A stretch of 64,000 bases of DNA. It comes from Alphaproteobacteria bacterium. Lineage in GTDB: Bacteria > Pseudomonadota > Alphaproteobacteria > UBA828. This document shows, one piece after another, positions 1 through 64,000 of this stretch; position 1 is the stretch's first letter; every line of letters begins with the position of its first letter. The notes below the pieces were generated by a model. It made no database searches, had not been told where the DNA came from, and saw only the letters and a list, made by a program, of their open reading frames with translations. Made by a program: the position numbers and the translations under genes. Location of the stretch: contig OZ243972.1 of assembly GCA_965214705.1 (NCBI GenBank), positions 2,848,001 through 2,912,000 on the forward strand, written 5' to 3'.

Positions 1-2
1 TC

Positions 3-713
3 GGCGCAGATCTTGGCTGGGGGATGGGGCCGGCGGCCGGCATCGCCGTCGCCATCGCCGCGTTGATCGGCCTGGGCTGCCTTTCAGAGTTCATTCTGGT
101 TCGCCCGTTCCTGCGCCGGCCGGACGTGGTTCTCGTTGCCGTGATTACAACACTGAGCGCCGCCATCTTCCTGGAGAACTCGGCTCTCCTGGTGTGGGGC
201 GGACGCTACAAACAGCTCCCGCCCCTGATCGAGGGCAAGGTGGGGATGCTGTCGACGGCGATCTCGACTCACGAGGTGCTGATCATCGCGGTAGCGCCGC
301 TCACCCTCTTTGCGCTCTGGGCGTTCCTCAAGTTCACGCGAACCGGGTCCGCGATCCGCGCCGTCGCGCAGAACCGGGAGTCGGCGCTTCTCATGGGCAT
401 GAACGTGCCGCTGCTTTACAGCTTGGCGTTCGGGCTCTCGGCGGCGCTTGCCGGCTTTGCCGGCATCCTGCTCGGCTCCATCCGCTTCATCACGCCGGGC
501 CTCGGAAACGAGCCGTTGGTGAAGGCGCTCATCGTCGCCATCTTCGGCGGTCTCGGTAGTCTCGGCGGCACCATCGGCGCGGCCTACGTCATCGGCCTGA
601 TGGAAGCCATCAGCATGTTCTTCATCGGGCTCTACTGGACGCCGGCGGTCCTCTTCGGCGTGATGATCATGGTTCTGCTGGGCCGGCCGACCGGCCTCTT
701 CGGCAAGCGGTAG
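3..713 (+). CDS. Branched-chain amino acid ABC permease, LivH-like (5' truncated by window edge)
   Basis: Hydrophobic ORF with 'TRTGSAIRAVAQNRESALLMG' and 'FGGLGSLGG' motifs, ending 'RPTGLFG'. Confidence 0.9.
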   Translation, partial: GADLGWGMGPAAGIAVAIAALIGLGCLSEFILVRPFLRRPDVVLVAVITTLSAAIFLENSALLVWGGRYKQLPPLIEGKVGMLSTAISTHEVLIIAVAPLTLFALWAFLKFTRTGSAIRAVAQNRESALLMGMNVPLLYSLAFGLSAALAGFAGILLGSIRFITPGLGNEPLVKALIVAIFGGLGSLGGTIGAAYVIGLMEAISMFFIGLYWTPAVLFGVMIMVLLGRPTGLFGKR

Positions 714-719
714 GGCACG

Positions 720-1715
720 ATGCGAGAGCTGCTCACCGGGCCGAACCTGGCGAGGCTGATCTGCCTCCTTATCCTGATCCTGCTGCCACTCGTCGTCCCC
801 TCGCCCTACATCCGCCACCTGCTGATCATCACCTTCATCTACGCGATCGTGGCGTCGAATTGGGACTTGAGCCTCGGTTATGCCGGCGTGTTCAACTTCG
901 GCCACATCGCCTTCTTCGCCGCCGGCGTCTACGGCTCGGCGATCATGTCCAAGACGATCGGCATCACGCCTTGGCTGGCGATTCCTCTCGCGGGCGTGAT
1001 CGGCGTCATCGCGGCGCTGATCGTCTGCCTGCCGGTGCTCCGGCTGAAGGGCATCTACGTCGTGCTTGTTACCTTTGCCTTCAGCCAGCTCTGCTTTCAG
1101 CTCGTTCTGAGTCAGGAGGAGATCACCGGCGGCTCGATGGGCATGCCGCTGCTGCCACCCCTCAAGATCGGGGACTACAATTTCGCGCGAGACGGCAAGT
1201 TCGGCTACTACTACGTCGGCCTGTTCCTGCTCGTCCTTTCCACCATTTACCTCCACCGCCTGGTTCGATCACGCTTCGGCACGAGCATCGTCGCGTTGCG
1301 CGACAACGAGGACTACGCGATCAGCCGGGGCATATCGCTCGCGCGTCAGCGCATGCTTACGCTCGGCTTGAGCGCGTTCTTCACCGGCATCGCAGGGGGC
1401 TTCTACTCAACCTACGTGCGGGTCGCCTCGCCGGAGATCTTCGGCTTCGGCTTTCTCTCCCTGGCACTCTCGATGCTGCTGCTGGGCGGGCTCAACAGCA
1501 TCTATGGACCGATCCTTGGTGCCTTCGTGATCACCCTGCTGTCAGAGGCGATGGTCGACCTTGGCCCTATGCGCTTCCTCATCATCTCGGCCCTGATCAT
1601 CTTGATGCTGCTGTTCTATCCGGGCGGCCTCATTAATGCCATTCAGCAGACGTCATCTTTGTTCTCGAAATCCGGCATGGCCGAAAAGTACATCCGAAAA
1701 CTTGTAGACAGATGA
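720..1715 (+). CDS. Branched-chain amino acid ABC permease, LivM-like
   Basis: 'GYAGVFNFGHIAFF', 'LRLKGIY', 'ALRDNE', 'LLGGLNSIYGP' motifs. Confidence 0.92.
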   Translation: MRELLTGPNLARLICLLILILLPLVVPSPYIRHLLIITFIYAIVASNWDLSLGYAGVFNFGHIAFFAAGVYGSAIMSKTIGITPWLAIPLAGVIGVIAALIVCLPVLRLKGIYVVLVTFAFSQLCFQLVLSQEEITGGSMGMPLLPPLKIGDYNFARDGKFGYYYVGLFLLVLSTIYLHRLVRSRFGTSIVALRDNEDYAISRGISLARQRMLTLGLSAFFTGIAGGFYSTYVRVASPEIFGFGFLSLALSMLLLGGLNSIYGPILGAFVITLLSEAMVDLGPMRFLIISALIILMLLFYPGGLINAIQQTSSLFSKSGMAEKYIRKLVDR

Positions 1716-1776
1716 CGTTCGTCACGGGCGCGAGTGAGGCGGCCAGGGTGGCAATCGAACCAAGGAGACCGATCGC

Positions 1777-3204
1777 ATGAGCATTGAACTCGAACAATAT
1801 GACGCCCTGGGTCTGGCCGATCTCGTGAGGCGCAAGGAAGTCAAGCCCATCGAGCTGGTGGAAGCAGCCATCGAGCGGATCGAACGCGTCGATCCCGAGC
1901 TCAACTGCGTGATGTTCAAGAACTATGACGCGGCGCGCGCGGCCGCCGAACAGCCGCTTCCGGACGGACCGTTCACCGGCGTGCCTCTGCTCCTCAAGGA
2001 CCTGTTGACGGCATACAAGGGCCTCCCGCTGACGGGCGGCTGCCGCTACCTCCAGGACTTCATTGCGCCCGTCGACAGCGTCATTGCCGAGCGCATCGCC
2101 GAGGGCGGCTTCATCCGCCTGGCAAAGACCGTCACGCCCGAGATGGGCTATTGCGTCGCATCGGAGCCGCCGCTCTACCCGCCGGGGCGCAACCCGTGGA
2201 ATCCCGACCATACGCCGGGCGGCTCCAGCGGCGGCTCGGGCGCCGCCGTTGCTGCTCGCATACTTCCACTGGCGACCGCCAACGATGGCGGCGGATCGAC
2301 CCGTATCCCTGCCTCCAACAGCGGCCTGGTGGGCCTCAAGCAGTCGCGCGGACGCACCACGACGGCGCCCTTCTACGGGGATCTGTGGTACGGCTGTGTC
2401 GTTGAGGGCTGCGTGTCGCTGAGCGTGCGCGATCAGGCGGCCTACCACGACCTGACCCAATATTCCGTGCCCGGCGACGCCAACGCGCATGCGCGGCCGG
2501 AGACTCCATTCCTGGACGAGGTCGGCAAGGACCCTGGCCGCCTCAAGATCGGGCTGATCACGAAGGCCGCCAACGGACGGACGGTTCATCCGGAGTGCAC
2601 GGCGGCGGCGAACAACGCGGCGAAGCTGTGCGCGTCGATGGGCCATGACGTGGAGGAGGTGGAGTACAGCTTCGATTTCGATGCGCTGGCAGAGGTCTTT
2701 TCGCGCATTGCCTGCGCGGCAACGGCGGCCGGCATTCACAGCTTGGAGCCGGTGATGGGACGCCCGCCGGGGGAGGGCGAGCTAGGCAACGTGATCCGGG
2801 AGATGGTCGAGCGCGGCGATCGAATGAGCGCGCCGGCCCTGGCCCAGGACATCGAGACCATGCACATGGCCGGCTGGACCATAGCCGGGGACTGCGCGCC
2901 CTATGACGCGGTCATCACTCCGACCATGCCCAACCCGCCGCACCGGGTCGGCTACTACGACATGTCGCTGCCGTTTGAGAGGTACAACAACGATCTCCTA
3001 CTGCCCGAGGTCGTCTTCACGCTGCCGCACAACGTGAGCGGTCTGCCGGCGATCTCGCTGCCGCTGCACTGGAGTGCGGACGGCCTGCCCTGCGGGGTGC
3101 AGTTCATCGCAAACCACGCAAACGACGCACTGCTGTTTCGCTTGGCAGCGCGCCTGGAAGAGGCGCAGCCCTGGTTCGAGAGGCTACCCTCCTTCCACGC
3201 CTGA
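1777..3204 (+). CDS. Amidase-signature family enzyme
   Basis: 'GVPLLLKDL', 'PGGSSGGSGAAVA', 'DGGGSTRIPAS' (Lys-Ser-Ser triad). Confidence 0.95.
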   Translation: MSIELEQYDALGLADLVRRKEVKPIELVEAAIERIERVDPELNCVMFKNYDAARAAAEQPLPDGPFTGVPLLLKDLLTAYKGLPLTGGCRYLQDFIAPVDSVIAERIAEGGFIRLAKTVTPEMGYCVASEPPLYPPGRNPWNPDHTPGGSSGGSGAAVAARILPLATANDGGGSTRIPASNSGLVGLKQSRGRTTTAPFYGDLWYGCVVEGCVSLSVRDQAAYHDLTQYSVPGDANAHARPETPFLDEVGKDPGRLKIGLITKAANGRTVHPECTAAANNAAKLCASMGHDVEEVEYSFDFDALAEVFSRIACAATAAGIHSLEPVMGRPPGEGELGNVIREMVERGDRMSAPALAQDIETMHMAGWTIAGDCAPYDAVITPTMPNPPHRVGYYDMSLPFERYNNDLLLPEVVFTLPHNVSGLPAISLPLHWSADGLPCGVQFIANHANDALLFRLAARLEEAQPWFERLPSFHA

Positions 3205-3341
3205 GGCCTCGGCGTTCCGACCTCGCGGTCTTCGGCATCGCCGCTGAGGATTTCGCACCAAGCAAGGGGATAGGATCCGGCAGCGGAGATTCGAGACAGG
3301 AGAGCTGGCGACGAAGCGAAGCGGAGCGCGAGGAGGCCCCA

Positions 3342-4169
3342 ATGCTCGTTCGGACGATCGAAGACCACCGTGCCGACGGATGGGAGAAAGTGCTCGATGC
3401 AGGCAAGGTGCGCTCGGTGCGCTGCGTGACCGCGGCGGACCGGGTCGGCTTCTCCCTGCACTTGAACGAGATCACGGACGGTGACGGGCGCCAGCTCTGG
3501 TACAAGCATCACTGGGAAGCGAATTACATCGTCGCGGGCGAAGCCACCCTCGAGGATCTGGACCGAGGCGATTCCTGGCTGCTGCTTGCGGGATCGCTCT
3601 ACACCGTCGGTCCCACCGATCGGCACCGCCTTACCGGACAGAAGGAACTCCGCATCGTGAGCGTCTTCTGTCCAGCGCTGCGGGGCGACGAGGCGCACGA
3701 CGAGGACGGCACCTACACCCCGTCGGGCGAGGTGCCGGCGGGGCGCGAGCGTCTCTTCGTGCGCGACGCCGATGCCCTTCGCGCCGCGGGACAGGAGATG
3801 GTAGTGGCCAACGGCGAGGCGCGCACCCTGCGCATGCTGGTGAAGGACGACCGCGTCGGCTTCTCACTGTCCGATGTCCATGTCGCGGCCGGGGCCCGCG
3901 CCGCGCTCTGGTACAAGAACCACTGGGAGGCGAACGTGGTGATCGAAGGGCGGGGCACGGTTACCGAGGTCGCCAGCGGGCGCGAGTGGCCGCTCAGCTA
4001 CGGCACCACGTACCTCGTTGGGCCCGAGGACCGGCACGTCCTCAAGAGCATCGAGAATATGCATGTATTGAGCGTATTCTGTCCGCCGCTCGCCGGGGAC
4101 GAACAGCACGACGCCGACGGTGCCCTCGCCCCGAGCGGGCCGATCCCACCCGGCCCCGTCGAACCCTAA
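3342..4169 (+). CDS. ectC: Ectoine synthase (EctC)-like cupin with two tandem domains
   Basis: Two repeats of 'GFSL..WYKxHWEAN..Y.VGP.DRH.L..SVFCP.L.GDExHD.DG'; GGAGG RBS. Confidence 0.8.
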   Translation: MLVRTIEDHRADGWEKVLDAGKVRSVRCVTAADRVGFSLHLNEITDGDGRQLWYKHHWEANYIVAGEATLEDLDRGDSWLLLAGSLYTVGPTDRHRLTGQKELRIVSVFCPALRGDEAHDEDGTYTPSGEVPAGRERLFVRDADALRAAGQEMVVANGEARTLRMLVKDDRVGFSLSDVHVAAGARAALWYKNHWEANVVIEGRGTVTEVASGREWPLSYGTTYLVGPEDRHVLKSIENMHVLSVFCPPLAGDEQHDADGALAPSGPIPPGPVEP

Positions 4170-4846
4170 TGAGGGCAGTTACACGCGAACTCTTCCGCTT
4201 TCCTCAATCAATAGCCCCGAAACTCAGCCCGCGGTGGAACTCGTTGAACTATGTGGGCTTTCTGTTCAGCAAAGAGGTGGGATTCGGCGGCTCCTGTATC
4301 CCATTGTATTCGCTTCGTTATTTGGCCGACCATCTTGTCAGCCCCACATGCCGCCCACCACGGCCGATCGGAACATGGCGGATTCCCCCGGGTGCCCCCG
4401 CACCATATCACGACATCACGGCGGTGCCCGACGCGCGCATCAACGGTGCCGATCCGGAAGGCGACCAGATACCGTCGTCGCCCTCGGTCAGCGCGAAATC
4501 TGGTCCGAAATCCTCGTCACGACTCGCCATGCGCGGAAATTAGCGCATGTCGAATCGCGTAACAGTCCCTAATGACTACATCTGGTGGTGCGGATGATGG
4601 CAGCCCCGATCTATGCTCCATCACGGGGAGACGAAAGCGCCGCACCGGAGCCGCCCAGGCGCGGCAGCATACAGATCCATGGGTGATGTCGGTGACCGCA
4701 TCACCCGATGAACGAAGGATTACGACCCTTCTCATACCCGGCCGCACAGAGCTCGACGTGTGTGTTGACTCAGTGTTTGCAGTGTAGTGAGCAATGCTAC
4801 ATCTGGGGAGAGTGTAATCGGTAATTCTCTGATTTTGCTCATTAAA

Positions 4847-6520
4847 CCTAAATCCCGCAGTTGGTTTCGGGGCCGATCACGAAAAAGCCTTGTAGGCTAG
4901 GGGCATGAGCGAATCGAAACAGGCCCTTGAGGCTCACCCTGCGGGTGATGGTCCCAGCACTGCGCGGGAGCTCGCCCGAGAGGCCGTGAAGGTGGACACC
5001 TTCGGCGGCACCGTCCACGTCGAATGGGACCCGGATGCGGCGGCCACACCGCTGGGTCATCTGGTGTTCTTCGCCGAATACCTGAAAGTCAGCGGCCGCT
5101 TCGACGCGCTGGTGGCGGACTGCCCGCTGCACTACACGAGCCCGAACGCGCCCTCGAAGCGGGACGTGCTGGGGACGGTGATGCTGTCGGCCCTCGCAGG
5201 ACACTGGCGCTACGCGCACATCACGGCGCTGCGCGGCGACGGCGTCAATCCGTCGCTGTTGGGCATGACCAAGGTGGCGAGCGAGGACTCGGTTCGGCGC
5301 GGCCTGGGACGGATCGACGCGGAGGACGGCGCTTCCTGGCTGCACGGCCATCTCGACGACACGGCGCGGCCCTTGCTGAGCGAGCCGTGGGTTCTGGATT
5401 GCGACACAACGATCAAGCCGCTCTACGGCCACCAGGAGGGGGCTGTGGTGAGCTACAACCCGAAGAAGCCGGGCCGTCCGTCGCATGCCTACCATGCGTT
5501 CCTGATGGCGGGCACGCGCCTTGTTCTGGACGTCGATGTCGCGCCCGGGAACCGTCACCACTCGAAGAACGCGGCGCCTTCGCTGTGGGCCTTGCTCGAC
5601 CGCCTCGGCCGTGAGAACTGGCCGCGGCTCGTACGGGGCGACAAGGACTGGGGCAACGAGGGCAACATGGCGTCGTGCGAGGGGGCGGGTCTCGACTATC
5701 TGTTCAAGCTGCGCCTGACCAAGGGCGCGCGCCGGCTTGCCGAGTGCCTGATGACGCGGGACGAGTGGACGGACGCGGGCCCGGGCTGGTCGGGGATCGA
5801 GGCCGAGCTTCGCTTGCATGGCTGGAGCCGGACGCGTCGCGTGGTGGTGCTGCGCCGTCGGCTTCCCGGGACGGTGGCGCTGACGCGCGCAGACGACGGT
5901 CAGGGCGATCTCTTCTGGGCCGACGCGCAGCCTGGCACCAAGGTGTGGGAGTTTGCGGTTCTGGCGACGTCTCTGGATCTGGAGGTTCTCTCGATCGCCC
6001 AGCTCTACCGGGATCGGGCGGACGCGGAGAACGGCTTCGACGAGTTGAAGAACCAGTGGGGCTGGGGCGGCTTCACCACGCGAGACCTGAAGCGCTGCCA
6101 GCACATGGCCCGGCTGATCGCGCTCATTTACAATTGGTGGAGCCTGTTCGTGCGCTTGGCGGACCCCGATCACCACCGCGAGGCGATCACCAGCCGACCG
6201 CTCCTGCTGCATGGGGTTGCCCGCCAGACCCATCACGCCGGTCAAACCCGGCTGACGGTGACGTCGAGCCACGGGCGGCGGGGGGCCGTGGTCGCGGCGT
6301 TGCGGCGGATCACCGGCTTCTTCCAGACTCTGCTGACAAGTGCGGAGCAGTTGAGCGCTGAGGATCGCTGGCGCCGGATCCTGGCGGAAGCGCTGAAGAA
6401 GTACCTCCGGGGCCGCCAGCCGGGTCGCCAGCCCTGGATTCCACCGCCTCGGCCTGCGCTGGCAGGCTGAAATTGAGCCCGGAAATCGACCGATCATCGC
6501 CCCCAACTGCGGGATTTAGG
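4847..6520 (+). mobile_element. IS1380-family insertion sequence
   Basis: Perfect 18-bp terminal IRs CCTAAATCCCGCAGTTGG; 5-bp TTAAA direct repeats at 4842-4846 and 6521-6525. Confidence 0.93.
4905..6470 (+). CDS. IS1380-family DDE transposase
   Basis: 'LDCDTT..LYGHQEGA..SYNP', 'LVRGD', 'YRDRADAENGFDELKNQWG'. Confidence 0.93.
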   Translation: MSESKQALEAHPAGDGPSTARELAREAVKVDTFGGTVHVEWDPDAAATPLGHLVFFAEYLKVSGRFDALVADCPLHYTSPNAPSKRDVLGTVMLSALAGHWRYAHITALRGDGVNPSLLGMTKVASEDSVRRGLGRIDAEDGASWLHGHLDDTARPLLSEPWVLDCDTTIKPLYGHQEGAVVSYNPKKPGRPSHAYHAFLMAGTRLVLDVDVAPGNRHHSKNAAPSLWALLDRLGRENWPRLVRGDKDWGNEGNMASCEGAGLDYLFKLRLTKGARRLAECLMTRDEWTDAGPGWSGIEAELRLHGWSRTRRVVVLRRRLPGTVALTRADDGQGDLFWADAQPGTKVWEFAVLATSLDLEVLSIAQLYRDRADAENGFDELKNQWGWGGFTTRDLKRCQHMARLIALIYNWWSLFVRLADPDHHREAITSRPLLLHGVARQTHHAGQTRLTVTSSHGRRGAVVAALRRITGFFQTLLTSAEQLSAEDRWRRILAEALKKYLRGRQPGRQPWIPPPRPALAG

Positions 6521-6671
6521 TTAAACGAACGTCATAAACCAAGCAAAAAATAGCAGCGATAGGCGCGGAGCCAAGCGAGCGTCGCGCGAGTACGCGCGCG
6601 GAATCAAGAATCGAGCGCCCGCCGTTGAGGGAAACGAAAAAAGTGCGAGCGCCCGGCGCCTTATCCCACAT

Positions 6672-6765
6672 CGTCATGCCCGGACTTGATCCGGGCATCC
6701 CCCTCCACAACATACTGTAAAAAAGGAGAAAAACGTGGATGGCCGGGTCAAGCCCGGCCATGACG
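6672..6765. repeat. REP/RIME-like inverted palindrome pair
   Basis: CGTCATGCCCGGACTTGATCCGGGCATCC ... GGATGGCCGGGTCAAGCCCGGCCATGACG; same unit recurs at 14842 and 15036. Confidence 0.88.
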
Positions 6766-6853
6766 GTGTGTGGGGCGGTGTCAGAGTGCGCCCCCGCCCC
6801 ACGCCCGAGGCTGACAAAAGCGCCGCAAGCCTTGCGGGCCGGGGCGGCGCCTC

Positions 6854-8311
6854 TCAGGCGAGTGGGAGCGTGGTGCCGTCGGGGCCGCGCGGGTCGATGG
6901 GCGTGCCGGCCGCGAGAGGAATCGCCTCCTCGATCGCGGCCGCCGCCCGCAGCACCGCTGCCTCGCCGCGCGGTGGGCCGAGGATCTGCAGGCCCACCGG
7001 CAGCCCCGCTTCGGTGAAGCCCACCGGCACCGAGGCGGAAGGACACGCGGTCAGCGTCAGCACGAAGGTGAGGCCCAGCCAATCCACGTAGTTGTCGAAG
7101 CGGTGGCCCTCGATCTCGTCGACCCAACGCGTGTCCACGTCGAAGGGCGGCACGATCACGCAGGGGCAGACCAGCACGTCGTGGCGGGCGAAGAAGCGCA
7201 CGCAGCGCTGGTATATCGCTCCGCGCGCTCGCTCGGCCCGCGCGATCTTGTCGGCGTCGAGCGCGAGTCCCTTCTCGATGTTCCAGACGATCTCGGGCTT
7301 GAGCGCGTCGCGGTGGGTCTCCAGTAGCTCGCCCTTGTCGGCGGCGAAGAGGGCGGCACGCAGCACCTGGAAGATATCGAGGGCGCCGGAGAGGTCGGGG
7401 CACGCCTCTGCGACCTCCATGCCCGCGCCGGCGAGCGTCTCCGCGGCGCCCTTGCAGACGGCGGCCACCTCGCGGTCCACCGGCAGCAGGCCCAGGTCCG
7501 GGCTGTAGGCGATGCGGCCGGGCGGCGGCAGCGATTCCAGCGCGTCGGCGAAGCCCTGCGCCGGGGCTTCGATGGAGAGCGGGTCCTCCGGGTGGGCGCC
7601 GCTCATCGCATCGAGCATGAGCGCGGCATCCCGCGCGTTGCGCGCCATGGGGCCGTCCACCATCAGCCCCTCGAAGGGCAGGCGCTTGGGCCCGTGGGCG
7701 ACGCGGCCCGGACTCGGCCGCATGCCGAAGACGCTGCAGAAGCTCGCGGGGATGCGCAGGCTTCCCCCTAAGTCCGAGCCCGTGGCGAGCCAGACCTGGC
7801 CGGTGGCCAACGCTGTCGACGAGCCGCCGGAGGAGCCGCCGCAGGTCTTGTCGGTGTTCCACGGGTTGCGGGTCTTGCCGAAGACCTCGTTGAAGGTGTT
7901 GGCGCCGGCGCCGAACTCGGGCGTGTTGGACTTGCCGATGACGATGGCGCCGCGCGCCTCCAGGGTCTCGACCGCGATGTCCGAGCGCGGCGGCACGTGG
8001 TCGGCGTAGATCGGCGAGCCCCAGGTGGTGCGCACGCCCTCGACCTCCACCAGGTCCTTGACCGCGATGGGCACACCGCCGAGCCAGCCGCGCGGGCGCT
8101 CGGTGCTGTGATCCTCCGCCATGATCCGCTCGGCGTGGGCCCGCGCCCTGTCGATGCAGAGCGTCGGAATGGCGTTGAGGTGGCCGTCGGTCGCCGCGAT
8201 CCGGTCTGCGCTCGCCTCCACCAGCTCCAGCGGCGAGACCTCGCGCCGCCGGAGCAGGTCGACGACCTCGGCCGCGGTCAGCCGGCAGAGATCGCCGCTG
8301 GCTGCTGCCAT
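6854..8311 (-). CDS. Amidase-signature family enzyme
   Basis: Start MAAASGDL; 'GVPIAVKDL', 'CGGSSGGS', 'SDLGGSLRIPASFC'. Confidence 0.93.
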   Translation of the reverse strand: MAAASGDLCRLTAAEVVDLLRRREVSPLELVEASADRIAATDGHLNAIPTLCIDRARAHAERIMAEDHSTERPRGWLGGVPIAVKDLVEVEGVRTTWGSPIYADHVPPRSDIAVETLEARGAIVIGKSNTPEFGAGANTFNEVFGKTRNPWNTDKTCGGSSGGSSTALATGQVWLATGSDLGGSLRIPASFCSVFGMRPSPGRVAHGPKRLPFEGLMVDGPMARNARDAALMLDAMSGAHPEDPLSIEAPAQGFADALESLPPPGRIAYSPDLGLLPVDREVAAVCKGAAETLAGAGMEVAEACPDLSGALDIFQVLRAALFAADKGELLETHRDALKPEIVWNIEKGLALDADKIARAERARGAIYQRCVRFFARHDVLVCPCVIVPPFDVDTRWVDEIEGHRFDNYVDWLGLTFVLTLTACPSASVPVGFTEAGLPVGLQILGPPRGEAAVLRAAAAIEEAIPLAAGTPIDPRGPDGTTLPLA

Positions 8312-8325
8312 GCCGCCGTCCCCCT

Positions 8326-9723
8326 TCAGGCCGCAGGCGGCGTGCGGCTGTGCCAGTCGGTGTCCTGCTGGTAGGCGTGGCCGGCCTGCAGCAGCCGCTC
8401 CTCGCTGAGCTGCGGCCCCACGATCTGAAAACCGAGAGGCAAGCCGTCCTCGTCGAAGCCGCCGGGCAGGCACATCGCGGGCGTCCGTGCCATGTCGTGG
8501 GGGGCGGTGAACGAGATCAGCCGTTCGACCGAGCCTTCCTCGGCGCCCAACGTGTCCATGAAGGCGTTGGTGGGCGTCGGGTAGGGTTGCGAGGGAATGA
8601 TGATCGCGTCGACATCGGCGAAGACGGCATTGAGCGCGCCGACGAACTTGTCCCGCTCGATCACGATGCGCGCGTGGTCGACGCCGCTCAGCGCGAGCCC
8701 CACTTCGATCAGGCTGCTCAGCACCGGCCCGTAGTCGGCCTTGCGCTCGGCGTAGTAGGGCTCGTGCGCGATGGCCGTGTCCGCGCCGCAGAAATCGTTC
8801 CAGCGGTCGACCATGACCGTCGCATCGGGGAAGGCGATGGGCCGGATGTCGGCGCCGCGCCCGCGCAGCACGTCCGCCGCCTGCATGACCATGGCGGTCA
8901 CACGCGAATCCACCCCCTCCGAGCAATAAGCCTCGTCGAGGCCGATGCGCATGCCCTCGATGCCGGCGTCGATGCTGCCGAGGTAGTCCGGCACCGGCGC
9001 CTGCACGGTGGTCGGGTCGTCGGGGTCGACGCCGGCAATGACGCCGAGGATGGCGGCGCAGTCGGCCGCCGAGCGCGCCATCGGCCCGATGTGGTCGAGG
9101 GTCTCGGAGAGCGCGAAGGCGCCCGCCCGGCTCACCCGCCCCCAGGTGGGCTTGAGCCCGGTCACGCCGCAGGCTTGCGAGGGGAAGCGGATCGACCCGC
9201 CCGTATCCGTCCCCAGCGAGCCGTAGCAGAGCCGGGCCGTGGTGGCGACGCCGGAACCGCTCGACGAGACGCCGGTCCAGTAGTCAGGATGCCACGGGTT
9301 GACCGGCGGCGCGATGGTGGGGTGGTGCACCGCGTAGGCGCCCTCGGTCATCTGCAGCTTGCCGGCGAAGACCGTGCCGGCGTCACGCAGCCGCGCCACC
9401 ACGGTGCCGTCCACGCCGGGGCTCCAGTCGCGCAGCGCGACCGAGCCGACATGGGTCGGCGCATCCTTGGTCAGGCACAGGTCCTTGAGGCCGAAGGGAA
9501 CGCCGTGCAGCGGGCCCTTGACCGTGCCGCCCGCGATCTCCTGGTCCGCTTGCGCGGCCTGTTCGGTCGCGACATCGGCCATCACGGTGGCGTAGCTGCG
9601 GAGCGTGCCGTCCAGCCGCTCGATCCGCTCGAGCGTGTGTGCCGTCACCTCGGCAGCGGACACCTCCCGCGACTGAATTTTCGCCGCGACCTCGGTCAGC
9701 ATCAGCTCGTGCAGATCAGACAT
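8326..9723 (-). CDS. Amidase-signature family enzyme
   Basis: Start MSDLHELML after GAGGGGAG; 'GPLHGVPFGLKDL', 'GVSSSGSG', 'TDTGGSIRFPS'. Confidence 0.93.
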   Translation of the reverse strand: MSDLHELMLTEVAAKIQSREVSAAEVTAHTLERIERLDGTLRSYATVMADVATEQAAQADQEIAGGTVKGPLHGVPFGLKDLCLTKDAPTHVGSVALRDWSPGVDGTVVARLRDAGTVFAGKLQMTEGAYAVHHPTIAPPVNPWHPDYWTGVSSSGSGVATTARLCYGSLGTDTGGSIRFPSQACGVTGLKPTWGRVSRAGAFALSETLDHIGPMARSAADCAAILGVIAGVDPDDPTTVQAPVPDYLGSIDAGIEGMRIGLDEAYCSEGVDSRVTAMVMQAADVLRGRGADIRPIAFPDATVMVDRWNDFCGADTAIAHEPYYAERKADYGPVLSSLIEVGLALSGVDHARIVIERDKFVGALNAVFADVDAIIIPSQPYPTPTNAFMDTLGAEEGSVERLISFTAPHDMARTPAMCLPGGFDEDGLPLGFQIVGPQLSEERLLQAGHAYQQDTDWHSRTPPAA

Positions 9724-9869
9724 CCGAATCTCCCCTCTCCATGGTGGCGGCCGATTGAACGCCAAAGCCGCCGGCCACGCAAAGCCAATCTCTGCTTGCT
9801 GCGCGTGGCCGCAACGCTTAGCGATGACGCCGACACGCCTTGTCGTGCTGGTGGCATAATGGCGCAGCA

Positions 9870-10130
9870 ATGATGGTACGCACTCGGATCGCGCTGGACC
9901 CGGAACGGCATGCTCAGGCTCGTGCGCGTGCGGCCGCGCTCGGAATTTCGTTGGCCGAATATGTGCGCCGCCTCGTAGACCGTGACCTTGCCGAGCGGCC
10001 GAGCGGCGCCGATCGCTCCGTCGTCTTCGATCTCGGCCAGTCACGAGGCACCGATATCGCTTCGGAGAAGGCGCAGATGATCGGCGAGGCAACGGGAGCC
10101 GGAAAGCGCCGCCAAGCCGATACGCCGTGA
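9870..10130 (+). CDS. Small ribbon-helix-helix (CopG-like) protein, probable antitoxin
   Basis: 'MVRTRIALDPE..ARARAAALGISLAEYVRRLV' RHH pattern. Confidence 0.65.
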   Translation: MMVRTRIALDPERHAQARARAAALGISLAEYVRRLVDRDLAERPSGADRSVVFDLGQSRGTDIASEKAQMIGEATGAGKRRQADTP

Positions 10131-10255
10131 GCACTTTTGTCGACGGCGCCGCCATGCACGCAAAGCGAATCTCCTCTGCGCGTGGTGCGATTGCCCGGCC
10201 GGGCGGGCCATGATATCGACTGCGGCCCAAGTGCCGTGCGAGGGCGGGGGACATC

Positions 10256-10648
10256 ATGGCGGAGCGCTTCACAATGACCATCGACGGCCGCACGGTCGTT
10301 GCCGAACTGCTGGGTGGCAAGGCGCCCAACGTCGTCAAGGCGTTCACGGAAAGCCTGCCCTGCGACAGCTTCTCCGTGCACGCCAAGTTCGCGGGCGACG
10401 AGCTGATCGTGATGCTCCCGTTCTACTGCAACTCCGAGAACGAGATTCTCAACGTCAAGCCCGGCGACATCGGCTTTTATCCGGGGCGCCAGACCGCCTG
10501 CATTTTCTACGGCGACACCAAGCCGTTCGGAAAGGTCAGCGTGTTCGCGAAGATCGTGGAGGGCCTGGAGCACCTGAAGCCGGCGGGCAAGAAGATCCTC
10601 GCCAAGGGTCCGCTGCCGGTCCGGCTCGAACTCGTCGAGGGAGCGTAG
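10256..10648 (+). CDS. DUF3830/cyclophilin-like protein (resembles cucumopine synthase/McbB N-domain)
   Basis: 'APNVVKAF..SLP..HAKFAGDE..PGDIGFYP..IFYG' pattern. Confidence 0.75.
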   Translation: MAERFTMTIDGRTVVAELLGGKAPNVVKAFTESLPCDSFSVHAKFAGDELIVMLPFYCNSENEILNVKPGDIGFYPGRQTACIFYGDTKPFGKVSVFAKIVEGLEHLKPAGKKILAKGPLPVRLELVEGA

Positions 10649-10652
10649 CGCC

Positions 10653-11132
10653 ATGGCAGCAACCGAGACGACCGCGATCGTCGACCGGCTGGAGCGCTTC
10701 GGCCGGCGCAACTGGAAATCCGAGCCCGGTGACGTCACCCGGCTGCGCGCGCACAGCCTGCCCCCCATGGGCAACATGCCGCCCGTGCTCTACGCCAACT
10801 TCAACACCTTCTGGATGGGCGAGAACATCCAGGTCGTCCGTCAACTGGCGCTCGACAAGGCGTTGCCGCCGGCGGCGCTCAACGCCATGGCGGCGGCGCT
10901 GCTCAACCGCCACGCCGGGCGGCTGGCCAAGTGGAAGCTCACCGGCACGGTCAGGCTCGTGCGCGAGCTCGCCGCCTATTTCGAGGCGGGCGGCGCCAAG
11001 AGCCACGACGACGTGGTGCAGGTCTGCGAGGCGGCGATGGTCGCCTTCGACCGCATCAACGCCTGGATCGACGCGATGATCCCCTGGGCGCACCTCGACA
11101 AGAAGGTCAAGCTCCTGCCGGCGGCCGGTTGA
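10653..11132 (+). CDS. Helical protein resembling cucumopine synthase/McbB C-terminal domain
   Basis: 'R.W..EP.DV..L' near the N-terminus and 'DRINAWIDAMIPW' near the C-terminus; 4 bp after the DUF3830 gene. Confidence 0.6.
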   Translation: MAATETTAIVDRLERFGRRNWKSEPGDVTRLRAHSLPPMGNMPPVLYANFNTFWMGENIQVVRQLALDKALPPAALNAMAAALLNRHAGRLAKWKLTGTVRLVRELAAYFEAGGAKSHDDVVQVCEAAMVAFDRINAWIDAMIPWAHLDKKVKLLPAAG

Positions 11133-11156
11133 CGGCGCCGCAGGCGAGCAAAACCC

Positions 11157-12062
11157 ATGTGCGGCCTCGGCGGCGTCTTCTTCAAGACCACGGAGCACCA
11201 TCGCCGGACCGGCGAGATCGCCTATCGCGTGCTGGACGGCATCTTCCGGCGCGGGCCGGATTCGACCGGGCTCGCCCTGGTCCAGCCGGCCATCGAGGAT
11301 CGCCTCTACGTCGGTATCAACTGCGAGGAGCCCGGCGGCGGTGGGCGGGCGCTCGCGCTGCTCGACGAGCTCGGCCGGGTCGAGCGCGCGACCGACGGCG
11401 AGGGCTTCATAAGGACCGCGATCCGCTACAGCGGCGACGATGAAGCGCTGGTGGACGCGGTCGATGCGTTGGGGCCCGCCTACACCGTCGCCAGCATCGG
11501 CCGCCACATCGAAGTGGTGAAGCACCTGGGGGGCGTCGAAACCCTCGAGGAGAATTTTGCGATCACGAATTACGACGGGCCGCTCGCCATGGGGCTCACC
11601 CGCTTCGCCACCGAGAGCATCATCGACTTCACCCACGGGCAGCCGCTGTCCGCCAGGCTGCACCGCGATCTCGCCATCATGCACAACGGCCACATCACGA
11701 ACTTCCACCATCTGCGCTATCACTTCGAGCGCGCGGGCTACACCTTCACCACCGGCAACGATTCCGAGGTGATCGCCGTCGCCATCGTCGATGAGATGGG
11801 GAAGGGCGCGAGCTTCCACGAGGCGCTGGAGCGCTCGGTGACGATCCTCGACGGCTGTTTCACCTACATCGCCGTCACCGCGGACGAGGTGGGCGTGGTC
11901 AAGGACCCCTACGCGGCCAAGCCGCTGGTGGTGGGCGAGACCGACCGGCTGGTGGCGGTCTCGTCCGATTGTTGGGCGCTACGCGACGGCATCGACGAGG
12001 ATATCGAGGTCTGGGAGCCTGGGGCCGGCGAGGTGGTGACGTGGCGAATTCCGCTGCACTGA
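11157..12062 (+). CDS. glxB: Class II glutamine amidotransferase, GlxB/MgsA-like
   Basis: N-terminal MCG, 'RGPDSTG', 'RFATES', 'HNGHITN', 'NDSEV'. Confidence 0.85.
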   Translation: MCGLGGVFFKTTEHHRRTGEIAYRVLDGIFRRGPDSTGLALVQPAIEDRLYVGINCEEPGGGGRALALLDELGRVERATDGEGFIRTAIRYSGDDEALVDAVDALGPAYTVASIGRHIEVVKHLGGVETLEENFAITNYDGPLAMGLTRFATESIIDFTHGQPLSARLHRDLAIMHNGHITNFHHLRYHFERAGYTFTTGNDSEVIAVAIVDEMGKGASFHEALERSVTILDGCFTYIAVTADEVGVVKDPYAAKPLVVGETDRLVAVSSDCWALRDGIDEDIEVWEPGAGEVVTWRIPLH

Positions 12063-12745
12063 CCATCGACTGCGCCGGCCGGCCGACGCGCGCGATCAAC
12101 GAGGAGATTCGCCGCGCGGCGGACGACGGCGTGCCCCAGGTCGAACTGCTCAACCCGCAGGCGCGGCACAATCTCGGCGTCTCGGTCCTCAAGCCCATCC
12201 ACGTCGTCTACCGCGGCCACGTGGGCTCGTTTACCGCCGGGCTCTGCGACGGCATTACCGCGGAAGTCCACGGCACCTGCGGCTGGGGCGTGGCCGACAA
12301 CCTGATGAGCGGCGAGGTGGTCGTGCACGGCAACGCCGCCACCTCGGCGGCGCCCTCGATCCGCGGCGGGCGCGTCGTGGTGCGCGGCGATTCGGGGCCG
12401 CGCTCGGGCATGATCCTGAAGAAGGGCGAGCTCATCGTCGGCGGCAACACCGGCTACATGTCCGGCTTCATGATGCAGAACGGCCGCATGATCGTCTGCG
12501 GCGACGCCGACACCGGCCTCGGCGATTCCATGTATCAGGGCGTGATCTTCCTCGGCGGCAAGGCCAAGGAGCTGGGCTCCGGGCTGGAAGAGGTCGATGC
12601 CGAGAACGGCGAGCTCGACGATGTGGCGGCGCTGCTCGACCGCTTCGAGATCAAGGCGCCCCCAAAATTCCGCAAGCTGCAGTCGGACCGCAAGCTGTGG
12701 CACTTCAACAAGCATGACTTCGCGGCGTGGAAGGACGTGCTATGA
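12041..12745 (+). CDS. glxC: GXGXG beta-helix protein, GlxC/MgsB-like
   Basis: Repeated GxxG motifs 'HGTCGWGVADNLMSG', 'GDSMYQGVIF'; overlaps both neighbours. Confidence 0.85.
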   Translation: MANSAALTIDCAGRPTRAINEEIRRAADDGVPQVELLNPQARHNLGVSVLKPIHVVYRGHVGSFTAGLCDGITAEVHGTCGWGVADNLMSGEVVVHGNAATSAAPSIRGGRVVVRGDSGPRSGMILKKGELIVGGNTGYMSGFMMQNGRMIVCGDADTGLGDSMYQGVIFLGGKAKELGSGLEEVDAENGELDDVAALLDRFEIKAPPKFRKLQSDRKLWHFNKHDFAAWKDVL

Positions 12746-14154
12746 GCGAGACCCCCGGCACACCGCCTCCGGCCCATGCGGGCGATTCCTCGGTCGAGGT
12801 TCTGGACGAGGCGGCACCGGCGCCCAACGGCGCCTATCCGCGGCCCGACAGCTTCAGCGGCGTCTGGCCGCCCGAGGTGATCGAGGAGATTCAGGAGAAG
12901 GCCGCGCTCGGCCGCTACCAGATCAGGGGCCAGGCGACCAAGCGGCGCGGCCTGCCCTCCTTCGACGATCTCGTGTTCGTGCCCGCCGGGCTCTCGCGCA
13001 TGCCGCTGGAAGGCTACCGGGAGAAGTGCGACACGCGCGTGGTGATCGGCGAGGGCAACTGCGAGAACCCGCTGGTGCTGGAGCGCCCGATCATGATCGC
13101 GGGCATGAGCTTCGGCGCGCTCTCGGTCCACGCCAAGCGGGCGCTCGGCACGGCGGCGAGCCGCTGCGGCATCTCCACCTGCACCGGCGAGGGCGGCATG
13201 CACCATGAGGAGCGCCGCTACTCCGACAAGCTGGTGATGCAGTACCTGCCGAGCCGCTACGGCATGAACCCCTACGACCTCAAGAAGGCCGACATGATCG
13301 AGATCGGCGCCGGGCAAGGCGCGAAGCCCGGCACCGGCGGCGTGCTGCTCGGGCTCAAGATGTCGGACGAGGTGGCGGAGATGCGCGACCTGCCCGAGGG
13401 CGTGGACCAGCGCAGCCCCTGCCGCCATCCCGACTGGATGGGCGCCGACGATCTCTACATGAAGCTGGAGGAGATCCGCGAGGTCACCGAGTACAAGGTG
13501 CCGATCTCGATCAAGGTCGGCGCCGCCAGGATCGCCAACGACGTCCGCATCGCGGCCAAGGCAGGCGTCGATGCCATCGTCTTCGACGGCATGGAGGGCG
13601 GCACCGCGGCCTCGCCCACGATCCAGCTCGACCACGCCGGCATTCCCACCGTCGCAGCCATCGCCGAAGCCTCCGAGGCGCTCGCCGAGATGGGCAAGAA
13701 GGACTCCATGAAGCTCATCGTCGGCGGCGGCATCCGCAACGGCGCGGACGCGGCGAAGTGCATCGCCCTCGGCGCCGACGTGGTCTACCTCGGCACCGCG
13801 CCGATCATCGCCATGGGCTGCCACAAGCCGATCTACCTGGAGGACTACGCCCGCCTCGGCACCTCGCCCTACGAGTGCCAGCACTGCCACACCGGTCTCT
13901 GCCCGGTCGGCATCACCACCCAGCTGCCCAAGCTGATGGAGCGCCTCGACGTGGACGAGGCGGCCGACAGCGTGACCAACTACCTCAACGCGCTCACCAT
14001 GGAGATCCAGCTCTTCGCCCGCGCCTGCGGCAAGAACCGGGTGAGCGATCTCGACCCCAACGACCTCCGCGCGCTGACCTACGACGTCTCGCTCATGACC
14101 GGCGTGGACATGGTTGGCCTCGGCGGCCGCACCCCCTGGTGGAAGAAGTTCTAA
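12742..14154 (+). CDS. glxD: FMN-binding glutamate synthase family protein, GlxD/MgsC-like
   Basis: 'MSFGALS', 'TGEGG', 'GQGAKPGTGG', 'RHPDW', 'DGMEGGT', 'CHTGLCPVGITTQ'. Confidence 0.9.
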   Translation: MSETPGTPPPAHAGDSSVEVLDEAAPAPNGAYPRPDSFSGVWPPEVIEEIQEKAALGRYQIRGQATKRRGLPSFDDLVFVPAGLSRMPLEGYREKCDTRVVIGEGNCENPLVLERPIMIAGMSFGALSVHAKRALGTAASRCGISTCTGEGGMHHEERRYSDKLVMQYLPSRYGMNPYDLKKADMIEIGAGQGAKPGTGGVLLGLKMSDEVAEMRDLPEGVDQRSPCRHPDWMGADDLYMKLEEIREVTEYKVPISIKVGAARIANDVRIAAKAGVDAIVFDGMEGGTAASPTIQLDHAGIPTVAAIAEASEALAEMGKKDSMKLIVGGGIRNGADAAKCIALGADVVYLGTAPIIAMGCHKPIYLEDYARLGTSPYECQHCHTGLCPVGITTQLPKLMERLDVDEAADSVTNYLNALTMEIQLFARACGKNRVSDLDPNDLRALTYDVSLMTGVDMVGLGGRTPWWKKF

Positions 14155-14286
14155 GCGCCCCGATTAGGGCAAGCATCCCGCGAAAGTTCGTATGAAGTTG
14201 GCTTGGCGGGTCTATCCACCGACCCGACCATTCCCCCAACGCGACTATAAGGTTGATACACGAAGGCGTGTTGGCATTATTGGGGG

Positions 14287-14778
14287 ATGCGAAAGCATCT
14301 TCTCACTGCTTTTGGTATTGCCGTCGACGGACTCATCGCCGCGCTTTTCGGCTTGGAGGCGTTTGCAGTAGCAACAGCTGTGCTGGGCTTGGTATGCGCG
14401 TACGCATATCGGATCGAACTGCAGTCGACCTTTCGGTTTGTCCTGGGCAAATCGGGTCCGCCATGGGACGGCAAACATACCGCGCTCCAAAACCCGGGCG
14501 GCGGGATTCATATCGCGAAACTTCTCTCCAAAACAAAATGTCGCTCGGAGGCAGAAGATATTTTGGATATTTTCATCGACGCCCCGATCAAAGTAAACGA
14601 AGGGGCGGTCTATGCGGCATACGCGGCTGCGCTGGTTCGTTTCGGCGACCTTGTGAATGCGGGAGGAGTGTTAATCGCGGCGGATCGCAAAGAGGGTATG
14701 TCGAAAGAGGAACTCGATGCTTTCATGGATCGCTTCTACTACCCGAAGGAGCGGGGCGAGGAAGAACAAGATGTTTGA
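14287..14778 (+). CDS. Hypothetical protein with N-terminal membrane hairpin, lower GC
   Basis: 163-aa ORF with two hydrophobic segments, atypical codon usage, GGGG RBS. Confidence 0.55.
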   Translation: MRKHLLTAFGIAVDGLIAALFGLEAFAVATAVLGLVCAYAYRIELQSTFRFVLGKSGPPWDGKHTALQNPGGGIHIAKLLSKTKCRSEAEDILDIFIDAPIKVNEGAVYAAYAAALVRFGDLVNAGGVLIAADRKEGMSKEELDAFMDRFYYPKERGEEEQDV

Positions 14779-14841
14779 TTTGACGGAAGCAGAGGCATAG
14801 AGGCAGCCCGTGTGTAACTTTATGTTCGCGTTCCCTAATCT

Positions 14842-14934
14842 CGTCATGCCCGGACTTGATCCGGGCATCCGGGCATCCATATCGACCGGGTGCTGCGTCG
14901 CGACGTGGATGGCCGGGTCAAGCCCGGCCATGAC
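14842..14934. repeat. REP/RIME-like inverted palindrome pair
   Basis: Same arms as 6672-6765. Confidence 0.85.
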
Positions 14935-15035
14935 AAGAAGGGGGCGAGAGTCGCTGCGCACCGCACAACGGTTGGCGTAGCCATGCGGTCTAATGTACTG
15001 AGTTCGCGTTCTTTTCTCTGCGCCGCTCCCCCTCT

Positions 15036-15130
15036 CGTCATGCCCGGACTTGATCCGGGCATCCATCTCTTTCAAGGGGTCCGTCGGAGTGTTGTGTGAA
15101 CACGTGGATGGCCGCAACACGGCCATGACG
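15036..15130. repeat. REP/RIME-like palindrome pair, second arm degenerate
   Basis: CGTCATGCCCGGACTTGATCCGGGCATCC ... GGATGGCCGCAACACGGCCATGACG. Confidence 0.8.
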
Positions 15131-15189
15131 AGTGGAGGGTGCGGCGCAGACAGATTGAAACGTCTCGATCAGGACGCTGGGCAACCCGT

Positions 15190-16190
15190 TCAGGGTACGG
15201 CCAGGGGATCGAGCCAGGCGGCGAAACTCTCGCGGATTGCCGCGTCGTCGGCGCCGGCCATCAGCAGCAACGTGAGCAGCAGGCGGGCCTTGAGCCCGTC
15301 GAGCCAGCCGGCGCCGATCAGCCCGCGCGCCAGCAGGTCGATCTCCGAGCCCTTGAAGTCGTAGGTCTGGCGCAGCATCTCGCCCGCCCCGGTGCGGGAC
15401 GCCATGACCACCGGCACGCGCGCGGCCGCTTCGGCGAGCCTGTCGGCGACCCAGGCTGCGGCATGGCCGCCGCCGGTGCACTCCATCACGATCCCCCGGT
15501 AGCCCGCCTCCAGCGCCCGATCGATCAATCGGCCATCGTCGCCGAGCGTCACGGTGAGTAGCGCCACTGGCGCGACCTCGGCGTCGCGCGCCACCGCGAT
15601 GGTGCGGCGCGGGCCCGGCCGGCCGGCCAACCGCACCGCGCCCTCCGCGAACCAGCCGAGCGCCCCGGCCGGCATCGAGCGAAAGGCGGCGGGGTTCGAG
15701 GTGACGCCCTTCTGCACGTAGCGCGCGGCGTGGATCTCGTCGTTCATCGCCACCATCACGCCGAGGCCGCGCGCGGGCTCGTGCACGGCGAGGCGCACGC
15801 TGTTCAGCAGGTTCGCCGGCCCGTCCGGCCCGGCGAGCGTCGGGTTGCGCATCGCGCCGGTCAGCACCACCGGGGCATCCAGCGCCAGGATGCGGTCGAG
15901 CACGAAGGCCGATTCCTCCATCGTGTCGGTGCCGTGCGTGACCACCACGCCGTCCGCGCCGTCGGCCACCGCCTGCTCGATGGCGTCCGCCAGCGCGAAC
16001 AGGTCGGGGATCGTGACCTCCGGGCTCGCAGCAGGCGGAAGGTCTCGGCCTCGATGGACGCGACCTCGGCAAGCTGCGGCACCGCCTCCACCAGCGCGTC
16101 CGCACCCAGGGAGGGTTTGACGCCGTGTTCCCCACGCTCGGCCATGGCGATGGTCCCGCCCATGGCGAAGATCGAGACCTTCGGCAACAT
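15190..16190 (-). pseudogene. L-asparaginase/glutaminase with a 1-bp frameshift near 16030 (pseudogene or assembly error)
   Basis: 'AMGGTIAM' in one frame; 'THGTDTMEE', 'LTGAMR' in another; adding one base at CTGC^GAGCCCG restores LLxSPEVT. Confidence 0.85.
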
Positions 16191-16200
16191 GACGCGCGCC

Positions 16201-16776
16201 TCAGCCGCGCAACCAGGTCTCGGACCAGGCCAGGCAGCAGGAGCTCGCCGGGCGCCCGAACATGACATTCTCGTAAGCCCCGCCCTGGGCCCGCGTTCCC
16301 GCGACATCCAGCGTCGCGGTCCTGCACGGCACGAGGCAGCTGTAGACCGCCCACGGCCCGGTGTCGTCGTTGTCCGGCGGCAACGTCAGCATGAAGGGCT
16401 CGCCCATGTCGGACCAGCTCAGCTCGATGCGGCCATCGGCCGAGTCGACGATTTCGCGATAGGTGGAGCGGAAGGCGCCCTCGCGCGAGAACGCCGCCTC
16501 GGCGATCGGCATGGCGGTGTCGGCGAAGGGCGGGTTCAGGATCGACTCCAGCTCGCCCTGAAGCCACCGCGCCATGCCGACATTGTCCGCATAGAGCCTG
16601 ACCTCGCCGCCGGTCGCGTCGGAGCGGAGGAAGAGGCAGGTGCCGGGGCCGGCCGGCGAGATCAGCGTGCGCCAATGGGCGCAGACGGTGGTCTCTGGCC
16701 CGTCGGCCTCGGTCTTGAGCCGCAGGAACGAGTTCTCTCCGGTGAAGTGCACCGTGTTCGGATCGATAGCTGGCAT
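16201..16776 (-). CDS. Conserved hypothetical protein
   Basis: 191-aa ORF, GGGAGAAG RBS, host-like codon usage, ends 'LAWSETW'. Confidence 0.75.
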   Translation of the reverse strand: MPAIDPNTVHFTGENSFLRLKTEADGPETTVCAHWRTLISPAGPGTCLFLRSDATGGEVRLYADNVGMARWLQGELESILNPPFADTAMPIAEAAFSREGAFRSTYREIVDSADGRIELSWSDMGEPFMLTLPPDNDDTGPWAVYSCLVPCRTATLDVAGTRAQGGAYENVMFGRPASSCCLAWSETWLRG

Positions 16777-16884
16777 TGCGGTCTTCTCCCTTGATGAGTT
16801 TCCCAGAGCTTAACCCGCATGTCTCACCACAGGCCATGACCGTCGTTAGAAATGCGGGCCGGGACCGGCTATTCTGACCGGGTG

Positions 16885-17520
16885 ATGAGCCGCTCTGTCA
16901 CCCGCCGATTGGCACTGACCGCGCTGGCGGCCGCCGGAAGCGCGGCAGCGGCGCCTTTCGTCGCCCGCACCGGCTGGGCCTCCCTGGGCTACGCGTTTTC
17001 AGGCCCGGCTGCCGACCGCGGGCTCGGGCTTGCGCCGCCAGTGGAATGCACGCCCGGAACGCGCGCACGGAGGGCGGGGCCGTTCTACACGCCGCAGACG
17101 CCGCGGCGGACCACACTGCGCGAGCCGGACACGCGCGGAGAGACGCTCATCTTTGAAGGGCTGGTGCTCTCGCACGACTGCCGGCCGCTTGCCGGTGCCG
17201 TGATCGACATTTGGCATTGCGACGAGGACGGCCGCTACGACAACCGGGGCTTCCGCTATCGCGGGCATCAGTTCACCGATGAGTCGGGCGCATTCCGGTT
17301 CGAGACCATCCGACCCGTGCGATATTCTGGCCGCACACAGCATATCCACGTGAAGGTGCAGGGCGAGCGGACCGACGTCTTCACCACCCAGGTCTTCTTC
17401 CCGGACTTGGAAGAGGAAAACGCCCGCGACCGGATTTTTCGGGACGACCTCGTGATGCGTCTCGACAGTGCCGGGGGCGCGTGGCGGGGGCGGTTCGACT
17501 TCGTGCTCCCGCCGGCCTGA
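16885..17520 (+). CDS. Intradiol ring-cleavage dioxygenase-like protein with Tat signal
   Basis: 'TRR' signal; 'GPFY', 'DIWHCDEDGRYD', 'RGHQFTD', 'TIRP..Y..RTQHIHVKV'. Confidence 0.88.
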   Translation: MSRSVTRRLALTALAAAGSAAAAPFVARTGWASLGYAFSGPAADRGLGLAPPVECTPGTRARRAGPFYTPQTPRRTTLREPDTRGETLIFEGLVLSHDCRPLAGAVIDIWHCDEDGRYDNRGFRYRGHQFTDESGAFRFETIRPVRYSGRTQHIHVKVQGERTDVFTTQVFFPDLEEENARDRIFRDDLVMRLDSAGGAWRGRFDFVLPPA

Positions 17521-17744
17521 GACCGCGCCATCGGACTTTCGATTGTTGTGGCCCGAGCGCGGGAGTACACTGATTCGCGCAGCCGGGGTGTACGGGAAGG
17601 ACTTCGGTTGCATCGGCTGGTAGGTGCGGGCTCGCGTTCGTCGCACGGGTGGCGACGCGAGCATGACGGAGCGCCGGCGCAACAATAACAAGATGAGCCA
17701 GGCGCGCTCCCTTCGCCGACAGCCGAGCGGGCAAGGGGGCGACC

Positions 17745-19058
17745 ATGACGCAGACGCTATTCACCAACATCTCGATCTTCGACGGCTCCGGCAAGAAGTC
17801 CTACCGGGGCGAGGTTCTGGTCCAGGGCAACCGCATCAAACAAGTGGTCAAGGGCAAGAAGCGCATCGAGCGGAACGGCGCGGACATGGTGGACGGCGGC
17901 GGCGCGACGCTCATGCCGGGCCTGATCAACGGTCACTCCCACATCGGCTATTCCGAGGAGGGGACGTCCCTCTACTCCCTCGGTGATACGCCGCCCGAGG
18001 AGAACACGCTGATCACGATGCAGCACGCCCAGATCCTGTACGACCACGGCTTCACCGCCCTGGTCTGCGCCGCGACGGGCAAGACCCGCATGGACATCGT
18101 GATCCGGAACGCGGTCAACGCCGGTCAGATCGAGGGGCCGCGCATCCTCGCCGCCTCGCCTGAGCTCACGGTCACCGGCGGCCTGGGCGATGCGCGCCAG
18201 CTCCACATGTACCACGGGGCATTCTCGATCATCTGCGACGGCGAGGAGCAGTTCCGCCAGACCGCGCGGATGCTCTGCCGCGAAGGCGTCGACATCCTCA
18301 AGATCATGCCGTCGAGCGACGAGTTCGTTTACCCCTACGGCAGGGGCGACACGACCGTGATGACGGAAGAGGAGGTCGCCGCGGTCTGCCAGGTCGCCAG
18401 GCAGCGCAACCGGCGGGTCTGCGCCCACGCGCGGACCTCGGAGGCGGTCCAGTTCTGCCTGAAGTACGGTGTCCACATCATCCACCACGCGACCTACGCC
18501 GACGACGAGACCATCGACATGCTGGTGGCGGCCAAGGACGATGTCTTCGTCGTGCCGGCAATCGGCATCACCCACAACACGGCTTACGAGTCCGCCGAAT
18601 TTGGCATGCCGCCGGAGTCCGAGATCGCGCTCAGGCACCACCACGAGCTCGCCATCGTCAGCGAGACCGTCAAGAAGCTGCACGCGCGCGGCGTCCGCGT
18701 GCTGCCCTTCGGCGACTATGCCTTCGCCTGGGTGCCTCACGGGACGGACGCCCGCGACTTCGAGCACTTCGTGAACTACTTCGACTTCACACCGGCCGAG
18801 GTGCTGCACGCCGCGACCAAGCTCGGCGGCGAGCTCTACGCCCACGCCAACGCGCAGGGCAGCGGTATCCCCGAGATGGGCGAGGTCAAGGAGGGCTATC
18901 TCGCCGATCTCATCATGATCGACGGCGATCCGCTGGCGGACCTCACGCTGTTCCAGGACAAGAACAACATCCTCATGATCATGAAGGATGGCACGTATCA
19001 CAAGCCGCCCCAGCCGCGGCGCGGTGCGGCACGCCGGGTGGCCGCCGCGGCGGAGTAA
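17745..19058 (+). CDS. Metal-dependent amidohydrolase (prolidase-like subgroup)
   Basis: 'TLMPGLINGHSH', 'TGGLGD', 'AHAR', 'GYLADLIMIDGDPL'. Confidence 0.9.
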   Translation: MTQTLFTNISIFDGSGKKSYRGEVLVQGNRIKQVVKGKKRIERNGADMVDGGGATLMPGLINGHSHIGYSEEGTSLYSLGDTPPEENTLITMQHAQILYDHGFTALVCAATGKTRMDIVIRNAVNAGQIEGPRILAASPELTVTGGLGDARQLHMYHGAFSIICDGEEQFRQTARMLCREGVDILKIMPSSDEFVYPYGRGDTTVMTEEEVAAVCQVARQRNRRVCAHARTSEAVQFCLKYGVHIIHHATYADDETIDMLVAAKDDVFVVPAIGITHNTAYESAEFGMPPESEIALRHHHELAIVSETVKKLHARGVRVLPFGDYAFAWVPHGTDARDFEHFVNYFDFTPAEVLHAATKLGGELYAHANAQGSGIPEMGEVKEGYLADLIMIDGDPLADLTLFQDKNNILMIMKDGTYHKPPQPRRGAARRVAAAAE

Positions 19059-19064
19059 AGCGCC

Positions 19065-19210
19065 AGAGCGCGTCCGACTTTGACGGACGCGCGATAGGCC
19101 GCGACCGCGGCCCGCCGCGTCAGCGGCGCCCTCGCGGAGGCGCCGGCCGCAGGCCGGCTGCCGTGAGCGATAAAGGCGAGAGCGTTTCCGTGCGCGACGG
19201 AAACGCTCTA
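19065..19210. repeat. Intergenic twin-hairpin element between convergent genes
   Basis: GCGCGTCCG..CGGACGCGC and AGAGCGTTTCCG..CGGAAACGCTCT hairpins. Confidence 0.5.
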
Positions 19211-20461
19211 AGCCGCGGCGATGTCGCGGCGCTCGATCCCGCGGTGGAGGTAGAGCAGCCCCACGATAGCGACGCTCACGGCGCCGAGGAGCCCCAGGCC
19301 CGCGTCGAACCCGCTTGTCAGGTCCCACATCGCGCCGATCACGAGCGGCCCCAGCACGCCGCCGATCTCCGCTGCCGAGAAGAACAGGCCGACGGCCGCC
19401 CCGGTGTTGCGCGGATCGACGCCGCGCGTCTCCATCTGCACTAGGATCAGGACCGCGATCAGCGAGCCGCGGCCGATGCCCTGCAGCACCATCGCCACCA
19501 CCAGCGCCGGCACGCCCGTGGCCAGCAGCAGCAGCGCGCCCGCGCCGGTGCAAAGCGCGAGCGCGATGAGGATCGCGAAGCGCCTGGGCGGCGTCGCGAG
19601 CCTCGGAATCATCAGCGCGCCCACGATGCCGACGGCCGTCGGCAGGGCCGACCAGATGCCGGCCTCATCCGGCGCCATGCCGCCGGTGCGCAGCATCTCC
19701 GGCAGCCAGTTGGCGAGCGCGTGATGCAGAAAGAAGGCGCCGATGCTCATCGCCAGAATGACCTGAATGTTCGGCAGGCGTAGCAGCGCACCGAAGACGG
19801 CCAGCTGGCCCGCGATGGTCTCGCGGCGGAGCCCGGCCTGCTCGACCACGCGGTTGATCGGGTGGCTCGCGAGCAGGAACCAGGCGATGCCGCAGGCGAG
19901 GATGAAGCCGGAATAGATCAGCAGGACCAGGCGCCAGTCCCCGTCGAGGAACGGCATCAGGACGCTGTTGGTCAGCGCCAGCGCGAGGATGTGGCCTAAG
20001 AAGGGGCCCGTGATATAGACGCCCATGGCGAAGCCGCGCTCGGCACCCTCGAACCATTGCGCGATCGCCTTGGGCGCGCCGATCGAGACCAGCGGCCCGC
20101 CGATGCCGAACAGCCCGACCGCCACGAACATCGAGACCGCGTCGAAAGCGACGACGCGCAATCCGCCCGATGCGGTAATGATGAGGGCGGCCAGGAACAG
20201 CGACCACTTGAGCCCCACACGGTCGACGAAGGCGCCGCAGGGCGCGGCCGCCACGATATAGACCAGCGGCCAGGCGCCCAGGATGGCACCCATCGTCGTG
20301 TAGCTGAGGCCGAGGTCGCGGCTGATGGGATCGACCAGCGGCGCCATGGCCAGCGACAGCAGGCCGAAGCCGAAATAGATCAGCCACACCCCGCCCAGCA
20401 TGGCCCAGCGATAGCCATGCTCGTGGGGCGGTACAGTGGGTGAGGGAGTGGCGGGCGGCAC
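19208..20461 (-). CDS. MFS transporter (CynX-like); start uncertain
   Basis: About 12 TM segments; 'GAFVDRVG', 'AQWFEGAERGFAMG'. Confidence 0.85.
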   Translation of the reverse strand: MPPATPSPTVPPHEHGYRWAMLGGVWLIYFGFGLLSLAMAPLVDPISRDLGLSYTTMGAILGAWPLVYIVAAAPCGAFVDRVGLKWSLFLAALIITASGGLRVVAFDAVSMFVAVGLFGIGGPLVSIGAPKAIAQWFEGAERGFAMGVYITGPFLGHILALALTNSVLMPFLDGDWRLVLLIYSGFILACGIAWFLLASHPINRVVEQAGLRRETIAGQLAVFGALLRLPNIQVILAMSIGAFFLHHALANWLPEMLRTGGMAPDEAGIWSALPTAVGIVGALMIPRLATPPRRFAILIALALCTGAGALLLLATGVPALVVAMVLQGIGRGSLIAVLILVQMETRGVDPRNTGAAVGLFFSAAEIGGVLGPLVIGAMWDLTSGFDAGLGLLGAVSVAIVGLLYLHRGIERRDIAAA

Positions 20462-20605
20462 GGGGCGCGACCATAGCGACTGGCGCGCGCATCGCATAGG
20501 CGGGCACCCATGACGCGACGCATGGCATCTCAACTGGGGCTGTAGCCGGCACCGGCTCGGTGGCATCATTGCGCCGCAACACGCGCTGACGAAGGGGAGG
20601 GCGGC

Positions 20606-21646
20606 ATGCCGGGCAATCACGTCGATCTCAGGAGCGATACGGTCACGCGGCCGACGGCGGCCATGCGTCAAGCCATGGCCGAGGCCGAGGTCGGCGACGA
20701 GCAGCGCGGCGAGGACCCCACCGTCAACGCGCTCCAGTCGCGCGTGGCCGAGCTGCTGGGCAAGGAGGCGGGAGTCTTCCTGCCCTCCGGCAGCATGTGC
20801 AACGAGATCGCGTTGCTGGTGCACTGCCGCCCCGGCGAGGAGGTGATCTGCGACCGCACGGCGCACATCATCACGTCGGAAGGCGGCGGCCCGGCGGCGC
20901 TCGCCGGTGCCATGGTGCGCCCCCTCGACGGCGAGGCCGGCGTCTATTCGCCGGAGCAGCTCGCCGATGCGGTCCGCGCCGTGACCCGCTACGCGCCGCG
21001 CTCGCGGCTCGCCGTGGTCGAGCAGACCTCGAATCAGGGCGGCGGCACGATCTGGCCGCTGGAGACCATCGAGGCGGTGGGCGAGGCGGCCAGCGCGCAT
21101 GGGCTGCTCCTGCACATGGATGGCGCGCGGCTCCTCAACGCGGTGGTCGAAACGGGCGTGGACGCGGCCCGCTACGCCGCTCCCTTCGATTCCGTCTGGG
21201 TGGACTTCAGCAAGGGCCTCGGCTGCCCGGTCGGCGCCGTGCTCGCCGGCTCCGCCGAGTTCATCGAGGCCGCGTGGCAGTGGAAGCAGCGCCTCGGCGG
21301 CTCCATGCGCCAGTCCGGCATTCTCGCCGCCGCCGGGCTCTACGCGCTCGACCACAATGTCGCGCGCCTCGCCGAGGATCACGCCAACGCCCGCAGCCTC
21401 GCCGACAAGGTGCGCACGCTGTCGCAGCTCAGCCTCGACCAGCGGCGGGTCGACAGCAATCTGGTCTTCTTCGATTGCACCGAGACCGGGCTGAGCGCGT
21501 CCGATCTATCGGAGGCGCTGCGGGCCAAGGGTGTGCTGATCGGCGCCGTGGGCCGCCACCGGCTGCGTGCGGTCACGCACCTCGATGTCGATGCGGCGGC
21601 GGTCGATGCGGCAGGCGAGGTGCTGGAGGCGGTGGTCGGCGGGTAG
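20606..21646 (+). CDS. ltaE: Low-specificity L-threonine aldolase
   Basis: '[11 protein letters not shown]', 'EDPTV', 'HMDGARL', 'SKGLGCPVG', 'GGSMRQSG'. Confidence 0.93.
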
Positions 21647-21676
21647 GGGAAGGGGCCTGCAACGCTCCGTCTGGTG

Positions 21677-22309
21677 TCAGCGCAGATACAGCCCCAGGTA
21701 CTGCCGGATCGCCTTCTCCTGGCTCGCGTTGTAGTCGTGAAGTAGCGCCCGCACGACCTCGTCGTAAGTCCGTTCGCGCTCTGCGAGCGTGATACCTTCC
21801 AGCAGCGTGCGGGAGCGCCGGGCATCGGCTGTGGCGCTGCCGTTGACTTCACCGCTCTCGTCGATCGCCTCGATCGTCACGCGCAGCCGCACGTCCAACC
21901 GCTCGGCCTGCTCCTCCGTGAACAGGCCCTTGAGGTCGGTATTGGTCTTGAGCGGCGTGATCCTGGCGCTGGCTCTCTCGATCGTTACCCGCAGCAGGCC
22001 GAGGTCTCCGCTCGTCCGCAGCCGGTCCTCTACCCAGAGCCGCGCGGCGACAGCCGGCGGTGTCGAGAAGAGGTGGTCGACGTCGGAGGGGTGCGGCGTG
22101 GACCTGCGCTCGACGACCTTGATCCCGCCCAGGTCGAACACCAGCGGCGGCAGTGCCGCGAAGGAGAGGGGCTCGCTCTCATAGCTCGGCGGCGGCTGGC
22201 AGGCGGCGACGATCGCCGTCACCGCAAGCATTGCGGCTCCGGCGAGACCCGCCCGCGCGAGACCGCGCCGCGATAGCGGAAGACGTTTCCCCAACCTCTT
22301 GCCGTTCAC
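21677..22309 (-). CDS. Putative lipoprotein; start uncertain
   Basis: 'SRR' followed by a hydrophobic stretch and lipobox 'VAAC'. Confidence 0.7.
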   Translation of the reverse strand: MNGKRLGKRLPLSRRGLARAGLAGAAMLAVTAIVAACQPPPSYESEPLSFAALPPLVFDLGGIKVVERRSTPHPSDVDHLFSTPPAVAARLWVEDRLRTSGDLGLLRVTIERASARITPLKTNTDLKGLFTEEQAERLDVRLRVTIEAIDESGEVNGSATADARRSRTLLEGITLAERERTYDEVVRALLHDYNASQEKAIRQYLGLYLR

Positions 22310-22491
22310 ACTGTGCCTCCTCTGACGGCGGCCATTTTCATGCGTGACCGCGAATCGACCCATGACGTTGCTGCCATAGGTGCGCACCGGCGCCCCGCAA
22401 TTCAAGTCGGGACGAGAGACGAGAGGCACGAGGAATGGCCCGCACGGTGCGCGCTGCGCTACACTTGGCCGCGGCGACGGAGAGGCGCGCC

Positions 22492-23295
22492 ATGATGCCG
22501 ACGCAAGCCGAAATCGAGGCCTATCGCACCGACGGGGTGGTGTGCCTGCGCGACGTGATCGACCAGGACTGGATCGAGCGGCTGCGCGAGGGCGTCGCCG
22601 CCGACATGGCGGCACCCGGCCCCCATGTCGAGATCTACACCGAGGACTCCGACCCCGGCCTCTTCTTCAACGACTTCGACCTCTGGCGCCATGTGCCGCA
22701 GATGAAGGCGTTCGCCCTGGAGGGTCCATGCGCCGGGATCGCCGCTGCGCTCTCAGGCGCATCCACCATCACGTTCTTCTACGACCAGGTGTTCGTGAAG
22801 GAGCCCGGCACCGAGGGCCTCACCCAGTGGCACCAGGACCAGCCCTACATGGCGGTGGACGGCCAGCAGTTCTGCTCCAACTGGATCCCGCTCGACCCCA
22901 TCACGCCGGAGACCACGCTGGAGTTCGTGAGGGGCTCCCACCTCTGGGGGCGCTGGTTCGCGCCCTTCGACAGCATGCTGGACGGCGCCCGTCATCCCGG
23001 CACCGCGTTCGAGCGCTGCCCGGATATCGAGGCCGCGCGCGAGGACTACGACATTGTCTCGTGGGACCTGGAGCCCGGAGACTGCATCTTCTTCCAGGGG
23101 CTGATCGTGCACCAGGGCCGCAATAACCCCACGCGGGATACGCGCCGCCGCACCCTGACCCACCGCTGGCTCGGCGACGACATCCGCTTCGTCCTGCGCG
23201 ATCCGCCGGCCGAGTTCCCCAAGCATCCCACCGCGCTCCGCGCCGGCCAGCCCTTCCACGAAGACTCGCAGTACCCGGTCGTCTGGCGGGCGTAA
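22492..23295 (+). CDS. Phytanoyl-CoA dioxygenase (PhyH) family Fe/2OG enzyme
   Basis: 'VKEPG..T.WHQD', 'WIPLD', 'RGSH', 'PGD.IFF...VH'. Confidence 0.9.
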   Translation: MMPTQAEIEAYRTDGVVCLRDVIDQDWIERLREGVAADMAAPGPHVEIYTEDSDPGLFFNDFDLWRHVPQMKAFALEGPCAGIAAALSGASTITFFYDQVFVKEPGTEGLTQWHQDQPYMAVDGQQFCSNWIPLDPITPETTLEFVRGSHLWGRWFAPFDSMLDGARHPGTAFERCPDIEAAREDYDIVSWDLEPGDCIFFQGLIVHQGRNNPTRDTRRRTLTHRWLGDDIRFVLRDPPAEFPKHPTALRAGQPFHEDSQYPVVWRA

Positions 23296-23366
23296 GCCTG
23301 GCCGGCCCGCTTTCCCGCCGCTTTGTGATCTGATAGGGACGACGCACGGTCACGAAGGAGCGGGCG

Positions 23367-24035
23367 ATGGGCGACGGAACCGGCGAGTTGGTCATGGTCC
23401 ACACGGTGGCGGGGCTGATCGATCTGTTCGACGAACTGCGTGCCGAGATCGATCCCGAGGTTCCGGTGCGCCATGTGGTTCAGGCAGCGCTGCTGACTGA
23501 CGCGATCGACGAGGGCGGACTGACCGACGAGATCAGGGCGCGTACGAGAGACGCGCTGCTGCAGGAAACCAACGGCGCCGCGCTCGTGCTCTGCACGTGC
23601 TCCACCGTCGGCCCCGGCGCCGACGACGCGGCGGCGCGGGCGGACGTGCCGATCCTCCGGGTGGACCGGCCAATGGCCGAGGCGGCGGTGGCGGCCGGCC
23701 GGCGCATCACCGTTGCCGCGACGCTCGCCACCACCATCAGGCCCACCGCTGATCTGGTCGCAGACGCCGCGCGCCGCGCCGGCAAGGAGGTGGAGATCGA
23801 CTCGGTCGTCTTCGCCGAGGCCCGCGCCCGGCTGGTGGCGGGCGATGCGGAAGGCCACGAGCGCATCATCGCCGACGGCCTGCACGAGGCGGCTTCTTCG
23901 GCCGACGCCATCGTGCTCGCCCAGGCCTCCATGACCCCGGCGCTCGTTCGCTGCGCCGACATCGAGGTGCCGCTCCTGACCAGCCCCCGCTCAGGGCTCG
24001 AAGCCGCCATCGCGCGCTACCGCGCGGCGGCGTAG
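23367..24035 (+). CDS. Asp/Glu/hydantoin racemase-like protein
   Basis: 'VHT', 'LCTCST', 'RVDRPM', 'IVLAQASM', 'TSP'. Confidence 0.75.
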   Translation: MGDGTGELVMVHTVAGLIDLFDELRAEIDPEVPVRHVVQAALLTDAIDEGGLTDEIRARTRDALLQETNGAALVLCTCSTVGPGADDAAARADVPILRVDRPMAEAAVAAGRRITVAATLATTIRPTADLVADAARRAGKEVEIDSVVFAEARARLVAGDAEGHERIIADGLHEAASSADAIVLAQASMTPALVRCADIEVPLLTSPRSGLEAAIARYRAAA

Positions 24036-24066
24036 CGGCGCTGGGGCACGAAAGGCGAGGGGGCCG

Positions 24067-24546
24067 ATGCCCGCGGCCAAGACGCTCTATCTGGCGAACC
24101 CCTACGGCTTCTCCGCCCAGCAGAAGGACGGGCCGCTGCAGGCGCTGGTCGCGGCGCTGGAGGCGCTCGGCGCGGAGGTATGGGAGCCCTTCGCCCGCAA
24201 CAACCAGATCGACAAGGCCACTGCCGGCTGGGCCTATCGGATCGGCCAGGCCGACCTGCGCGACGTGCGCGATGCCGACGGCATCTTCGCCGTGGTCAAC
24301 GGCTGCCCGCCGGACGAAGGCGTGATGGTGGAGCTCGGCATGGCCATCGCCTGGGAGAAGGCGGTGTTCCTGTTCCGCGACGATTTTCGGCGCTGCACCG
24401 ACAGCGAGGCTTATCCGCTCAACCTGATGGTGTTCACCGGCCTGCCCGAGATCGGTTGGGAGGACTACTGGTACGGCTCGGTGGACGAGATCGCCGATCC
24501 CGACAAGGCGCTCGCCCGCTGGCTTAAGGATGCCCAGCCGGCCTAG
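24067..24546 (+). CDS. Nucleoside 2-deoxyribosyltransferase family protein
   Basis: 'YLANPYGFS', 'PDEGVMVELGMA', 'LNLM'. Confidence 0.88.
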   Translation: MPAAKTLYLANPYGFSAQQKDGPLQALVAALEALGAEVWEPFARNNQIDKATAGWAYRIGQADLRDVRDADGIFAVVNGCPPDEGVMVELGMAIAWEKAVFLFRDDFRRCTDSEAYPLNLMVFTGLPEIGWEDYWYGSVDEIADPDKALARWLKDAQPA

Positions 24547-26192
24547 CCCGGATTTCTCACGAGCGTCCATCGTTGGGTTGTTTGGTGTTTGTCGTGGGTT
24601 TGGTTAGAGAGTTGCGGTGTGGGCCGGGTAATGGCGCAGGAGTGGCGGTGGCGCCGGGGGCGCGGTTGAGGCTGGAGCGGGTTTTTGGTTGTTGGCGGGA
24701 GGGTGGCAGCGGGCCTGAGGCTCGGCTCAGGTGCATAATCGGGCGTGAGCACGTGCGAACTCGGGCGCGTGGGGTGCGCCTGAGGCCATGGCGATGCGGA
24801 TGCGGCGGGTACTCAGGCGGACCTGGGCGCCGATCTTCAGCAGCTTGAGGCGGATCGAGCCGCAGGTAGCGCGGGTAAGGCGAGTTCCGGCGAGCGCGAT
24901 GCGCCTGAGCGCTGCGAGCAGCACGTAGGCCATGGCGGCGAACCAGAGACGGAGCTGGTTGGCGCGCATGGTCTGAGCCGAGGTGCGGTCGGCGAAGAGG
25001 TCGAGCTGGCACTCCTTGATGCGGTTCTCCATGTCGCCGCGGGCGCAGTAGAGGGTCTCGTAGAGTTCCCGCCGGTCGATGGCGGCCGCGCTCAGCGAGG
25101 TGACGACGAAGCGGGGGTTGGCGCGGCCCGGCATCCACTCCGCCTTGCCGACGACACGGCGCGGGCGCGACCAAGTCTTGCACGTGCGGTAGCGGAACTC
25201 GGTGAACAGCCGCGCCGGCTGGCCGCTCTCCCGCGAGCGGGCTTCGGCCAGGTCCAGGGCCGGTTGCAGGCGGTCCGTGAGCCGCGGGTTCCGGGCGAGC
25301 CCGAAGACATAGTCCACCCCGTTCGCCTCGCACCAGGCCATCAGTCCCTCGCGGGCGAAGCCAGAGTCTGCGCGCAGCACGATCTCGACGGCGGGCCAGC
25401 GGGCGCGGATGCGCGCGACGATGCGCGCCACCTCTTCGGCCGCGCCGGCGCTGGCGTCGATGTCGGCCCGCCTCAGCTTGGCGGCCAGCAGGTGATCGCC
25501 GCAGAAGATGTAGAGCGGCAGGTAGCAGTAGCAGTCGTAGTAGCCGTGGAAGAAGCGGCCTTCCTGATGGCCGTGCAGCGGGTCGTCGGTGGCGTCCAGA
25601 TCGAGGACCAACCGCTCAGGGGCCTGCCCGTGGGCGTCGAGGAAGAGATCGACGAAGAGCGTCTCGATCGCCTCAGGCTCATGACCGATCCGGCGATAGC
25701 GATGGGCGCCCGAAGGCGCGTGCTCCAGCCGGTTCAGCGTCGACTTGCCCGCAAGCGGCGCACAGCCCGCACGCCCGGCCTCCAAACGCCCCAGCACCAC
25801 CCCCAGCACGGGGTCGTGGCGCAGCGCGTCGTGGTCGATCAAGTCCTCGTAGCCCAGCGCGATCCCGAACACCCGCTGGCCCACCAGGGTGGCAACGTCG
25901 TGCACCACACGAGAGGCCGCGCGCCCGTCCGAGAAGCAGGCGGCGAAGCAATCCACCAGTCCGATCGCCCGGTCCGTGGCGCCCAGCAGCAGGGCGCCCG
26001 CGTCCGAGGTCATCACCCCGCCGCCGAAGTCGGCCACCACATCACGCCCGTTCAGGCGTGCAAACTGCATCGCGGGCGGGCTACACTCTGCAGGCATCGG
26101 GGAACTCCTCTGCAGCCGGTGAAGTCTTTGTTGCAGAAGAACTTTCTCACGAGCAGAGCCCCGATGCACACCATACTTGTGAGAAATCCGGG
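24547..26192 (-). mobile_element. IS1380-family insertion sequence
   Basis: Terminal IRs CCCGGATTTCTCAC / GTGAGAAATCCGGG; left flank CTAG, right flank CTGC (target duplication imperfect). Confidence 0.9.
24727..26097 (-). CDS. IS1380-family transposase
   Basis: 'FGGGVMTSDAG', 'LDLDATDDPLHGHQEG', 'RADSGF', 'YCARGDMENRIKE'. Confidence 0.95.
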   Translation of the reverse strand: MPAECSPPAMQFARLNGRDVVADFGGGVMTSDAGALLLGATDRAIGLVDCFAACFSDGRAASRVVHDVATLVGQRVFGIALGYEDLIDHDALRHDPVLGVVLGRLEAGRAGCAPLAGKSTLNRLEHAPSGAHRYRRIGHEPEAIETLFVDLFLDAHGQAPERLVLDLDATDDPLHGHQEGRFFHGYYDCYCYLPLYIFCGDHLLAAKLRRADIDASAGAAEEVARIVARIRARWPAVEIVLRADSGFAREGLMAWCEANGVDYVFGLARNPRLTDRLQPALDLAEARSRESGQPARLFTEFRYRTCKTWSRPRRVVGKAEWMPGRANPRFVVTSLSAAAIDRRELYETLYCARGDMENRIKECQLDLFADRTSAQTMRANQLRLWFAAMAYVLLAALRRIALAGTRLTRATCGSIRLKLLKIGAQVRLSTRRIRIAMASGAPHAPEFARAHARLCT

Positions 26193-26356
26193 CTGCGTCC
26201 GTCGATCACGGACGCGCGACCGGCTGCACCCGCGGCCCGTCGCCCCTGCGGCTTCCGTGGTCTTGCTGACACCCTTCAACTAACATTCGAGCCGAACCGT
26301 CCCATGGAAGCCGGGCGCATTGGCGTGCGGCCCGACGAGGAACGAAAGGCCAGACC

Positions 26357-26803
26357 ATGAAGCAGATCAGTTACGTCATCCAGTTTCGCGGAAGTGCGGG
26401 CCCCAAGGAGGGTGTGGAAGGTGTCTTGAGCGCCTCGACGAGCGGGTCAGCGTCGAGGATTTCCACGGCCGTGGACGACAGCGCGGTTGACGCCACCATC
26501 GAGGCCATCGCGGGTAACAGCGTGAGCTTCGAATCGGACGTCTTTCCCAATGAGGATGGCAGCTTCACGGAGTCGGGTACGATCGACTTCGGCGGAGGCA
26601 ACAGCTTCACCTTCAGCACGCGTGGAACAGGGGCGATGGGGCCGAGCGCAGATTCGAACCTGACGCACGGCGGGATCTCCTGGCAGGTCGATTCCGGCGC
26701 CGGCATATTCGAAGGCGCGACCGGGATTATCACCTCCAATTTCACGGTAAGCGGCAGTGGCGAGGTGGTCGACAACCAGTGGGGCGTGATCTTCTTGAAG
26801 TAG
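26357..26803 (+). CDS. Hypothetical beta-rich protein
   Basis: 148-aa ORF with RBS; 'WQVDSGAGIFEGATG' motif. Confidence 0.7.
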   Translation: MKQISYVIQFRGSAGPKEGVEGVLSASTSGSASRISTAVDDSAVDATIEAIAGNSVSFESDVFPNEDGSFTESGTIDFGGGNSFTFSTRGTGAMGPSADSNLTHGGISWQVDSGAGIFEGATGIITSNFTVSGSGEVVDNQWGVIFLK

Positions 26804-26850
26804 TGTCGCACCCGCCGGCGAGCGACAGCCGAACGGATTGAGGCGGACTC

Positions 26851-27201
26851 ATGTGCGCGTTCTGCACCATGTTCTCGAGCGGGCCTCACTGGACCGAGGC
26901 GGGCACGGACGTGGGGCGCAGCGGGGTCGCGCCGGTGGGCAATGCGAGATTTGTCGACCGCGCCTATCGTCTGAAACTCATCAACAAGATTCTGCGTCAC
27001 TACGGCTGCAAGGTCGACGACTGGGCCGGCGGTCAATACTTGGTGCACAGTCATCGCGGACGGACGGAAGTCGTCGAGCAGCTGCCGCAAATCTGGATGA
27101 CGGTCGAGGCCATCGCCATGAAGCCGGTCGACCCGCTCGATCCGCAGCTCCTCTCGCTGCTCGGCGAAGCCGGGCCCGTGACACGGAGCGAGACCGCGTA
27201 G
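26851..27201 (+). CDS. Conserved hypothetical protein (MCxxC...HW N-terminus)
   Basis: GAGG RBS; 'MCAFC..HWTE', C-terminal 'DPLDP'. Confidence 0.7.
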   Translation: MCAFCTMFSSGPHWTEAGTDVGRSGVAPVGNARFVDRAYRLKLINKILRHYGCKVDDWAGGQYLVHSHRGRTEVVEQLPQIWMTVEAIAMKPVDPLDPQLLSLLGEAGPVTRSETA

Positions 27202-27323
27202 GCGACCAAACGGACGTTCCGAGGGCGCGGAGGCGGATCCGCGATGGGCGAGGGCCCAGTTCGCGGGATCCGCCTCTCGATTGCACCCGGACGAAAAAAC
27301 TGTCGTCGGCGAACTCTCGCCAG

Positions 27324-28202
27324 CTAGCGCGGGTTGCGCGCCCGGAAACCGTCGCAGATCTCCTTCAGGGTCACGAATCGAACGCCCTCGTGGCAACGCA
27401 TGTGATCGATCAGCCGCTCCAGCATCATCAGCATTTGCGGATGGCCCGATGCGTCGGGGTGCAGACAAGCGTTGTAGATGCCGTAATCGCAGTTGCGGTA
27501 CACCCAATCGAACTGATCCGTCCACATCTGACCGATGGAGCGCGGGCTGACCCAACCGTGGCTATTCGGGAATTTCTTCACGAACATGACCGGCGGCGCG
27601 TCGTCCAGATACCAACTGCAGGGGATCTCGATAAGGTCGGTTTCCGTCCCCCTCTGCCACGGCTTCATCCACGTCTCTGCCGGCTGCGAATAGTCGATTT
27701 TGGTCCAGCTGTCGTCTCGCCGGAGATAATAGGGAGAATGATCGTTCTCCATCAGACTGTGGTCGTACTCGATGCCCTTTTCCAGGAGCAAGTCGATGGT
27801 GTTGGGGCTCAGTTCCCACCAAGGTGCGGAGTAACCCTTGGGCGGTTTGCCGCACAAATCGACGACCAGATCGAATGTCTTGTTCAGGATGGCCTGCTCC
27901 TGTTCCCTGGTCATAGCCAGAGGATTTTCGTGGGTATATCCATGCAGGCCCAACTCGTGCCCGGCTTGAACGACCATCTCCGACTCCTTGGGAAAACTCT
28001 CGATCGAATGACCGGTAATGTTCCACGTGGTCGTGATGTCGTACTTGTTGAGCAGATCGAGCAGACGAGGCGTACCCACTTGGGCTGCGTGAACGCCGCG
28101 TGAAATATCGCATGGCGAGTCCTCACCACCGAAAGACCCGATCCAAAGCGAAACGGCGTCGAAGTGGACGTTGAAGCAGACCTGAATGTCCTTGTCCGGC
28201 AT
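27324..28202 (-). CDS. Polysaccharide deacetylase (CE4; PuuE/HpPgdA-like)
   Basis: 'FDAVS', 'VGTPRLL', 'GHELGLHGYTHE', 'APWWE', 'WYLDD', 'HPD.SG'. Confidence 0.92.
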   Translation of the reverse strand: MPDKDIQVCFNVHFDAVSLWIGSFGGEDSPCDISRGVHAAQVGTPRLLDLLNKYDITTTWNITGHSIESFPKESEMVVQAGHELGLHGYTHENPLAMTREQEQAILNKTFDLVVDLCGKPPKGYSAPWWELSPNTIDLLLEKGIEYDHSLMENDHSPYYLRRDDSWTKIDYSQPAETWMKPWQRGTETDLIEIPCSWYLDDAPPVMFVKKFPNSHGWVSPRSIGQMWTDQFDWVYRNCDYGIYNACLHPDASGHPQMLMMLERLIDHMRCHEGVRFVTLKEICDGFRARNPR

Positions 28203-28688
28203 GTGTCTCTCCCCGGTTAGCGATCGACCAGGCGCCTCAGGATTGTCCGGGCGCTCCTCGGAGCCGCTCTAAGCGACCACAGTTCATTGCACTACAGAAC
28301 GAACACACACGCAATCGGTGTCCATGGAAGGGCGAAGCGATTCGGACCACGAGGCCATGCCGCCGAAATGACGACCGCAGCGCGGAAGACCTGCCCTGGC
28401 GGGCCGTCCCATGCAAGCATCCGCACCTCGCCGCCAATCTGGCCCCGACGGCCGGTTCAGCGTCAGACAGCGTGCCGGAGCTCTTGTAACGATACGAGCC
28501 TGCCCTTGATCCTCATCTGCGCCGCAGCTTAGGATGTGCTGGGAGGGTCGGCCCCCGTCACCATGACTTTACATTGGCGGCAAGACCACCGATTGATAGG
28601 CGAAGTTCGCGGCCACGCGCCGAAGCCAAGCGGCGGACCTGCGGCCGAATCGGACGATTGGCCCCGGAGTCTTCAAGGAGATTGAACC

Positions 28689-29591
28689 ATGTCCAGGAAC
28701 GTCTCGATCGCAGCGTGTCAGTTCGTTGTCAGGCCCGTCGGCAGCTTTGACGAATTTGCGGCTCATGCGCGCGGGCTATTGGACCAGGCGAAGGGTGCCG
28801 ATCTGGTGTTGTTTCCGGAGCTCTTTACGGTCGAACTGTTTACGACGTTCCCGGACTGGAAGGACTTGCCGGTTTCCGAGTTGACCCGCGTTCATCAATA
28901 CGGGAACACAAATTATACCGAGGATTACCGCCAGCTATTCGAGAGCGAAGCCAAAGAGCGTGGGCAGCACATCGTTGCCGGCTCCCATCTGGAACTGAAA
29001 GACGGAAGATACCTTAACGTTGCCTATCTTTACGGTCCCGACGGGCTGATTCATATGCATGACAAAACGCACATCTTCCCGGCTGAGGCGCAATGGTCGA
29101 CCGAGGAAGGCGATACGGTCGAGATGGTCGAGCTCCCGTTCGCCAAGGTCGGATTCAACGTGTGCTACGAGACGGAAATTCCGGAGTGTGCCGCAACTCT
29201 GGTCGAGCAAGGTGCCGAGATCATCTTGTGCCCCTCCTTCACCTTCACGGAGTACGGATTCTGGCGCGTCCGTCACTGCGCCCAGGCGCGTGCGATCGAG
29301 AATCAGGTGTATTTCGTGCATTGCGCGACGGGTGCCGACGTGCCCTCCGACGGGCCGCTGCCGCCCGGCTGGACGCGCAGCTCCATCCTGAGCCCTTGTG
29401 ACACTCCTTGGGCTGCTCCTAACGGCGTCGTCGCAGAATCGCCCGAGGCCAACATCGAGACGGTGGTGCACGGCGTGGTCGATCTCGACAAGATCTACGA
29501 GAATCGCGAGAACGGCGTCGCACCGACCTTCCGGGATCGCCGTCGGCGCGCGAATCTTTACAGAGAGTGGCCTTCGCACATGAATGCGTAG
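28689..29591 (+). CDS. Nitrilase/carbon-nitrogen hydrolase family enzyme
   Basis: Glu-Lys-Cys triad 'FPELF', 'DKTH', 'VCYETE'; 'ARAIENQ'. Confidence 0.92.
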   Translation: MSRNVSIAACQFVVRPVGSFDEFAAHARGLLDQAKGADLVLFPELFTVELFTTFPDWKDLPVSELTRVHQYGNTNYTEDYRQLFESEAKERGQHIVAGSHLELKDGRYLNVAYLYGPDGLIHMHDKTHIFPAEAQWSTEEGDTVEMVELPFAKVGFNVCYETEIPECAATLVEQGAEIILCPSFTFTEYGFWRVRHCAQARAIENQVYFVHCATGADVPSDGPLPPGWTRSSILSPCDTPWAAPNGVVAESPEANIETVVHGVVDLDKIYENRENGVAPTFRDRRRRANLYREWPSHMNA

Positions 29592-29753
29592 GCTCGGCGC
29601 GCAAGTGCGACAGCGAGCGGGCTGTTTGCAATCGTCGCCTCGACGCATAAGGGCCGTCCCCTGCGCGGCTCGTAGCCGCCCCCCGAACCGGGTATCTGCC
29701 GTGGCGCATGACGCGGTCGGCACCGTGCGTCCGTCGAGAGACTCGGCACCGTC

Positions 29754-31031
29754 ATGATTCTCTTCCGCAACTGTTCCATCGTCGATGCGGCCCTGCCGGA
29801 GGCGCGCGAGGGCTACGACGTGCTGGTGGAGAACGAGCGTATCCGGGAGGTGTCGGATACGAGGCTCGAGGTTCACGGCGCCTGGGAAGTGGCCGTCGAT
29901 GGCCGCACGTTGATGCCGGGGCTCATCGATGCCCACGCGCATGTGATCCTCGGCAGCTACAATCTCCGGGAACTCGAGGATGTCGCGCCCACGTTGATGA
30001 CCGCGCGAGCGGCACAAGTCATGCGCGGCATGCTCGATCGGGGCTTTACCAGCATACGGGACGCGGGCGGCGCCGATTGGGGCCTGGCGAAGGCTGTGGA
30101 CGACGGCCTCCTCGCGGGGCCGCGCCTCTTCATCTCAGGCCGTGCCCTCAGCCAGACCGGCGGCCACGGGGATTTTCGCCGGAGGACGCAAGACTTCGTC
30201 GAGCCCTGCCTCTGCGGGCATCCTCTGCACTTCTCGTCCCGCATTGCCGACGGTCTCGAGGCCGTCCTCTCTGCAACGCGGGACGAGCTGCGCAAGGGGG
30301 CCTGCCAGATCAAGGTCATGGCCTCGGGAGGCGTCGCCTCGCCCCACGATCCGCTCAAAAGAACCCAGTTCTCCAAGGAAGAGCTTCGCGCGATCGTTCG
30401 AGAGGCGGAAGCCTGGGGCACCTACGTGATGGCACACGCCTATACGGCCGAAGCCGCCGTTCACGCGGTCTCTTGCGGCGTTCGCTCCATAGAGCACGGC
30501 AATCTGATCGATCGAGAGGCAGCGTCTTTCATGGCGGCGGAAGGGGCTTATCTCGTGCCGACCCTTTCCACTTATGAAGGGATGCGTCGGCACCGGGCGG
30601 AGCTGCGTCTGGGCGAAGCCAGCCTTCAAAAGCTTCAGTCCGTTCTGGAGGCGGGCTTCGCGGCCATCGAATTTGCGACCGAGGCCGGCGTGCCAATCGG
30701 GTTCGGCTGCGACCTGCTCGGGCCCCTGTACCACTTGCAGCCGTTGGAGCTGGCTCTGCGCGCCGAGGTCGAGGGTGCGCACGACGTGATTACCGCAGCG
30801 ACCAAAACCAACGCCGGCCTTCTCGGCCGGGACGATCTTGGCGTGATTGCCCCCGGTGCGCTCGCCGACATCCTGATCGTCGACGGTGACCCGCTTCGTG
30901 ATTTGAGCGTGTTCGACGAGAAGGGACGAAAACTTCCGGCAATCATGAAGGGCGGCGTCTTTCACAAGAACGAACTGACCACGACCTATCGCGATGCGCA
31001 GATCGTGCCTGCCGGACCACCGGTCGGCTGA
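29754..31031 (+). CDS. Metal-dependent amidohydrolase (prolidase-like subgroup)
   Basis: 'MPGLIDAHAH', 'SQTGGHGD', 'IKVMASGGV', 'AHAY', 'IEHG'. Confidence 0.93.
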   Translation: MILFRNCSIVDAALPEAREGYDVLVENERIREVSDTRLEVHGAWEVAVDGRTLMPGLIDAHAHVILGSYNLRELEDVAPTLMTARAAQVMRGMLDRGFTSIRDAGGADWGLAKAVDDGLLAGPRLFISGRALSQTGGHGDFRRRTQDFVEPCLCGHPLHFSSRIADGLEAVLSATRDELRKGACQIKVMASGGVASPHDPLKRTQFSKEELRAIVREAEAWGTYVMAHAYTAEAAVHAVSCGVRSIEHGNLIDREAASFMAAEGAYLVPTLSTYEGMRRHRAELRLGEASLQKLQSVLEAGFAAIEFATEAGVPIGFGCDLLGPLYHLQPLELALRAEVEGAHDVITAATKTNAGLLGRDDLGVIAPGALADILIVDGDPLRDLSVFDEKGRKLPAIMKGGVFHKNELTTTYRDAQIVPAGPPVG

Positions 31032-31316
31032 CGTGCCGATCGTTCGTGTGTCCTGCCCCGAGCGTCAGGGCCCGTAAGGGACAGACACCAACAAACAGCG
31101 TTTGCGAACGCAGCGGACGAACGCGTATCATCCTTGCCGATCAGGATATGGGTGCGGCCATGAGACGACCGCGCCGATGAGGGAGGAGATAACGGTCGTT
31201 TACGCTTGCGCCTCTGCTGAACAAAAGTGTTGGTAATGATAGTGGAGACAATTGCCGAAACGATCGGTGCCGATGACAAAGGGGAGGCAAACTAGATGCT
31301 TATCAAATCAGGGCTG

Positions 31317-32648
31317 ATGAAGAACACTGTGGATGCAAGACGCCGCAGATTCTTGAAAGGCGCTGCGCTGGCGGGAGCCGGCACGATGGTTGCCGGTGCA
31401 ACCACGCTGGCCGACATCAACGATGGGGCGAAAGCGCAAGGGTCGCCGATCATGGTCGGCGGCATAACGCCGCTCACGGGCCCGGGCGCGCCGTCCGGCG
31501 CCGAGGCCAAGCGCGGCCTTGAGATGGCGTGCGAGGAAGTCAATGCCATGGGCGGCATCCTCGGCCGTCCCGTCGAGCCGGTCTTCGGCGACAGCAAGAA
31601 CCGCAGCGCCGACGAAGTGGTCTCCGCGGCCAACCTCCTCATCGATCGCCACGAGGTTCACGCCATCATCAACGGCCACAACATCGGCTCGAACAACGCC
31701 GAGTATGACCTCGTTGCCGATGCGTCCGTGATGTACATCCACACAAATACATTGCGGCAGCACGATGAATGGATCGAGAACAACCCGGGCAAGTATCCGA
31801 CAATCTTCATGAGCGATCCGGCGGAGTTCTGGTACGGACCGGGCTGGATCAAGTTCATCTCGTGGCTGCGCGATACCGGTCAGTGGACACCGCAGAACAA
31901 TACGATCGCTCTCGTTTCAGGCTCGCTTCCCTACAGCACCGTGATTTCCAACGCTGCCGCCCAGGTCGCGGCGGATCACGGATGGGAAATCGCTTGGGGC
32001 GGCGTCGAGACGGTGTCGACCCCGACCACGGAGTGGGGGCCGATCCTGGCCAAAATCCGCGAGGCCAACCCCGCGGCGATTCAGAACTCGCACTTCTATG
32101 CGGGCGACATCGCGCAGTTCATGATCCAGTTCAACCAAAACCCTATCGACGCCTTGATCTACTTCCCCTGGGGTCCGCTGCTCTCGGCGTTCACCGAGAT
32201 CGGGAAGGAGAACAGCGTCGGCGTGACGACCTCGACCGTGATCGGCCTGCTGCAGGACGAGAAAGGCACGGATTTCAGGCGGCGCTACAAGGAGAAGTTT
32301 GGCCCGACCGCGAGCGCTGTCGGTGCGACGGTGTCGTATCCCAACATGCACCACTTCGCGATCGCCGCGGCGGTGGCGGGCGGCACTTCGGAGCCGGGCA
32401 ACGTGGAGCAGGCGGAGAAGGTCGCGGCGCAGCTCAAGCGAATCGCCTATCGCGGCGTCAACGGCTCGGTCGCGTACCACCCGGTCTGGCAGTCCGCCAT
32501 TCCGTATCCCGACTTGTCGAGCGACCCGTCGCTCGGCATGCCGCACTTGTTCTTCCAGATCAAGGACTGGGAGAAGCAGGAGCGGATCCTGATTTCGCCC
32601 CCGCCGTACAACACGGGCGATTTCTTCCTCCCGCCGTGGTTCACGTAA
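31317..32648 (+). CDS. ABC substrate-binding protein (Liv family), Tat signal
   Basis: 'RRRFLKG' Tat motif; 'PLTGPGA', 'NAMGGILGRPVE'. Confidence 0.9.
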   Translation: MKNTVDARRRRFLKGAALAGAGTMVAGATTLADINDGAKAQGSPIMVGGITPLTGPGAPSGAEAKRGLEMACEEVNAMGGILGRPVEPVFGDSKNRSADEVVSAANLLIDRHEVHAIINGHNIGSNNAEYDLVADASVMYIHTNTLRQHDEWIENNPGKYPTIFMSDPAEFWYGPGWIKFISWLRDTGQWTPQNNTIALVSGSLPYSTVISNAAAQVAADHGWEIAWGGVETVSTPTTEWGPILAKIREANPAAIQNSHFYAGDIAQFMIQFNQNPIDALIYFPWGPLLSAFTEIGKENSVGVTTSTVIGLLQDEKGTDFRRRYKEKFGPTASAVGATVSYPNMHHFAIAAAVAGGTSEPGNVEQAEKVAAQLKRIAYRGVNGSVAYHPVWQSAIPYPDLSSDPSLGMPHLFFQIKDWEKQERILISPPPYNTGDFFLPPWFT

Positions 32649-32687
32649 ACGAAGGGAGCGGTTGAGGGCGCGGCGTCGCGGCACAGC

Positions 32688-33494
32688 GTGAACAGTCCGC
32701 AAGACGGGCCGCTGCTGGCTTGCGACGCCGTTTGCGCCCACTACGGTGCCATGGCCGCGGTGGACGAATTAAGTTTCACCGTCGGCCATGGCGAAATTCT
32801 CGGCGTTGGCGGGCCGAACGGGGCCGGTAAGACGACTCTGTTCGACGTAATTTCGGGCCTGACCCCCGCCAGCGGCGGCACGATCACATTTGACGGTCAG
32901 GATCTCACCGGAAAATCCGCGGACCGCGTGTGCCACGCAGGCATCTCGCGCACGTTTCAACTCAACGCGGCGTATGACACGCTCACCGTCAGGGAAAACG
33001 TATTGTGCGCCTCCTATTACGGCTTCCGCAACGTCGTCTTCCCCAAGTTCCGGTTCGATCGCGCGACCCGCACGCGCGCCGATGAGGCCATCGCCTTCGT
33101 CGGGCTGGAAGACGACACGGAGACGGTGGTGGGCGAACTGCCCATCCTGCAGCGCAAGCTGCTCATGCTTGCCGCCGCCGTCGCGCGCCAGCCCAGGCTG
33201 CTCTTGCTGGACGAGCCCGTCGGCGGTCTAAATCGGCAGGAAATCGACCTCGTGATGGGCATCTTGCGTCGGTTCCGTGACGAGCAAGCGCTGACCATCG
33301 TGCTCATCGAGCACGTCATGCGTTTTCTTGTGGCGCTCTCGGATCGCGCCTTGATCATGCATCACGGCCAGAAGATCTACGAAGGGCCGGCGGACGGATT
33401 AGCGCGCGACAAGACCGTCGTCGAGGTCTATTTGGGAGAGCGCCTGGCCCAGCGTCTTCGCCTCGGGATAGAGGAAGCGGAAGCCGGTGACTGA
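32688..33494 (+). CDS. ABC ATP-binding protein, LivG-like
   Basis: 'GPNGAGKTT', 'RTFQ', 'LLLDEP'. Confidence 0.92.
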   Translation: MNSPQDGPLLACDAVCAHYGAMAAVDELSFTVGHGEILGVGGPNGAGKTTLFDVISGLTPASGGTITFDGQDLTGKSADRVCHAGISRTFQLNAAYDTLTVRENVLCASYYGFRNVVFPKFRFDRATRTRADEAIAFVGLEDDTETVVGELPILQRKLLMLAAAVARQPRLLLLDEPVGGLNRQEIDLVMGILRRFRDEQALTIVLIEHVMRFLVALSDRALIMHHGQKIYEGPADGLARDKTVVEVYLGERLAQRLRLGIEEAEAGD

Positions 33495-34209
33495 GGCTTC
33501 GCTAAACGTCGACGCGATTACCGCCGGCTATCGCGGACGGCCGGTTCTCCGCGATGTCTCGCTCTCCGTGCCCGAGGGGAAGGTGGTAGGCATTGTCGGG
33601 CCAAACGGCCACGGCAAGACGACGCTGCTGCGCTGCATATCCGGCATGCTTCCGCTGTCTTCGGGACAAATCGTCTTCCGGGACAAGATTTTAAAAGGGT
33701 TAGCGATCGAGAAGATCGCCGAGCTTGGGGTGATTCATATTCCGCAGGGTGATCTCATCTTTCCGGACATGTCGGTGCGCGACAACCTGCTCATGGGCGC
33801 ATACATGCCCGCGGCCTACGCCAACGTCGAGCAGCATCTGAACGCGGTCCATGATCTGTTTCCCGTTCTCCTCGAGCGACGGGATCAGATCGCGAGCACG
33901 CTGTCCGGCGGCGAGCGGCGGATGCTCGGCATCGGCCGGGGCCTGATGTGCGGCGGCCGGCTGCTGATGATCGACGAGCCGTCGCTCGGACTCGCTCCCA
34001 TCGTCATCGAGCAGATCTATGCGGTGCTCAACGAGCTGAAGCGCGAGGGCAGAACCATTCTCCTGGTGGAAGAAAACGCGGCGCGCATGCTCGACCTGGT
34101 CGACGAGATCTACCTACTCGACCATGGCGAGTTGGTTTGGAACGGCACGCCGGCCGAGTTTGAAGAGCGTCAGGAGGTCCTCGAGACCTATCTGGGCGCG
34201 GACCTGTAG
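33487..34209 (+). CDS. ABC ATP-binding protein, LivF-like
   Basis: 'GPNGHGKTT', 'LSGGE', 'DEPSLGLAP'. Confidence 0.92.
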   Translation: MTEASLNVDAITAGYRGRPVLRDVSLSVPEGKVVGIVGPNGHGKTTLLRCISGMLPLSSGQIVFRDKILKGLAIEKIAELGVIHIPQGDLIFPDMSVRDNLLMGAYMPAAYANVEQHLNAVHDLFPVLLERRDQIASTLSGGERRMLGIGRGLMCGGRLLMIDEPSLGLAPIVIEQIYAVLNELKREGRTILLVEENAARMLDLVDEIYLLDHGELVWNGTPAEFEERQEVLETYLGADL

Positions 34210-34211
34210 CC

Positions 34212-35093
34212 GTGGAAGCCTTTCTGCAAATCCTGTTCAGCGGCCTGACGCTCGGCGCCATGTACGCGCTCAGCGCGGTCGGCCTGACCCTGCTCTGGGG
34301 CGTGGTCGGCATGCTCAACATGTCGCAGGGAGTCATGCTGGCGATTGGCGGCTACGCCTCCTACAGCGCGATCACCTATCTGGGCCTCCCGTGGCCGCTG
34401 GGTCTCCCTGCCGCGATTATCGGCGGGTTCATCACGGGGCTGGTCTTCTACCACGTGATGGTGCGCTGGATGTACCGTGCCCCGGCGTTCGAAGTGAACA
34501 TCATCATCGCCACCGTCGGCGCGGCCATCGTGCTCGAAAGCCTGATGATCCGCGTGTTCACCGGCTATCCCCTCGATCAGCCGTTTTCACTGCCGGGGGG
34601 CTTCCGCATCGGCGGGATACAGCTCCCCTTCCAGACGCTGATCAATCTCGGCGTCGCGGGCATCATGACGCTGGGGCTCGGCTGGCTGCTGCGCTCGACC
34701 CGGCTGGGTCGCGCGATCCGGGCAACCGCCCAACGCCGCGATGCCGCACAACTCCTGGGCGTTCCCGTCGCCCGGGTCTATCTCCAGGTGATGATCATGG
34801 CGGGCATCATTGCCGCCATCTCTGGAGTCATGCTGACCGCGTCGGTGGCCAACCTCTCCCCCTACGCGGGGACCAACCCGATGCTCAAGGCGTTCTTCAT
34901 TTGCGCCATCGCGGGCCTCGGCAACATCCCGGCGGCGGTGGGCGCCTCGCTAATTCTCGCCTTCATCGAAGGCAGCATCCAGTATTCTGTAAGCGCACGG
35001 TTCGGCTTCCCGACCATGCTGGGCTTGGCAATCGTTGTCCTCATCTGGCGTCCCTACGGCCTGTTCGGCCAACGGACCGTTGAGCGGTCATGA
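34212..35093 (+). CDS. ABC permease, LivH-like
   Basis: 'YALSAVGLTL', 'GRAIRATAQ', 'AGLGNI'. Confidence 0.92.
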   Translation: MEAFLQILFSGLTLGAMYALSAVGLTLLWGVVGMLNMSQGVMLAIGGYASYSAITYLGLPWPLGLPAAIIGGFITGLVFYHVMVRWMYRAPAFEVNIIIATVGAAIVLESLMIRVFTGYPLDQPFSLPGGFRIGGIQLPFQTLINLGVAGIMTLGLGWLLRSTRLGRAIRATAQRRDAAQLLGVPVARVYLQVMIMAGIIAAISGVMLTASVANLSPYAGTNPMLKAFFICAIAGLGNIPAAVGASLILAFIEGSIQYSVSARFGFPTMLGLAIVVLIWRPYGLFGQRTVERS

Positions 35094-36151
35094 ACGGCGC
35101 CGGCTTCATCCGCATGACCCCGATCAGGCGCGACATCGCCATCGGCTTCTTTTTCCTCGCAATTGCGATCGCCATTCCCTTCATCGATTCCTCCCGCTCG
35201 ACGATGACGCAGGTAATCCTGCTGTTCATCTGGGCGAGCATCGTCACCCAGTGGAATCTCGTCTTCGGCGTGGCGGGAATCTTTTCCCTGGCGCAAATGG
35301 CCGTGTTCACCATGGGCGGCTACACCGCCGCCATGCTGAGCCTCTATATGGGCTGGTCGCTATGGTTGACGAGCTTCCTCGGCGCCTTCATGGCCGTGCT
35401 CGTGAGCGGCATCATCGGCGCGGCGACCATCCGTCTCAGGGGCGCCTACGTCGCGCTTCTCACCATCGGCTTCGCCGTCGTGATGCAGGTGCTGATCCTG
35501 ACGGACTCCGATTGCTTCTTCTATCGCGGCGTCACTTGCTACAATTTCACCGGCGGATCGAGCGGCCTCTCTCAATTCGGAGATTTCGGGTTCCGCGACT
35601 GGCTCGGCTACAAGCAGAGCCTTGTCGGCAAGTATTATCTCGCACTCTTTCTCCTGGTGCTTGGAACGATCTTCGCGCTGGTGATCATGCGTGGCCCCTT
35701 CGGCTACGCGTTCCGAGCGCTTCGCGATAATGCCAACTGCGCCAGCTCGCAGGGCATCAATCGGGTCAAGTATCAGATCCTCGTGTTTGCTCTGTCGGGG
35801 TTCTTCACCGGGCTTTCCGGCGCATTCTATGCCGGGCATTACAAGACCATCGGCCCGACGATGCTCGATCTATCAGTCCTGCTGCTACTGCTCTCGATGA
35901 TGGTCGTCGGTGGGCTGGGCCGCGCCTGGGGCCCGCTCTTGGGCTGTATCATTCTGATGTTCATCGACGATCAACTGAAAGTCTATGCGGAGTGGCGCAC
36001 GGTCGGCACTGGGGCGATCACCATCCTCTTCATCATTGTGTTCCGCCAGGGCGTCGCGGGTCTCATTGAGCAGCTATGGGAGCGCCTGTTGGCTTTGCGC
36101 GGCGCGCGGACCGCCGGCGCCTCGGCGACCAACGATAAGGCGACCGGATAG
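35090..36151 (+). CDS. ABC permease, LivM-like
   Basis: 'RLRGAYVAL', 'RALRDN', 'VVGGLG'. Confidence 0.9.
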   Translation: MNGAGFIRMTPIRRDIAIGFFFLAIAIAIPFIDSSRSTMTQVILLFIWASIVTQWNLVFGVAGIFSLAQMAVFTMGGYTAAMLSLYMGWSLWLTSFLGAFMAVLVSGIIGAATIRLRGAYVALLTIGFAVVMQVLILTDSDCFFYRGVTCYNFTGGSSGLSQFGDFGFRDWLGYKQSLVGKYYLALFLLVLGTIFALVIMRGPFGYAFRALRDNANCASSQGINRVKYQILVFALSGFFTGLSGAFYAGHYKTIGPTMLDLSVLLLLLSMMVVGGLGRAWGPLLGCIILMFIDDQLKVYAEWRTVGTGAITILFIIVFRQGVAGLIEQLWERLLALRGARTAGASATNDKATG

Positions 36152-36172
36152 GCTCCACGCCGCGTGCGGGGG

Positions 36173-37216
36173 TCAGCCATGACTGCCGGCGGCGGCTCCA
36201 CCCTCTGCCGCGAGATCGGCGGCGTCGCGCTTGAAGCACGCGACGAGCCCGCCCGCCGAGCCCACCTGTAGAGGCGGCCGACTTCGCTCGCAATCGTGGT
36301 CGCCTTCCGGGCAGCGACTCAAGAACGGACAGCCCGGCGGCACGTCGATCGGGCTCGGAATTTCGCCCTTGATGGTGTGCAGCGCGCTATCTTCGGCACC
36401 AACCCGAAGGCGCGGCGTCGACTTGAGCAGTGCCTGGCTGTAGGGGTGCCCCTCCGATCCGAAGAAGGCCTCCGTCTCCTGCAGCTCCATGAGCTGACCC
36501 AGATAGAGCACGGCGACACGGGTGGCGATCTGCCGCACCACGCTCAGGTCGTGCGTGATGAAGATAACGCTGAGATCGAGCTCCCGTCTCAGTTGATCGA
36601 TCAGGTTGAGGATCTGACCCTGCATCGAGACATCGAGCTTGGCGATCGGCTCGTCGGCAATCAGAACTTTGGGCTCCAGCGCCAGCGCGCGGGCGATGAC
36701 CACCCGCTGCCGCTGGCTCGCATTGAGTTCGTGGGAGTAGTGCTCGGCTGTCTCGGGCGGCAGGCCGACTCGTGCCAGGAGCGCTTCGACCCGCGCCGTC
36801 GCCTCTGCCCTGTCGCAGATCCTATGCACGAGGAACGGCTCGGCGAGCACGCCGCCGACCCGCAGGCGCCGATTGAGCGCCGACGTCGGGTCCTGAAAGA
36901 TCACTTGGACCAGCTTCGCACGCTCCCGAGCACTCGGGCCGGTGAGCGCGCCGGCACGCGCGAGCATGACGTCATCGAGCCAGATCTCTCCCGCGACGGG
37001 TACGAGCGAGCCCGCGATGCAATTGGCGAGAGTGGTCTTGCCCGAGCCGCTTTCCCCGACGAGCGCGAGGCACTCGCCCCGGTGGAGATCGAGGCTGACA
37101 CCGTCGACGGCGTGCACCCACTGCTTGACGCCCAACACCCTGTCCCGCAGACCGCGCTTCACCGGGAACAGCATGCGCAGCTCCTTGATGCTCACGTGAA
37201 TGTCGGGGCCGCTCAT
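36173..37216 (-). CDS. Oligo/dipeptide ABC ATP-binding protein (DppF-like)
   Basis: 'GESGSGKTT', 'FQDP', 'HPYS', C-terminal 'GCPF..RC'. Confidence 0.92.
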   Translation of the reverse strand: MSGPDIHVSIKELRMLFPVKRGLRDRVLGVKQWVHAVDGVSLDLHRGECLALVGESGSGKTTLANCIAGSLVPVAGEIWLDDVMLARAGALTGPSARERAKLVQVIFQDPTSALNRRLRVGGVLAEPFLVHRICDRAEATARVEALLARVGLPPETAEHYSHELNASQRQRVVIARALALEPKVLIADEPIAKLDVSMQGQILNLIDQLRRELDLSVIFITHDLSVVRQIATRVAVLYLGQLMELQETEAFFGSEGHPYSQALLKSTPRLRVGAEDSALHTIKGEIPSPIDVPPGCPFLSRCPEGDHDCERSRPPLQVGSAGGLVACFKRDAADLAAEGGAAAGSHG

Positions 37217-38223
37217 GGGGTCGATGCCGCCGCTGACGATCCGCTCACGGTCGCGTCCAGCGGGCTCCAACAACGATAGCTATGCCCGGCCAAAGGACTC
37301 TCCTCGTGCGGCGTTTCGCGCGCGCAGACGTCGAGGGCACGAGGACAACGAGGATGAAACTGGCAGCCGCTAATCGGCTCGTCCCTCGGATTGGGCGGAT
37401 TGCCCGGCAGCGTCGCGAAGGGGAAACGGTACTCCTCGACGGAGGGCGAGCACGCCAGGAGAGCAGCGGTATACGGATGGCGCGGCGCGTTGAAGACCGA
37501 TGGCGCGTCGCCCTGCTCCACGATGCCGCCGGCGTACAGGATGAGGAGCCGTTCGCAGATCGTCGAGACGACGCGGAAGTCGTGCGAAATATAGATGAGT
37601 GCGAGCTTACGCTCGTCGACGAGGTGGCGGAGCAGCTCCAGGATCTGGGCCTGGATCGTCACGTCGACTGCAGACGTGGGGTCGTCCGCGATGAGCAGGC
37701 TCGGCTCGCTGGCCAAGGCCATGGCGATGGCGACTCGTTGCTTCATACCGCCCGATAGTTCACTCGGGAATGCTCGGAGCCGCCGTTCCGGTTCGGGAAT
37801 ACCCACCTGCCCCAGAAGCTGCACGCTTTGTCGCGCGGCTTCGGCTCTGCTGACCGAGAGGTGTGTGCGAATCACCTCGCCGAGCTGGACGCCCACCGGA
37901 TAGACCGGCGTCAACGACGCTGCAGCATCCTGAAAGATGAGCGACATGCCGCCGCCGCGCACCCGCCTCAGCTCGGGCCGCCGTAAGTGAAGGACATCCT
38001 GGCCCGCGAACACGACTCGCCCCGCCGTGATGCGCCCCGGTGCGCGGATGATGTTCAACAGAGAGAGTGCCAGGACGGACTTGCCGCTGCCGCTCTCGCC
38101 GACCACGCCGAGCCGCTCTCCGGCCTGACACGTCAGGCTCACATCGTTCAGCGCCGCGAACTCACGGCCACCGACCCGGTAGACCGTGGTGAGACCCTCG
38201 ACGCTGAGCAGTGGATCGTTCAC
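37213..38223 (-). CDS. Oligo/dipeptide ABC ATP-binding protein (DppD-like)
   Basis: 'GESGSGKS', 'LSGGMKQR', 'HPYT', 'GCQFHPRC'. Confidence 0.92.
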   Translation of the reverse strand: MNDPLLSVEGLTTVYRVGGREFAALNDVSLTCQAGERLGVVGESGSGKSVLALSLLNIIRAPGRITAGRVVFAGQDVLHLRRPELRRVRGGGMSLIFQDAAASLTPVYPVGVQLGEVIRTHLSVSRAEAARQSVQLLGQVGIPEPERRLRAFPSELSGGMKQRVAIAMALASEPSLLIADDPTSAVDVTIQAQILELLRHLVDERKLALIYISHDFRVVSTICERLLILYAGGIVEQGDAPSVFNAPRHPYTAALLACSPSVEEYRFPFATLPGNPPNPRDEPISGCQFHPRCPRALDVCARETPHEESPLAGHSYRCWSPLDATVSGSSAAASTP

Positions 38224-39074
38224 CGGCGCTCTGTGGGATCGAGGTGGTAGCGCAGACGCGCGCCGAACACGTTCCACGCAAGCACGAGGATGATGATCGC
38301 AAGCGCGGGGAAGATCGCGAGCCAGGGCGCCAGCAGCATGCTCTTCTGCGCCTCAGCCAGCATGTTGCCCCAGTCCGGCGTGGGTGGCTGCACGCCAAGT
38401 CCGAGGAAGCTGAGCGCGGCAAGGTCCACGACCGCGTAGGCCAGTACGATGCTCGCCTGCACGATGATCTGAGACAGGCAGTTGGGCAGCACATGGCGCA
38501 AGGCGATGCGTAGCGGCGAGTAGCCGAGAAGCCGGCCCGCCTCGACATACTGCTCCTTCGTTTGGATACGCGCCTGCGAACGCACAACCCGCGCCGCCGT
38601 CGGCATGTAGACGAGGGCGAGCCCGACCACCACCGGGATCAGCCCTGGACCGAAAATGGCGACGAAGAGCACACCCATGATGAGAGCGGGGAAGCTCAAC
38701 AGGATGTCGCCGATGCGCATCATGATGTTGTCGACCCGGCCGCCGATGTAGCCCGCGATGAGGCCGTACACCGTGCCCAGGCCGACATCGATGACGACGA
38801 CGGCAAACGCGCCCAGCAACGCCATGCGGGTGCCGACGATGAGCCGGCTGAACAGGTCCCGTCCGCTGCGGTCGGTACCGAACCAGAAATCGCCGGAGGG
38901 CGGCAGATAGTTCGAACCGGGATTGATCTGGTTCGGGTCCTGAGGCGCGATCCAGGGGCCGAACACCGCAATGATGACGAAAAGCACCACGAGCGTCGCC
39001 GATATGGCGAGGGCGGGATCGCGCCGGAGAGCCGAGAGGACAGCCGCGGTTCGCATCCCTGCCCTACCTGTCAA
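38220..39074 (-). CDS. Peptide ABC permease (DppC-like)
   Basis: 'FGTDRSGRD', 'YVEA', 'LSFLGLGVQPP.PDWG'. Confidence 0.92.
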   Translation of the reverse strand: MTGRAGMRTAAVLSALRRDPALAISATLVVLFVIIAVFGPWIAPQDPNQINPGSNYLPPSGDFWFGTDRSGRDLFSRLIVGTRMALLGAFAVVVIDVGLGTVYGLIAGYIGGRVDNIMMRIGDILLSFPALIMGVLFVAIFGPGLIPVVVGLALVYMPTAARVVRSQARIQTKEQYVEAGRLLGYSPLRIALRHVLPNCLSQIIVQASIVLAYAVVDLAALSFLGLGVQPPTPDWGNMLAEAQKSMLLAPWLAIFPALAIIILVLAWNVFGARLRYHLDPTERR

Positions 39075-39997
39075 TCGGCATAGCGAGGATCGAGCCGCGA
39101 GGCCACGATATCCACCAGCAAGGTCGTCGCTGTGAATGCCACGGCAATGCAGACCAGGATCGCCTGAACGACCGGGTAGTCCCGCTGATTGACGGCGTCG
39201 ACCAGAAGCTGGCCGATGCCGCCCATGCCGAACACGAAGTCCACCAGGACCGTGCCGACGATCATGTAGCCGAACTGTACGCCCAGGATGTTCACCACCG
39301 GGACCATCGCCGTGCGGAAGCCGTGACGGATGACGGCGATGGGTCTGAGGCCGCGCGCTTCGGCGGCGAGGATGTACTCCCGATTAAGCACGTCGATCAT
39401 GCCTGCGCGCAGTGTGTTGGTCTGCGCGGCCGTCATGGCGAGCCCGAGGACACACCAGGGCATGAGGAGGTGAGAGATTCGATCCCAGCCGAAGCCCTCG
39501 CCGCGGCCGAAGGGCGGCAACCAGCCGAGCCAGAAGGAGAACACAATGATCGCGAGGATACCGGCCGTGAACACGGGCACCGAGAGCGTAACGAGCGTGG
39601 CGCCAATGATGAGTTGATCGGAAAGCCGCCCCTGCCTGAGCGCGGCAATGACGCCGAGCGGTATTGAAATGAGCATCGACAGGATCAGGCCGCCGATGAG
39701 AATTGTCAGCGTAATCGGCAGCGTTTCGCCGAGAAGTTCGGTTACCGGCTCCCGGGTCTTCAGAGAGATACCGAAATCGCCCTGCACCGCGTTCTTGGCC
39801 CAGTTCCAGAACTGAACTGTCAGCGGCTTATCCAGGTCGAACTCCCGGCGAAGCTGCTCCTTGACCTCGGCGGGCACCGGGCTTCCGGCAGTCAGCACCG
39901 TCACCGGATCGCCGGGCACGACCCTGAGAGCGAGGAAAATCAGGATCGAAACGGCGATGACGATCGGAATGAACGCGATGAGCCGCTGGGCGATCAC
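39071..39997 (-). CDS. Peptide ABC permease (DppB-like)
   Basis: 'PGDP', 'GDFGIS', 'YILAAEARG', 'RDYPVVQ'. Confidence 0.92.
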   Translation of the reverse strand: MIAQRLIAFIPIVIAVSILIFLALRVVPGDPVTVLTAGSPVPAEVKEQLRREFDLDKPLTVQFWNWAKNAVQGDFGISLKTREPVTELLGETLPITLTILIGGLILSMLISIPLGVIAALRQGRLSDQLIIGATLVTLSVPVFTAGILAIIVFSFWLGWLPPFGRGEGFGWDRISHLLMPWCVLGLAMTAAQTNTLRAGMIDVLNREYILAAEARGLRPIAVIRHGFRTAMVPVVNILGVQFGYMIVGTVLVDFVFGMGGIGQLLVDAVNQRDYPVVQAILVCIAVAFTATTLLVDIVASRLDPRYAD

Positions 39998-40162
39998 GGC
40001 CGGTACCCGCCCGAGCGAGGGTCAGGTCGAAGGGGGGCGCCCAATCTCGGACGCCCGCCCGTCGACCGGAACCAATCGATAACCTGCCGCTCCACCGTAT
40101 GCCGGTCGCCACCGGCTCCAGCGGACACCATTACATCAAATGACTTTCCTGCTTCGGGTCAC

Positions 40163-41755
40163 TCACTCACTGAAGGCGATGTCGGCGTAGCGGTCGTACA
40201 CATAGACCGGCAGGGTCTGTGCACCCGTAAGCCTGGACGACTGGAAGCGCACCGTCTGCGGGAACGCCAGGCAAAGCGACGGTTGTCGCTCCGTGAGGAT
40301 CCGCTGGCATTCCTTGAAGGCAACTGCCCGTTCGGCATCGTCCGTGGTGTAAAGCGATGTCTCGAAATGCTTGTCGTACTCCTCGTCGGCGTGCTCGGTG
40401 AAGTTGGGTCCGAACTCGCCGCCATTGGGGCCGTACCACTGCAGCAGGAAGCTCGAAATATCCGTGTAGTCGGATATCCAGTACATCAGGATGCTGTCGA
40501 AGTCGTGCGAGTAGGCCAGTGCGATGGTATCCGGCGCCGGCAGCCGCTGGATGGTGAAGTCGATACCGAGCGGCTTGACCTGCTGTTGGATCGCGAGCGC
40601 CAGTGCCTCGTAGCGGACACCGGGGTTCACCGCCATGTTCGCGGAAAAGCCGTCCGGCAACGAGCTCTCGGCCATCAGTGCTTTGGCCTTCTCGATGTCG
40701 GGCGCGTAGGTGCCCGCGTTCTCGTCATGCGAACTGAACGGAACGTTGGGCGGAATGAAGGATCCGTAGGCCGGCTCGATGTACTTCTTGCTAAAGGCGG
40801 CGAGCGCTGCGCCCGGATCGATCGCATAGCGGATCGCTTGCCGCACCTTGACATCGTTAAATGGCGGCTTCTGGTTGGCCATGTGGAGCAGTGTGTGCTC
40901 CCAGCCCGGCGCGGTCTGGATGTCCACTTCGTCTGACCGCTCGAGGATTATGGCCTGGTCGCGCGGCACGTCGTAGGACAGATGAATGTCGCCGCTCTGT
41001 AGCCCGGCGACGATGGTGGTCGCGTCCTTGATGTTGCGGAACTCGATCCGCTCGATCGGCGGCTTGCCTTCGTAATAGTCCTCGAAGGCCTCGAGCACGA
41101 CGCGGCTGGGGTCGCGATCGACGAACTTGTACGGGCCGGCGCCGACAGGACTGGTTCCGATACCGTCTCCCAGTTCCTGGACATGCTCCTTGTTGCAGAT
41201 GTTGCCGCCTTCGAAGTAGCCGATGAACTGGAACTGGTGGTCGGGCTGTTTCATCCGCACCTCGATCGTCAGATCGTCGAGGGCGACGGCTTCGTCCACA
41301 TTGACGAACATGTAGAGCTCCCACGCTCCCTCATTCGGGTCCGCGATGCGATTGAAGGTGAAGGCGACATCCTCCGCCGTCACGGGCGCGCCGTTATGGA
41401 ACTTCGCCCCCTCGCGAAGCGTGTAGCGATAGGTCAGAGGGTCCGGATTCTCCCAGGACACCGCCAGGCTCGGACGCAACTCGCCGGTTACCGGATCCTC
41501 ACGCATGAGCGTGTCGTAGATTTGGGTTTGCACATAGATCGCGGCGAAGCCGCCCCAGACCTTGGGGTCGAGGGTTCCGACCTCTTCCACGTGAGCGACC
41601 ACGAGGGTGTTGCCCTCGGTCCTCGCTTCCACAATCCGCGGCAAGATCAGCGAAGAAGCGCCAACCGCGGCGCCGGCACCGAGGCTCCGCTGGAGGAACT
41701 GCCGTCGCGTTTGAATACGCTGCATAATTGATTGCACGCCAAGGTCGTCGTTCAT
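40163..41755 (-). CDS. Peptide ABC substrate-binding protein (family 5), Tat signal
   Basis: 'TRRQFL', 'LDP', 'LREGAKFHNG', 'GAGPY', 'KVRQAI'. Confidence 0.93.
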   Translation of the reverse strand: MNDDLGVQSIMQRIQTRRQFLQRSLGAGAAVGASSLILPRIVEARTEGNTLVVAHVEEVGTLDPKVWGGFAAIYVQTQIYDTLMREDPVTGELRPSLAVSWENPDPLTYRYTLREGAKFHNGAPVTAEDVAFTFNRIADPNEGAWELYMFVNVDEAVALDDLTIEVRMKQPDHQFQFIGYFEGGNICNKEHVQELGDGIGTSPVGAGPYKFVDRDPSRVVLEAFEDYYEGKPPIERIEFRNIKDATTIVAGLQSGDIHLSYDVPRDQAIILERSDEVDIQTAPGWEHTLLHMANQKPPFNDVKVRQAIRYAIDPGAALAAFSKKYIEPAYGSFIPPNVPFSSHDENAGTYAPDIEKAKALMAESSLPDGFSANMAVNPGVRYEALALAIQQQVKPLGIDFTIQRLPAPDTIALAYSHDFDSILMYWISDYTDISSFLLQWYGPNGGEFGPNFTEHADEEYDKHFETSLYTTDDAERAVAFKECQRILTERQPSLCLAFPQTVRFQSSRLTGAQTLPVYVYDRYADIAFSE

Positions 41756-42589
41756 GCTTGCCTCCCATTGCGCCGCGCCGTTCCGTCTCTCGTGCGGAAC
41801 GTGTCACGGTGATGCCCGCGCCACATTGCGCGTGGCGTTCAATCCCATCGGCGGGACGCTCGCGGTCGGCCAATCGCCCTACTGCATGCGGCGACCGTGT
41901 GACCCGCCGCTCCCTCGACCGTGGTCGTGAGCCGATACTTAGTCATGCTCCCGACGATGACCGATGCTAAATCAATTCCAAGAAAGCACGCTTCACTATT
42001 CGCGACGACGGTACCAGAAAGCCCAAATGCCGTACAGACTTTGGAATGGGCCCTCTGGGGCCCACTCCAGCTGGTGGTCGTTACGATCCGCCTCAGGGGT
42101 GTGGACTGATGCAGGCAGCTCATGGTCGCGCTCGACATGCAACTGGAGACCAACGAGAGCTACACCAAGTGGCAGCCGCGCGCGCGGCGGCTCGTCGACG
42201 CCGGCCATGCCATCCTCGACGACAGCAAGCGCTACGGGATCTACCTTGAGGAATCCCCGAAACTACGCAGCGTATCCAGAACAGCCTCAACCGCCTCAAT
42301 ACGGCTCTCGGCCGAGATGAAGAGGCCGCCAAACGCCGCTCACAACGTCACGGCTTCAAGCTCTAGCACAACGTGAACACCAGATTGGTACGAGGCAGGA
42401 ACGCATTTCGAAAAGCCCTTTGTGTTCAATGGCCGCGTTCTGGCGGCTGAAAAGTGTGGTGCTGAAATTGTTGTCAAGCGCGCAATGCTGTTGTCCGGCG
42501 CATGGGTTCGGTGCCGATCGGCGCGGTAACCCGTTGATCTTGGTGGATTGTGAGGGGTCAACAAGGCGCGCTTGACAACAACCGATCTC

Positions 42590-42871
42590 GGGCGGCCACT
42601 TTCGCATCACCCGCCGCTCTGGCGCTTGGCGCGCAAGGAAGCCGGGATCGAAGACGTGCGCCTTCATGACCTTCGTCACTCGTTCGCGAGCCGCGCAGTT
42701 CTGCAAGGCATCCTGTTGCCGGTCGTCTCTCGCTTACTCGGTCACAAGCGTCCGAACATGACGATGTGCTACGCCCATGTCGGCGAACGCGAGACCGAGG
42801 CGGCCGCGGAGCGCATCGGTGCGTCCATCGCACGGGCGTTGGATGGCAGGTGGGTCAGCTCATACGGCTGA
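42590..42871 (+). pseudogene. Tyrosine recombinase C-terminal remnant
   Basis: 'AGIEDVRLHDLRHSFAS..LLGH...T..YAH'; N-terminal part absent. Confidence 0.8.
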
Positions 42872-43124
42872 CTCTCCCGCGTATCGTCGTTCCGACCCTA
42901 CACTTCGCCCAACACGAGCAGACGGATCACGTCGGGTTTCGAAGGGCCCCTCTGCAGCGCATCACAATGGCGCCCGCGGAATGAGCCCGCCGCGAGCGTG
43001 CTGGACGAGAAAAATGCGGACCAGCCGTCATGTCACGCTGCCGCGCCGTGCACATCTGCGCCCATTGTCAAAGTGACTTGCCGAATCGCAGGGATGAACG
43101 ATTTCAATCCTGCTCGCCGCAGTC

Positions 43125-43574
43125 TCAGTCGTACCGGTGGCGGCCCAGCCGCTCCTGATAGTCGTGCGTCCGCCAGTTCGCGCGGAACAGCCACTGCTCT
43201 TCCGGCTGTCGTTGGGCGAGAGCCCGGTCGATTTCCACCTCGTCGAAGCCGCTTCGCCGGACCATGGCGTACTGATCTGCAAGGATGTGGCCTGTCGCAC
43301 GCAGCCGACCCCGGTAGCCCAGCAGCCGCAAGTGGCGGGCCAGCGAGAAGCCTCGACCGTCCATGTGCGATGGGAAGGCAATGCGAATGAGGGCGATGCG
43401 CTCGAAGAGGGGCACGATGTCTTCGGCCGGAGCGGTGTTCTCGACGTCGAGCGTGGCCCGGTCAGGCAGAGCGGAATGCTCGTCCTCTCCGCTCCACCGG
43501 ATGAATTCGCCGCGCCAGTCGTCGTCCTGAAACCCGCAGTCGCGGACGAGAATGCCGGGGCTCCCGCGTTCCAT
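43125..43574 (-). CDS. DUF934 family protein
   Basis: 'FP..MDGRGFSLAR.LR', 'LRATGHILADQ', 'GFD'; follows cysI. Confidence 0.88.
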   Translation of the reverse strand: MERGSPGILVRDCGFQDDDWRGEFIRWSGEDEHSALPDRATLDVENTAPAEDIVPLFERIALIRIAFPSHMDGRGFSLARHLRLLGYRGRLRATGHILADQYAMVRRSGFDEVEIDRALAQRQPEEQWLFRANWRTHDYQERLGRHRYD

Positions 43575-43576
43575 GC

Positions 43577-45247
43577 CTAGCCTCCTGCGGCCACGGCGGT
43601 GTCGGGATAGAGCGCCGCCTTGAAGGGCTGCATGCCGACGCGTCGGTAGGTCGCGAGAAAGACTTCGTCTTCATCCGACCGCAGCTCGAGGTAAGCGTCG
43701 ATCAGGCGCTCCACGGCAGGGACGACGTCATCTGCGGCAAAGCCAGGGCCTGTGCGTTGGCCGAGCGCGGCGGTCTCCGTTCCGTCGCCGCCAAGGGTAA
43801 TCTGATAATTCTCGGCACCGGCACGATCGAGGCCGAGGATGCCGATGTTCCCGACATGGTGATGTCCGCACGCATTGATACAGCCGGATATCTTGATCTT
43901 GAGACCGCCGACATGGCGCTCGTCTCCGCGCTCTTTCATCCGGCCGGCAATGCCTTGGGCGATCGGAATGGAGCGTGCGGTGGCGAGATTGCAGTAGTCC
44001 ATGCCGGGGCAGGCGATGATGTCCGACGCCAGCCCTACATTGGCGGTCGCGAGGTCCGCCTCCCGCAGGGCCGCATGGACCGCCGGCACGTCGCGCCTGT
44101 GCACGTGAGGCAGAATACAGTTCTGCTCGTGGCTGATGCGGATCTCGTCATGGCCGTACCGCTCCGCCAGATCGGCGATGACGCGCATCTGGTCTGCGGT
44201 GGCATCGCCCGGCGTCGCGCCGTGGGCCTTGAGCGAGATGGTGACGATCGCGTACTCGGGATTCCGGTGCGGGTGCAGATTGGTGTCGACGAACGACCGG
44301 AACACAGGATCGCGCGCGAGCGCCGTATCGAAGGCTCCGGCCGGCGCCTCGACGTATGCCGGCGGCTCGAACATCGCGCGCATGTCTTTGAGCAGCGCCC
44401 GGTCCGTGCCCCCGAATGCCGCCCGCTGAAGCGGGAAGCGTTCCTCGACGCGGTCCCGGAAGGCCTCGATCCCGAGCTCGCTCACGGTGATCTTGATGCG
44501 CGCCTTGAACTTGTTATCGCGGCGGCCGATGGCGTTGTAGACCTGCAGAATGGACTCGACGTAGGGAAGCAGGTCCGCCTTAGGAAGGAAGTCACGGATG
44601 ACCGATCCGATCACCGGGGTGCGCCCGAGCCCGCCGCCGACGGAGACTTCGTATCCGATCTCACCGGTCGCGCTCGGGACGATGCGGATGCCGATGTCGT
44701 GCCCGCGGGTCACGGCACGGTCGACCGGGGAGCCGCTCACTGCGATCTTGAACTTGCGCGGCAGGAACGCGAATTCCGGGTGATCCGTCGACCATTGCCG
44801 GAGAAGTTCGGCGGTCGGGCGGGGATCGGCGATCTCGTCGGCGGCCGCACCTGCGAAGTGGTCGGCGGTGACGTTGCGGACGCAATTGCCGGACGTCTGG
44901 ATCGCATGCATTTCCACGTCCGCGAGGGCGTCGAGGATGTCCGGCACGTCCTTCAGCCTGGGCCAGTTGAACTGGACGTTCTGCCGCGTGGTGAAGTGTC
45001 CGTAGCCCTTGTCCCAGCGCTCCGCGATATGGGCCAGCTGCCGCATCTGGCGGCTGTCGAGCGTGCCATAGGGGATGGCCACACGAAGCATGTAGGCGTG
45101 CAGCTGCAGGTAGAGCCCGTTCATCAGCCGCAGCGGCCTGAACTCCTCCTCGGTGAGCGAGCCGTCGATCCGGCGCTCCACCTGTTGGCGGAACTGCGCG
45201 ACCCGCTTGCGCACGAATTCCCGGTCGAAGCCGTCGTATCGGTACAC
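43577..45247 (-). CDS. cysI: Nitrite/sulfite reductase hemoprotein
   Basis: 'RLMNGLYLQLHAYMLR', 'TTRQN', 'LPRKFK', 'ACPGMDYC', 'SGCINACG'. Confidence 0.93.
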   Translation of the reverse strand: MYRYDGFDREFVRKRVAQFRQQVERRIDGSLTEEEFRPLRLMNGLYLQLHAYMLRVAIPYGTLDSRQMRQLAHIAERWDKGYGHFTTRQNVQFNWPRLKDVPDILDALADVEMHAIQTSGNCVRNVTADHFAGAAADEIADPRPTAELLRQWSTDHPEFAFLPRKFKIAVSGSPVDRAVTRGHDIGIRIVPSATGEIGYEVSVGGGLGRTPVIGSVIRDFLPKADLLPYVESILQVYNAIGRRDNKFKARIKITVSELGIEAFRDRVEERFPLQRAAFGGTDRALLKDMRAMFEPPAYVEAPAGAFDTALARDPVFRSFVDTNLHPHRNPEYAIVTISLKAHGATPGDATADQMRVIADLAERYGHDEIRISHEQNCILPHVHRRDVPAVHAALREADLATANVGLASDIIACPGMDYCNLATARSIPIAQGIAGRMKERGDERHVGGLKIKISGCINACGHHHVGNIGILGLDRAGAENYQITLGGDGTETAALGQRTGPGFAADDVVPAVERLIDAYLELRSDEDEVFLATYRRVGMQPFKAALYPDTAVAAGG

Positions 45248-45250
45248 GCG

Positions 45251-45553
45251 TCAGCTCCCCGCCTGCTTGCCGTGGTGGTAGTTGGAGGGCCCGCTTGCGC
45301 GGAGAACCTCCCGGATGTGGATCGGTTCGGGCCCCTGGTGACCTCCGGGCACGGCCGCCGCCAGATAGGGGCCGACGACGGCAACCTCCTGCGCTTCGGC
45401 CGCCGCAAGGCAACCGCTCGCCTCGGCCTCGGCCTCGAAGAGGCGCGCGGCGCCCGGACGGCGCGTCCAGGCGCCATCGGGTGCGAGATAGACCACGTCG
45501 CCATCGAAAAGGTCGTTCGCTGTCAGAATGCAGGGTGTGAAGGCGCGGACCAT
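45251..45553 (-). CDS. DUF2849 family protein
   Basis: 'TANDL.DGDVVYL', 'VVGPY', 'RE..RA.GPS'; lies between cysG and cysI. Confidence 0.85.
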   Translation of the reverse strand: MVRAFTPCILTANDLFDGDVVYLAPDGAWTRRPGAARLFEAEAEASGCLAAAEAQEVAVVGPYLAAAVPGGHQGPEPIHIREVLRASGPSNYHHGKQAGS

Positions 45554-46956
45554 CAGACTGCCTCCCGGCGGACCTCGCAGCCCGCATCCACCTTCCACAT
45601 GGCGTCGCGGGGCAGGATGCCGAGCATCAGCACCACCGCCCCCGGAAACTGCACGTCGCCCAATGCCTCGGGCAGCCCGAGCAGCGTCGTCGCGACGATC
45701 CGCTTGTTCCGGCGCGAAGCGTTCTCGACGATCGTGACCGGCGTCGACGGTGCGGCGCCGCGCATCAGCAGGCGCCCGCGCAGGAAGGCGGCTGCCCGCT
45801 TGCCCATGTAGATCGCGGCGACGGCTCCGGGCCGGGCAAGGGCGGCCCAGTCGTGCTCGGCGAAGCCGTCGACGTCGCGGGCTGTGAGGAGCCGAAGCTC
45901 CGAGTTGCGCCCGCGACGCGTGAGCGAGACCCCCATGTCCGCAGCAGCACCGGCGGCTGCCGTGATTCCCGGAACGACCTCCCAGGCAATGCCTTCGGCC
46001 TCCAGCGCCTCGATCTCTTCGTCCAGCCTGCCGAACACCGCCGGATCGCCGGACTTGAGGCGGACCACGTGATTGCCGGCCCGGGCATGGCGGACCAACA
46101 GCGCGTTGATGCGCGCCTGCGACCACGACGGGCCGTATCCCGTCTTGCCTGCGCAGACGCGCTCCGCTTCCCGTCGCGCGAACTCCAGGACCTGTGGGGA
46201 GACGAGCCGGTCATGCACCACGATGTCCGCCTCGTGCAGCAGGTTGCGGGCCTTGAGCGTGAGCAGCTCCGGATCGCCCGGCCCGGCGCCCACGAACGAG
46301 ACCAGGCCCGGAGGGCGCGTCGCGGTTGCGGCCTCATTGAGCAGCGAATGGAGCGCTTCGCACGCGCCCTTCTCGCCGTCTCTCGCGAACGAGCGGGGGC
46401 CCTGCCGCGAGAAATACTCGGACCAGAGCGCCCGTCGCATCCGGCCCGAAGGCACGCTCTCGCACCTGCTGCGGAACGCCTGTCCGATGCGCGCGAGCGG
46501 CCCCAGAGAAATCGGCAGCTGCGCCTCGAATGCCGCCTTGAGGTTCCGGGCCAGCACCGGCGCTGTCCCTTCGGTTCCGATGGCCACCGTGACCGGATCG
46601 CGGTCCACGATGGCAGGCGTGATGAAGTCGCTGCCTTCGAGATTGTCGACGATGTTGACGGGGATGCCGCGCCGCCGGGCCAGCGCGGCAGCGCGTGCGT
46701 CCTCCGAGGGATCGTTGCTCGCGCAATAGAGGAGCGCTGCGGCGTCGAGGTCGTCGGTTTCCACGTGACGCTCTTCGTGGCGCAATGCCCCCTCGCGGTG
46801 CCACGACAGGATGGCCGGGTCCGGGCCGAGACCAAGTACAGTGATCTCGGCGTCGGTCTTCAGCAGCAGGCGCAGCTTGGCCACCGCAGCCTGCCCGGCG
46901 CCGGAGACGACGACGCGCCGGCCCGCGAGACGGAGGAAGATCGGAAAATGCTGCAC
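45553..46956 (-). CDS. cysG: Siroheme synthase
   Basis: 'HFPIFL', 'NIVD..DFITPA', 'VGAGPGDPELLT', 'RLKSGDP..FGR', 'VPGITA'. Confidence 0.93.
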   Translation of the reverse strand: MQHFPIFLRLAGRRVVVSGAGQAAVAKLRLLLKTDAEITVLGLGPDPAILSWHREGALRHEERHVETDDLDAAALLYCASNDPSEDARAAALARRRGIPVNIVDNLEGSDFITPAIVDRDPVTVAIGTEGTAPVLARNLKAAFEAQLPISLGPLARIGQAFRSRCESVPSGRMRRALWSEYFSRQGPRSFARDGEKGACEALHSLLNEAATATRPPGLVSFVGAGPGDPELLTLKARNLLHEADIVVHDRLVSPQVLEFARREAERVCAGKTGYGPSWSQARINALLVRHARAGNHVVRLKSGDPAVFGRLDEEIEALEAEGIAWEVVPGITAAAGAAADMGVSLTRRGRNSELRLLTARDVDGFAEHDWAALARPGAVAAIYMGKRAAAFLRGRLLMRGAAPSTPVTIVENASRRNKRIVATTLLGLPEALGDVQFPGAVVLMLGILPRDAMWKVDAGCEVRREAV

Positions 46957-47001
46957 CACGACCGCCCGTTGCCGATTTCGTTGGTGTCGGCGGATAGGGT
47001 T

Positions 47002-47043
47002 AAGGGTTGGGCAGGCTCTCTCTCGAGAGCCTGCCCAACCCTT
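47002..47043. other. Perfect 19-bp hairpin abutting the element end
   Basis: AAGGGTTGGGCAGGCTCTC-tctc-GAGAGCCTGCCCAACCCTT. Confidence 0.8.
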
Positions 47044-48358
47044 TTGAACGAAGCCGCGGGCCACGAGAGGCGAAGTTGAGCTATGTGGAAAGTGCGCTGA
47101 TGTCAGCGTCAGGCGGCATCCACCGGCAGCAGAGTTGCGCATAAAATCGACGCTCGCGCCGGTCTTTCGGCAGGCATGCGGGCGCACGCTGCGAGGACTG
47201 AGCGGGGTGTGAGCCGAGGGCTGTCAGCCCGGCTCAAGCGGAGACAGGTTCGGTCGTGCGTCGGCGCTTTGGCGCCGTTGCGCGGGGCCGAAGCGAGCGG
47301 GCGTCTCACGGTTTCCCCCTGTGGGTCGGCGGCAGCGCCGGCGGGCCGCGCGTCGAGCGGGGCTCATGGCGGCGGCGGATTTCGCGGACGAGGCGCATGA
47401 CGCCGCCGCAGTGGGGGCAGGCCACGGGCGCGGTGCCGATCTCGGGCTCTTCGTCGGGCTCGGCCCGAGCGCCGTCCACGCTTCCCTCGGGGGCGGCGCA
47501 GCCGAGGGCGCCGAGAGCCTGGCGTGCTCTCTCCAGCGTGCTGGCGCGGCAGCCGTTGGCGAGGATGCCGAAGTAGCGAATGCGGTGCATGCCGTCCGGC
47601 AGGACGTGCCTCAGGAAGCGGCGGATGAACTCGTCGGCGCTCACGGTGGCGATGCCGTAGCGCGGCTTTCTCTGCCCCGGCGCCTTGGGCTTTCGGTGGC
47701 GGAAGGAGACCGTCTCGCCGTCGAAGGAGACGATGCGGCTGTCGGAGATGGCGATCCTGTGCGTGTAGTGCGAGAGGTACCGGAAGACCTGCTCAGGCCC
47801 GCGGAAGGGCCGCTTGGCGTAGACCACCCAGTCCCTGGCCCGGGCGGCGGCAAGCGTGGCGTGGAACTCGCCGGGATTGGCGAGGTGGGCGAGGGTGCCG
47901 TGGAACTCCAGGTCCCCCCGGCCGTGGGCGCGGGCGAGCTCCTCGAGGAAGAGGCGGCGGAACAGGCTGCCGAGGACCTTGACGGGGGCGAGGAAGGTGG
48001 TGCTCCCCGTCTTCCACTCGCCACTGTCTACGTCGAAGCCCGCGTTGGGCACGACCACGTGCAGGTGCGGGTGGAAGCGGAGCTTCTGATCCCAGGTATG
48101 GAGGACCGCGGTGCCGCCGATGCGCATGCCGCCGTGGCGGGGATCGGCGGCGATGGTGCGCAGGGTCTCGGCGACGGCCCGGAAGAGGATGTCGAACACC
48201 ACCCTGCGGTTGCAGAAGGCAATGGCGGCAACCTCCTTGGGCAGGGTGAAGACCACATGGAAGTAGGGCACCGGCAGGATGTCCCCGGCGCGCTCCTCGC
48301 TCCAGAGGTTGGCGGCGAGACCCTGGCAGGTGGGGCAGTGGCGGTTGCGGCAGGAGTT

Positions 48359-48703
48359 CTTATGAGCTCTCTCCGCAAGGCCCGGCTTCATCTACGTCAA
48401 TGGCATTCGCAATCTCTCCACTCGAATCCGCGGCCGATGTCCAGGCAGAACGTCGTTTCCACGCAGCGATCCGCCACGCTGCTCAGCTCTTATCCGGTTC
48501 GGAACTCCGGCGCTTGCCGGCTCCGTGACCCCAATACCGCATCCAAGCGGTGGTGACGTTCCGGGAGGCGGGACCCATCTGTAGAACGGTGCCAAGCGGC
48601 GACCCAACTCTTGCCCGGTCACACGCCTTGCCCGGCATCCTCCGCGGCCGCGTCCGACCACGTCGGAACCTCCTGTATTTTCCCGTTCGTTCGGCCGGTG
48701 CCC
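48359..48703 (-). ncRNA. Putative bridge/seek RNA region of the IS1111-type element
   Basis: Non-coding 3' region with segments matching the target (48580-48589, 48605-48615) and circle junction (48487-48493, 48534-48538), each pair separated by a hairpin; exact RNA ends unknown. Confidence 0.7.
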
Positions 48704-49900
48704 TCAGGAGACGATGGCGCCCTCAGGCACCAGTCCTTGGGTGGCATAGCGCCACAGCGCGATCAGCAGCTTGCGCGCGACCCCCACGATCGCCCGCTTC
48801 CTCGCTCGCCGGTCCCTCCCGCCACCGGCATCCCTGGCGACGTAGGCGTGGAACCACTTCGTGATCGCGCTTTCCGGTTGCAGCTTCAGCCAGCGCCAAG
48901 CCATCTGGATCATGTGCTTCCTGACATGCGAGGGGCCGGCCTTGCTGATGCCAAGATCGTGGTCGACATCTCCGCTCGCCCACGGCACCGACGTCAACCC
49001 GGCCCAGCTGCCCAACTCCCGGCGATTGCGGAAGTCCCGATAGAACACCTCGCCAGCCAGCAGTGTGGCGTCATTGAGGCCGATGCCATGGATGCGCGTA
49101 AGCGCCGCGATCATCGCCGTCCCGTCACGATTGGTCGCGTCCTGGGCTTTCCGGCCAGCCTTCAGCAGGGCCCTCTTCTCGGCCTCGATCATCTCGATAT
49201 GCTCCTCAACCAGGCGAAGCATCCCCACCGCCCTCTCAATCTCTGCCCGCGCACGCGGCGGCAACGGCGCCCCATAGCCCGTCCGCGCGGTCGCGAGGCG
49301 TTCGAGGAAGTCCGGCTTGCGCGGCGCCAGATCGAAGATGCCGTGCAACTGCAAGAGCCCTTTGATCCGGTTGTTGACGCGGGTACGCTCGCTGATCAGC
49401 GTGTCCCTCTCGCGCAGCAGGCGCTTGGCATCCTCCTGGTCCACATCGGGCACGCGCACCCAGGACATGGCCTCCGAATCGCCTTGGTCCCATGCCTTCA
49501 GAGCCCGAACCATCCTCCTCGCGTCGATACGGTCGGTCTTTTTCTTCTTGGCGCGCCGGTTCACCCGCAGGCTCGCCGGATCGTTCATGAAGATATCGAT
49601 CTCCGCGTCACGGCGCTCGATATCGCGGGCAAGCCAGAACCCCTCGTAGCCCGCCTCGTAGGTCAGCATCACCCGAGGACGGGCGCCGAGCTCCCTCGCC
49701 ACCCGTTCCCGCACCGACCCGACGAGATCCAACAGTCCCGCCGTGTCGGCAGCAGCCAGTGTGTGGATGCTGATGCTGCCACCCGAGGCATCCGGGCAAT
49801 GCACGCCAACGATCCACGATTTGAGGCTGATCTCCACCGCGACATAAATCGTGCTACTACTTGCGCCTGTCAGCGCGGTCGTGTCTGGACCATCCGACAT
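48704..49900 (-). CDS. IS110-family transposase/recombinase
   Basis: 'YEAGYEGFW', 'KTDRIDA', 'GIG', 'AGLT..P.ASG', 'GISKAG', 'VARKLL'. Confidence 0.93.
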   Translation of the reverse strand: MSDGPDTTALTGASSSTIYVAVEISLKSWIVGVHCPDASGGSISIHTLAAADTAGLLDLVGSVRERVARELGARPRVMLTYEAGYEGFWLARDIERRDAEIDIFMNDPASLRVNRRAKKKKTDRIDARRMVRALKAWDQGDSEAMSWVRVPDVDQEDAKRLLRERDTLISERTRVNNRIKGLLQLHGIFDLAPRKPDFLERLATARTGYGAPLPPRARAEIERAVGMLRLVEEHIEMIEAEKRALLKAGRKAQDATNRDGTAMIAALTRIHGIGLNDATLLAGEVFYRDFRNRRELGSWAGLTSVPWASGDVDHDLGISKAGPSHVRKHMIQMAWRWLKLQPESAITKWFHAYVARDAGGGRDRRARKRAIVGVARKLLIALWRYATQGLVPEGAIVS

Positions 49901-50203
49901 CCGTCCACTCCGTTGTTGACGATTCCGCTCGGAGAGAAGGTGCTGGCCTTCTCTCCGAGCTTGTCTAACCGCCAGAATCGATTCGGTGCCACCGTGCTCA
50001 TGGTATCTGAAGAGCGGATGCTCGCGCCCGCAGCCCTCGCAGGCGTACATGTGGCCGCCGAGCACGGCGGTGCGGCACGCCTCGATGGCGCCCATGACCT
50101 TGAGCCGGGCGGCGTCGATGCGCCCTTTGTGGCGCTCACGGAAAGCGGCGCCGGCGCGGCGGAAGATCTCCGCCACGCCCGCGCGTTCGGCCTCCACGCG
50201 CCG

Positions 50204-51082
50204 TCAGTTGCGCAACGCTGCGAAGCCTGAGATCGGGTGGTCGAGGCCCTCGAACATCTTGCCGGTGACGCGGGCGTAGTGACGGGTCGTGTTCGCGCTT
50301 CGATGGCCGAGCATGTCCCGGATCACCTCGATATCGCCGCCGCGCTCGAGGAGATGGGTCGCCGCCGAATGGCGCAGGCAATGGAAGGTGTAGCTGCGGT
50401 CGAGCTCGGCAATGTCGCGCGCCCTCCTGAAGGCGGCCTGCAAGGTCTCCGTTGCGATGGGCCTGTCGAGCGAGACGCCGTAGAAGAGCCAGCTCGTCGG
50501 ACGCGGCCAGATGTTCCTGTAGTAGACGCGCAAGTAGTGGATGACGATGTCCGGCAACGGTGCCATTCTCTCGGTGCCGCCTTTGCCGGAGGGGATGTGC
50601 AGCAGCTTCTTCTCCGACAGGATGTCGCCGACCTTGATGGCCAAGGTCTCGGAGATGCGGAGCCCGCCGCCATAGCCGGTGACAATGGCAGCACGGTGGC
50701 GGAGGTCGGGTGTCGCAAGGATGAGGTGCTCGACCTCCTGCTCCGACATGTAGCGCGGCAGCTTGCCGGGCTTCTTGCGGGAGCGCAGGCCGGCGACATG
50801 GTCAGGCCAGCCGAGTGTGTCGATGTAGAGGAAGTTCAGCGCGGCGAAGGAGACGTTGGTCGTGCCCGGACTGAGCCCCTTGTCGATCCGCCCCAGGTAC
50901 CACTGGCGCACCTGCTCGGCGTCGAGCTCGTCCGGCGAGGCGTCGTAGTACCTGGCCAGGTTCTTGATCTCGCAGATGTAGGCCTTGGACGTGCTCGCGG
51001 CCAGATTGGCGATGCGGAGCTGCTCCTCCATGCGCTGGCGAAGAGGGGTGACGGTGTTCGTGTCGCACGCGGTCCCGGTCAT
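50204..51082 (-). CDS. Tyrosine recombinase/integrase associated with the IS91 transposase
   Basis: 'GLRISE', 'GKGG', 'HCLRHS.ATHLL', 'LGH', 'T..Y'; all catalytic residues intact. Confidence 0.93.
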   Translation of the reverse strand: MTGTACDTNTVTPLRQRMEEQLRIANLAASTSKAYICEIKNLARYYDASPDELDAEQVRQWYLGRIDKGLSPGTTNVSFAALNFLYIDTLGWPDHVAGLRSRKKPGKLPRYMSEQEVEHLILATPDLRHRAAIVTGYGGGLRISETLAIKVGDILSEKKLLHIPSGKGGTERMAPLPDIVIHYLRVYYRNIWPRPTSWLFYGVSLDRPIATETLQAAFRRARDIAELDRSYTFHCLRHSAATHLLERGGDIEVIRDMLGHRSANTTRHYARVTGKMFEGLDHPISGFAALRN

Positions 51083-51313
51083 TATCGATCTCCCTGGATC
51101 GCGACGGCGCGCCGCCGGACCGATCCGGCGACGGTCCGTCGCAGGGGTCGATACTAACCACTGGTGATCGGGAGGCTGCTGGGGATCCGCCACCCGACGG
51201 GCGGAGCGCCACTGACGCAACCGGGAAGCGAACGCACAGAACAAACGGCACCCGCGACGCCTCGGAAATGAATGAACTCTACGCCGCTAACTCCGCGTAG
51301 CGGCTTCGTTCAA

Positions 51314-51417
51314 TACATATTTTCCATGTATCTAACAGCACACCAGAAAAATAAGGACATATTTTGCATGAATTGGGATTTCTTGGAATATACGTCCTGT
51401 ATTTGACGGAGGATGAG
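51314..51417. promoter_or_regulatory. AT-rich divergent promoter region of Lrp gene and (originally) the cysG operon
   Basis: Strongly AT-rich tract upstream of the Lrp gene in a high-GC background. Confidence 0.5.
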
Positions 51418-51879
51418 ATGGCTGTGCAACTCGACGGCGTCGATCGGAATATCCTTGCGGCGATGCAGGAGGATGCGTCGCGCTCCCTCGACGACATTGC
51501 AGAGAAAGCCGGCGCCTCGCGGACACCCGTGTGGCACAGAATACGAAAGCTCCGGGCCGCGGGGATCATCAGGAAGAACACGGTGCTTCTCGACCCCGAC
51601 AAGCTGGGGCTGGAGGCGTGCTTCTTCGTGCTCATCCGGACCTCCGAGCACCAGAAGGACTGGCAGGAACGGTTTCTGGAGACGCTGAAGGGACGGCCGG
51701 AGGTGATGGAGGCCCACCGTCTGGCCGGCGACGTCGACTACATCCTGAAGGTCCGGGTGCGGAACGCCAGGGCCTACGACGATTTCTACCAGGCGCTCAT
51801 TTCCCAGGTGAAGATCTTCAACATCACCTCCCTGCTATCCATGGAGGAGATCAAGTCGACGACCGAGTTGCCTCTCTAA
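51418..51879 (+). CDS. Lrp/AsnC family regulator (DecR-like)
   Basis: 'LDGVDRNIL..MQ.DA', 'S.TPVW.RI', 'HRLAGDVDYILKV', 'MEEIK.TT.LP'. Confidence 0.93.
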   Translation: MAVQLDGVDRNILAAMQEDASRSLDDIAEKAGASRTPVWHRIRKLRAAGIIRKNTVLLDPDKLGLEACFFVLIRTSEHQKDWQERFLETLKGRPEVMEAHRLAGDVDYILKVRVRNARAYDDFYQALISQVKIFNITSLLSMEEIKSTTELPL

Positions 51880-51891
51880 GCGCTTGATGCT

Positions 51892-52092
51892 TGCAGTGGG
51901 CTCCTGAGACGGCACAGTTTCATGCGGCCGATTTGACCGGGGTGCGGGAGTGGTTCTCCTCGAAGCGGTTGGGGCTGAGGTATCCGAGCGCCGAGTGTAG
52001 GCGCCTCTCGTTGCAGCTGTCGATGAAGCGCGGCAGATGTTCCGCGACGTCGTCTACGCTCTCGAAGGCCATGGGATAGACGCCCTCGACCT
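51892..52092 (-). mobile_element. IS3-family right-end remnant
   Basis: 'TLKVE..N..RLHSALGYLSP..FE' OrfB C-terminus followed by an end TGTGCC...CACTGCA. Confidence 0.8.
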
Positions 52093-53520
52093 TCAGCGTC
52101 GTCTTGAGCGCCTTGTAGGCGTCGTTCGCGCCGAGGAAGTAGGCGTGGCGGACGAAGAAGCTCTCCTCGTTGTAGTCGGCGTCGACGAACCAGCAGGCGA
52201 TGCCGTCGGCGCCGTCGCTCCCCACCTCGCCGGTGTTGGGGTGGAAGACGTCCACGCCGTTGATCCGCACCCGGATGGTTTCGTCGCCGTCCGGCAGGAT
52301 GTCGATGTCGGGATCGCCGAAGATGACGAAGAGGTTGCCCTTGCCGGTGTTCTTGAGATCGCCGGCCATGTGCAGGTCGGCGTTCATGCGCGCCTTGAGC
52401 ACCGGGATTGGCCCCAGCTTTTCGAACTCGGCGGCGTGGGCGTCGTAGCTGGAGGCGCAGGCGATTAGCACGTCGAAGTCGGCTTCGGCGGTCTCGCGCG
52501 CGGCGGCGACCAGATCCGGCTTGGCGATGGTGCCGAACTCCGGCCCGATGAAGACGCCGGCACGCCGCGTGGCGCCTTCTTCGCCGCCGCCCTCCACATA
52601 GCGCCCCTCCGCGCAGACGTAGTGGCCGGGCCAAGGCGTGAGCGCGGTGAATTCGATGCGGTCCTCCCTGTGCGCCTGCTGCACACCGGCGGTCCGGAGG
52701 TTCTCCAGGATCATCTCGGTGAAGTTCGCCGCCTCGCCGTAGCCGAGCTTCTGGTCGGTGAGTGCGGAGAAGAACTCGTCGTTCTCGTCCACCGCCAGCA
52801 TGCGGTGCGGCGCCAGGCTCTCGACCGTGAAGGGGCCGGCGACGCGGATGCGCGCGTTGTCGACATAGGGCTTGTCGTAGAGATACTCGTGGTCCGCCTT
52901 GGCAGCGATGGAGGCGTCGATTTCCTTCTGGCGGGCGATGCGCGCTTCCCACCAGTCGGCGTGCGCGGCCGTGGCGTCGGCGGGCCAGTCGTCGCCAGCC
53001 TCGCGGGGGATTTCCCACTCTTCCCGCGCTTCGCCGAGAGCGGCGTTGAGGCGGGTGAGGAGCGGTTCCAGGGTCTCCTGCCAGCGCTCCCAGATCACGT
53101 CGATTTCGGCGTTGTTGGCGATGGATTTGAGGGTGATGTGCGGCACGCGCTCGTAGACGAAACCCTGGCGGATGTTGTTACCGGTCGGCGCCTCGGACGG
53201 CGCGCGCTGTGTGATCTCGGCTTCCTTCTTCTGCCCCTCGGGGCTGTCGGCGAGCAGATACCAGGGATAACGCGCGCCCATGATACGCGCCCGCGCCAGC
53301 GCCACGCGGGAGGTGTCAACGGTGATCTATTGCCGGCCCTACTGCTCGGACACGTAAGCCGTGGTGCCGGAGCCGCAGGTCGGGTCCAACACGAGATCGC
53401 CGGAGGCGGTGGTCTTCAGGATGCAGCATTCGATGGGCTTCGAGCCCGTTTGAACTACATACTTCTTGCCTAACGCAGGGGCCGCATCTAGCCAAATGTT
53501 GTGAATAGGAGAGGGGCTTC
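52093..53520 (-). pseudogene. Site-specific DNA methyltransferase remnant (Mod-like), with internal stops and truncations
   Basis: 'YVVQT', 'GDLVLDPTCGSGTTA', stops near 53330-53340, then 'ARARIM', 'VAGPFTVESL', 'NLFVIFG.P', 'FFVRHAYF'. Confidence 0.82.
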
Positions 53521-53561
53521 CCAAGGTTTGAGAGACACCCTCGGGACACGGCAAATTTGCG

Positions 53562-56018
53562 TCAATCAACAGATACGGAAGAGCCCTCAGGGTCTCCAGT
53601 ATTGTAGCGCTTCCAAACCGGCACGAACGATTCGAGCTTGTATCCCTTCGGCGTCGCACCCGACTCGAGCCGGATCGTGCACGGCGTGATCTTGAAGCGC
53701 TTGAGCAGCTTCGCCAGACCACGCGGAGATAGTGGCCGATTGCGTGAATATTCCGACCAAGGGTGCCCCTCCATTGCGATTAGTGCCGGGAGGATGGCGG
53801 GATTAAATTTGTCGTAGGCGGCGTCAGATTTGCCGGTTGGCAGATGCGGCGGATCCGCTGCTTCGTAAAACACCTGCCGCATATCGGCCAGCAGTATTTC
53901 TGCTATGTCCGTCTCATCGATGGTAGCAGCCGTGATGGCCATGCAGGCTCTCCACGCGCGACCGTTTGTCTCGGCCCACTCTCCGCCTGCGCATTCGGCG
54001 ATCGAATGCAACGGTGCCCAAGCGTCGCGGGCCCGGTCGTGGAGGCCGGGCGGGAAGACCACATCACGCCGTGGTTTAGCCAGCGACGCGCCATTGTCAT
54101 TCGTCCATCGGGCCATTTTCCGCCGGATGGCTTGCGTCTCTTCCTTATTGCGGTCCCCCCAGAACGGCATATTCTTGGCGCCCGACGTGCGACGTTCCAG
54201 CTCAATCACGATTGAGCGATCAAGTATTGTACCGGGAACAGTGCCGATTCCGACGATGACCTTGGGGCAGTATGTGGCAAAGCAAGCTGGTTGCCAAATG
54301 TCTCCCAGTTTGACCATGCGCAATGCTTGAGCGCCCTTTAGGCGTTGAGAGCCATTGATTAGGCCACGCAAGTTTTCATCTTCTCTAAGGTACGTATCGG
54401 CCTCGTCGAGAAGAATTGTTGGCCGATGCTGCTCGATCGTACGGAATAGAGCTGCCGATGTTGTGTGCCCGCTTAAGTTCAGCGGGCGAATTGCGAATTC
54501 CTCAATCACCTCCACCAACAGGGACTTGCCGCACCGCTTTGTCGCGCTTGTGATGTTCAGGAAGGTCGATATTTCCCATTGATTATGTGACCACGAATAC
54601 ATGACCCATAGTGCCGCGGTATCGGCCTGCGCCTCCGACATGTCGACATGGAATTTGAACTGTGCGGCCAGTTCACCTAGCAATTCGTCACCGTTTACTT
54701 TGTCGTGCCAGAGCTCATCCTCCGGCCACTCCAATGTCTGCCCTCGCGAGGCTAGGAGTTCCAGATCTTGGCTCCTCTTTTTCAGTTCTCTGTCAAGCTC
54801 TCCGACAGGCACCTTAGCCTTGAACCGCAGACTGGCTCTAAGGCGCATCCACGAGGCCATGTTGGTGTGCTTAAGTTTCCTTATCTTCTCTACGATTTCC
54901 GGCTCGAACGGAGCGCCGGGGTCATTCTCCGCTCGCTTAAGGAGATCTTTAGTCCAGTCCGTGCTGTCTGCTATATCCGTCGTATCTGTGGCTTCGCCTG
55001 CGTCCGGTGAGTCCGGCGCGTTTGGGGCCGCGCGCTCATCCGGCGTGTCTGCGGTACCGCCGGCACCCGGCGTGTCCGCGGCTTCGCCCGAGCCCGGTGT
55101 AACTGCGACTTGGAGCTTCGGCGGCTCGTAGTCCTTCGCCAGGCCCTTGAGCCAGTTGGCGGCGCCTTCGGTGCCGCCCTTCTCGAACTCGTCGGCAATG
55201 TCGTCACCGCTTTCGCCGAGGGGGAGCGCGACGCGCACCTTGCACTCGTGCTTCACGAGAAGTTGAACGATTCCAGTCATCGCCTCGCGCCCGGTCTCGT
55301 CGGCGTCCGAGACGAGCAGGACCTTGCGGCCGTAGATCGGCGAGAAATCGGTGAGCCGCCATGATTGGGTGCCGTGTGACCAAGTGGTGACGCAGGCTTT
55401 CGGAAACGCCTCGAGCGTCGCGTGGACGCACTTCTCGCCCTCGACGACGATGACCTGCTGGCCCTTGGGGGCCTTTAGGAGCCGGGGCAGAAGGTAGAGC
55501 GGGCGATCCTTCTTCATGAGGTTCTTGATGATCCAGCCGCGTTTGTTCCCCTTCTTGCCGCGCGTGTAGGGCCAGAACCTCCTTTTGCCGTCGGGGCCCG
55601 GCGGGAGCTTCGCGATTTTGAACTTGAGCCGGCCTTCAGCGTCCACGTAATCCCAAATCGCGAGCGCGTTCCGGGGCAGCTCGGTAACGAACGGAGGTTG
55701 TTTAGGCTTGGCGTTGGCCTTGTGATCCGGGGAGCGGTCGAGGCCTTCACGGCTCGGTTGTGCCCCATTAGAAGGCGACCCTTTGTGCAAGCGAAGGGCC
55801 GCCTTCTTAGTGAGTTTACGGGCCTTCTCGAGGTAGGTGACGCAATCACCCCCCTCGCCACAGCCAAAGCACTTGTAGAGGCCTCCTTTCCCCTTCTCGA
55901 GATCGATGCTGAAGGATGGGGTCTTCTCTTGGTGGAAGGGACAGAGCGCCACCCACCGGCTGCCTTCCTTGCGCGGCTCGATGCCGTCCTCGCGGAGGTA
56001 GTCGAGCAACGTCTTCAC
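53562..56018 (-). CDS. Satellite/phage primase: CHC2 zinc finger + Toprim + DUF3631-like domain
   Basis: 'CPFHQEKTPSF..CFGCG', 'VVEGEK', 'DADETG', 'KRCGKS', 'LLDEAD', 'KGY'. Confidence 0.88.
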   Translation of the reverse strand: MKTLLDYLREDGIEPRKEGSRWVALCPFHQEKTPSFSIDLEKGKGGLYKCFGCGEGGDCVTYLEKARKLTKKAALRLHKGSPSNGAQPSREGLDRSPDHKANAKPKQPPFVTELPRNALAIWDYVDAEGRLKFKIAKLPPGPDGKRRFWPYTRGKKGNKRGWIIKNLMKKDRPLYLLPRLLKAPKGQQVIVVEGEKCVHATLEAFPKACVTTWSHGTQSWRLTDFSPIYGRKVLLVSDADETGREAMTGIVQLLVKHECKVRVALPLGESGDDIADEFEKGGTEGAANWLKGLAKDYEPPKLQVAVTPGSGEAADTPGAGGTADTPDERAAPNAPDSPDAGEATDTTDIADSTDWTKDLLKRAENDPGAPFEPEIVEKIRKLKHTNMASWMRLRASLRFKAKVPVGELDRELKKRSQDLELLASRGQTLEWPEDELWHDKVNGDELLGELAAQFKFHVDMSEAQADTAALWVMYSWSHNQWEISTFLNITSATKRCGKSLLVEVIEEFAIRPLNLSGHTTSAALFRTIEQHRPTILLDEADTYLREDENLRGLINGSQRLKGAQALRMVKLGDIWQPACFATYCPKVIVGIGTVPGTILDRSIVIELERRTSGAKNMPFWGDRNKEETQAIRRKMARWTNDNGASLAKPRRDVVFPPGLHDRARDAWAPLHSIAECAGGEWAETNGRAWRACMAITAATIDETDIAEILLADMRQVFYEAADPPHLPTGKSDAAYDKFNPAILPALIAMEGHPWSEYSRNRPLSPRGLAKLLKRFKITPCTIRLESGATPKGYKLESFVPVWKRYNTGDPEGSSVSVD

Positions 56019-56455
56019 GGGGGCAAGATCCCGCAGAGGCCCGCGATCTGCTCGAACCAGCCTTCAGGGTAGCCCTGCTCGTGGCGGATCCGCTCGATCT
56101 CCACACAGGGATCGTGGGACCGCCGCGCCTCGCGGATCCGGCGCTCGACGTCCGAGCTCCTAGGCTTCTTGCCGCCGCTCTCGCCGTGCTTGGTCTTCGG
56201 CAGGACCTCCTGCAGCTCGACGCCCACCTCGAGCACAGTCTTGGTCGCCGGCGGTGTCCCGCAGGTCGGGCATGCGGGCTTGCGGGCAGGGTAGACCGTG
56301 GCGCTGTTGCGAGCGCCGCGGGTGCGGGCTAAGTTATTTGCGGTCTCGTGTCGATTATGAGATCCGCCGCGCCCGTCCTGGACCCTGCATCCAGGCGGGC
56401 GCGTTCCTTTTCGAACCATAGGATCATGACTTGCCCGCGTGCTGGCGCTTCGCAT
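56015..56455 (-). CDS. Hypothetical satellite protein (CPTC motif)
   Basis: ORF between alpA and primase, overlapping both; start uncertain. Confidence 0.5.
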   Translation of the reverse strand: MRSASTRASHDPMVRKGTRPPGCRVQDGRGGSHNRHETANNLARTRGARNSATVYPARKPACPTCGTPPATKTVLEVGVELQEVLPKTKHGESGGKKPRSSDVERRIREARRSHDPCVEIERIRHEQGYPEGWFEQIAGLCGILPP

Positions 56456-56669
56456 CGGGGAGATCTGCCAGCCACTTCTGGATGTCGGAGAGGCGCCACG
56501 CGACTGCGCCGTTTGACCCAGGCCCGATACGCTTTGGAAGCGGAAAGCGCCCCTCTCGCATTGCGGCGTAGAGTCGCGAGGTGCTCATGCAGGTTATCTC
56601 CTCGACCTCGGGCCGGCGTAGCAGCCTGTCCGCCATCAGGTCGGTTGCTGGTGTGCCATTTGTGGCCAT
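56424..56669 (-). CDS. alpA: AlpA family phage regulator/excisionase
   Basis: 'LLRRPEVEEIT.MS.SRLY..M..GRFP.P..IG...VAW..SDI..W'. Confidence 0.9.
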   Translation of the reverse strand: MATNGTPATDLMADRLLRRPEVEEITCMSTSRLYAAMREGRFPLPKRIGPGSNGAVAWRLSDIQKWLADLPDAKRQHAGKS

Positions 56670-56984
56670 GGGCCCGCTCCTGTTCATCGAACTTGCCCAG
56701 GAATAGGTAATAATTGCTGCCCGCACGAGAGACAGAATTCGCGGAATTGTGTCCCTGTTAGGAGACCGCGTCTGCCTTCGCCTCCCTCTTCTTCGCCTTC
56801 TTCCTCACCCGGTCCCGTATTTTTGCCGTGAAAGTTTCTTCGGGACGGGCACGAGTAGGGGAATTACGACGAGGCGTCGCGTTGTCGGCGTGAGGCCGCG
56901 CTCGCGGCGCTTGGAGACGCGGTCGGACTTCGGGCTGCCCTGGATTGTGGCCCGGTGCCGACCGTGCTCCGACCAGGTAATGCT

Positions 56985-58247
56985 TCAGGCGGTCGCGGCC
57001 ATGGCAGTTGGGATACGACCGGGCTCGAGCAAGCCGTGCCGGCGGAGCATGCGGATCCAGCGCGGGGCATTTCGCCTGACCATGAGGGCTTCGTAGTCGG
57101 CTTCCGGATCGTAGTAAGGCTTGGCGTCGCGCAACACGACGTAGAGGACCCGCAGCATCTTGTGCGCGGTGGCGACGATGGCCCGCTTGTAACCGCGTCG
57201 GATCATGAGAGCCTTGTGGTAGCCGCGGAACTGGCAGCCATGGGTTCGCGCCGCGCCATGAGCGCATTCGACGAGCACGGCGCGCAGGGTCTTGCTGCCC
57301 ATGCGTGTGCGGGCGGCACGGCGCTTTCCGGCGCTTTGGCTGTTGCCGGGACAGAGACCGGCCCATGCGGCAAGCCGATCAGTGGAGCCGAAGGCGTCGA
57401 GGTCGGGGCCGATCTCGGCGAGGATGGCGCAGGCCGAGGCCCGGTCGATCCCGGGGATGGTCTGGAGAAGCAGGATGCGGTCCTCCCAGGGCACGAAGCC
57501 ATCGTCGATGGCCCGGTCGAACCCCTGGATGCGCTCCTCCAGCGCATCGTGCTCGCGAAGCAGATCGCACAGGATCAGGCGGTCCGCAGCGCTGAGGGAG
57601 AGGCTGAGGGCGTCGCCGAGCCGCTCGACCTTGTGCGCCACATGGTGGCTGAGCGAGGCCAGGATGGCGTCCGGTCCGAGCCCCTCAGCCAAGCCGTCGA
57701 GAACCCGTCTCCCGTTCGTGCCGAAGACGTCGGAGAGGACACCGCCGACGCGCACGCCGCTGCGGTCCAGGACCTTCTGCACCCGATTGCGCACCCGGCT
57801 GCGCTGACCGACGAGGGCGCGCCGGTAGCGGGTAAGTGCGCGCATCTCCCGGAACGCCTTGGGCGGCACGTGGCTGGGGCTTGCCAGACCGAACTGACAG
57901 ACCCGCGCCAGCCAGACGCTGTCCGCCACATCGGTCTTGCGGCCCTTCAGCTGCTTGACCTGCCGGGCGTTGACCAGCACCACGGAGATGCCGGCCGCCT
58001 CCAGCGCTTCGAACGGTGCCACCCAGTAGATGCCGGTGCCCTCCATCACTGCGGCATCGACTTTGCGCGCGAGCATCCATGCCACCATCTCGTCGATGCC
58101 GCTGGGCAGAGCCTCGAAGGTCCGCGTCGCGATCTGCGGCTCGCCGCCGCCGGGTGCACAGATGCGGATCGATGTGGTGATCTGCATCTTGTGCACGTCA
58201 ATGCCGGCGGCACGAGCATGGACGACGTGCAGTGTGTCGGTTCTCAT
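56985..58247 (-). CDS. IS110-family transposase/recombinase
   Basis: DEDD motifs 'GIDVHK', 'MEGTGIYW', 'KTDVADS'; 'IPGI', 'AGLCPG..QSAG', 'AHKML'. Confidence 0.95.
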   Translation of the reverse strand: MRTDTLHVVHARAAGIDVHKMQITTSIRICAPGGGEPQIATRTFEALPSGIDEMVAWMLARKVDAAVMEGTGIYWVAPFEALEAAGISVVLVNARQVKQLKGRKTDVADSVWLARVCQFGLASPSHVPPKAFREMRALTRYRRALVGQRSRVRNRVQKVLDRSGVRVGGVLSDVFGTNGRRVLDGLAEGLGPDAILASLSHHVAHKVERLGDALSLSLSAADRLILCDLLREHDALEERIQGFDRAIDDGFVPWEDRILLLQTIPGIDRASACAILAEIGPDLDAFGSTDRLAAWAGLCPGNSQSAGKRRAARTRMGSKTLRAVLVECAHGAARTHGCQFRGYHKALMIRRGYKRAIVATAHKMLRVLYVVLRDAKPYYDPEADYEALMVRRNAPRWIRMLRRHGLLEPGRIPTAMAATA

Positions 58248-58562
58248 GATCTCACCTCTCGCTTGGGGAAGGCGGAGGCGGACGGGCCGGTCGGACTGAA
58301 CACACACCCGCCTCGGGTGCGGTGCGGTTTGCCGCGCGTCCACGGCTCGGCGGCCGGGAACAATCCGGGGCTCGGAGCCGACCGGCCGGGGCCAGTTTTT
58401 GATCGGGAAGCAGTGCTCACCACTAAAACGACGGCCATTGTGCCGCCTCCACCGACCGTGACTCTAATGCCGCTATGCCACGCAGGGGCAGCGTTCATTC
58501 CCTCGACCGAGGCACCGGACTTTCATCATCCGGGGTGGATCGCTACACGCCGGCCATGTCTG
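58248..58562 (-). ncRNA. Putative bridge RNA region of the IS110 element
   Basis: Contains ATCAAAAA (equal to target flank) and CGGCAAAC (equal to circle junction) next to hairpins; exact RNA ends unknown. Confidence 0.68.
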
Positions 58563-59344
58563 TTTTTGATGGTCTCCGGGTCCGCATCGATGAGGCCTTC
58601 CTTTCGACACGCCGCTGCAACTATCTCCAGCGCATCCTTCAGTTTCGAGTTTGTCAGCTTGACCAAGATATCGATTGCCAAAGTAATCTTCTGGTCGCGC
58701 CTCCAATTCATCGGCTTCGGTCCCCGTCGGCGCTCTGGACGATCAGTGAACAGCGCGGTGCTCACCCAATTTCGCAGACTGGGCGGAATCGGCTCACCCA
58801 AACTGACAATCAAAGCCACGAGATGACGCAATAAACTGTCGGCTCGCGGGTCGGTCTTGGCCTGTTCCAGCCACTTTCGGCATTGCAGACATGCGTCGAA
58901 CCGGTAGTAGACATCGAGCATGCTGATAGCCTTGTAGCGCACAATGGCGTCTTGGTAGGTCAATCCGGCTAGCGTTCCGTCCCCGACATTCAAGATGTGC
59001 CTGGCCATCAACTCGCGCCGAGAGTCGATCTTCTCCGCTGCCTCTCTATCTCTCGACGCAGGCTCCAAGAATGGACTAAAGCGCTTCTCTTCAGTGGCCG
59101 CTACATTCCAGCCCCGATCAAACTCTGGATCATCATCCCCTCCGTCGTTAGGTTTTGGATTATCAACGACCAAGCTTTGGCACGCTTTGAAGTGGTCGAT
59201 CCGATCTTTCTCACTTAGGTATTGCTTCAGGTCCGCCAAGCTGTGTTCGATCAAGAAGGGGCCATCCTCATAGACGAGGGCGTGGAGGCGAGGAGGGACA
59301 GGGGGCGAGCACCCTTCCAGGCAGGGGCAACGTGGCCTATCCAA
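58563..59344 (-). pseudogene. Hypothetical island gene interrupted near its 3' end by IS110 (tail at 56758-56821); start uncertain
   Basis: Lower-GC ORF downstream of the integrase; frame continues across the IS junction. Confidence 0.6.
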
Positions 59345-60529
59345 GGTGGCGCACCATCGGCACGACGCGTCCTTCCTCGCCCTCCAGGTAGGCCGCCCAT
59401 TGCTCCATAAGAGCGCGGCGCTTCTCGAGCAGCGTAGACCGCGCGTAGGCCGCCTCGACGGCGTTGCCCACTGCGTGGGCCAAGCAAAGCTCCATGACCG
59501 CGTGTGGCGCGTTCGTACACTCGCCCGCCCAGTCCCGGAAGCTCGACTGGAAGCCGTGGACGGTGGTGCGATCGGCGAATTCGAGATCGCGCAGCAGCTT
59601 GGTCAGTGTCATGTCACTCATCGGCTTGCCCGGCCGCAGAGGCGACGGAAATACGAGGTCGCTACCGAAATGTTGGAAGGACTTGGCTTCCGCCAAAATC
59701 GCCATGGCCCGAGGCGAGAGGGGCACCCGGTGCTCGACCTTGGCCTTAATGCGTTCCGCTGGGACGGTCCAGGTGGCGGCGTCCATATTTATCTCTGACC
59801 AGAACGCCCCACGCGCCTCGCCGCTGCGCGCGGCCGTCAGGATCAGGAACTCGAGACACCACTTCGACGCCAGGGAGGCTCTCGATCACCGCACCGCCTC
59901 GATCACCTTATGCACCTCTTCGTAGGGCATCGCTCGAAAATGGTTTTTGACTCTCGGCATGGGCGGCAGAGCACCGTCGATGGTCTCGCCGGCGACGTTA
60001 TTCTCGACATACCCGTGAGCCATGGCCCACTTGAGGATCGTGCAGACGCGCTGCCGCACGCGCCGCGCGCTTTCCATGCGTACATGCCAATGGGTGTAAG
60101 GATTCGCAGCATGTCCTCTCGGCCGATCCGGTCAACGGGCATGTCGCCGATGACCGGAAAGGCGTGCCGCTCAAGCGACTGCCACCAGCCCACCGTGCGC
60201 TTGCCGTTCCGCCATCGCGGCTTGTTAGCCTCGAACGTTCGTTCCGCAGCCTCGCGAAACGTGGGTGTAGCGACCTTGCGCTTCTTGGCGAGCGGGTCGC
60301 CGCCGGCCGCGATCAACCTGCGGTTGTGGGCTACAGCCTCGCGAGCCTGGGCAAGTCCGACATCTGGGAACCGCCCCAGACCGATATCTCGCCGCTTGCC
60401 TGCGACCACCACGCGCTGGATCCACGACCGTGCGCCGGTGCGTGAGATCTTGAGGTAGAGTCCGGCTCCGTCGCCGTGCAAGCTGGGCGTCTTCAGGCTC
60501 CGTATCCTCGCTGCTGTCAGTTTCGGCAT
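59337..60529 (-). pseudogene. P4-like integrase, inactivated
   Basis: Arm-binding 'DGAGLYL..RSW..IGLG.FP'; frameshift near 60085, in-frame TGA at 59886, 'TAARSGE', HGFR changed to 'HGFQ', 'LAH..AY'. Confidence 0.9.
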
Positions 60530-60668
60530 TTCCCATCCCCACATTCGTGCCAACATCAATGTTGGGAATATATGTAAAGCGCTGAGAACACGCGGGAGAG
60601 ATTGTCTCTATAAGATACTGAAGTAGGGGAGTTTTTAGAACTTTCCGAAAGCACTTGGGGAAGGAGAT

Positions 60669-60756
60669 TGGCGGAGGGACGGGGATTCGAACCCCGGACA
60701 CCTCTCGGTGAACACGCTTTCCAGGCGTGCGCCTTAAACCACTCGGCCATCCCTCC
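60669..60756 (-). tRNA. tRNA-Ser(GGA)
   Basis: GGAGGGATGGCCGAGTGG...CT-GGA-AA...long variable arm...GGTTCGAATCC...CCGCCA. Confidence 0.97.
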
Positions 60757-60832
60757 GCGGGGGCGGAACAATAGCAACAACCCCTGGCGCTGCAATATCG
60801 GAGACACCATATAGGCCGAAAGGAGGCGTCAT

Positions 60833-61135
60833 ATGGTGATTCTTCGGCTTGTCGGGGTCGTGCTCTGCCTGATGTTCCTCGCGGTGCTCGGCCATGAGAT
60901 CTACGGTGCGGCAACGGGCAGCGGCTATCGCCTGATTTCGGGCGGCGAGTTGTGGTTCCGCTTCGACGGGAACAGCCTTGTCGGTTTCCAGGCCCTGATC
61001 GAGAAGAACATCGCCCCCTGGCTCTGGTCGGACATCGTGCTGCCGGTGCTGCGCGGGCCGGCCTGGGCGATTCCCCTGGTGCCGGCGGCGCTGATGCTCG
61101 TGTTCGCGAGACCCCGGCGCCGTCAATACGCCTGA
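60833..61135 (+). CDS. Small hypothetical membrane protein
   Basis: AGGAGG RBS; two hydrophobic segments; 'GELW..SL..FQ..IE...PWLW'. Confidence 0.75.
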   Translation: MVILRLVGVVLCLMFLAVLGHEIYGAATGSGYRLISGGELWFRFDGNSLVGFQALIEKNIAPWLWSDIVLPVLRGPAWAIPLVPAALMLVFARPRRRQYA

Positions 61136-61147
61136 TCCAGCAGCGGC

Positions 61148-62950
61148 CTATGACTCGCCCATCTTGAGCGCGGCGAGAAAGGCTTCCTGAGGGATCTCGA
61201 CGTTGCCGATCTGGCGCATGCGTCTCTTGCCCTTTTTCTGCTTCTCCAGAAGCTTGCGCTTGCGCGTCACATCGCCGCCGTAGCACTTCGCCAGTACGTC
61301 CTTGCGCAAGGGGCTCACGGTCTCGCGCGCGATGATCTTGCCGCCGATGGCGGCCTGGATCGCGATCTTGAAGAGCTGGCGCGGAATCAGCTCCTTGAGG
61401 CGGACGCAGAGCGCCCGGCCGCGCCGCTCGGCCTGGCTCCGGTGGGCGATGAGCGCGAGCGCGTCCACGGGCTCGCCATTGATCATGATGGCGAGCTTGA
61501 CCAGGTCGCTCTCCAGGTAGTCCTCGAGCCGGTAGTCGAAGCTCGCATAGCCGCGCGAGACCGACTTGAGACGGTCGTAGAAATCGAAGACGACCTCGTT
61601 GAGCGGTAGCCGGTAGATCACCATCGCCCGGTTGCCCGCGTAGGTGAGGTCGAGCTGCTCGCCGCGCTTCTCCTCGCAGAGCGCGAGCACGCCGCCGAGA
61701 TGCTCGTCGGGCACCAGGATCGTGGCGTGAATCCAGGGCTCGTCGATCCGCCTGATCCGCGTGGGGTCGGGCATGTCCGCCGGGTTGTGGAGCGAAAGTT
61801 CCTGCCCGTCGGTGAGCGTCACGTGGTAGACCACGCTTGGCGCCGTCGCCACGAGGTCGAGGCCGAACTCGCGCTCCAGCCGCTCCTGCACGATCTCCAG
61901 GTGGAGGAGGCCGAGAAAGCCGCAGCGAAAGCCGAAACCCAGAGCCGGCGAGCTCTCGGCGTCGTAATGAAAACTCGAATCGTTGAGGCGGAGCTTGGCG
62001 AGGCTCTCGCGCAGCCGCTCGTAGTCGTTCGAGTCGACCGGGAAGAGTCCGCAGAAGACTACGGGCACGCTGGGGCGAAAGCCCGGCAGCGCGTCCGCCG
62101 CAGGCCGTCTCACCGCCGTGATCGTGTCGCCTACCTCGCAGTCGGCCACGTCCTTGATGGCGGCTGTGATGAAGCCGATCTCGCCGGGCCCGAGGCTGTC
62201 CACCAGCGTCTTCTTCGGCGTGAAGACGCCGACCCGCTCTACCTCGTGCTCGGCGCCCGAGGCCATCATCCTGATCTTCGTGCGCGGCGTGAGGCGGCCG
62301 TGCACCACGCGCACGAGGATCACCACGCCGAGATAGGGGTCGTACCAGCTATCGACAAGCAGGGCCGTGAGCGGCGCGTCGCCGTCGCCTGCGGGCGGTG
62401 GCAGGCGGGCGATAAGCGCGTCGAGCACGGTCTCGATGCCCTGGCCGGTCTTGGCCGAGACCTCCAGCGCGCCCGACGCGTCGATGCCGATGACATCCTC
62501 GATCTGCTGCTTCACGCGTTCCGATTCGGCCGAGGCGAGATCCATTTTGTTGAGCACGGGAACGATTTCGTGGTCGTGGTCCACCGCCTGGTAGGCGTTG
62601 GCGAGAGTTTGCGCCTCCACGCCCTGGGTGGCGTCGACCACCAGCAGCGAGCCTTCGCAAGCCGCGAGCGAGCGGCTCACCTCGTAGGAGAAATCCACGT
62701 GGCCGGGGGTGTCCACGAGATTGACCATATGCTCGGCGCCGTCGGCGCTGCGATAGGCGAGGCGCACGGTCTGCGCCTTGATCGTGATGCCGCGCTCGCG
62801 CTCAAGCTCCATCGAGTCGAGCACCTGGCTGGTCATCTCGCGCTTCTGCAGGCCGCCGCAGCGCTCGATGAGCCGGTCGGCAAGGGTCGACTTGCCGTGG
62901 TCGATATGGGCGATGATCGCGACGTTGCGGATGCGCGCGAGATCGGTCAT
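61148..62950 (-). CDS. lepA: Elongation factor 4
   Basis: '[14 protein letters not shown]', 'ERERGITIK', '[11 protein letters not shown]', 'KCYGGD.TRK.KLL'. Confidence 0.98.
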
Positions 62951-62987
62951 GGCCGCGTCTCCACGCGTCGGCCGGCGCTCGGGCGGG

Positions 62988-64000
62988 TCAGCCGCGCAGC
63001 ACGCCGCCGGTCATCTTCGCCACGTTGGCGACGATCTTCGCGGCCGCCGCGTCGATTTCCGGGTCAGTCAACGTGCGGTCCTGCGCCTCGAGACGAACGG
63101 TGATCGCGAGGGATTTCTTGTCCGCCTCGATACCGGGGCCGGCGTAAACGTCGAACACCGTGACCGCCTTGATCAGCGCCTTCTCGGCATTGCGGGCCGC
63201 GCGCTCGACCTCAGATGCGGGCACACCGCCGTCGAGGATGAACGCGAAGTCGCGCTCGGCCGCCGGATAGTCGGAGGCCGCGAGCGGCGGCTTGGCGCGC
63301 GTCGCCTTGGCCTTGGGCCGGGGCAGGGCGTCGATCATCACCTCGAAGCCCACCATCGGCCCTTCAGCCGCAAGCTCCGCAAGGACGCCGGGATGCAACT
63401 CGCCGAAGGTGCCCAATACGTTGCGGCCGAGCCCGAGCGTGCCGACCCGGCCGGGGTGGTACCACGCCGGGCCTTCCGTCCTGGTCTGGAGGCCGCCGAG
63501 TGAGACGCCGGCCGCACTGAGCGCGGCGAGCGCGTCGGCCTTGGCGTCGAAGGGGTCAACCGGCCGCTCCGGCGCGTGCCAGTTGCGCGGCACCGCCGCT
63601 GCGGCCCGTACACCGGCGACCGCCGTCCGCTGCTCGTCCGGTGCCGTGCCGGCGTAGACCGGCCCGGCCTCGAACAGCGCCGCGTCTGCGAGACCGCGGT
63701 CGGCGTTGCGCCGGCAGGCCTCGATCAGATTGGGCAGGATCGAAGGGCGCATGGCATCGAGTTCGGCGTTGATCGGGTTCGCCAGCACCAGCGCGTCGGG
63801 CGCATCGCCGAAAAGCGCGGCGTGCTGCCGTGGCATGAACGACCAGGTCACCGCCTCGAACATGCCGCGCGCCGTGAGCGAGCGGCGCACGGCACCGAGC
63901 CGGCGGCGCGTGGGCGAGAGCGCCGGACGCGCCCGCTCAACTGCCGTCGGGCTGAGGGAGACCGCGGGGATCTGGTCGAAGCCCGCGATCCGCAGCACTT
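62988..64000 (-). CDS. pheT: Phenylalanyl-tRNA synthetase beta subunit (5' part outside the window)
   Basis: 'E.VTWSF', 'LANPI...MRPS', 'HPGR', 'GELHP', 'RDFAF', 'FDVY.G', 'RTLTD'. Confidence 0.96.

What the first reader, a model, noticed from the sequence alone, without database searches (positions are those of the whole stretch)
48359..48703. IS1111 bridge-RNA guide appears programmed against the conserved YNSC motif of IS91 transposases
Seen: the element sits in CCGCTCTTC|AACTCCTGCC (P-L-F-N-S-C) of the IS91 transposase. Read on the minus strand, its 3' non-coding region has GGCAAGAGTTG (48615-48605), a 10/11 match to the reverse complement of the target. A short hairpin (GGTcGCC-gctt-GGC-ACC) follows, then CCGTTCTACA (48589-48580), an 8/10 match to the left target half. 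Joined, the guides give CCG TTC TAC AAC TCT TGC = P-F-Y-N-S-C, closer to the IS91 zinc-finger consensus YNSCR than the site actually used. Known: IS110/IS1111 recombinases are guided by bridge/seek RNAs with split target guides around a stem. Inference: an RNA-guided IS specialised on another mobile element's most conserved codons, and tolerant of mismatches.
Basis: partly seen in the sequence, partly recalled or inferred. Interest (0 to 1): 0.9.

Follow-up and report, generated by a model that had tools for sequence, protein, structure and literature searches.

The report
RNA-guided IS that targets IS91 transposase
A small jumping gene of the IS110/IS1111 kind carries a guide RNA whose two short guide segments match a zinc-finger stretch of another jumping gene's (IS91) transposase, and it has inserted there many times in this genome; this is a clear natural example of a known mechanism, not a new one.

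Summary

**What is there**
- Window 48359-50008 (minus strand) is a 1650-bp IS110-family element of the IS1111 type.
- Its 345-nt 3' non-coding region folds into a two-loop bridge/seekRNA scaffold conserved in 14 relatives: 96% of cells paired, 13 compensatory pairs.

**Evidence for guiding**
- Across 11 distinct relatives both guide segments covary with the flanks. No permutation of 20000 reaches the observed match.
- Two close relatives carry different guides. They sit in an istB gene and in a DDE transposase gene that match those guides.

**The target in this genome**
- 19 IS91 copies are occupied, all in one orientation. 66 identical sites are empty.
- Occupied copies lie in 11 IS91 haplotypes, so insertion is repeated and site-specific.
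- The IS91 site matches the joined guides at 16 of 19 positions. It is the best match in the 7.9-Mb genome; nothing scores 17 or more.
- The mismatched guide base corresponds to the Tyr codon found in nearly all other IS91 transposases surveyed.

**Not shown:** the RNA itself, its binding to the transposase, and transposition.

**Verdict:** a new member of a known kind, with a new target class. Interest is moderate.

The parts
48359..50008 (-). Whole IS110-family (IS1111-type) element, 1650 bp
   Evidence: 14 full-length copies at 99.9-100% identity. There are also variants at 97, 96, 92 and 86%, three copies split by another IS, and a partial 89% copy in the same genome. The ends were fixed by comparison with 66 empty sites.
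48704..49900 (-). Transposase ORF, 398 aa (DEDD RNA-guided transposase)
   Evidence: Pfam PF01548 (6.3e-08) and PF02371 (8.2e-12). NCBIfam NF033542 'IS110 family RNA-guided transposase' scores 174.4 bits against a cut-off of 140.
49996..50008 (-). Left end: 7-nt terminal extension AGATACC (50008-50002) plus subterminal inverted repeat ATGAGC (50001-49996)
   Evidence: Read. The 7-nt left extension agrees with the IS1111 description in PMC11187229.
48359..48367 (-). Right end: subterminal inverted repeat GCTCAT (48367-48362) plus 3-nt extension AAG (48361-48359)
   Evidence: Read. The 3-nt right extension agrees with the IS1111 description.
48566..48628 (-). Target-binding domain of the RNA: outer stem (48628-48617 with 48575-48566) enclosing both target guides and a small hairpin (48606-48587)
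   Evidence: RNAalifold on 14 relatives. The outer stem is 95-100% paired, with compensatory CG/UA and AU/GC changes.
48605..48616 (-). T guide (GGGCAAGAGTTG), complementary to the top strand of the target C|AACTCCTGCC, with one A.C mismatch
   Evidence: The 8 variable bases covary with the right flank in 11 elements: 72 of 88 matches, against a permuted mean of 35.5 and maximum of 48, 0 of 20000.
48580..48589 (-). B guide (CCGTTCTACA), same sense as the top strand of the target CCGCTCTTC|A, so complementary to the bottom strand; one G.U and one A.A
   Evidence: The 7 bases before the invariant AGA covary with the left flank in 10 elements: 52 of 70 matches, against a permuted mean of 23.5 and maximum of 33, 0 of 20000.
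48446..48563 (-). Donor-binding domain: long-range stem 48563-48555 with 48454-48446, hairpin 48551-48536, GGTATT (48538-48533) complementary to left-end GATACC, GATAAGAG (48494-48487) equal to right-end ATAAG plus AG
   Evidence: The G/A in GATAA[G/A]AG equals the last base of the right end in 13 of 13 aligned relatives whose right end was found (read by eye). The U/G at 48536 goes with left end AGATACC versus AGATCC.
50009..50197 (-). 5' piece of the interrupted IS91-family transposase gene (zinc-binding domain, profile 1-48)
   Evidence: Pfam PF14319, 5.8e-09. An intact copy scores 382.5 bits on NCBIfam NF033538 'IS91 family transposase'.
47306..48358 (-). 3' piece of the interrupted IS91-family transposase gene
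   Evidence: Pfam PF14319 positions 52-90 (3.1e-15) and PF04986 Y2_Tnp (1.8e-54).
50204..51244 (-). Tyrosine recombinase gene directly upstream of the IS91 transposase gene (also so in an intact copy, L097), presumably part of the host IS91 element
   Evidence: Pfam PF00589 and PF13495. The same two-gene layout is seen in an intact copy, L097.

Best explanation
This is an active or recently active IS110-family insertion sequence of the IS1111 type. Its 3' non-coding region encodes a two-loop bridge/seekRNA.

**Target loop**
- The 5' side carries a roughly 11-nt guide that pairs with the top strand of the target just right of the crossover.
- The 3' side carries a roughly 7-10-nt guide that pairs with the bottom strand just left of it.
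- The two guides overlap at the junction.

**Donor loop**
- Two segments fit the element's own left and right ends.

**Action**
- The transposase-RNA complex recombines the circular element with the sequence CCGCTCTTC|AACTCCTGCC. That sequence encodes P-L-F-N-S-C of the zinc finger of an IS91-family transposase present in about 90 copies here.
- Insertion is always in one orientation, makes no duplication and disrupts the IS91 transposase gene.
- Pairing is imperfect: one A.C, one A.A and one G.U. The guides fit the Tyr-codon form of the same IS91 subfamily better.

**Shown here:** the anatomy, the conserved fold, guide-flank and guide-end covariation, repeated orientation-specific insertion into diverged IS91 copies, and that this site is the best match in the genome.

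**Inferred from the family (PMC11187229, PMC11208160):** that the RNA is made, binds the transposase and directs recombination.
For: 1. **Family.** Pfam PF01548 and PF02371. NCBIfam 'IS110 family RNA-guided transposase' above its cut-off.
2. **Layout.** 108-nt left and 345-nt right non-coding regions, and 7-nt and 3-nt terminal extensions, as described for IS1111.
3. **Fold.** 39 consensus pairs in 14 relatives, 13 of them with compensatory changes. 96.3% of cells are paired against 91.0% in shuffles (0 of 500). Slid controls give 35-50%.
4. **Natural reprogramming among close relatives.**
   - The 86% variant has T guide ...AATAGGCGTT. It sits at GTCCAC|AACGCCTATCGC in an IstB gene: 10 contiguous matches, with two empty copies found.
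   - The 85% relative in a Defluviicoccus MAG has ...ACCACCAGTT. It sits at ATCTAC|AACTGGTGGAG in a DDE transposase gene.
5. **Covariation in 11 distinct elements.** T guide 72 of 88 and B guide 52 of 70 matches, with 0 of 20000 permutations as high for each. One more element found later (L087) fits: 7 of 8 and 6 of 7, read by eye.
6. **Insertions.** 19 occupied IS91 sites, all in one orientation. 66 exact empty sites.
7. **Independence.** 17 occupied copies analysed lie in 11 of 30 flank haplotypes, and 4 haplotypes hold both occupied and empty copies. One occupied copy shares only about 10 nt of left flank with IS91. Another lies in a strongly diverged IS91 relative.
8. **Genome-wide census against the 19-nt joined guides.** 70 sites score 16 of 19 and all are IS91 zinc-finger sites. 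None scores 17-19.
9. **Possible excision scars.** Two otherwise empty IS91 sites carry +AG and -3 nt exactly at the crossover point.
Against: - No direct evidence that the RNA exists or has defined ends. The only RNA data are assembled contigs from four runs of one metatranscriptome study. They are 90-95% identical, cover a relative's non-coding region, and show neither strand nor ends nor that it was RNA rather than DNA.
- No Rfam family matches. There are only two chance-level hits, at E 0.74 and 0.78.
- No sigma-70-like promoter or intrinsic terminator was found in the element.
- The subterminal inverted repeat is only 6 bp perfect, shorter than the 7-17 or 11-13 bp quoted for IS1111.
- The ORF is 398 aa, against 330-350 aa quoted for IS1111 transposases.
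- The first two bases right of the crossover are AA in the target but AG in the element's left end. A shared 2-nt core, as in IS621, is therefore not met here.
- The B guide is a weak match in several elements (4 of 7). One copy sits at a site with a very poor B match.
- Some of the 19 copies could have spread by gene conversion between near-identical IS91 copies rather than by transposition.
Confidence: 0.9

Rival explanations
1. The element entered one IS91 copy once. The composite IS91::IS then multiplied as a unit, moved in trans by intact IS91 transposases, or spread by gene conversion between IS91 copies. On this reading the many copies at one site say nothing about targeting.
For: The IS91 copies are nearly identical: 25 of 90 analysed flanks share one haplotype. 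Homologous exchange is therefore possible. 6 occupied copies share that commonest haplotype.
Against: - Occupied copies lie in 11 haplotypes, 4 of them shared with empty copies.
- Three sequence variants of the element (100%, 96%, 92%) all sit at the same site.
- One copy has only about 10 nt of IS91 on its left. That arrangement also exists empty twice.
- One copy is in a diverged IS91 relative, 426 differences in 1200 aligned columns.
- Copies also lie in two istB genes that fit the guides.
Confidence: 0.05
2. The transposase protein reads the target directly, and the two matching segments in the non-coding region are coincidental or serve only as structure.
For: Matches are imperfect (16 of 19). 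The AAC right of the junction is constant in the close group. No RNA has been shown.
Against: - Guide and flank change together in 11 elements, with 0 of 20000 permutations as high for each guide.
- The 86% variant differs from the reference in the guide bases and in its target, while the transposase stays 88% identical.
- Experiments on other IS1111 members show the RNA is required and programmable (PMC11187229, sections 9 and 10 read).
Confidence: 0.03
3. The guides are really set for another primary target, and the Phe-codon IS91 of this genome is only a tolerated secondary site. Candidates are the Tyr-codon IS91 form in another host, or the IstB Walker A codons.
For: - The T guide matches 14 of 14 contiguous bases at the antisense of an IstB Walker A site (GTGKSW), where the 97% variant sits.
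- IS91 genes of a same-genus genome (L091) and a same-class genome (L086) match B at 9 of 10 and T at 10 of 11. Another (L071) matches T at 11 of 11. All are better than the used site.
- The same guides are kept in variants down to 92% identity.
Against: - In this genome nothing matches better than the IS91 site.
- The IstB Walker A site has a poor B match (4 of 8, by eye), one occupied and one empty copy found by BLAST of its flanks.
- 19 copies are in IS91.
- This reading refines the main explanation rather than contradicting it.
Confidence: 0.35

Closest known systems
ISEc11, ISKpn4, ISPst6 and ISPa11 (IS1111 family, seekRNA shown experimentally; PMC11187229)
   Same: Long non-coding region downstream of the transposase gene. 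7-nt and 3-nt terminal extensions. The top-strand guide lies 5' of the bottom-strand guide, and the two overlap in the target. Natural redirection occurs by replacing guide bases while the stems stay (ISEc11 versus ISXne4).
   Different: The target here is the coding sequence of another IS's transposase, rather than a short linear site, attC or REP. The inverted repeat is shorter (6 bp) and the ORF longer (398 aa). The RNA is not shown here.
IS621 and its bridge RNA (IS110 group; PMC11208160)
   Same: DEDD recombinase. An RNA with a target loop and a donor loop, each pairing with both strands. The natural target differs from the guide at one position that is tolerated (an rG:dT pair in IS621; passages read).
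   Different: - In IS621 the RNA lies in the left end and the order of guides is reversed.
- IS621 has a shared CT core in donor and target, whereas here the target has AA and the donor AG.
- There is no sequence-level similarity to solved IS621 chains by phmmer (0 hits).
- Here one of the tolerated positions is a true A.C mismatch and one an A.A mismatch.
[quoted passage not shown]
   Same: IS1111-type elements that use another mobile element as their landing site. I saw titles only, in the reference lists of PMC11208160 and PMC11187229.
   Different: Those targets are terminal inverted repeats. Here the site lies inside the transposase reading frame, at zinc-finger codons, so insertion disrupts the host element's transposase gene.

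Membership tests
IS110 family (DEDD RNA-guided transposases) | Transposase with the DEDD/RuvC-like N-terminal domain and the IS116/IS110/IS902 C-terminal domain | tested here: met
   PF01548 33 bits (cut-off 29) and PF02371 45.8 bits (cut-off 21.3). NF033542 174.4 bits (cut-off 140).
IS110 family | Site-specific insertion without target duplication | tested here: met
   Occupied and empty sites differ by exactly the 1650-bp element.
IS1111 group | Longer non-coding region downstream of the transposase gene | tested here: met
   345 nt downstream against 108 nt upstream. Criterion from PMC11187229.
IS1111 group | Subterminal inverted repeats (7-17 bp, usually 11-13 bp) | tested here: inconclusive
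   ATGAGC/GCTCAT is 6 bp perfect, 7 of 8. The 53-57% identical relatives have 8 bp, TATGAGGC/GCCTCATA.
IS1111 group | Terminal extensions of 7 bp (left) and 3 bp (right) outside the repeats | tested here: met
   AGATACC and AAG. Relatives have 6 and 3. Criterion quoted.
IS1111 group | Transposase of 330-350 aa with the GL-P----S(T)G motif | tested here: not met
   The ORF from the first ATG is 398 aa, and the NCBIfam profile covers residues 33-389. The C-terminal region reads GLTSVPWASG: GL and SG are at the quoted spacing, but the P is two places later (read). No phylogeny was made.
seekRNA / bridge RNA | [quoted passage not shown] | tested here: met
   Covariation.
seekRNA / bridge RNA | Conserved secondary structure with guides in internal loops, plus a second loop matching the element's ends | tested here: met
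   Right-end G/A covariation holds in 13 of 13 (by eye).
seekRNA / bridge RNA | The RNA is expressed, co-purifies with the transposase and is required for movement | not testable with these tools
   Only contigs from RNA libraries of one study, of a 90-95% identical relative, with no ends and no strand.
Rfam families | Match to a curated RNA family | tested here: not met
   Two hits, at E 0.74 and 0.78, both far below their gathering scores and neither in the guide region.

The most novel reading that the evidence does not exclude
This lineage lives as a parasite of other insertion sequences.

**Re-aiming of guides.** Its guides are repeatedly re-aimed at coding motifs of transposition genes. 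Seen here: the IS91 zinc finger, the IstB C-terminus, IstB Walker A, a DDE transposase, and in more distant relatives an IS110 transposase and the end of an rve transposase. Insertion disrupts the host element's gene while the parasite rides with it.

**A possible arms race.** The IS91 of this genome carries Phe (TTC) where nearly all other IS91 transposases surveyed carry Tyr (TAC). The guide still carries TAC. Two empty sites carry small indels exactly at the crossover. This could be the trace of an arms race in which the host IS escapes by changing the target codon, which would explain why only about a fifth of copies are occupied.
Probability: 0.2. Interest if true: 0.7.

Novelty: new member of a known kind. 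Interest (0 to 1): 0.45.

Why it matters
- **A natural series for the targeting rules of IS1111-type RNAs.** One scaffold carries at least three guide sets within 85-100% identical elements, and about ten more in 53-57% relatives. Each is paired with its site. This is ready-made covariation data.
- **A natural measure of mismatch tolerance.** There are 19 insertions at a site with an A.C, an A.A and a G.U. One further insertion has a perfect T match and almost no B match. This bears on off-target prediction for bridge/seek recombinases.
- **Effect on genome dynamics.** An RNA-guided IS can disrupt the transposase gene of about a fifth of the copies of a highly amplified IS91 in one genome.
- **A new target class within this library.** I did not find a description of an IS1111-type element aimed at an IS91 transposase gene in four full-text searches, judged from titles and abstract starts. 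Two candidate papers were checked by passages and meant IS911 (84, 85).

Tried and rejected
**In-frame fusion idea.**
- In the window the IS91 start, the left end and the transposase form one 497-aa open frame. The 86% variant has a 748-aa open frame.
- In the Defluviicoccus relative the host gene's frame does not run into the transposase frame.
- A conserved translational fusion is therefore not supported.

**'All relatives target IS genes'.**
- This is true for the close group: IS91, two IstB sites and a DDE transposase.
- It is also true for one paralogue family (in an IS110 transposase gene) and for L020/L027 (at the end of an rve gene).
- For 8 other sites Pfam found nothing beside the element (L017, L018, L026, L034, L037, L087, L050, L014). 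L019 lies beside an ABC permease.
- The A3 site has only a sub-threshold DDE hit, E 0.0083.
- The L018/L026/L019 flanks look palindromic, like a REP-type target (by eye).
- The pattern is an enrichment, not a rule.

**Searches that gave little.**
- Rfam: no family.
- PDB by sequence: 0 hits.
- Promoter and terminator scan: 0 and 0.
- Plasmid collection: 275 records, all below 60% identity and named only 'IS110 family transposase'.
- The search for related loci on genome contigs: 3 loci, of which one was useful.

**RNA libraries.** Contigs only, from a relative and from one study. They are no evidence of expression.

**Single-sequence fold.** The fold of 205 nt is only mildly better than shuffles, z -2.06. 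The comparative fold carries the argument.

**Rows left out of the permutation test.**
- L026 and B2, which have the same guides as L018 and B0.
- The 97% variant's IstB site, which has the same guides as the reference.
- The partial 89% copy: 5 of 8 for T by eye, with no left flank.
- L019 and L027, whose guides duplicate or nearly duplicate those of L018 and L020.
- L014, whose right end was not found.
- L087, which was found later.
- L021 has no left flank, so it is absent from the B test.
- For the 86% variant I used the empty-site sequence. The occupied copy lacks one A at its right junction.

**Correction.** My note says 12 haplotypes. The count is 11.

Full report
**What is at the site**

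Window 48359-50008, read on the minus strand, is a 1650-bp insertion sequence.
- It has a 108-nt left non-coding end.
- Its 398-aa ORF (48704-49900) carries the two domains of IS110-family transposases (Pfam PF01548 and PF02371). It scores above the cut-off of NCBIfam NF033542, 'IS110 family RNA-guided transposase'.

The element splits an IS91-family transposase gene inside its zinc-binding domain. Pfam PF14319 positions 1-48 lie on one side and 52-90 on the other. An intact copy scores 382.5 bits on NCBIfam 'IS91 family transposase'. A tyrosine recombinase gene lies directly upstream of the IS91 transposase gene, in the window and in an intact copy.

**Check of the observation**
RNA-sense GGCAAGAGTTG is at 48615-48605 and CCGTTCTACA at 48589-48580. 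A short hairpin lies between them.
- The joined empty site CATCCGCTCTTCAACTCCTGCCGCAACC occurs 66 times exactly in the same 7.9-Mb genome. The junction CCGCTCTTC|AACTCCTGCC is therefore exact and no duplication is made.
- The first segment is complementary to the top strand (10 of 11). The second is identical to the top strand (8 of 10), so it is complementary to the bottom strand.
- A combined score of 18 of 21 is reached by 0 of 3000 dinucleotide-preserving shuffles of the non-coding region. The mean is 13.7 and the maximum 17.

**Copies in the genome**

BLAST finds 14 full copies at 99.9-100% identity. It also finds full copies at 97, 96, 92 and 86%, three copies split by another IS, and a partial copy at 89%.
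- Nineteen copies sit at the IS91 site, all in the same orientation.
- They are not one amplified composite. I analysed 17 occupied copies; two 'occupied' records were dropped, namely the IstB site and a copy followed by a partial tandem. The 92% variant was not caught by the end pattern. The 17 lie in 11 of 30 haplotypes of the 1200 nt around the site, and four haplotypes hold both occupied and empty copies.
- One occupied copy has only about 10 nt of IS91 on its left, because another repeat abuts there. That arrangement also exists empty twice.
- One copy lies in a strongly diverged IS91 relative.
- The 100%, 96% and 92% variants all use the same site.

**The RNA scaffold**

I aligned 237 nt of the non-coding region from 14 elements. 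These were the reference, three variants from the same genome, a Defluviicoccus MAG (85% nucleotide and 88% protein identity), a Kiloniellales MAG, and eight relatives at 53-57% protein identity from this and other genomes of the order.

RNAalifold gives 39 pairs, 13 with compensatory changes. On that structure:
- 96.3% of cells pair, against 91.0% in shuffles (0 of 500).
- 38 cells show double changes, against 14.3.
- Sliding the partners by 1-3 columns drops pairing to 35-50%.

There are two domains.
- **Target domain (window 48628-48566).** An outer stem encloses an internal loop.
- **Donor domain (48563-48446).** A nine-pair long-range stem encloses a hairpin and two segments that fit the element's own ends.
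  - GGTATT (48538-48533) is complementary to left-end GATACC. Relatives with left end AGATCC have GGGAT here.
  - GATAAGAG (48494-48487) equals the right-end ATAAG plus AG. The G/A at its sixth base equals the last base of the right end in 13 of 13 aligned relatives whose right end was found. I read this by eye.

This is the target-loop plus donor-loop plan of bridge RNAs (PMC11208160, passages read). The order of guides is the one reported for IS1111 seekRNAs (PMC11187229, sections 4, 6, 9, 10 and 13 read).

**Guides follow targets**

Within the close group the stems stay and the loop bases change together with the flanks.
- **Reference.** The reverse complement of the T guide is CCCAACTCTTGCCCGG, against the flank C|AACTCCTGCCG.
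- **86% variant.** CCCAACGCCTATTCGG, against the empty site GTCCAC|AACGCCTATCGC. This lies in a gene that Pfam calls IstB_IS21 (2.9e-61). Two empty copies are present.
- **MAG relative.** CCCAACTGGTGGTCGG, against ATCTAC|AACTGGTGGAG, in a gene with a DDE_Tnp_1 domain.
- **B guide.** It changes in step: TCTACA, TCCATA and TCTATA, against TCTTCA, TCCACA and TCTACA.

Over 11 distinct elements:
- The eight variable T bases match the right flank at 72 of 88 positions. The permuted mean is 35.5 and the maximum 48 (0 of 20000).
- The seven B bases match the left flank at 52 of 70 positions. The permuted mean is 23.5 and the maximum 33 (0 of 20000).

The rows left out are listed under Tried and rejected. 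These elements are related, so the permutation counts overstate independence, but the guide sequences themselves differ. An element found afterwards (L087) fits as well.

**How good is the IS91 site as a target?**

I joined the two guides by script from window coordinates into a 19-nt ideal site.
- In the whole genome, on both strands, 70 places match it at 16 of 19. All are IS91 zinc-finger sites (68 of the used sequence, 2 of a one-base variant). None matches at 17-19.
- The three imperfect positions are a G.U, an A.A two bases from the crossover, and an A.C in the T guide.
- The A.A position is the second base of the codon before Asn. This genome's amplified IS91 has TTC (Phe). The guide has TAC.
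- In 30 IS91 loci from the class, the residue is Tyr in 27 of 28 regex hits. The 28th is a spurious hit with a stop.
- A same-genus genome has ...ccgctctac|aactcgtgcc, with B 9 of 10 and T 10 of 11. Another same-genus genome has Phe.

**An off-site copy**

The 97% variant has the same guides. It sits at GGAGATCC|AACTCTTGCCCG, which is the antisense of the Walker A codons of a second IstB gene (Pfam 4.9e-65). There the T guide matches 14 contiguous bases and the B guide almost nothing. The empty site exists elsewhere in the genome. This suggests that the T guide carries most of the specificity.

**The crossover**
- In the 53-57% relatives the right flank begins with AG, like the left end AGATCC.
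- In the reference group the flank begins with AA, while the left end begins with AG. All 19 copies read ...TTC-AG-ATACC on the left and ...ATAAG-AA-CTCC on the right. That is the outcome expected if the top strands decide the product.
- A preprint on another IS110 element reports that top-strand integration predominates (10.1101/2025.10.25.684509, passage read).
- Two otherwise empty IS91 sites carry +AG (CTCTTCAGAACTCC) and a 3-nt deletion exactly at this point. I read them as possible excision scars. This is inference.

**What is not shown**

No call shows the RNA, its ends, or its use.
- Four runs of one metatranscriptome study hold contigs 90-95% identical that cover a relative's non-coding region. 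Contigs cannot show strand, ends, or that the template was RNA.
- Rfam has no matching family.
- No promoter or terminator consensus was found.

The mechanism therefore rests on family membership plus covariation.

**Comparison with what is known, and novelty**

The element works like the IS1111 seekRNA elements and like IS621. Membership in the IS110 family is met.

| IS1111-group feature | Result |
|---|---|
| Position of the non-coding region | met |
| Terminal extensions | met |
| Guide order | met |
| Inverted repeat length | short, 6 bp |
| ORF length | longer than the quoted range |

- Using another mobile element as the landing site has precedent: IS1383 in the inverted repeats of IS1384, and IS4321/IS5075 in Tn21 repeats. 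I saw titles only, in reference lists.
- A tolerated natural guide-target mismatch has precedent in IS621.
- What is new here is the target class: codons inside an IS91 transposase gene, and in close relatives IstB and DDE transposase genes.
- Also new is the size of the natural data set in one genome.

I rate it a new member of a known kind, of moderate interest.

The boldest reading that the data allow is a lineage specialised on transposition genes, in an arms race with its host IS. It is supported only by the target list of the close group and by the Phe/Tyr difference. The wider relatives do not all sit in IS genes.

Noticed in passing
G000 C1 near 3005599 and C2 near 15332 (outside the window): Two otherwise empty IS91 sites carry small changes exactly at the insertion point. 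One has +AG (CGCTCTTCAGAACTCCTG) and one has lost 3 nt (CGCTCTTCTCCTG). They may be excision scars. Both destroy the reading frame or the target.
   Followed up: partly
G000 C1:1873053-1874866; also locus L034, around 2724 and 3123: A full copy of the element is followed directly by a second copy of its last 165 nt (element positions 1486-1650), joined at an AG. In another genome (L034) the whole RNA module occurs twice, 399 nt apart, with identical guides. This recalls the modular circles reported for ISPpu9 (abstract of PMC12288879 seen).
   Followed up: no
G000 C2:623309-623587 (locus L054): An orphan 280-nt copy of the RNA module and right end (89% identical, starting at element position 1371). 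It has its own guide bases, lies next to a fragment of a different IS110-family transposase gene, and has no transposase gene of its own kind.
   Followed up: partly
G000 C2:518994-523403, C3:1713791-1718200, C3:687404-691813: Three copies of the element are themselves split by another insertion sequence of about 2.76 kb. That IS has ends GTAAGCGGTA... and an 8-bp duplication, and it sits at three different positions.
   Followed up: no
window 49929-49958 (minus strand), in the left end: A 12-bp inverted repeat (TCGGAGAGAAGG ... CCTTCTCTCCGA) lies between the left terminus and the transposase start. It is kept in all close variants and in the MAG relative. Its function is unknown.
   Followed up: no
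whole genome G000: The IS91-family element is extremely abundant: 66 exact empty sites plus 19 occupied ones, about 90 copies in 7.9 Mb. At least two further IS91 subfamilies are present, with 11-12 and 3 copies, and the element does not occupy them.
   Followed up: partly
G000 C3:483684-485333 (locus L052): The 86% variant's right junction lacks one A compared with the two empty IstB sites (CATAAG|ACGCC against CAC|AACGCC). This is a 1-nt loss at the crossover.
   Followed up: partly
window 48704-50197 (minus strand): The IS91 start codon, the element's left end and its transposase form one 497-aa open frame. The same frame relation is not kept in the MAG relative, so it is probably chance in GC-rich DNA.
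   Followed up: yes

What the first reader, a model, noticed from the sequence alone, without database searches (positions are those of the whole stretch)
56822..58562. Second IS110 element with a 5' bridge RNA matching its own target and junction
Seen: the minus-strand upstream region has CCGTCGTTTT (8/10 to the reverse complement of the right flank), a hairpin (AGTG..CACT), then ATCAAAAA (58403-58396), identical to the left flank 58570-58563. Further on are TGTT, a hairpin, and CGGCAAAC (58334-58327), identical to the predicted circle junction cacggcaaa|cagac. The boundaries implied by the guide also restore the host ORF (ETIKKIRDRVRKK...). Both bridge-RNA layouts (5' and 3' of the transposase) therefore occur within 10 kb. 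In both, the reverse-complement guide comes before the same-strand guide.
Basis: partly seen in the sequence, partly recalled or inferred. Interest (0 to 1): 0.72.

Follow-up and report, generated by a model that had tools for sequence, protein, structure and literature searches.

The report
IS110 element with upstream bridge RNA
This is a real, recently active IS110-family jumping gene whose upstream non-coding end encodes a guide ("bridge") RNA matching its own insertion site and its own right end, of a known kind but with the two target guides in the opposite order to the textbook IS621 example.

Summary
Window 56822-58562 (minus strand) is a 1741-bp IS110-family element, present in three identical copies. 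An uninterrupted paralogue of the host gene shows that removing exactly these 1741 bp restores ...ETIKKIRDRVRKK...*.

Its 5' non-coding end holds a conserved ~183-nt structured RNA (58453-58271), shared by 13 related elements. In an unbiased scan three RNA segments track each element's own DNA:
- ATCAAAAA (58403-58396) matches the left flank.
- CGGCAAAC (58334-58327) matches the right end plus junction.

So this is a bridge (seek) RNA.

TGTT lies in an almost invariant stem and does not track the left end. The AGTG/CACT hairpin is not conserved. No guide for the left-end tip was found.

The target loop runs complement-first, then same-sense. That is the order published for IS1111-type downstream RNAs, and the opposite of IS621 and ISEc21, although this RNA lies upstream. 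The donor part sits in a multiloop, and a covarying inverted repeat lies ~35 bp inside the left end.

I rate it a new variant of a known kind, of moderate interest.

The parts
56822..58562 (-). IS110-family insertion sequence, 1741 bp including one copy of the shared AAA
   Evidence: 3 identical copies with different flanks. An empty-site paralogue fixes the length.
58563..58570 (-). Left target flank, ATCAAAAA
   Evidence: Shared as ACCATCAAAAA by the two independent target types.
58248..58562 (-). Left non-coding end, 315 nt
58519..58526 (-). Internal inverted repeat ATGAAAGT, the reverse complement of the right-end ACTTTCAC with one mismatch
   Evidence: Covaries in 13 elements: own common run 7.15 against null 4.91, 0 of 5000 shuffles as high.
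58271..58453 (-). Conserved structured RNA (bridge/seek RNA core), closed by stem P1 (58453-58443 with 58281-58271)
   Evidence: 13-sequence alignment A1. RNAalifold predicts 37 pairs, 13 with compensatory changes.
58432..58436 (-). Stem P5, 5' strand GGCCG. Pairs with 58394-58390 (UGGCC) and closes the target loop.
   Evidence: 65 of 65 cells paired. The centre pair is AU:9, CG:2, GC:1, UA:1, and a G.U pair is invariant.
58423..58431 (-). Target-loop 5' strand UCGUUUUAG: right-target guide, complementary to the top strand of the A-run plus CG(A/G)
   Evidence: The scan peak for right-flank complementarity falls here (z 3.7, 0 of 300).
58404..58422 (-). Hairpin P6 inside the target loop
58396..58403 (-). 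Target-loop 3' strand AUCAAAAA: left-target guide, same sense as the left flank
   Evidence: Scan peak z 7.9, 0 of 300. Permutation 0 of 5000.
58378..58387 (-). Stem P2, 5' strand GGCCGGUCGG. Pairs with 58294-58285 (CCGACCGGCC) and encloses the donor module.
   Evidence: Compensatory variants GGCCAACGG/CCGTTGGCC, GAGCAACGG/CCGTTGCTC and CGGCCGGCG/CGCCGGCCG.
58363..58377 (-). Junction J2/3, CUCCGAGCCCCGGAU. Its tail repeats, in the same sense, the left-end-internal CCACCCCGGAT at 58538-58528.
   Evidence: Tails match own against others: 1.36 against 0.50, 0 of 5000. Function unknown.
58337..58362 (-). Hairpin P3.
   Evidence: Pairs almost invariant. One relative has a 20-nt insertion in the loop.
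58327..58334 (-). CGGCAAAC: left-donor guide, same sense as the right end CGGC + AAA + the first C of the left end
   Evidence: Covaries with right ends (CGGC, CAGC, CAAC, TGGC). Scan z 5.2, 0 of 300.
58301..58324 (-). Hairpin P4
   Evidence: Compensatory changes in 6 of its 10 pairs.
56985..58247 (-). Recombinase gene, 420 aa
   Evidence: PF01548 + PF02371. NF033542. Aligns to the IS621 recombinase across its GID, E, DxxD and S motifs.
56828..56835 (-). Right subterminal repeat ACTTTCAC, followed by GGC + AAA
56810..56821 (-). Right target flank, AATACGGGACCG

Best explanation
A 1741-bp IS110-family insertion sequence, recently active, with three identical copies at two kinds of site. Its 5' non-coding end is transcribed with the recombinase gene. 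It folds into a ~183-nt bridge (seek) RNA.

One internal loop, closed by stem P5, reads the target.
- Its 5' strand UCGUUUUAG pairs with the top strand to the right of the crossover (A-run + CGACG-like).
- The two overlap on the A-run core.

A second module, a multiloop closed by stem P2, carries CGGCAAAC. [quoted passage not shown]

The DEDD/Ser recombinase then exchanges strands inside the A-run, as shown for IS621.

Shown here: the element and its ends, the conserved structure, and the covariation of three guides with their DNA.

Inferred: transcription and processing, a circular intermediate, the exact crossover register, and how the left-end tip is recognised (no guide was found for it).

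The preferred natural target appears to be the A-run of an IS630-like transposase gene. The window copy sits in a look-alike site.
For: Element.
- Copies and flanks.
- Two of the copies lie at the same position in IS630-like copies whose flanks are only 95-97% alike, while the inserts are 100% identical.
- Empty sites.
- One relative's IS630 site reads AAAACGACGC, 9 of 10 to the guide's complement.

Protein.
- Family matches.
- IS621 recombinase hit at E 2.7e-16, with the GID, E, DxxD and S motifs aligned. These positions are invariant in 9 relatives.

RNA structure.
- Conserved across Tnp relatives of 56-80% identity from several phyla.
- Structure with compensatory changes.
- The many G.U pairs fit only the recombinase strand.

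Guides.
- Permutation tests.
- Unbiased window scan over the whole RNA. Left-flank same-sense signal peaks at alignment columns 49-57. Right-flank complement peaks at columns 21-25. Right-end same-sense peaks at columns 135-141. Each was reached by 0 of 300 shuffles.
- The A-run length of the left guide equals that of the left junction in 11 of 12 elements; this is my reading, not a computed test.
- In genome G037, 18 of 19 non-tandem insertions of a B-like element carry ACAAAA on the left. Its guide is GACAAAA.
Against: - No guide for the left-end tip was found by the column scan, the 9-mer search or the window scan.
- The right-target guide is the weakest of the three. It is not significant if G:U is counted (727 of 5000).
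- That guide fails for the B-like element. Its 19 right flanks show only A at +1 (16 of 19) and no match to its 5' strand. It is also poor for L012, L021 and L022.
- There is no direct evidence of the RNA or of a circle. The RNA run gave only contigs of related elements. The one 'skip' joint in a DNA run is the paralogue, not an excision.
- The number of A's the element brings is 3 by the host-gene paralogues. By 6 of 7 IS630 empty sites it would be 2.
- No Rfam family matches.
Confidence: 0.85

Rival explanations
1. Both loops run complement-first, with TGTT (58362-58359) pairing with core + left-end tip (AACA) and CGGCAAAC following after hairpin P3.
For: With an asymmetric A-run core, target and donor loops should share one polarity. 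TGTT does precede CGGCAAAC with a hairpin between them. AACA fits the three elements whose left end starts CAG. The U could wobble-pair with G in the CG-starting ends.
Against: TGT is paired in the almost invariant stem P3. The fourth base is T, A or G, whereas the core A is constant. The left-end tip shows no covariation anywhere in the RNA; the best z is 2.6, in a gap region.
Confidence: 0.1
2. Only the left-target and right-end guides are read by RNA. The U-rich 5' strand merely pairs with the A-rich 3' strand inside the free RNA, and the right flank is not specified.
For: In the B-like element with at least 37 copies the right flank is nearly free. Several relatives carry plain U7-8 there. 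The G:U-tolerant test is not significant.
Against: Matches run beyond the A-run into non-A bases:
- AACACG in L014
- AATAAAC in L017
- GAAAGCG in L019
- AAAATAA in L009-L011
- AAAACG in the window element

The non-A extension is 1.78 against 0.69, reached by 4 of 5000 shuffles. The scan for right-flank complement peaks exactly on this strand.
Confidence: 0.12
3. The conserved upstream structure is an ordinary 5' leader that regulates the transposase. Site choice is made by the protein, and the matches are chance.
For: No direct RNA or binding data here.
Against: Three separate segments covary with three separate DNA partners, each reached by 0 of 300 to 0 of 5000 shuffles. The protein belongs to NCBIfam's 'IS110 family RNA-guided transposase'.
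Confidence: 0.03

Closest known systems
IS621 bridge RNA and recombinase (Durrant et al. 2024, PMC11208160; Hiraizumi et al. 2024, PMC11208158). I read passages and one section.
   Same: - A DEDD + Ser recombinase, with the catalytic motifs aligned.
- The RNA is encoded in the left end, upstream of the gene.
- An internal loop has two guides that read opposite strands and overlap on the core.
- A same-sense guide covers the right end plus core.
- There are no terminal inverted repeats.
   Different: [quoted passage not shown] Here the target loop is the other way round.
- Here the donor guide sits in a multiloop with two hairpins, not in a simple internal loop.
- No right-donor guide was found.
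- The recombinase is 420 aa against 328 in the solved chain, and similarity is low (E 2.7e-16).
- The core is an A-run rather than CT.
ISEc21 seekRNA, IS110 type (Siddiquee et al. 2024, PMC11187229). I read passages.
   Same: An upstream non-coding region yields an RNA with one match to each target strand.
   Different: In ISEc21 the bottom-strand match precedes the top-strand match. Here the top-strand complement comes first.
IS1111-family seekRNAs / bridge RNAs (ISEc11, ISKpn4, ISPa11; same two papers)
   Same: - The top-strand complement lies 5' of the bottom-strand match.
- Donor-binding bases sit in a multiloop.
- Subterminal inverted repeats are present, with 3 bp (GGC/AGC) between the right repeat and the core.
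   Different: - Their RNA lies downstream of the gene.
- Their repeats are 11-13 bp and lie 7 bp (left) and 3 bp (right) from the ends. Here the repeat is 7-10 bp and its left copy lies ~35 bp inside.
- Their transposases are 330-350 aa.
- The window's own 3'-RNA element has a recombinase only 25% identical over 101 aa to this one.

Membership tests
IS110 family (broad sense) RNA-guided transposon | Recombinase with a RuvC-like DEDD domain plus a Tnp domain with catalytic Ser | tested here: met
   PF01548 at 1.7e-24 and PF02371 at 1.2e-19. NF033542 at 268 bits against a cut-off of 140. D17, E69, D106, D109 and S305 are invariant in 9 relatives and align with the IS621 motifs. Residue roles are as in PMC11208158.
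IS110 family (broad sense) RNA-guided transposon | Site-specific insertion without terminal inverted repeats. The apparent duplication is only the shared core. | tested here: met
   Flanks share ACCATCAAAAA on the left. The same position is used in two diverged IS630-like copies. Empty sites.
IS110 family (broad sense) RNA-guided transposon | Structured RNA in a non-coding end whose loops covary with target and donor | tested here: met
   Structure. Left-target, right-target and left-donor guides.
IS110 family (broad sense) RNA-guided transposon | Right-donor guide pairing with core + left-end tip | tested here: not met
   No signal. Only 12-14 elements were available, so power is low.
IS110 family (broad sense) RNA-guided transposon | Circular intermediate with abutted ends; RNA bound to the recombinase | not testable with these tools
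   Only contigs were available. The single joint seen is the paralogue.
IS110 group in the narrow sense (IS621/ISEc21 layout) | Long non-coding region upstream of the gene | tested here: met
   Left end 315 nt against right end 163 nt.
IS110 group in the narrow sense (IS621/ISEc21 layout) | Bottom-strand (same-sense) guide 5' of the top-strand guide in the target loop | tested here: not met
   The complement of the right flank peaks at alignment columns 21-25. The same-sense left flank peaks at columns 49-57.
IS1111 group | Subterminal inverted repeats of 11-13 bp, 7 bp from the left end and 3 bp from the right | tested here: not met
   The repeat here is 7-10 bp. Its right copy is 3 bp + core from the end, but its left copy is ~34-37 bp inside.
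IS1111 group | Long non-coding region and RNA downstream of the gene | tested here: not met
   The RNA lies upstream.
IS1111 group | Top-strand complement precedes bottom-strand match | tested here: met
IS1111 group | Transposase clusters with IS1111 in a tree | not tested
   No labelled reference sequences were to hand. At 420 aa the length lies outside the 330-350 aa range quoted.

The most novel reading that the evidence does not exclude
This clade (recombinases at least 56% identical, found in Gamma- and Alphaproteobacteria, Acidobacteriota and Longimicrobiales MAGs) would be a hybrid bridge-RNA architecture. The RNA is encoded upstream, as in IS110. Its strand polarity and multiloop donor module are of the IS1111 type. 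The left end would not be read at its tip at all. Instead, the donor would be defined by three things: the right-end guide; a same-sense segment (J2/3, ACCCCG+NNN) that tracks a site ~25-33 bp inside the left end; and the covarying inverted repeat that brackets the ~40-bp junction region. Guide order would then be uncoupled from RNA position, and donor recognition would differ in geometry from IS621.
Probability: 0.3. Interest if true: 0.6.

Novelty: new variant of a known kind. Interest (0 to 1): 0.45.

Why it matters
Bridge/seek RNA-guided recombinases are being developed as programmable DNA insertion tools. Their rules come almost entirely from IS621-like elements and a few IS1111 elements.

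This family adds three things.
- An upstream RNA with the opposite guide order.
- A long right-target guide in several members: 7 to 8 contiguous bases including the core.
- A donor module with no evident guide for the left-end tip.

That shows guide polarity is not fixed by where the RNA is encoded. It also gives a compact natural test case of how donor ends are recognised.

Biologically, it shows one mobile element homing to the A-run of another (an IS630-like transposase gene). A sister element has expanded to at least 37 copies, with tandem arrays, in a genome of the same genus.

Late-2026 work already reports 86 bridge-RNA covariance models with structures unlike IS621. This architecture may therefore already sit in such a catalogue. 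I could not see its figures or supplements.

Tried and rejected
- Rfam found nothing. At gathering thresholds the window gave only a tRNA. At E up to 10 on 58200-58600 there were only two far-below-threshold hits.
- Single-sequence folding of the 315-nt leader was uninformative (z -1.2).
- The metagenome scan kept 80 loci of 588 relatives. Only L026, plus a weak L034 at E 0.035, share the RNA by nhmmer. The other 78 (34-41% identity) were not used.
- Of the 18 genome loci I left out L020 (upstream region does not align) and L023-L025 (partial genes). L010 and L011 served as extra copies of L009. L013 was used for its right end only. L008 lacks a right end.
- Searches for a left-end-tip guide all gave nothing consistent. 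I tried the single-column scan, the 9-mer search with up to 2 mismatches and the window scan. By eye I also checked J2/3, the P6 loop and J4/2.
- The handshake-guide idea also gave nothing consistent. The bases after the U-run do not regularly match the right-end tip (read).
- Sequencing runs gave no evidence for or against expression or excision.
  - They held contigs only.
  - The RNA run (share 0.12) holds pieces of related elements at 90-95% identity.
  - These include one 394-nt contig, at depth ~300, over the guide region of a B-like element. Pieces over the gene lie at ~20. Contig depths cannot rank parts of a gene, so this is no more than a hint.
  - The 1742-bp 'skip' in run X5 carries the paralogue's base differences and is the paralogue.
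- Group placement by tree was not done. Plasmid hits were at most 39.5% identical and mostly unlabelled.
- Supplementary files of the papers were not open. They may hold guide maps for ISAzs32, ISHne5 and others, and the 86 models, which bear on novelty.
Full report
WHAT IS THERE

On the minus strand of window 56822-58562 lies a 1741-bp element. It has a 315-nt left non-coding end, a 420-aa gene (58247-56985) and a 163-nt right end.

The protein matches Pfam DEDD_Tnp_IS110 and Transposase_20. It also matches NCBIfam NF033542, 'IS110 family RNA-guided transposase', at 268 bits against a cut-off of 140. Its nearest solved relatives are the IS621 (E 2.7e-16) and ISCro4 recombinases. The GID, E, DxxD and S motifs align with IS621. 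These are the residues that PMC11208158 reports as catalytic, and they are invariant in nine relatives.

ENDS AND TARGET

The window's genome (7.9 Mb, 3 contigs) gave 7 matches to the element:
- three copies identical over exactly 1-1741
- one right-hand fragment
- two copies of a 72%-identical sister, 'B'
- one 41-nt chance hit

In element orientation the flanks of the full copies are:
- accATCAAAAA|CAGAC...CACGGCAAA|aatacggg (the window copy)
- accATCAAAAA|...|acggcgcac
- accTTCAAAAA|...|acggcgcac

The last two lie at the same position in two IS630-like transposase genes. Their flanks are only 95-97% alike, while the inserts are identical. These are therefore separate hits on one site.

The host gene of the window copy has uninterrupted 92%-identical paralogues in the same genome and in genome G041. 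They read ACCATCAAGAAAATACGGGACC, which gives ETIKKIRDRVRKKAKKREAKADAVS*. It also fixes the element's share of the A-run at three.

Uninterrupted IS630-like sites in the genus carry seven A's in 6 of 7 loci and six in the closest one, L137. Six A's agree with three from the element; seven would imply two. The register inside the A-run therefore stays slightly open.

A CONSERVED RNA

A peptide-pattern scan of species genomes gave 18 loci with recombinases 49-82% identical over the best matched segment (56-80% for those I used). They come from MAGs of several phyla. One metagenome contig, L026, added a further member.

The upstream regions of these loci align from about 110 nt inside the left end to just before the ribosome-binding site. 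RNAalifold on 13 sequences predicts 37 pairs, 13 of them with compensatory changes. These include a closing stem P1, hairpins P6, P3 and P4, and many G.U pairs. The G.U pairs fit only the recombinase strand.

Two further stems that MAFFT had misaligned were checked sequence by sequence.
- P5 (GGNCG/UGNCC): 65 of 65 cells pair. The centre pair is AU:9, CG:2, GC:1, UA:1, and a G.U pair is invariant. Five cells change on both sides, reached by 0 of 500 shuffles, and sliding the partner drops pairing to 62% or less.
- P2 (10 bp in the window copy): compensatory versions include GGCCAACGG/CCGTTGGCC and GAGCAACGG/CCGTTGCTC.

The layout from 5' to 3' is:
- P1 opens.
- Target module: P5, a 5' strand of 9-13 nt, hairpin P6, CCCG, a 3' strand of 9-10 nt, then P5 closes.
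- Donor module: P2, junction J2/3, hairpin P3, the CGGCAAAC strand, hairpin P4, a short J4/2, then P2 closes.
- P1 closes.

WHICH STRANDS READ DNA

For 14 elements I took left and right flanks and both ends. Where possible these came from copies with different flanks.

Permuting which element owns which guide gave:
- left flank against the 3' strand of the target loop: 6.33 of 8 matches against 4.48, 0 of 5000 as high
- right end against the CGGCAAAC strand: longest run 7.15 against 5.39, 0 of 5000
- right flank against the complement of the 5' strand: run 4.89 against 4.07 (3 of 5000); extension into non-A bases 1.78 against 0.69 (4 of 5000); not significant if G:U counts as a match (727 of 5000)

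I then ran an unbiased scan of 10-nt windows along the whole RNA, on the 13 aligned elements.
- The same-sense left-flank signal falls at alignment columns 49-57 (z 7.9).
- The right-flank complement falls at columns 21-25 (z 3.7).
- The same-sense right-end signal falls at columns 135-141 (z 5.2).
- Each was reached by 0 of 300 shuffles.
- Nothing stands out for the left-end tip in either sense; the best z is 2.6, in a gap region.

Examples of guide against DNA:
- left guides ATCAAAAA, GACAAAA, CCCTAAA, CCTAAAA and TGTGAAA against flanks of the same sequence
- right-end guides CGGCAAA, CAGCAAA, CAACAAA and TGGCAAA against ends ...CGGC, ...CAGC, ...CAAC and ...TGGC
- right guides whose complements are GTAACACG, AAAATAAAC and GGAAAGCG against flanks AACACG, AATAAAC and AAAGCG

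For the window element the complement AAAACGACGG meets AAAAATACGG here (8 of 10) and AAAACGGCGC in the IS630 site (8 of 10, plus one G:U). It meets AAAACGACGC in a relative's IS630 copy (9 of 10).

WHAT FAILS

The P3 pairs hardly vary.
- Its fourth base is T, A or G, although the core A is constant.
- It does not follow the left-end tips, which vary between CAGAC, CAGTC, CGGTC, CCCTC, CAGCC, CGCCC, CGGCC, CGTTC and CTCCC.
- The AGTG/CACT hairpin is absent from the closest relative, L008. The conserved P6 uses overlapping bases.
- Three bases of CCGTCGTTTT belong to P5.
- The right-target guide is not universal. A B-like element has at least 37 copies in genome G037. Of the 24 loci I read, 19 have non-tandem left flanks, and 18 of those carry ACAAAA; 8 carry GACAAAA. 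The 19 usable right flanks show only A at +1 (16 of 19) and do not match its 5' strand.

COMPARISON WITH WHAT IS KNOWN

[quoted passage not shown] ISEc21, the one tested upstream seekRNA, has the same order. The IS1111-type downstream seekRNAs have the top-strand complement first (PMC11187229).

Here the RNA is upstream but the target loop runs top-strand complement first. Durrant et al. also note that donor-binding bases of many IS1111 elements sit in a multiloop, as they do here.

The element also has a covarying inverted repeat. The right-end bases just before GGC/AGC + A-run are repeated, inverted, about 34-37 bp inside the left end. The own common run is 7.15 against 4.91, reached by 0 of 5000 shuffles. 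This is unlike the 7-bp/3-bp spacing that defines IS1111.

Just before that left repeat lies CACCCCG+NNN. The same motif with a matching tail recurs in RNA junction J2/3: 1.36 against 0.50 identical bases, 0 of 5000. Few lineages are independent here, so I report this as unexplained.

The window's other IS110-family element lies at about 48359-50007 on the minus strand. It has a 345-nt 3' non-coding region and sits inside an IS91-type gene. Its recombinase is only 25% identical over 101 aa to this one.

NOVELTY

Searches covered 'bridge RNA', 'seekRNA', IS110/IS1111 and the guide names. None of the passages I read from the papers they returned describes an upstream RNA with this order. A 2026 preprint, of which I read one section, reports 86 bridge-RNA models, many unlike IS621, without describing guide order. 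The family may be in that set. Figures and supplements were not visible to me.

VERDICT

This is a genuine, recently active IS110-family element with a bridge RNA in its left end. The donor-loop reading is not. It is a new variant of a known kind, of moderate interest.

Noticed in passing
window ~48359-50007 (-): This is the other IS110-family element, with a ~395-aa recombinase and a 345-nt 3' non-coding region, inserted in an IS91-type transposase gene. The genome holds at least 11 places matching the whole 2001-nt query at 100%. In 16 places the two flanks abut, which are empty IS91 sites reading CGCTCTTCA|ACTCCTGCC.
   Followed up: partly
G037 loci L107-L135 (e.g. G037:C11:48474-56756): A genome of the same genus carries at least 37 copies of a B-like element, 94% identical to B. 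Some form head-to-tail arrays of up to five copies with a period of ~1769 bp, joined by CACGGC-AAA(A)-CAGTC. The right end plus A-run resembles the element's own target (GGCAAAA against GACAAAA).
   Followed up: partly
window 58519-58526 and 56828-56835; same positions in 13 relatives: A covarying subterminal inverted repeat is placed asymmetrically: ~35 bp inside the left end, and 3 bp + core from the right end.
   Followed up: partly
window 58528-58538 versus 58363-58377: The left-end-internal CCACCCCGGAT is repeated in the same sense in RNA junction J2/3 (GAGCCCCGGAT). The variable tail tracks between the two sites across elements. Its function is unknown.
   Followed up: partly
L002/L003 (G000:C1:3989690, 3960000), L004 (C3); empty sites L137-L144: The element's main target is the A6-7 run of an IS630-like transposase gene (...ITF/IKKT...). 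With seven A's the gene is in frame. With six, as in L137, it would need a frameshift.
   Followed up: partly
window 56424-60756 and G000:C1:676091-676870: The interrupted host gene (no Pfam match) lies in an integrative island. Neighbours are AlpA (56424-56726), a primase/DUF3631 gene (53562-56018), an integrase fragment (59903-60559) and a tRNA (60672-60756, minus strand). A 92%-identical paralogue elsewhere in the genome carries AAG where the window copy has AAA. That G would mismatch the left guide.
   Followed up: no
run X1 on window 58314-58398: A metatranscriptome assembly holds a 394-nt contig, at depth ~300, over the guide region of a B-like element. Pieces over the recombinase gene lie at ~20. 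Contig depths cannot rank parts of a gene, so this is only a weak hint of a stable RNA.
   Followed up: no
L017 left flank: One relative sits next to ...TATACAGCAA|G, which resembles the family's own right end (ACACAGCAA). It may be a remnant of an earlier copy or a self-like target.
   Followed up: no
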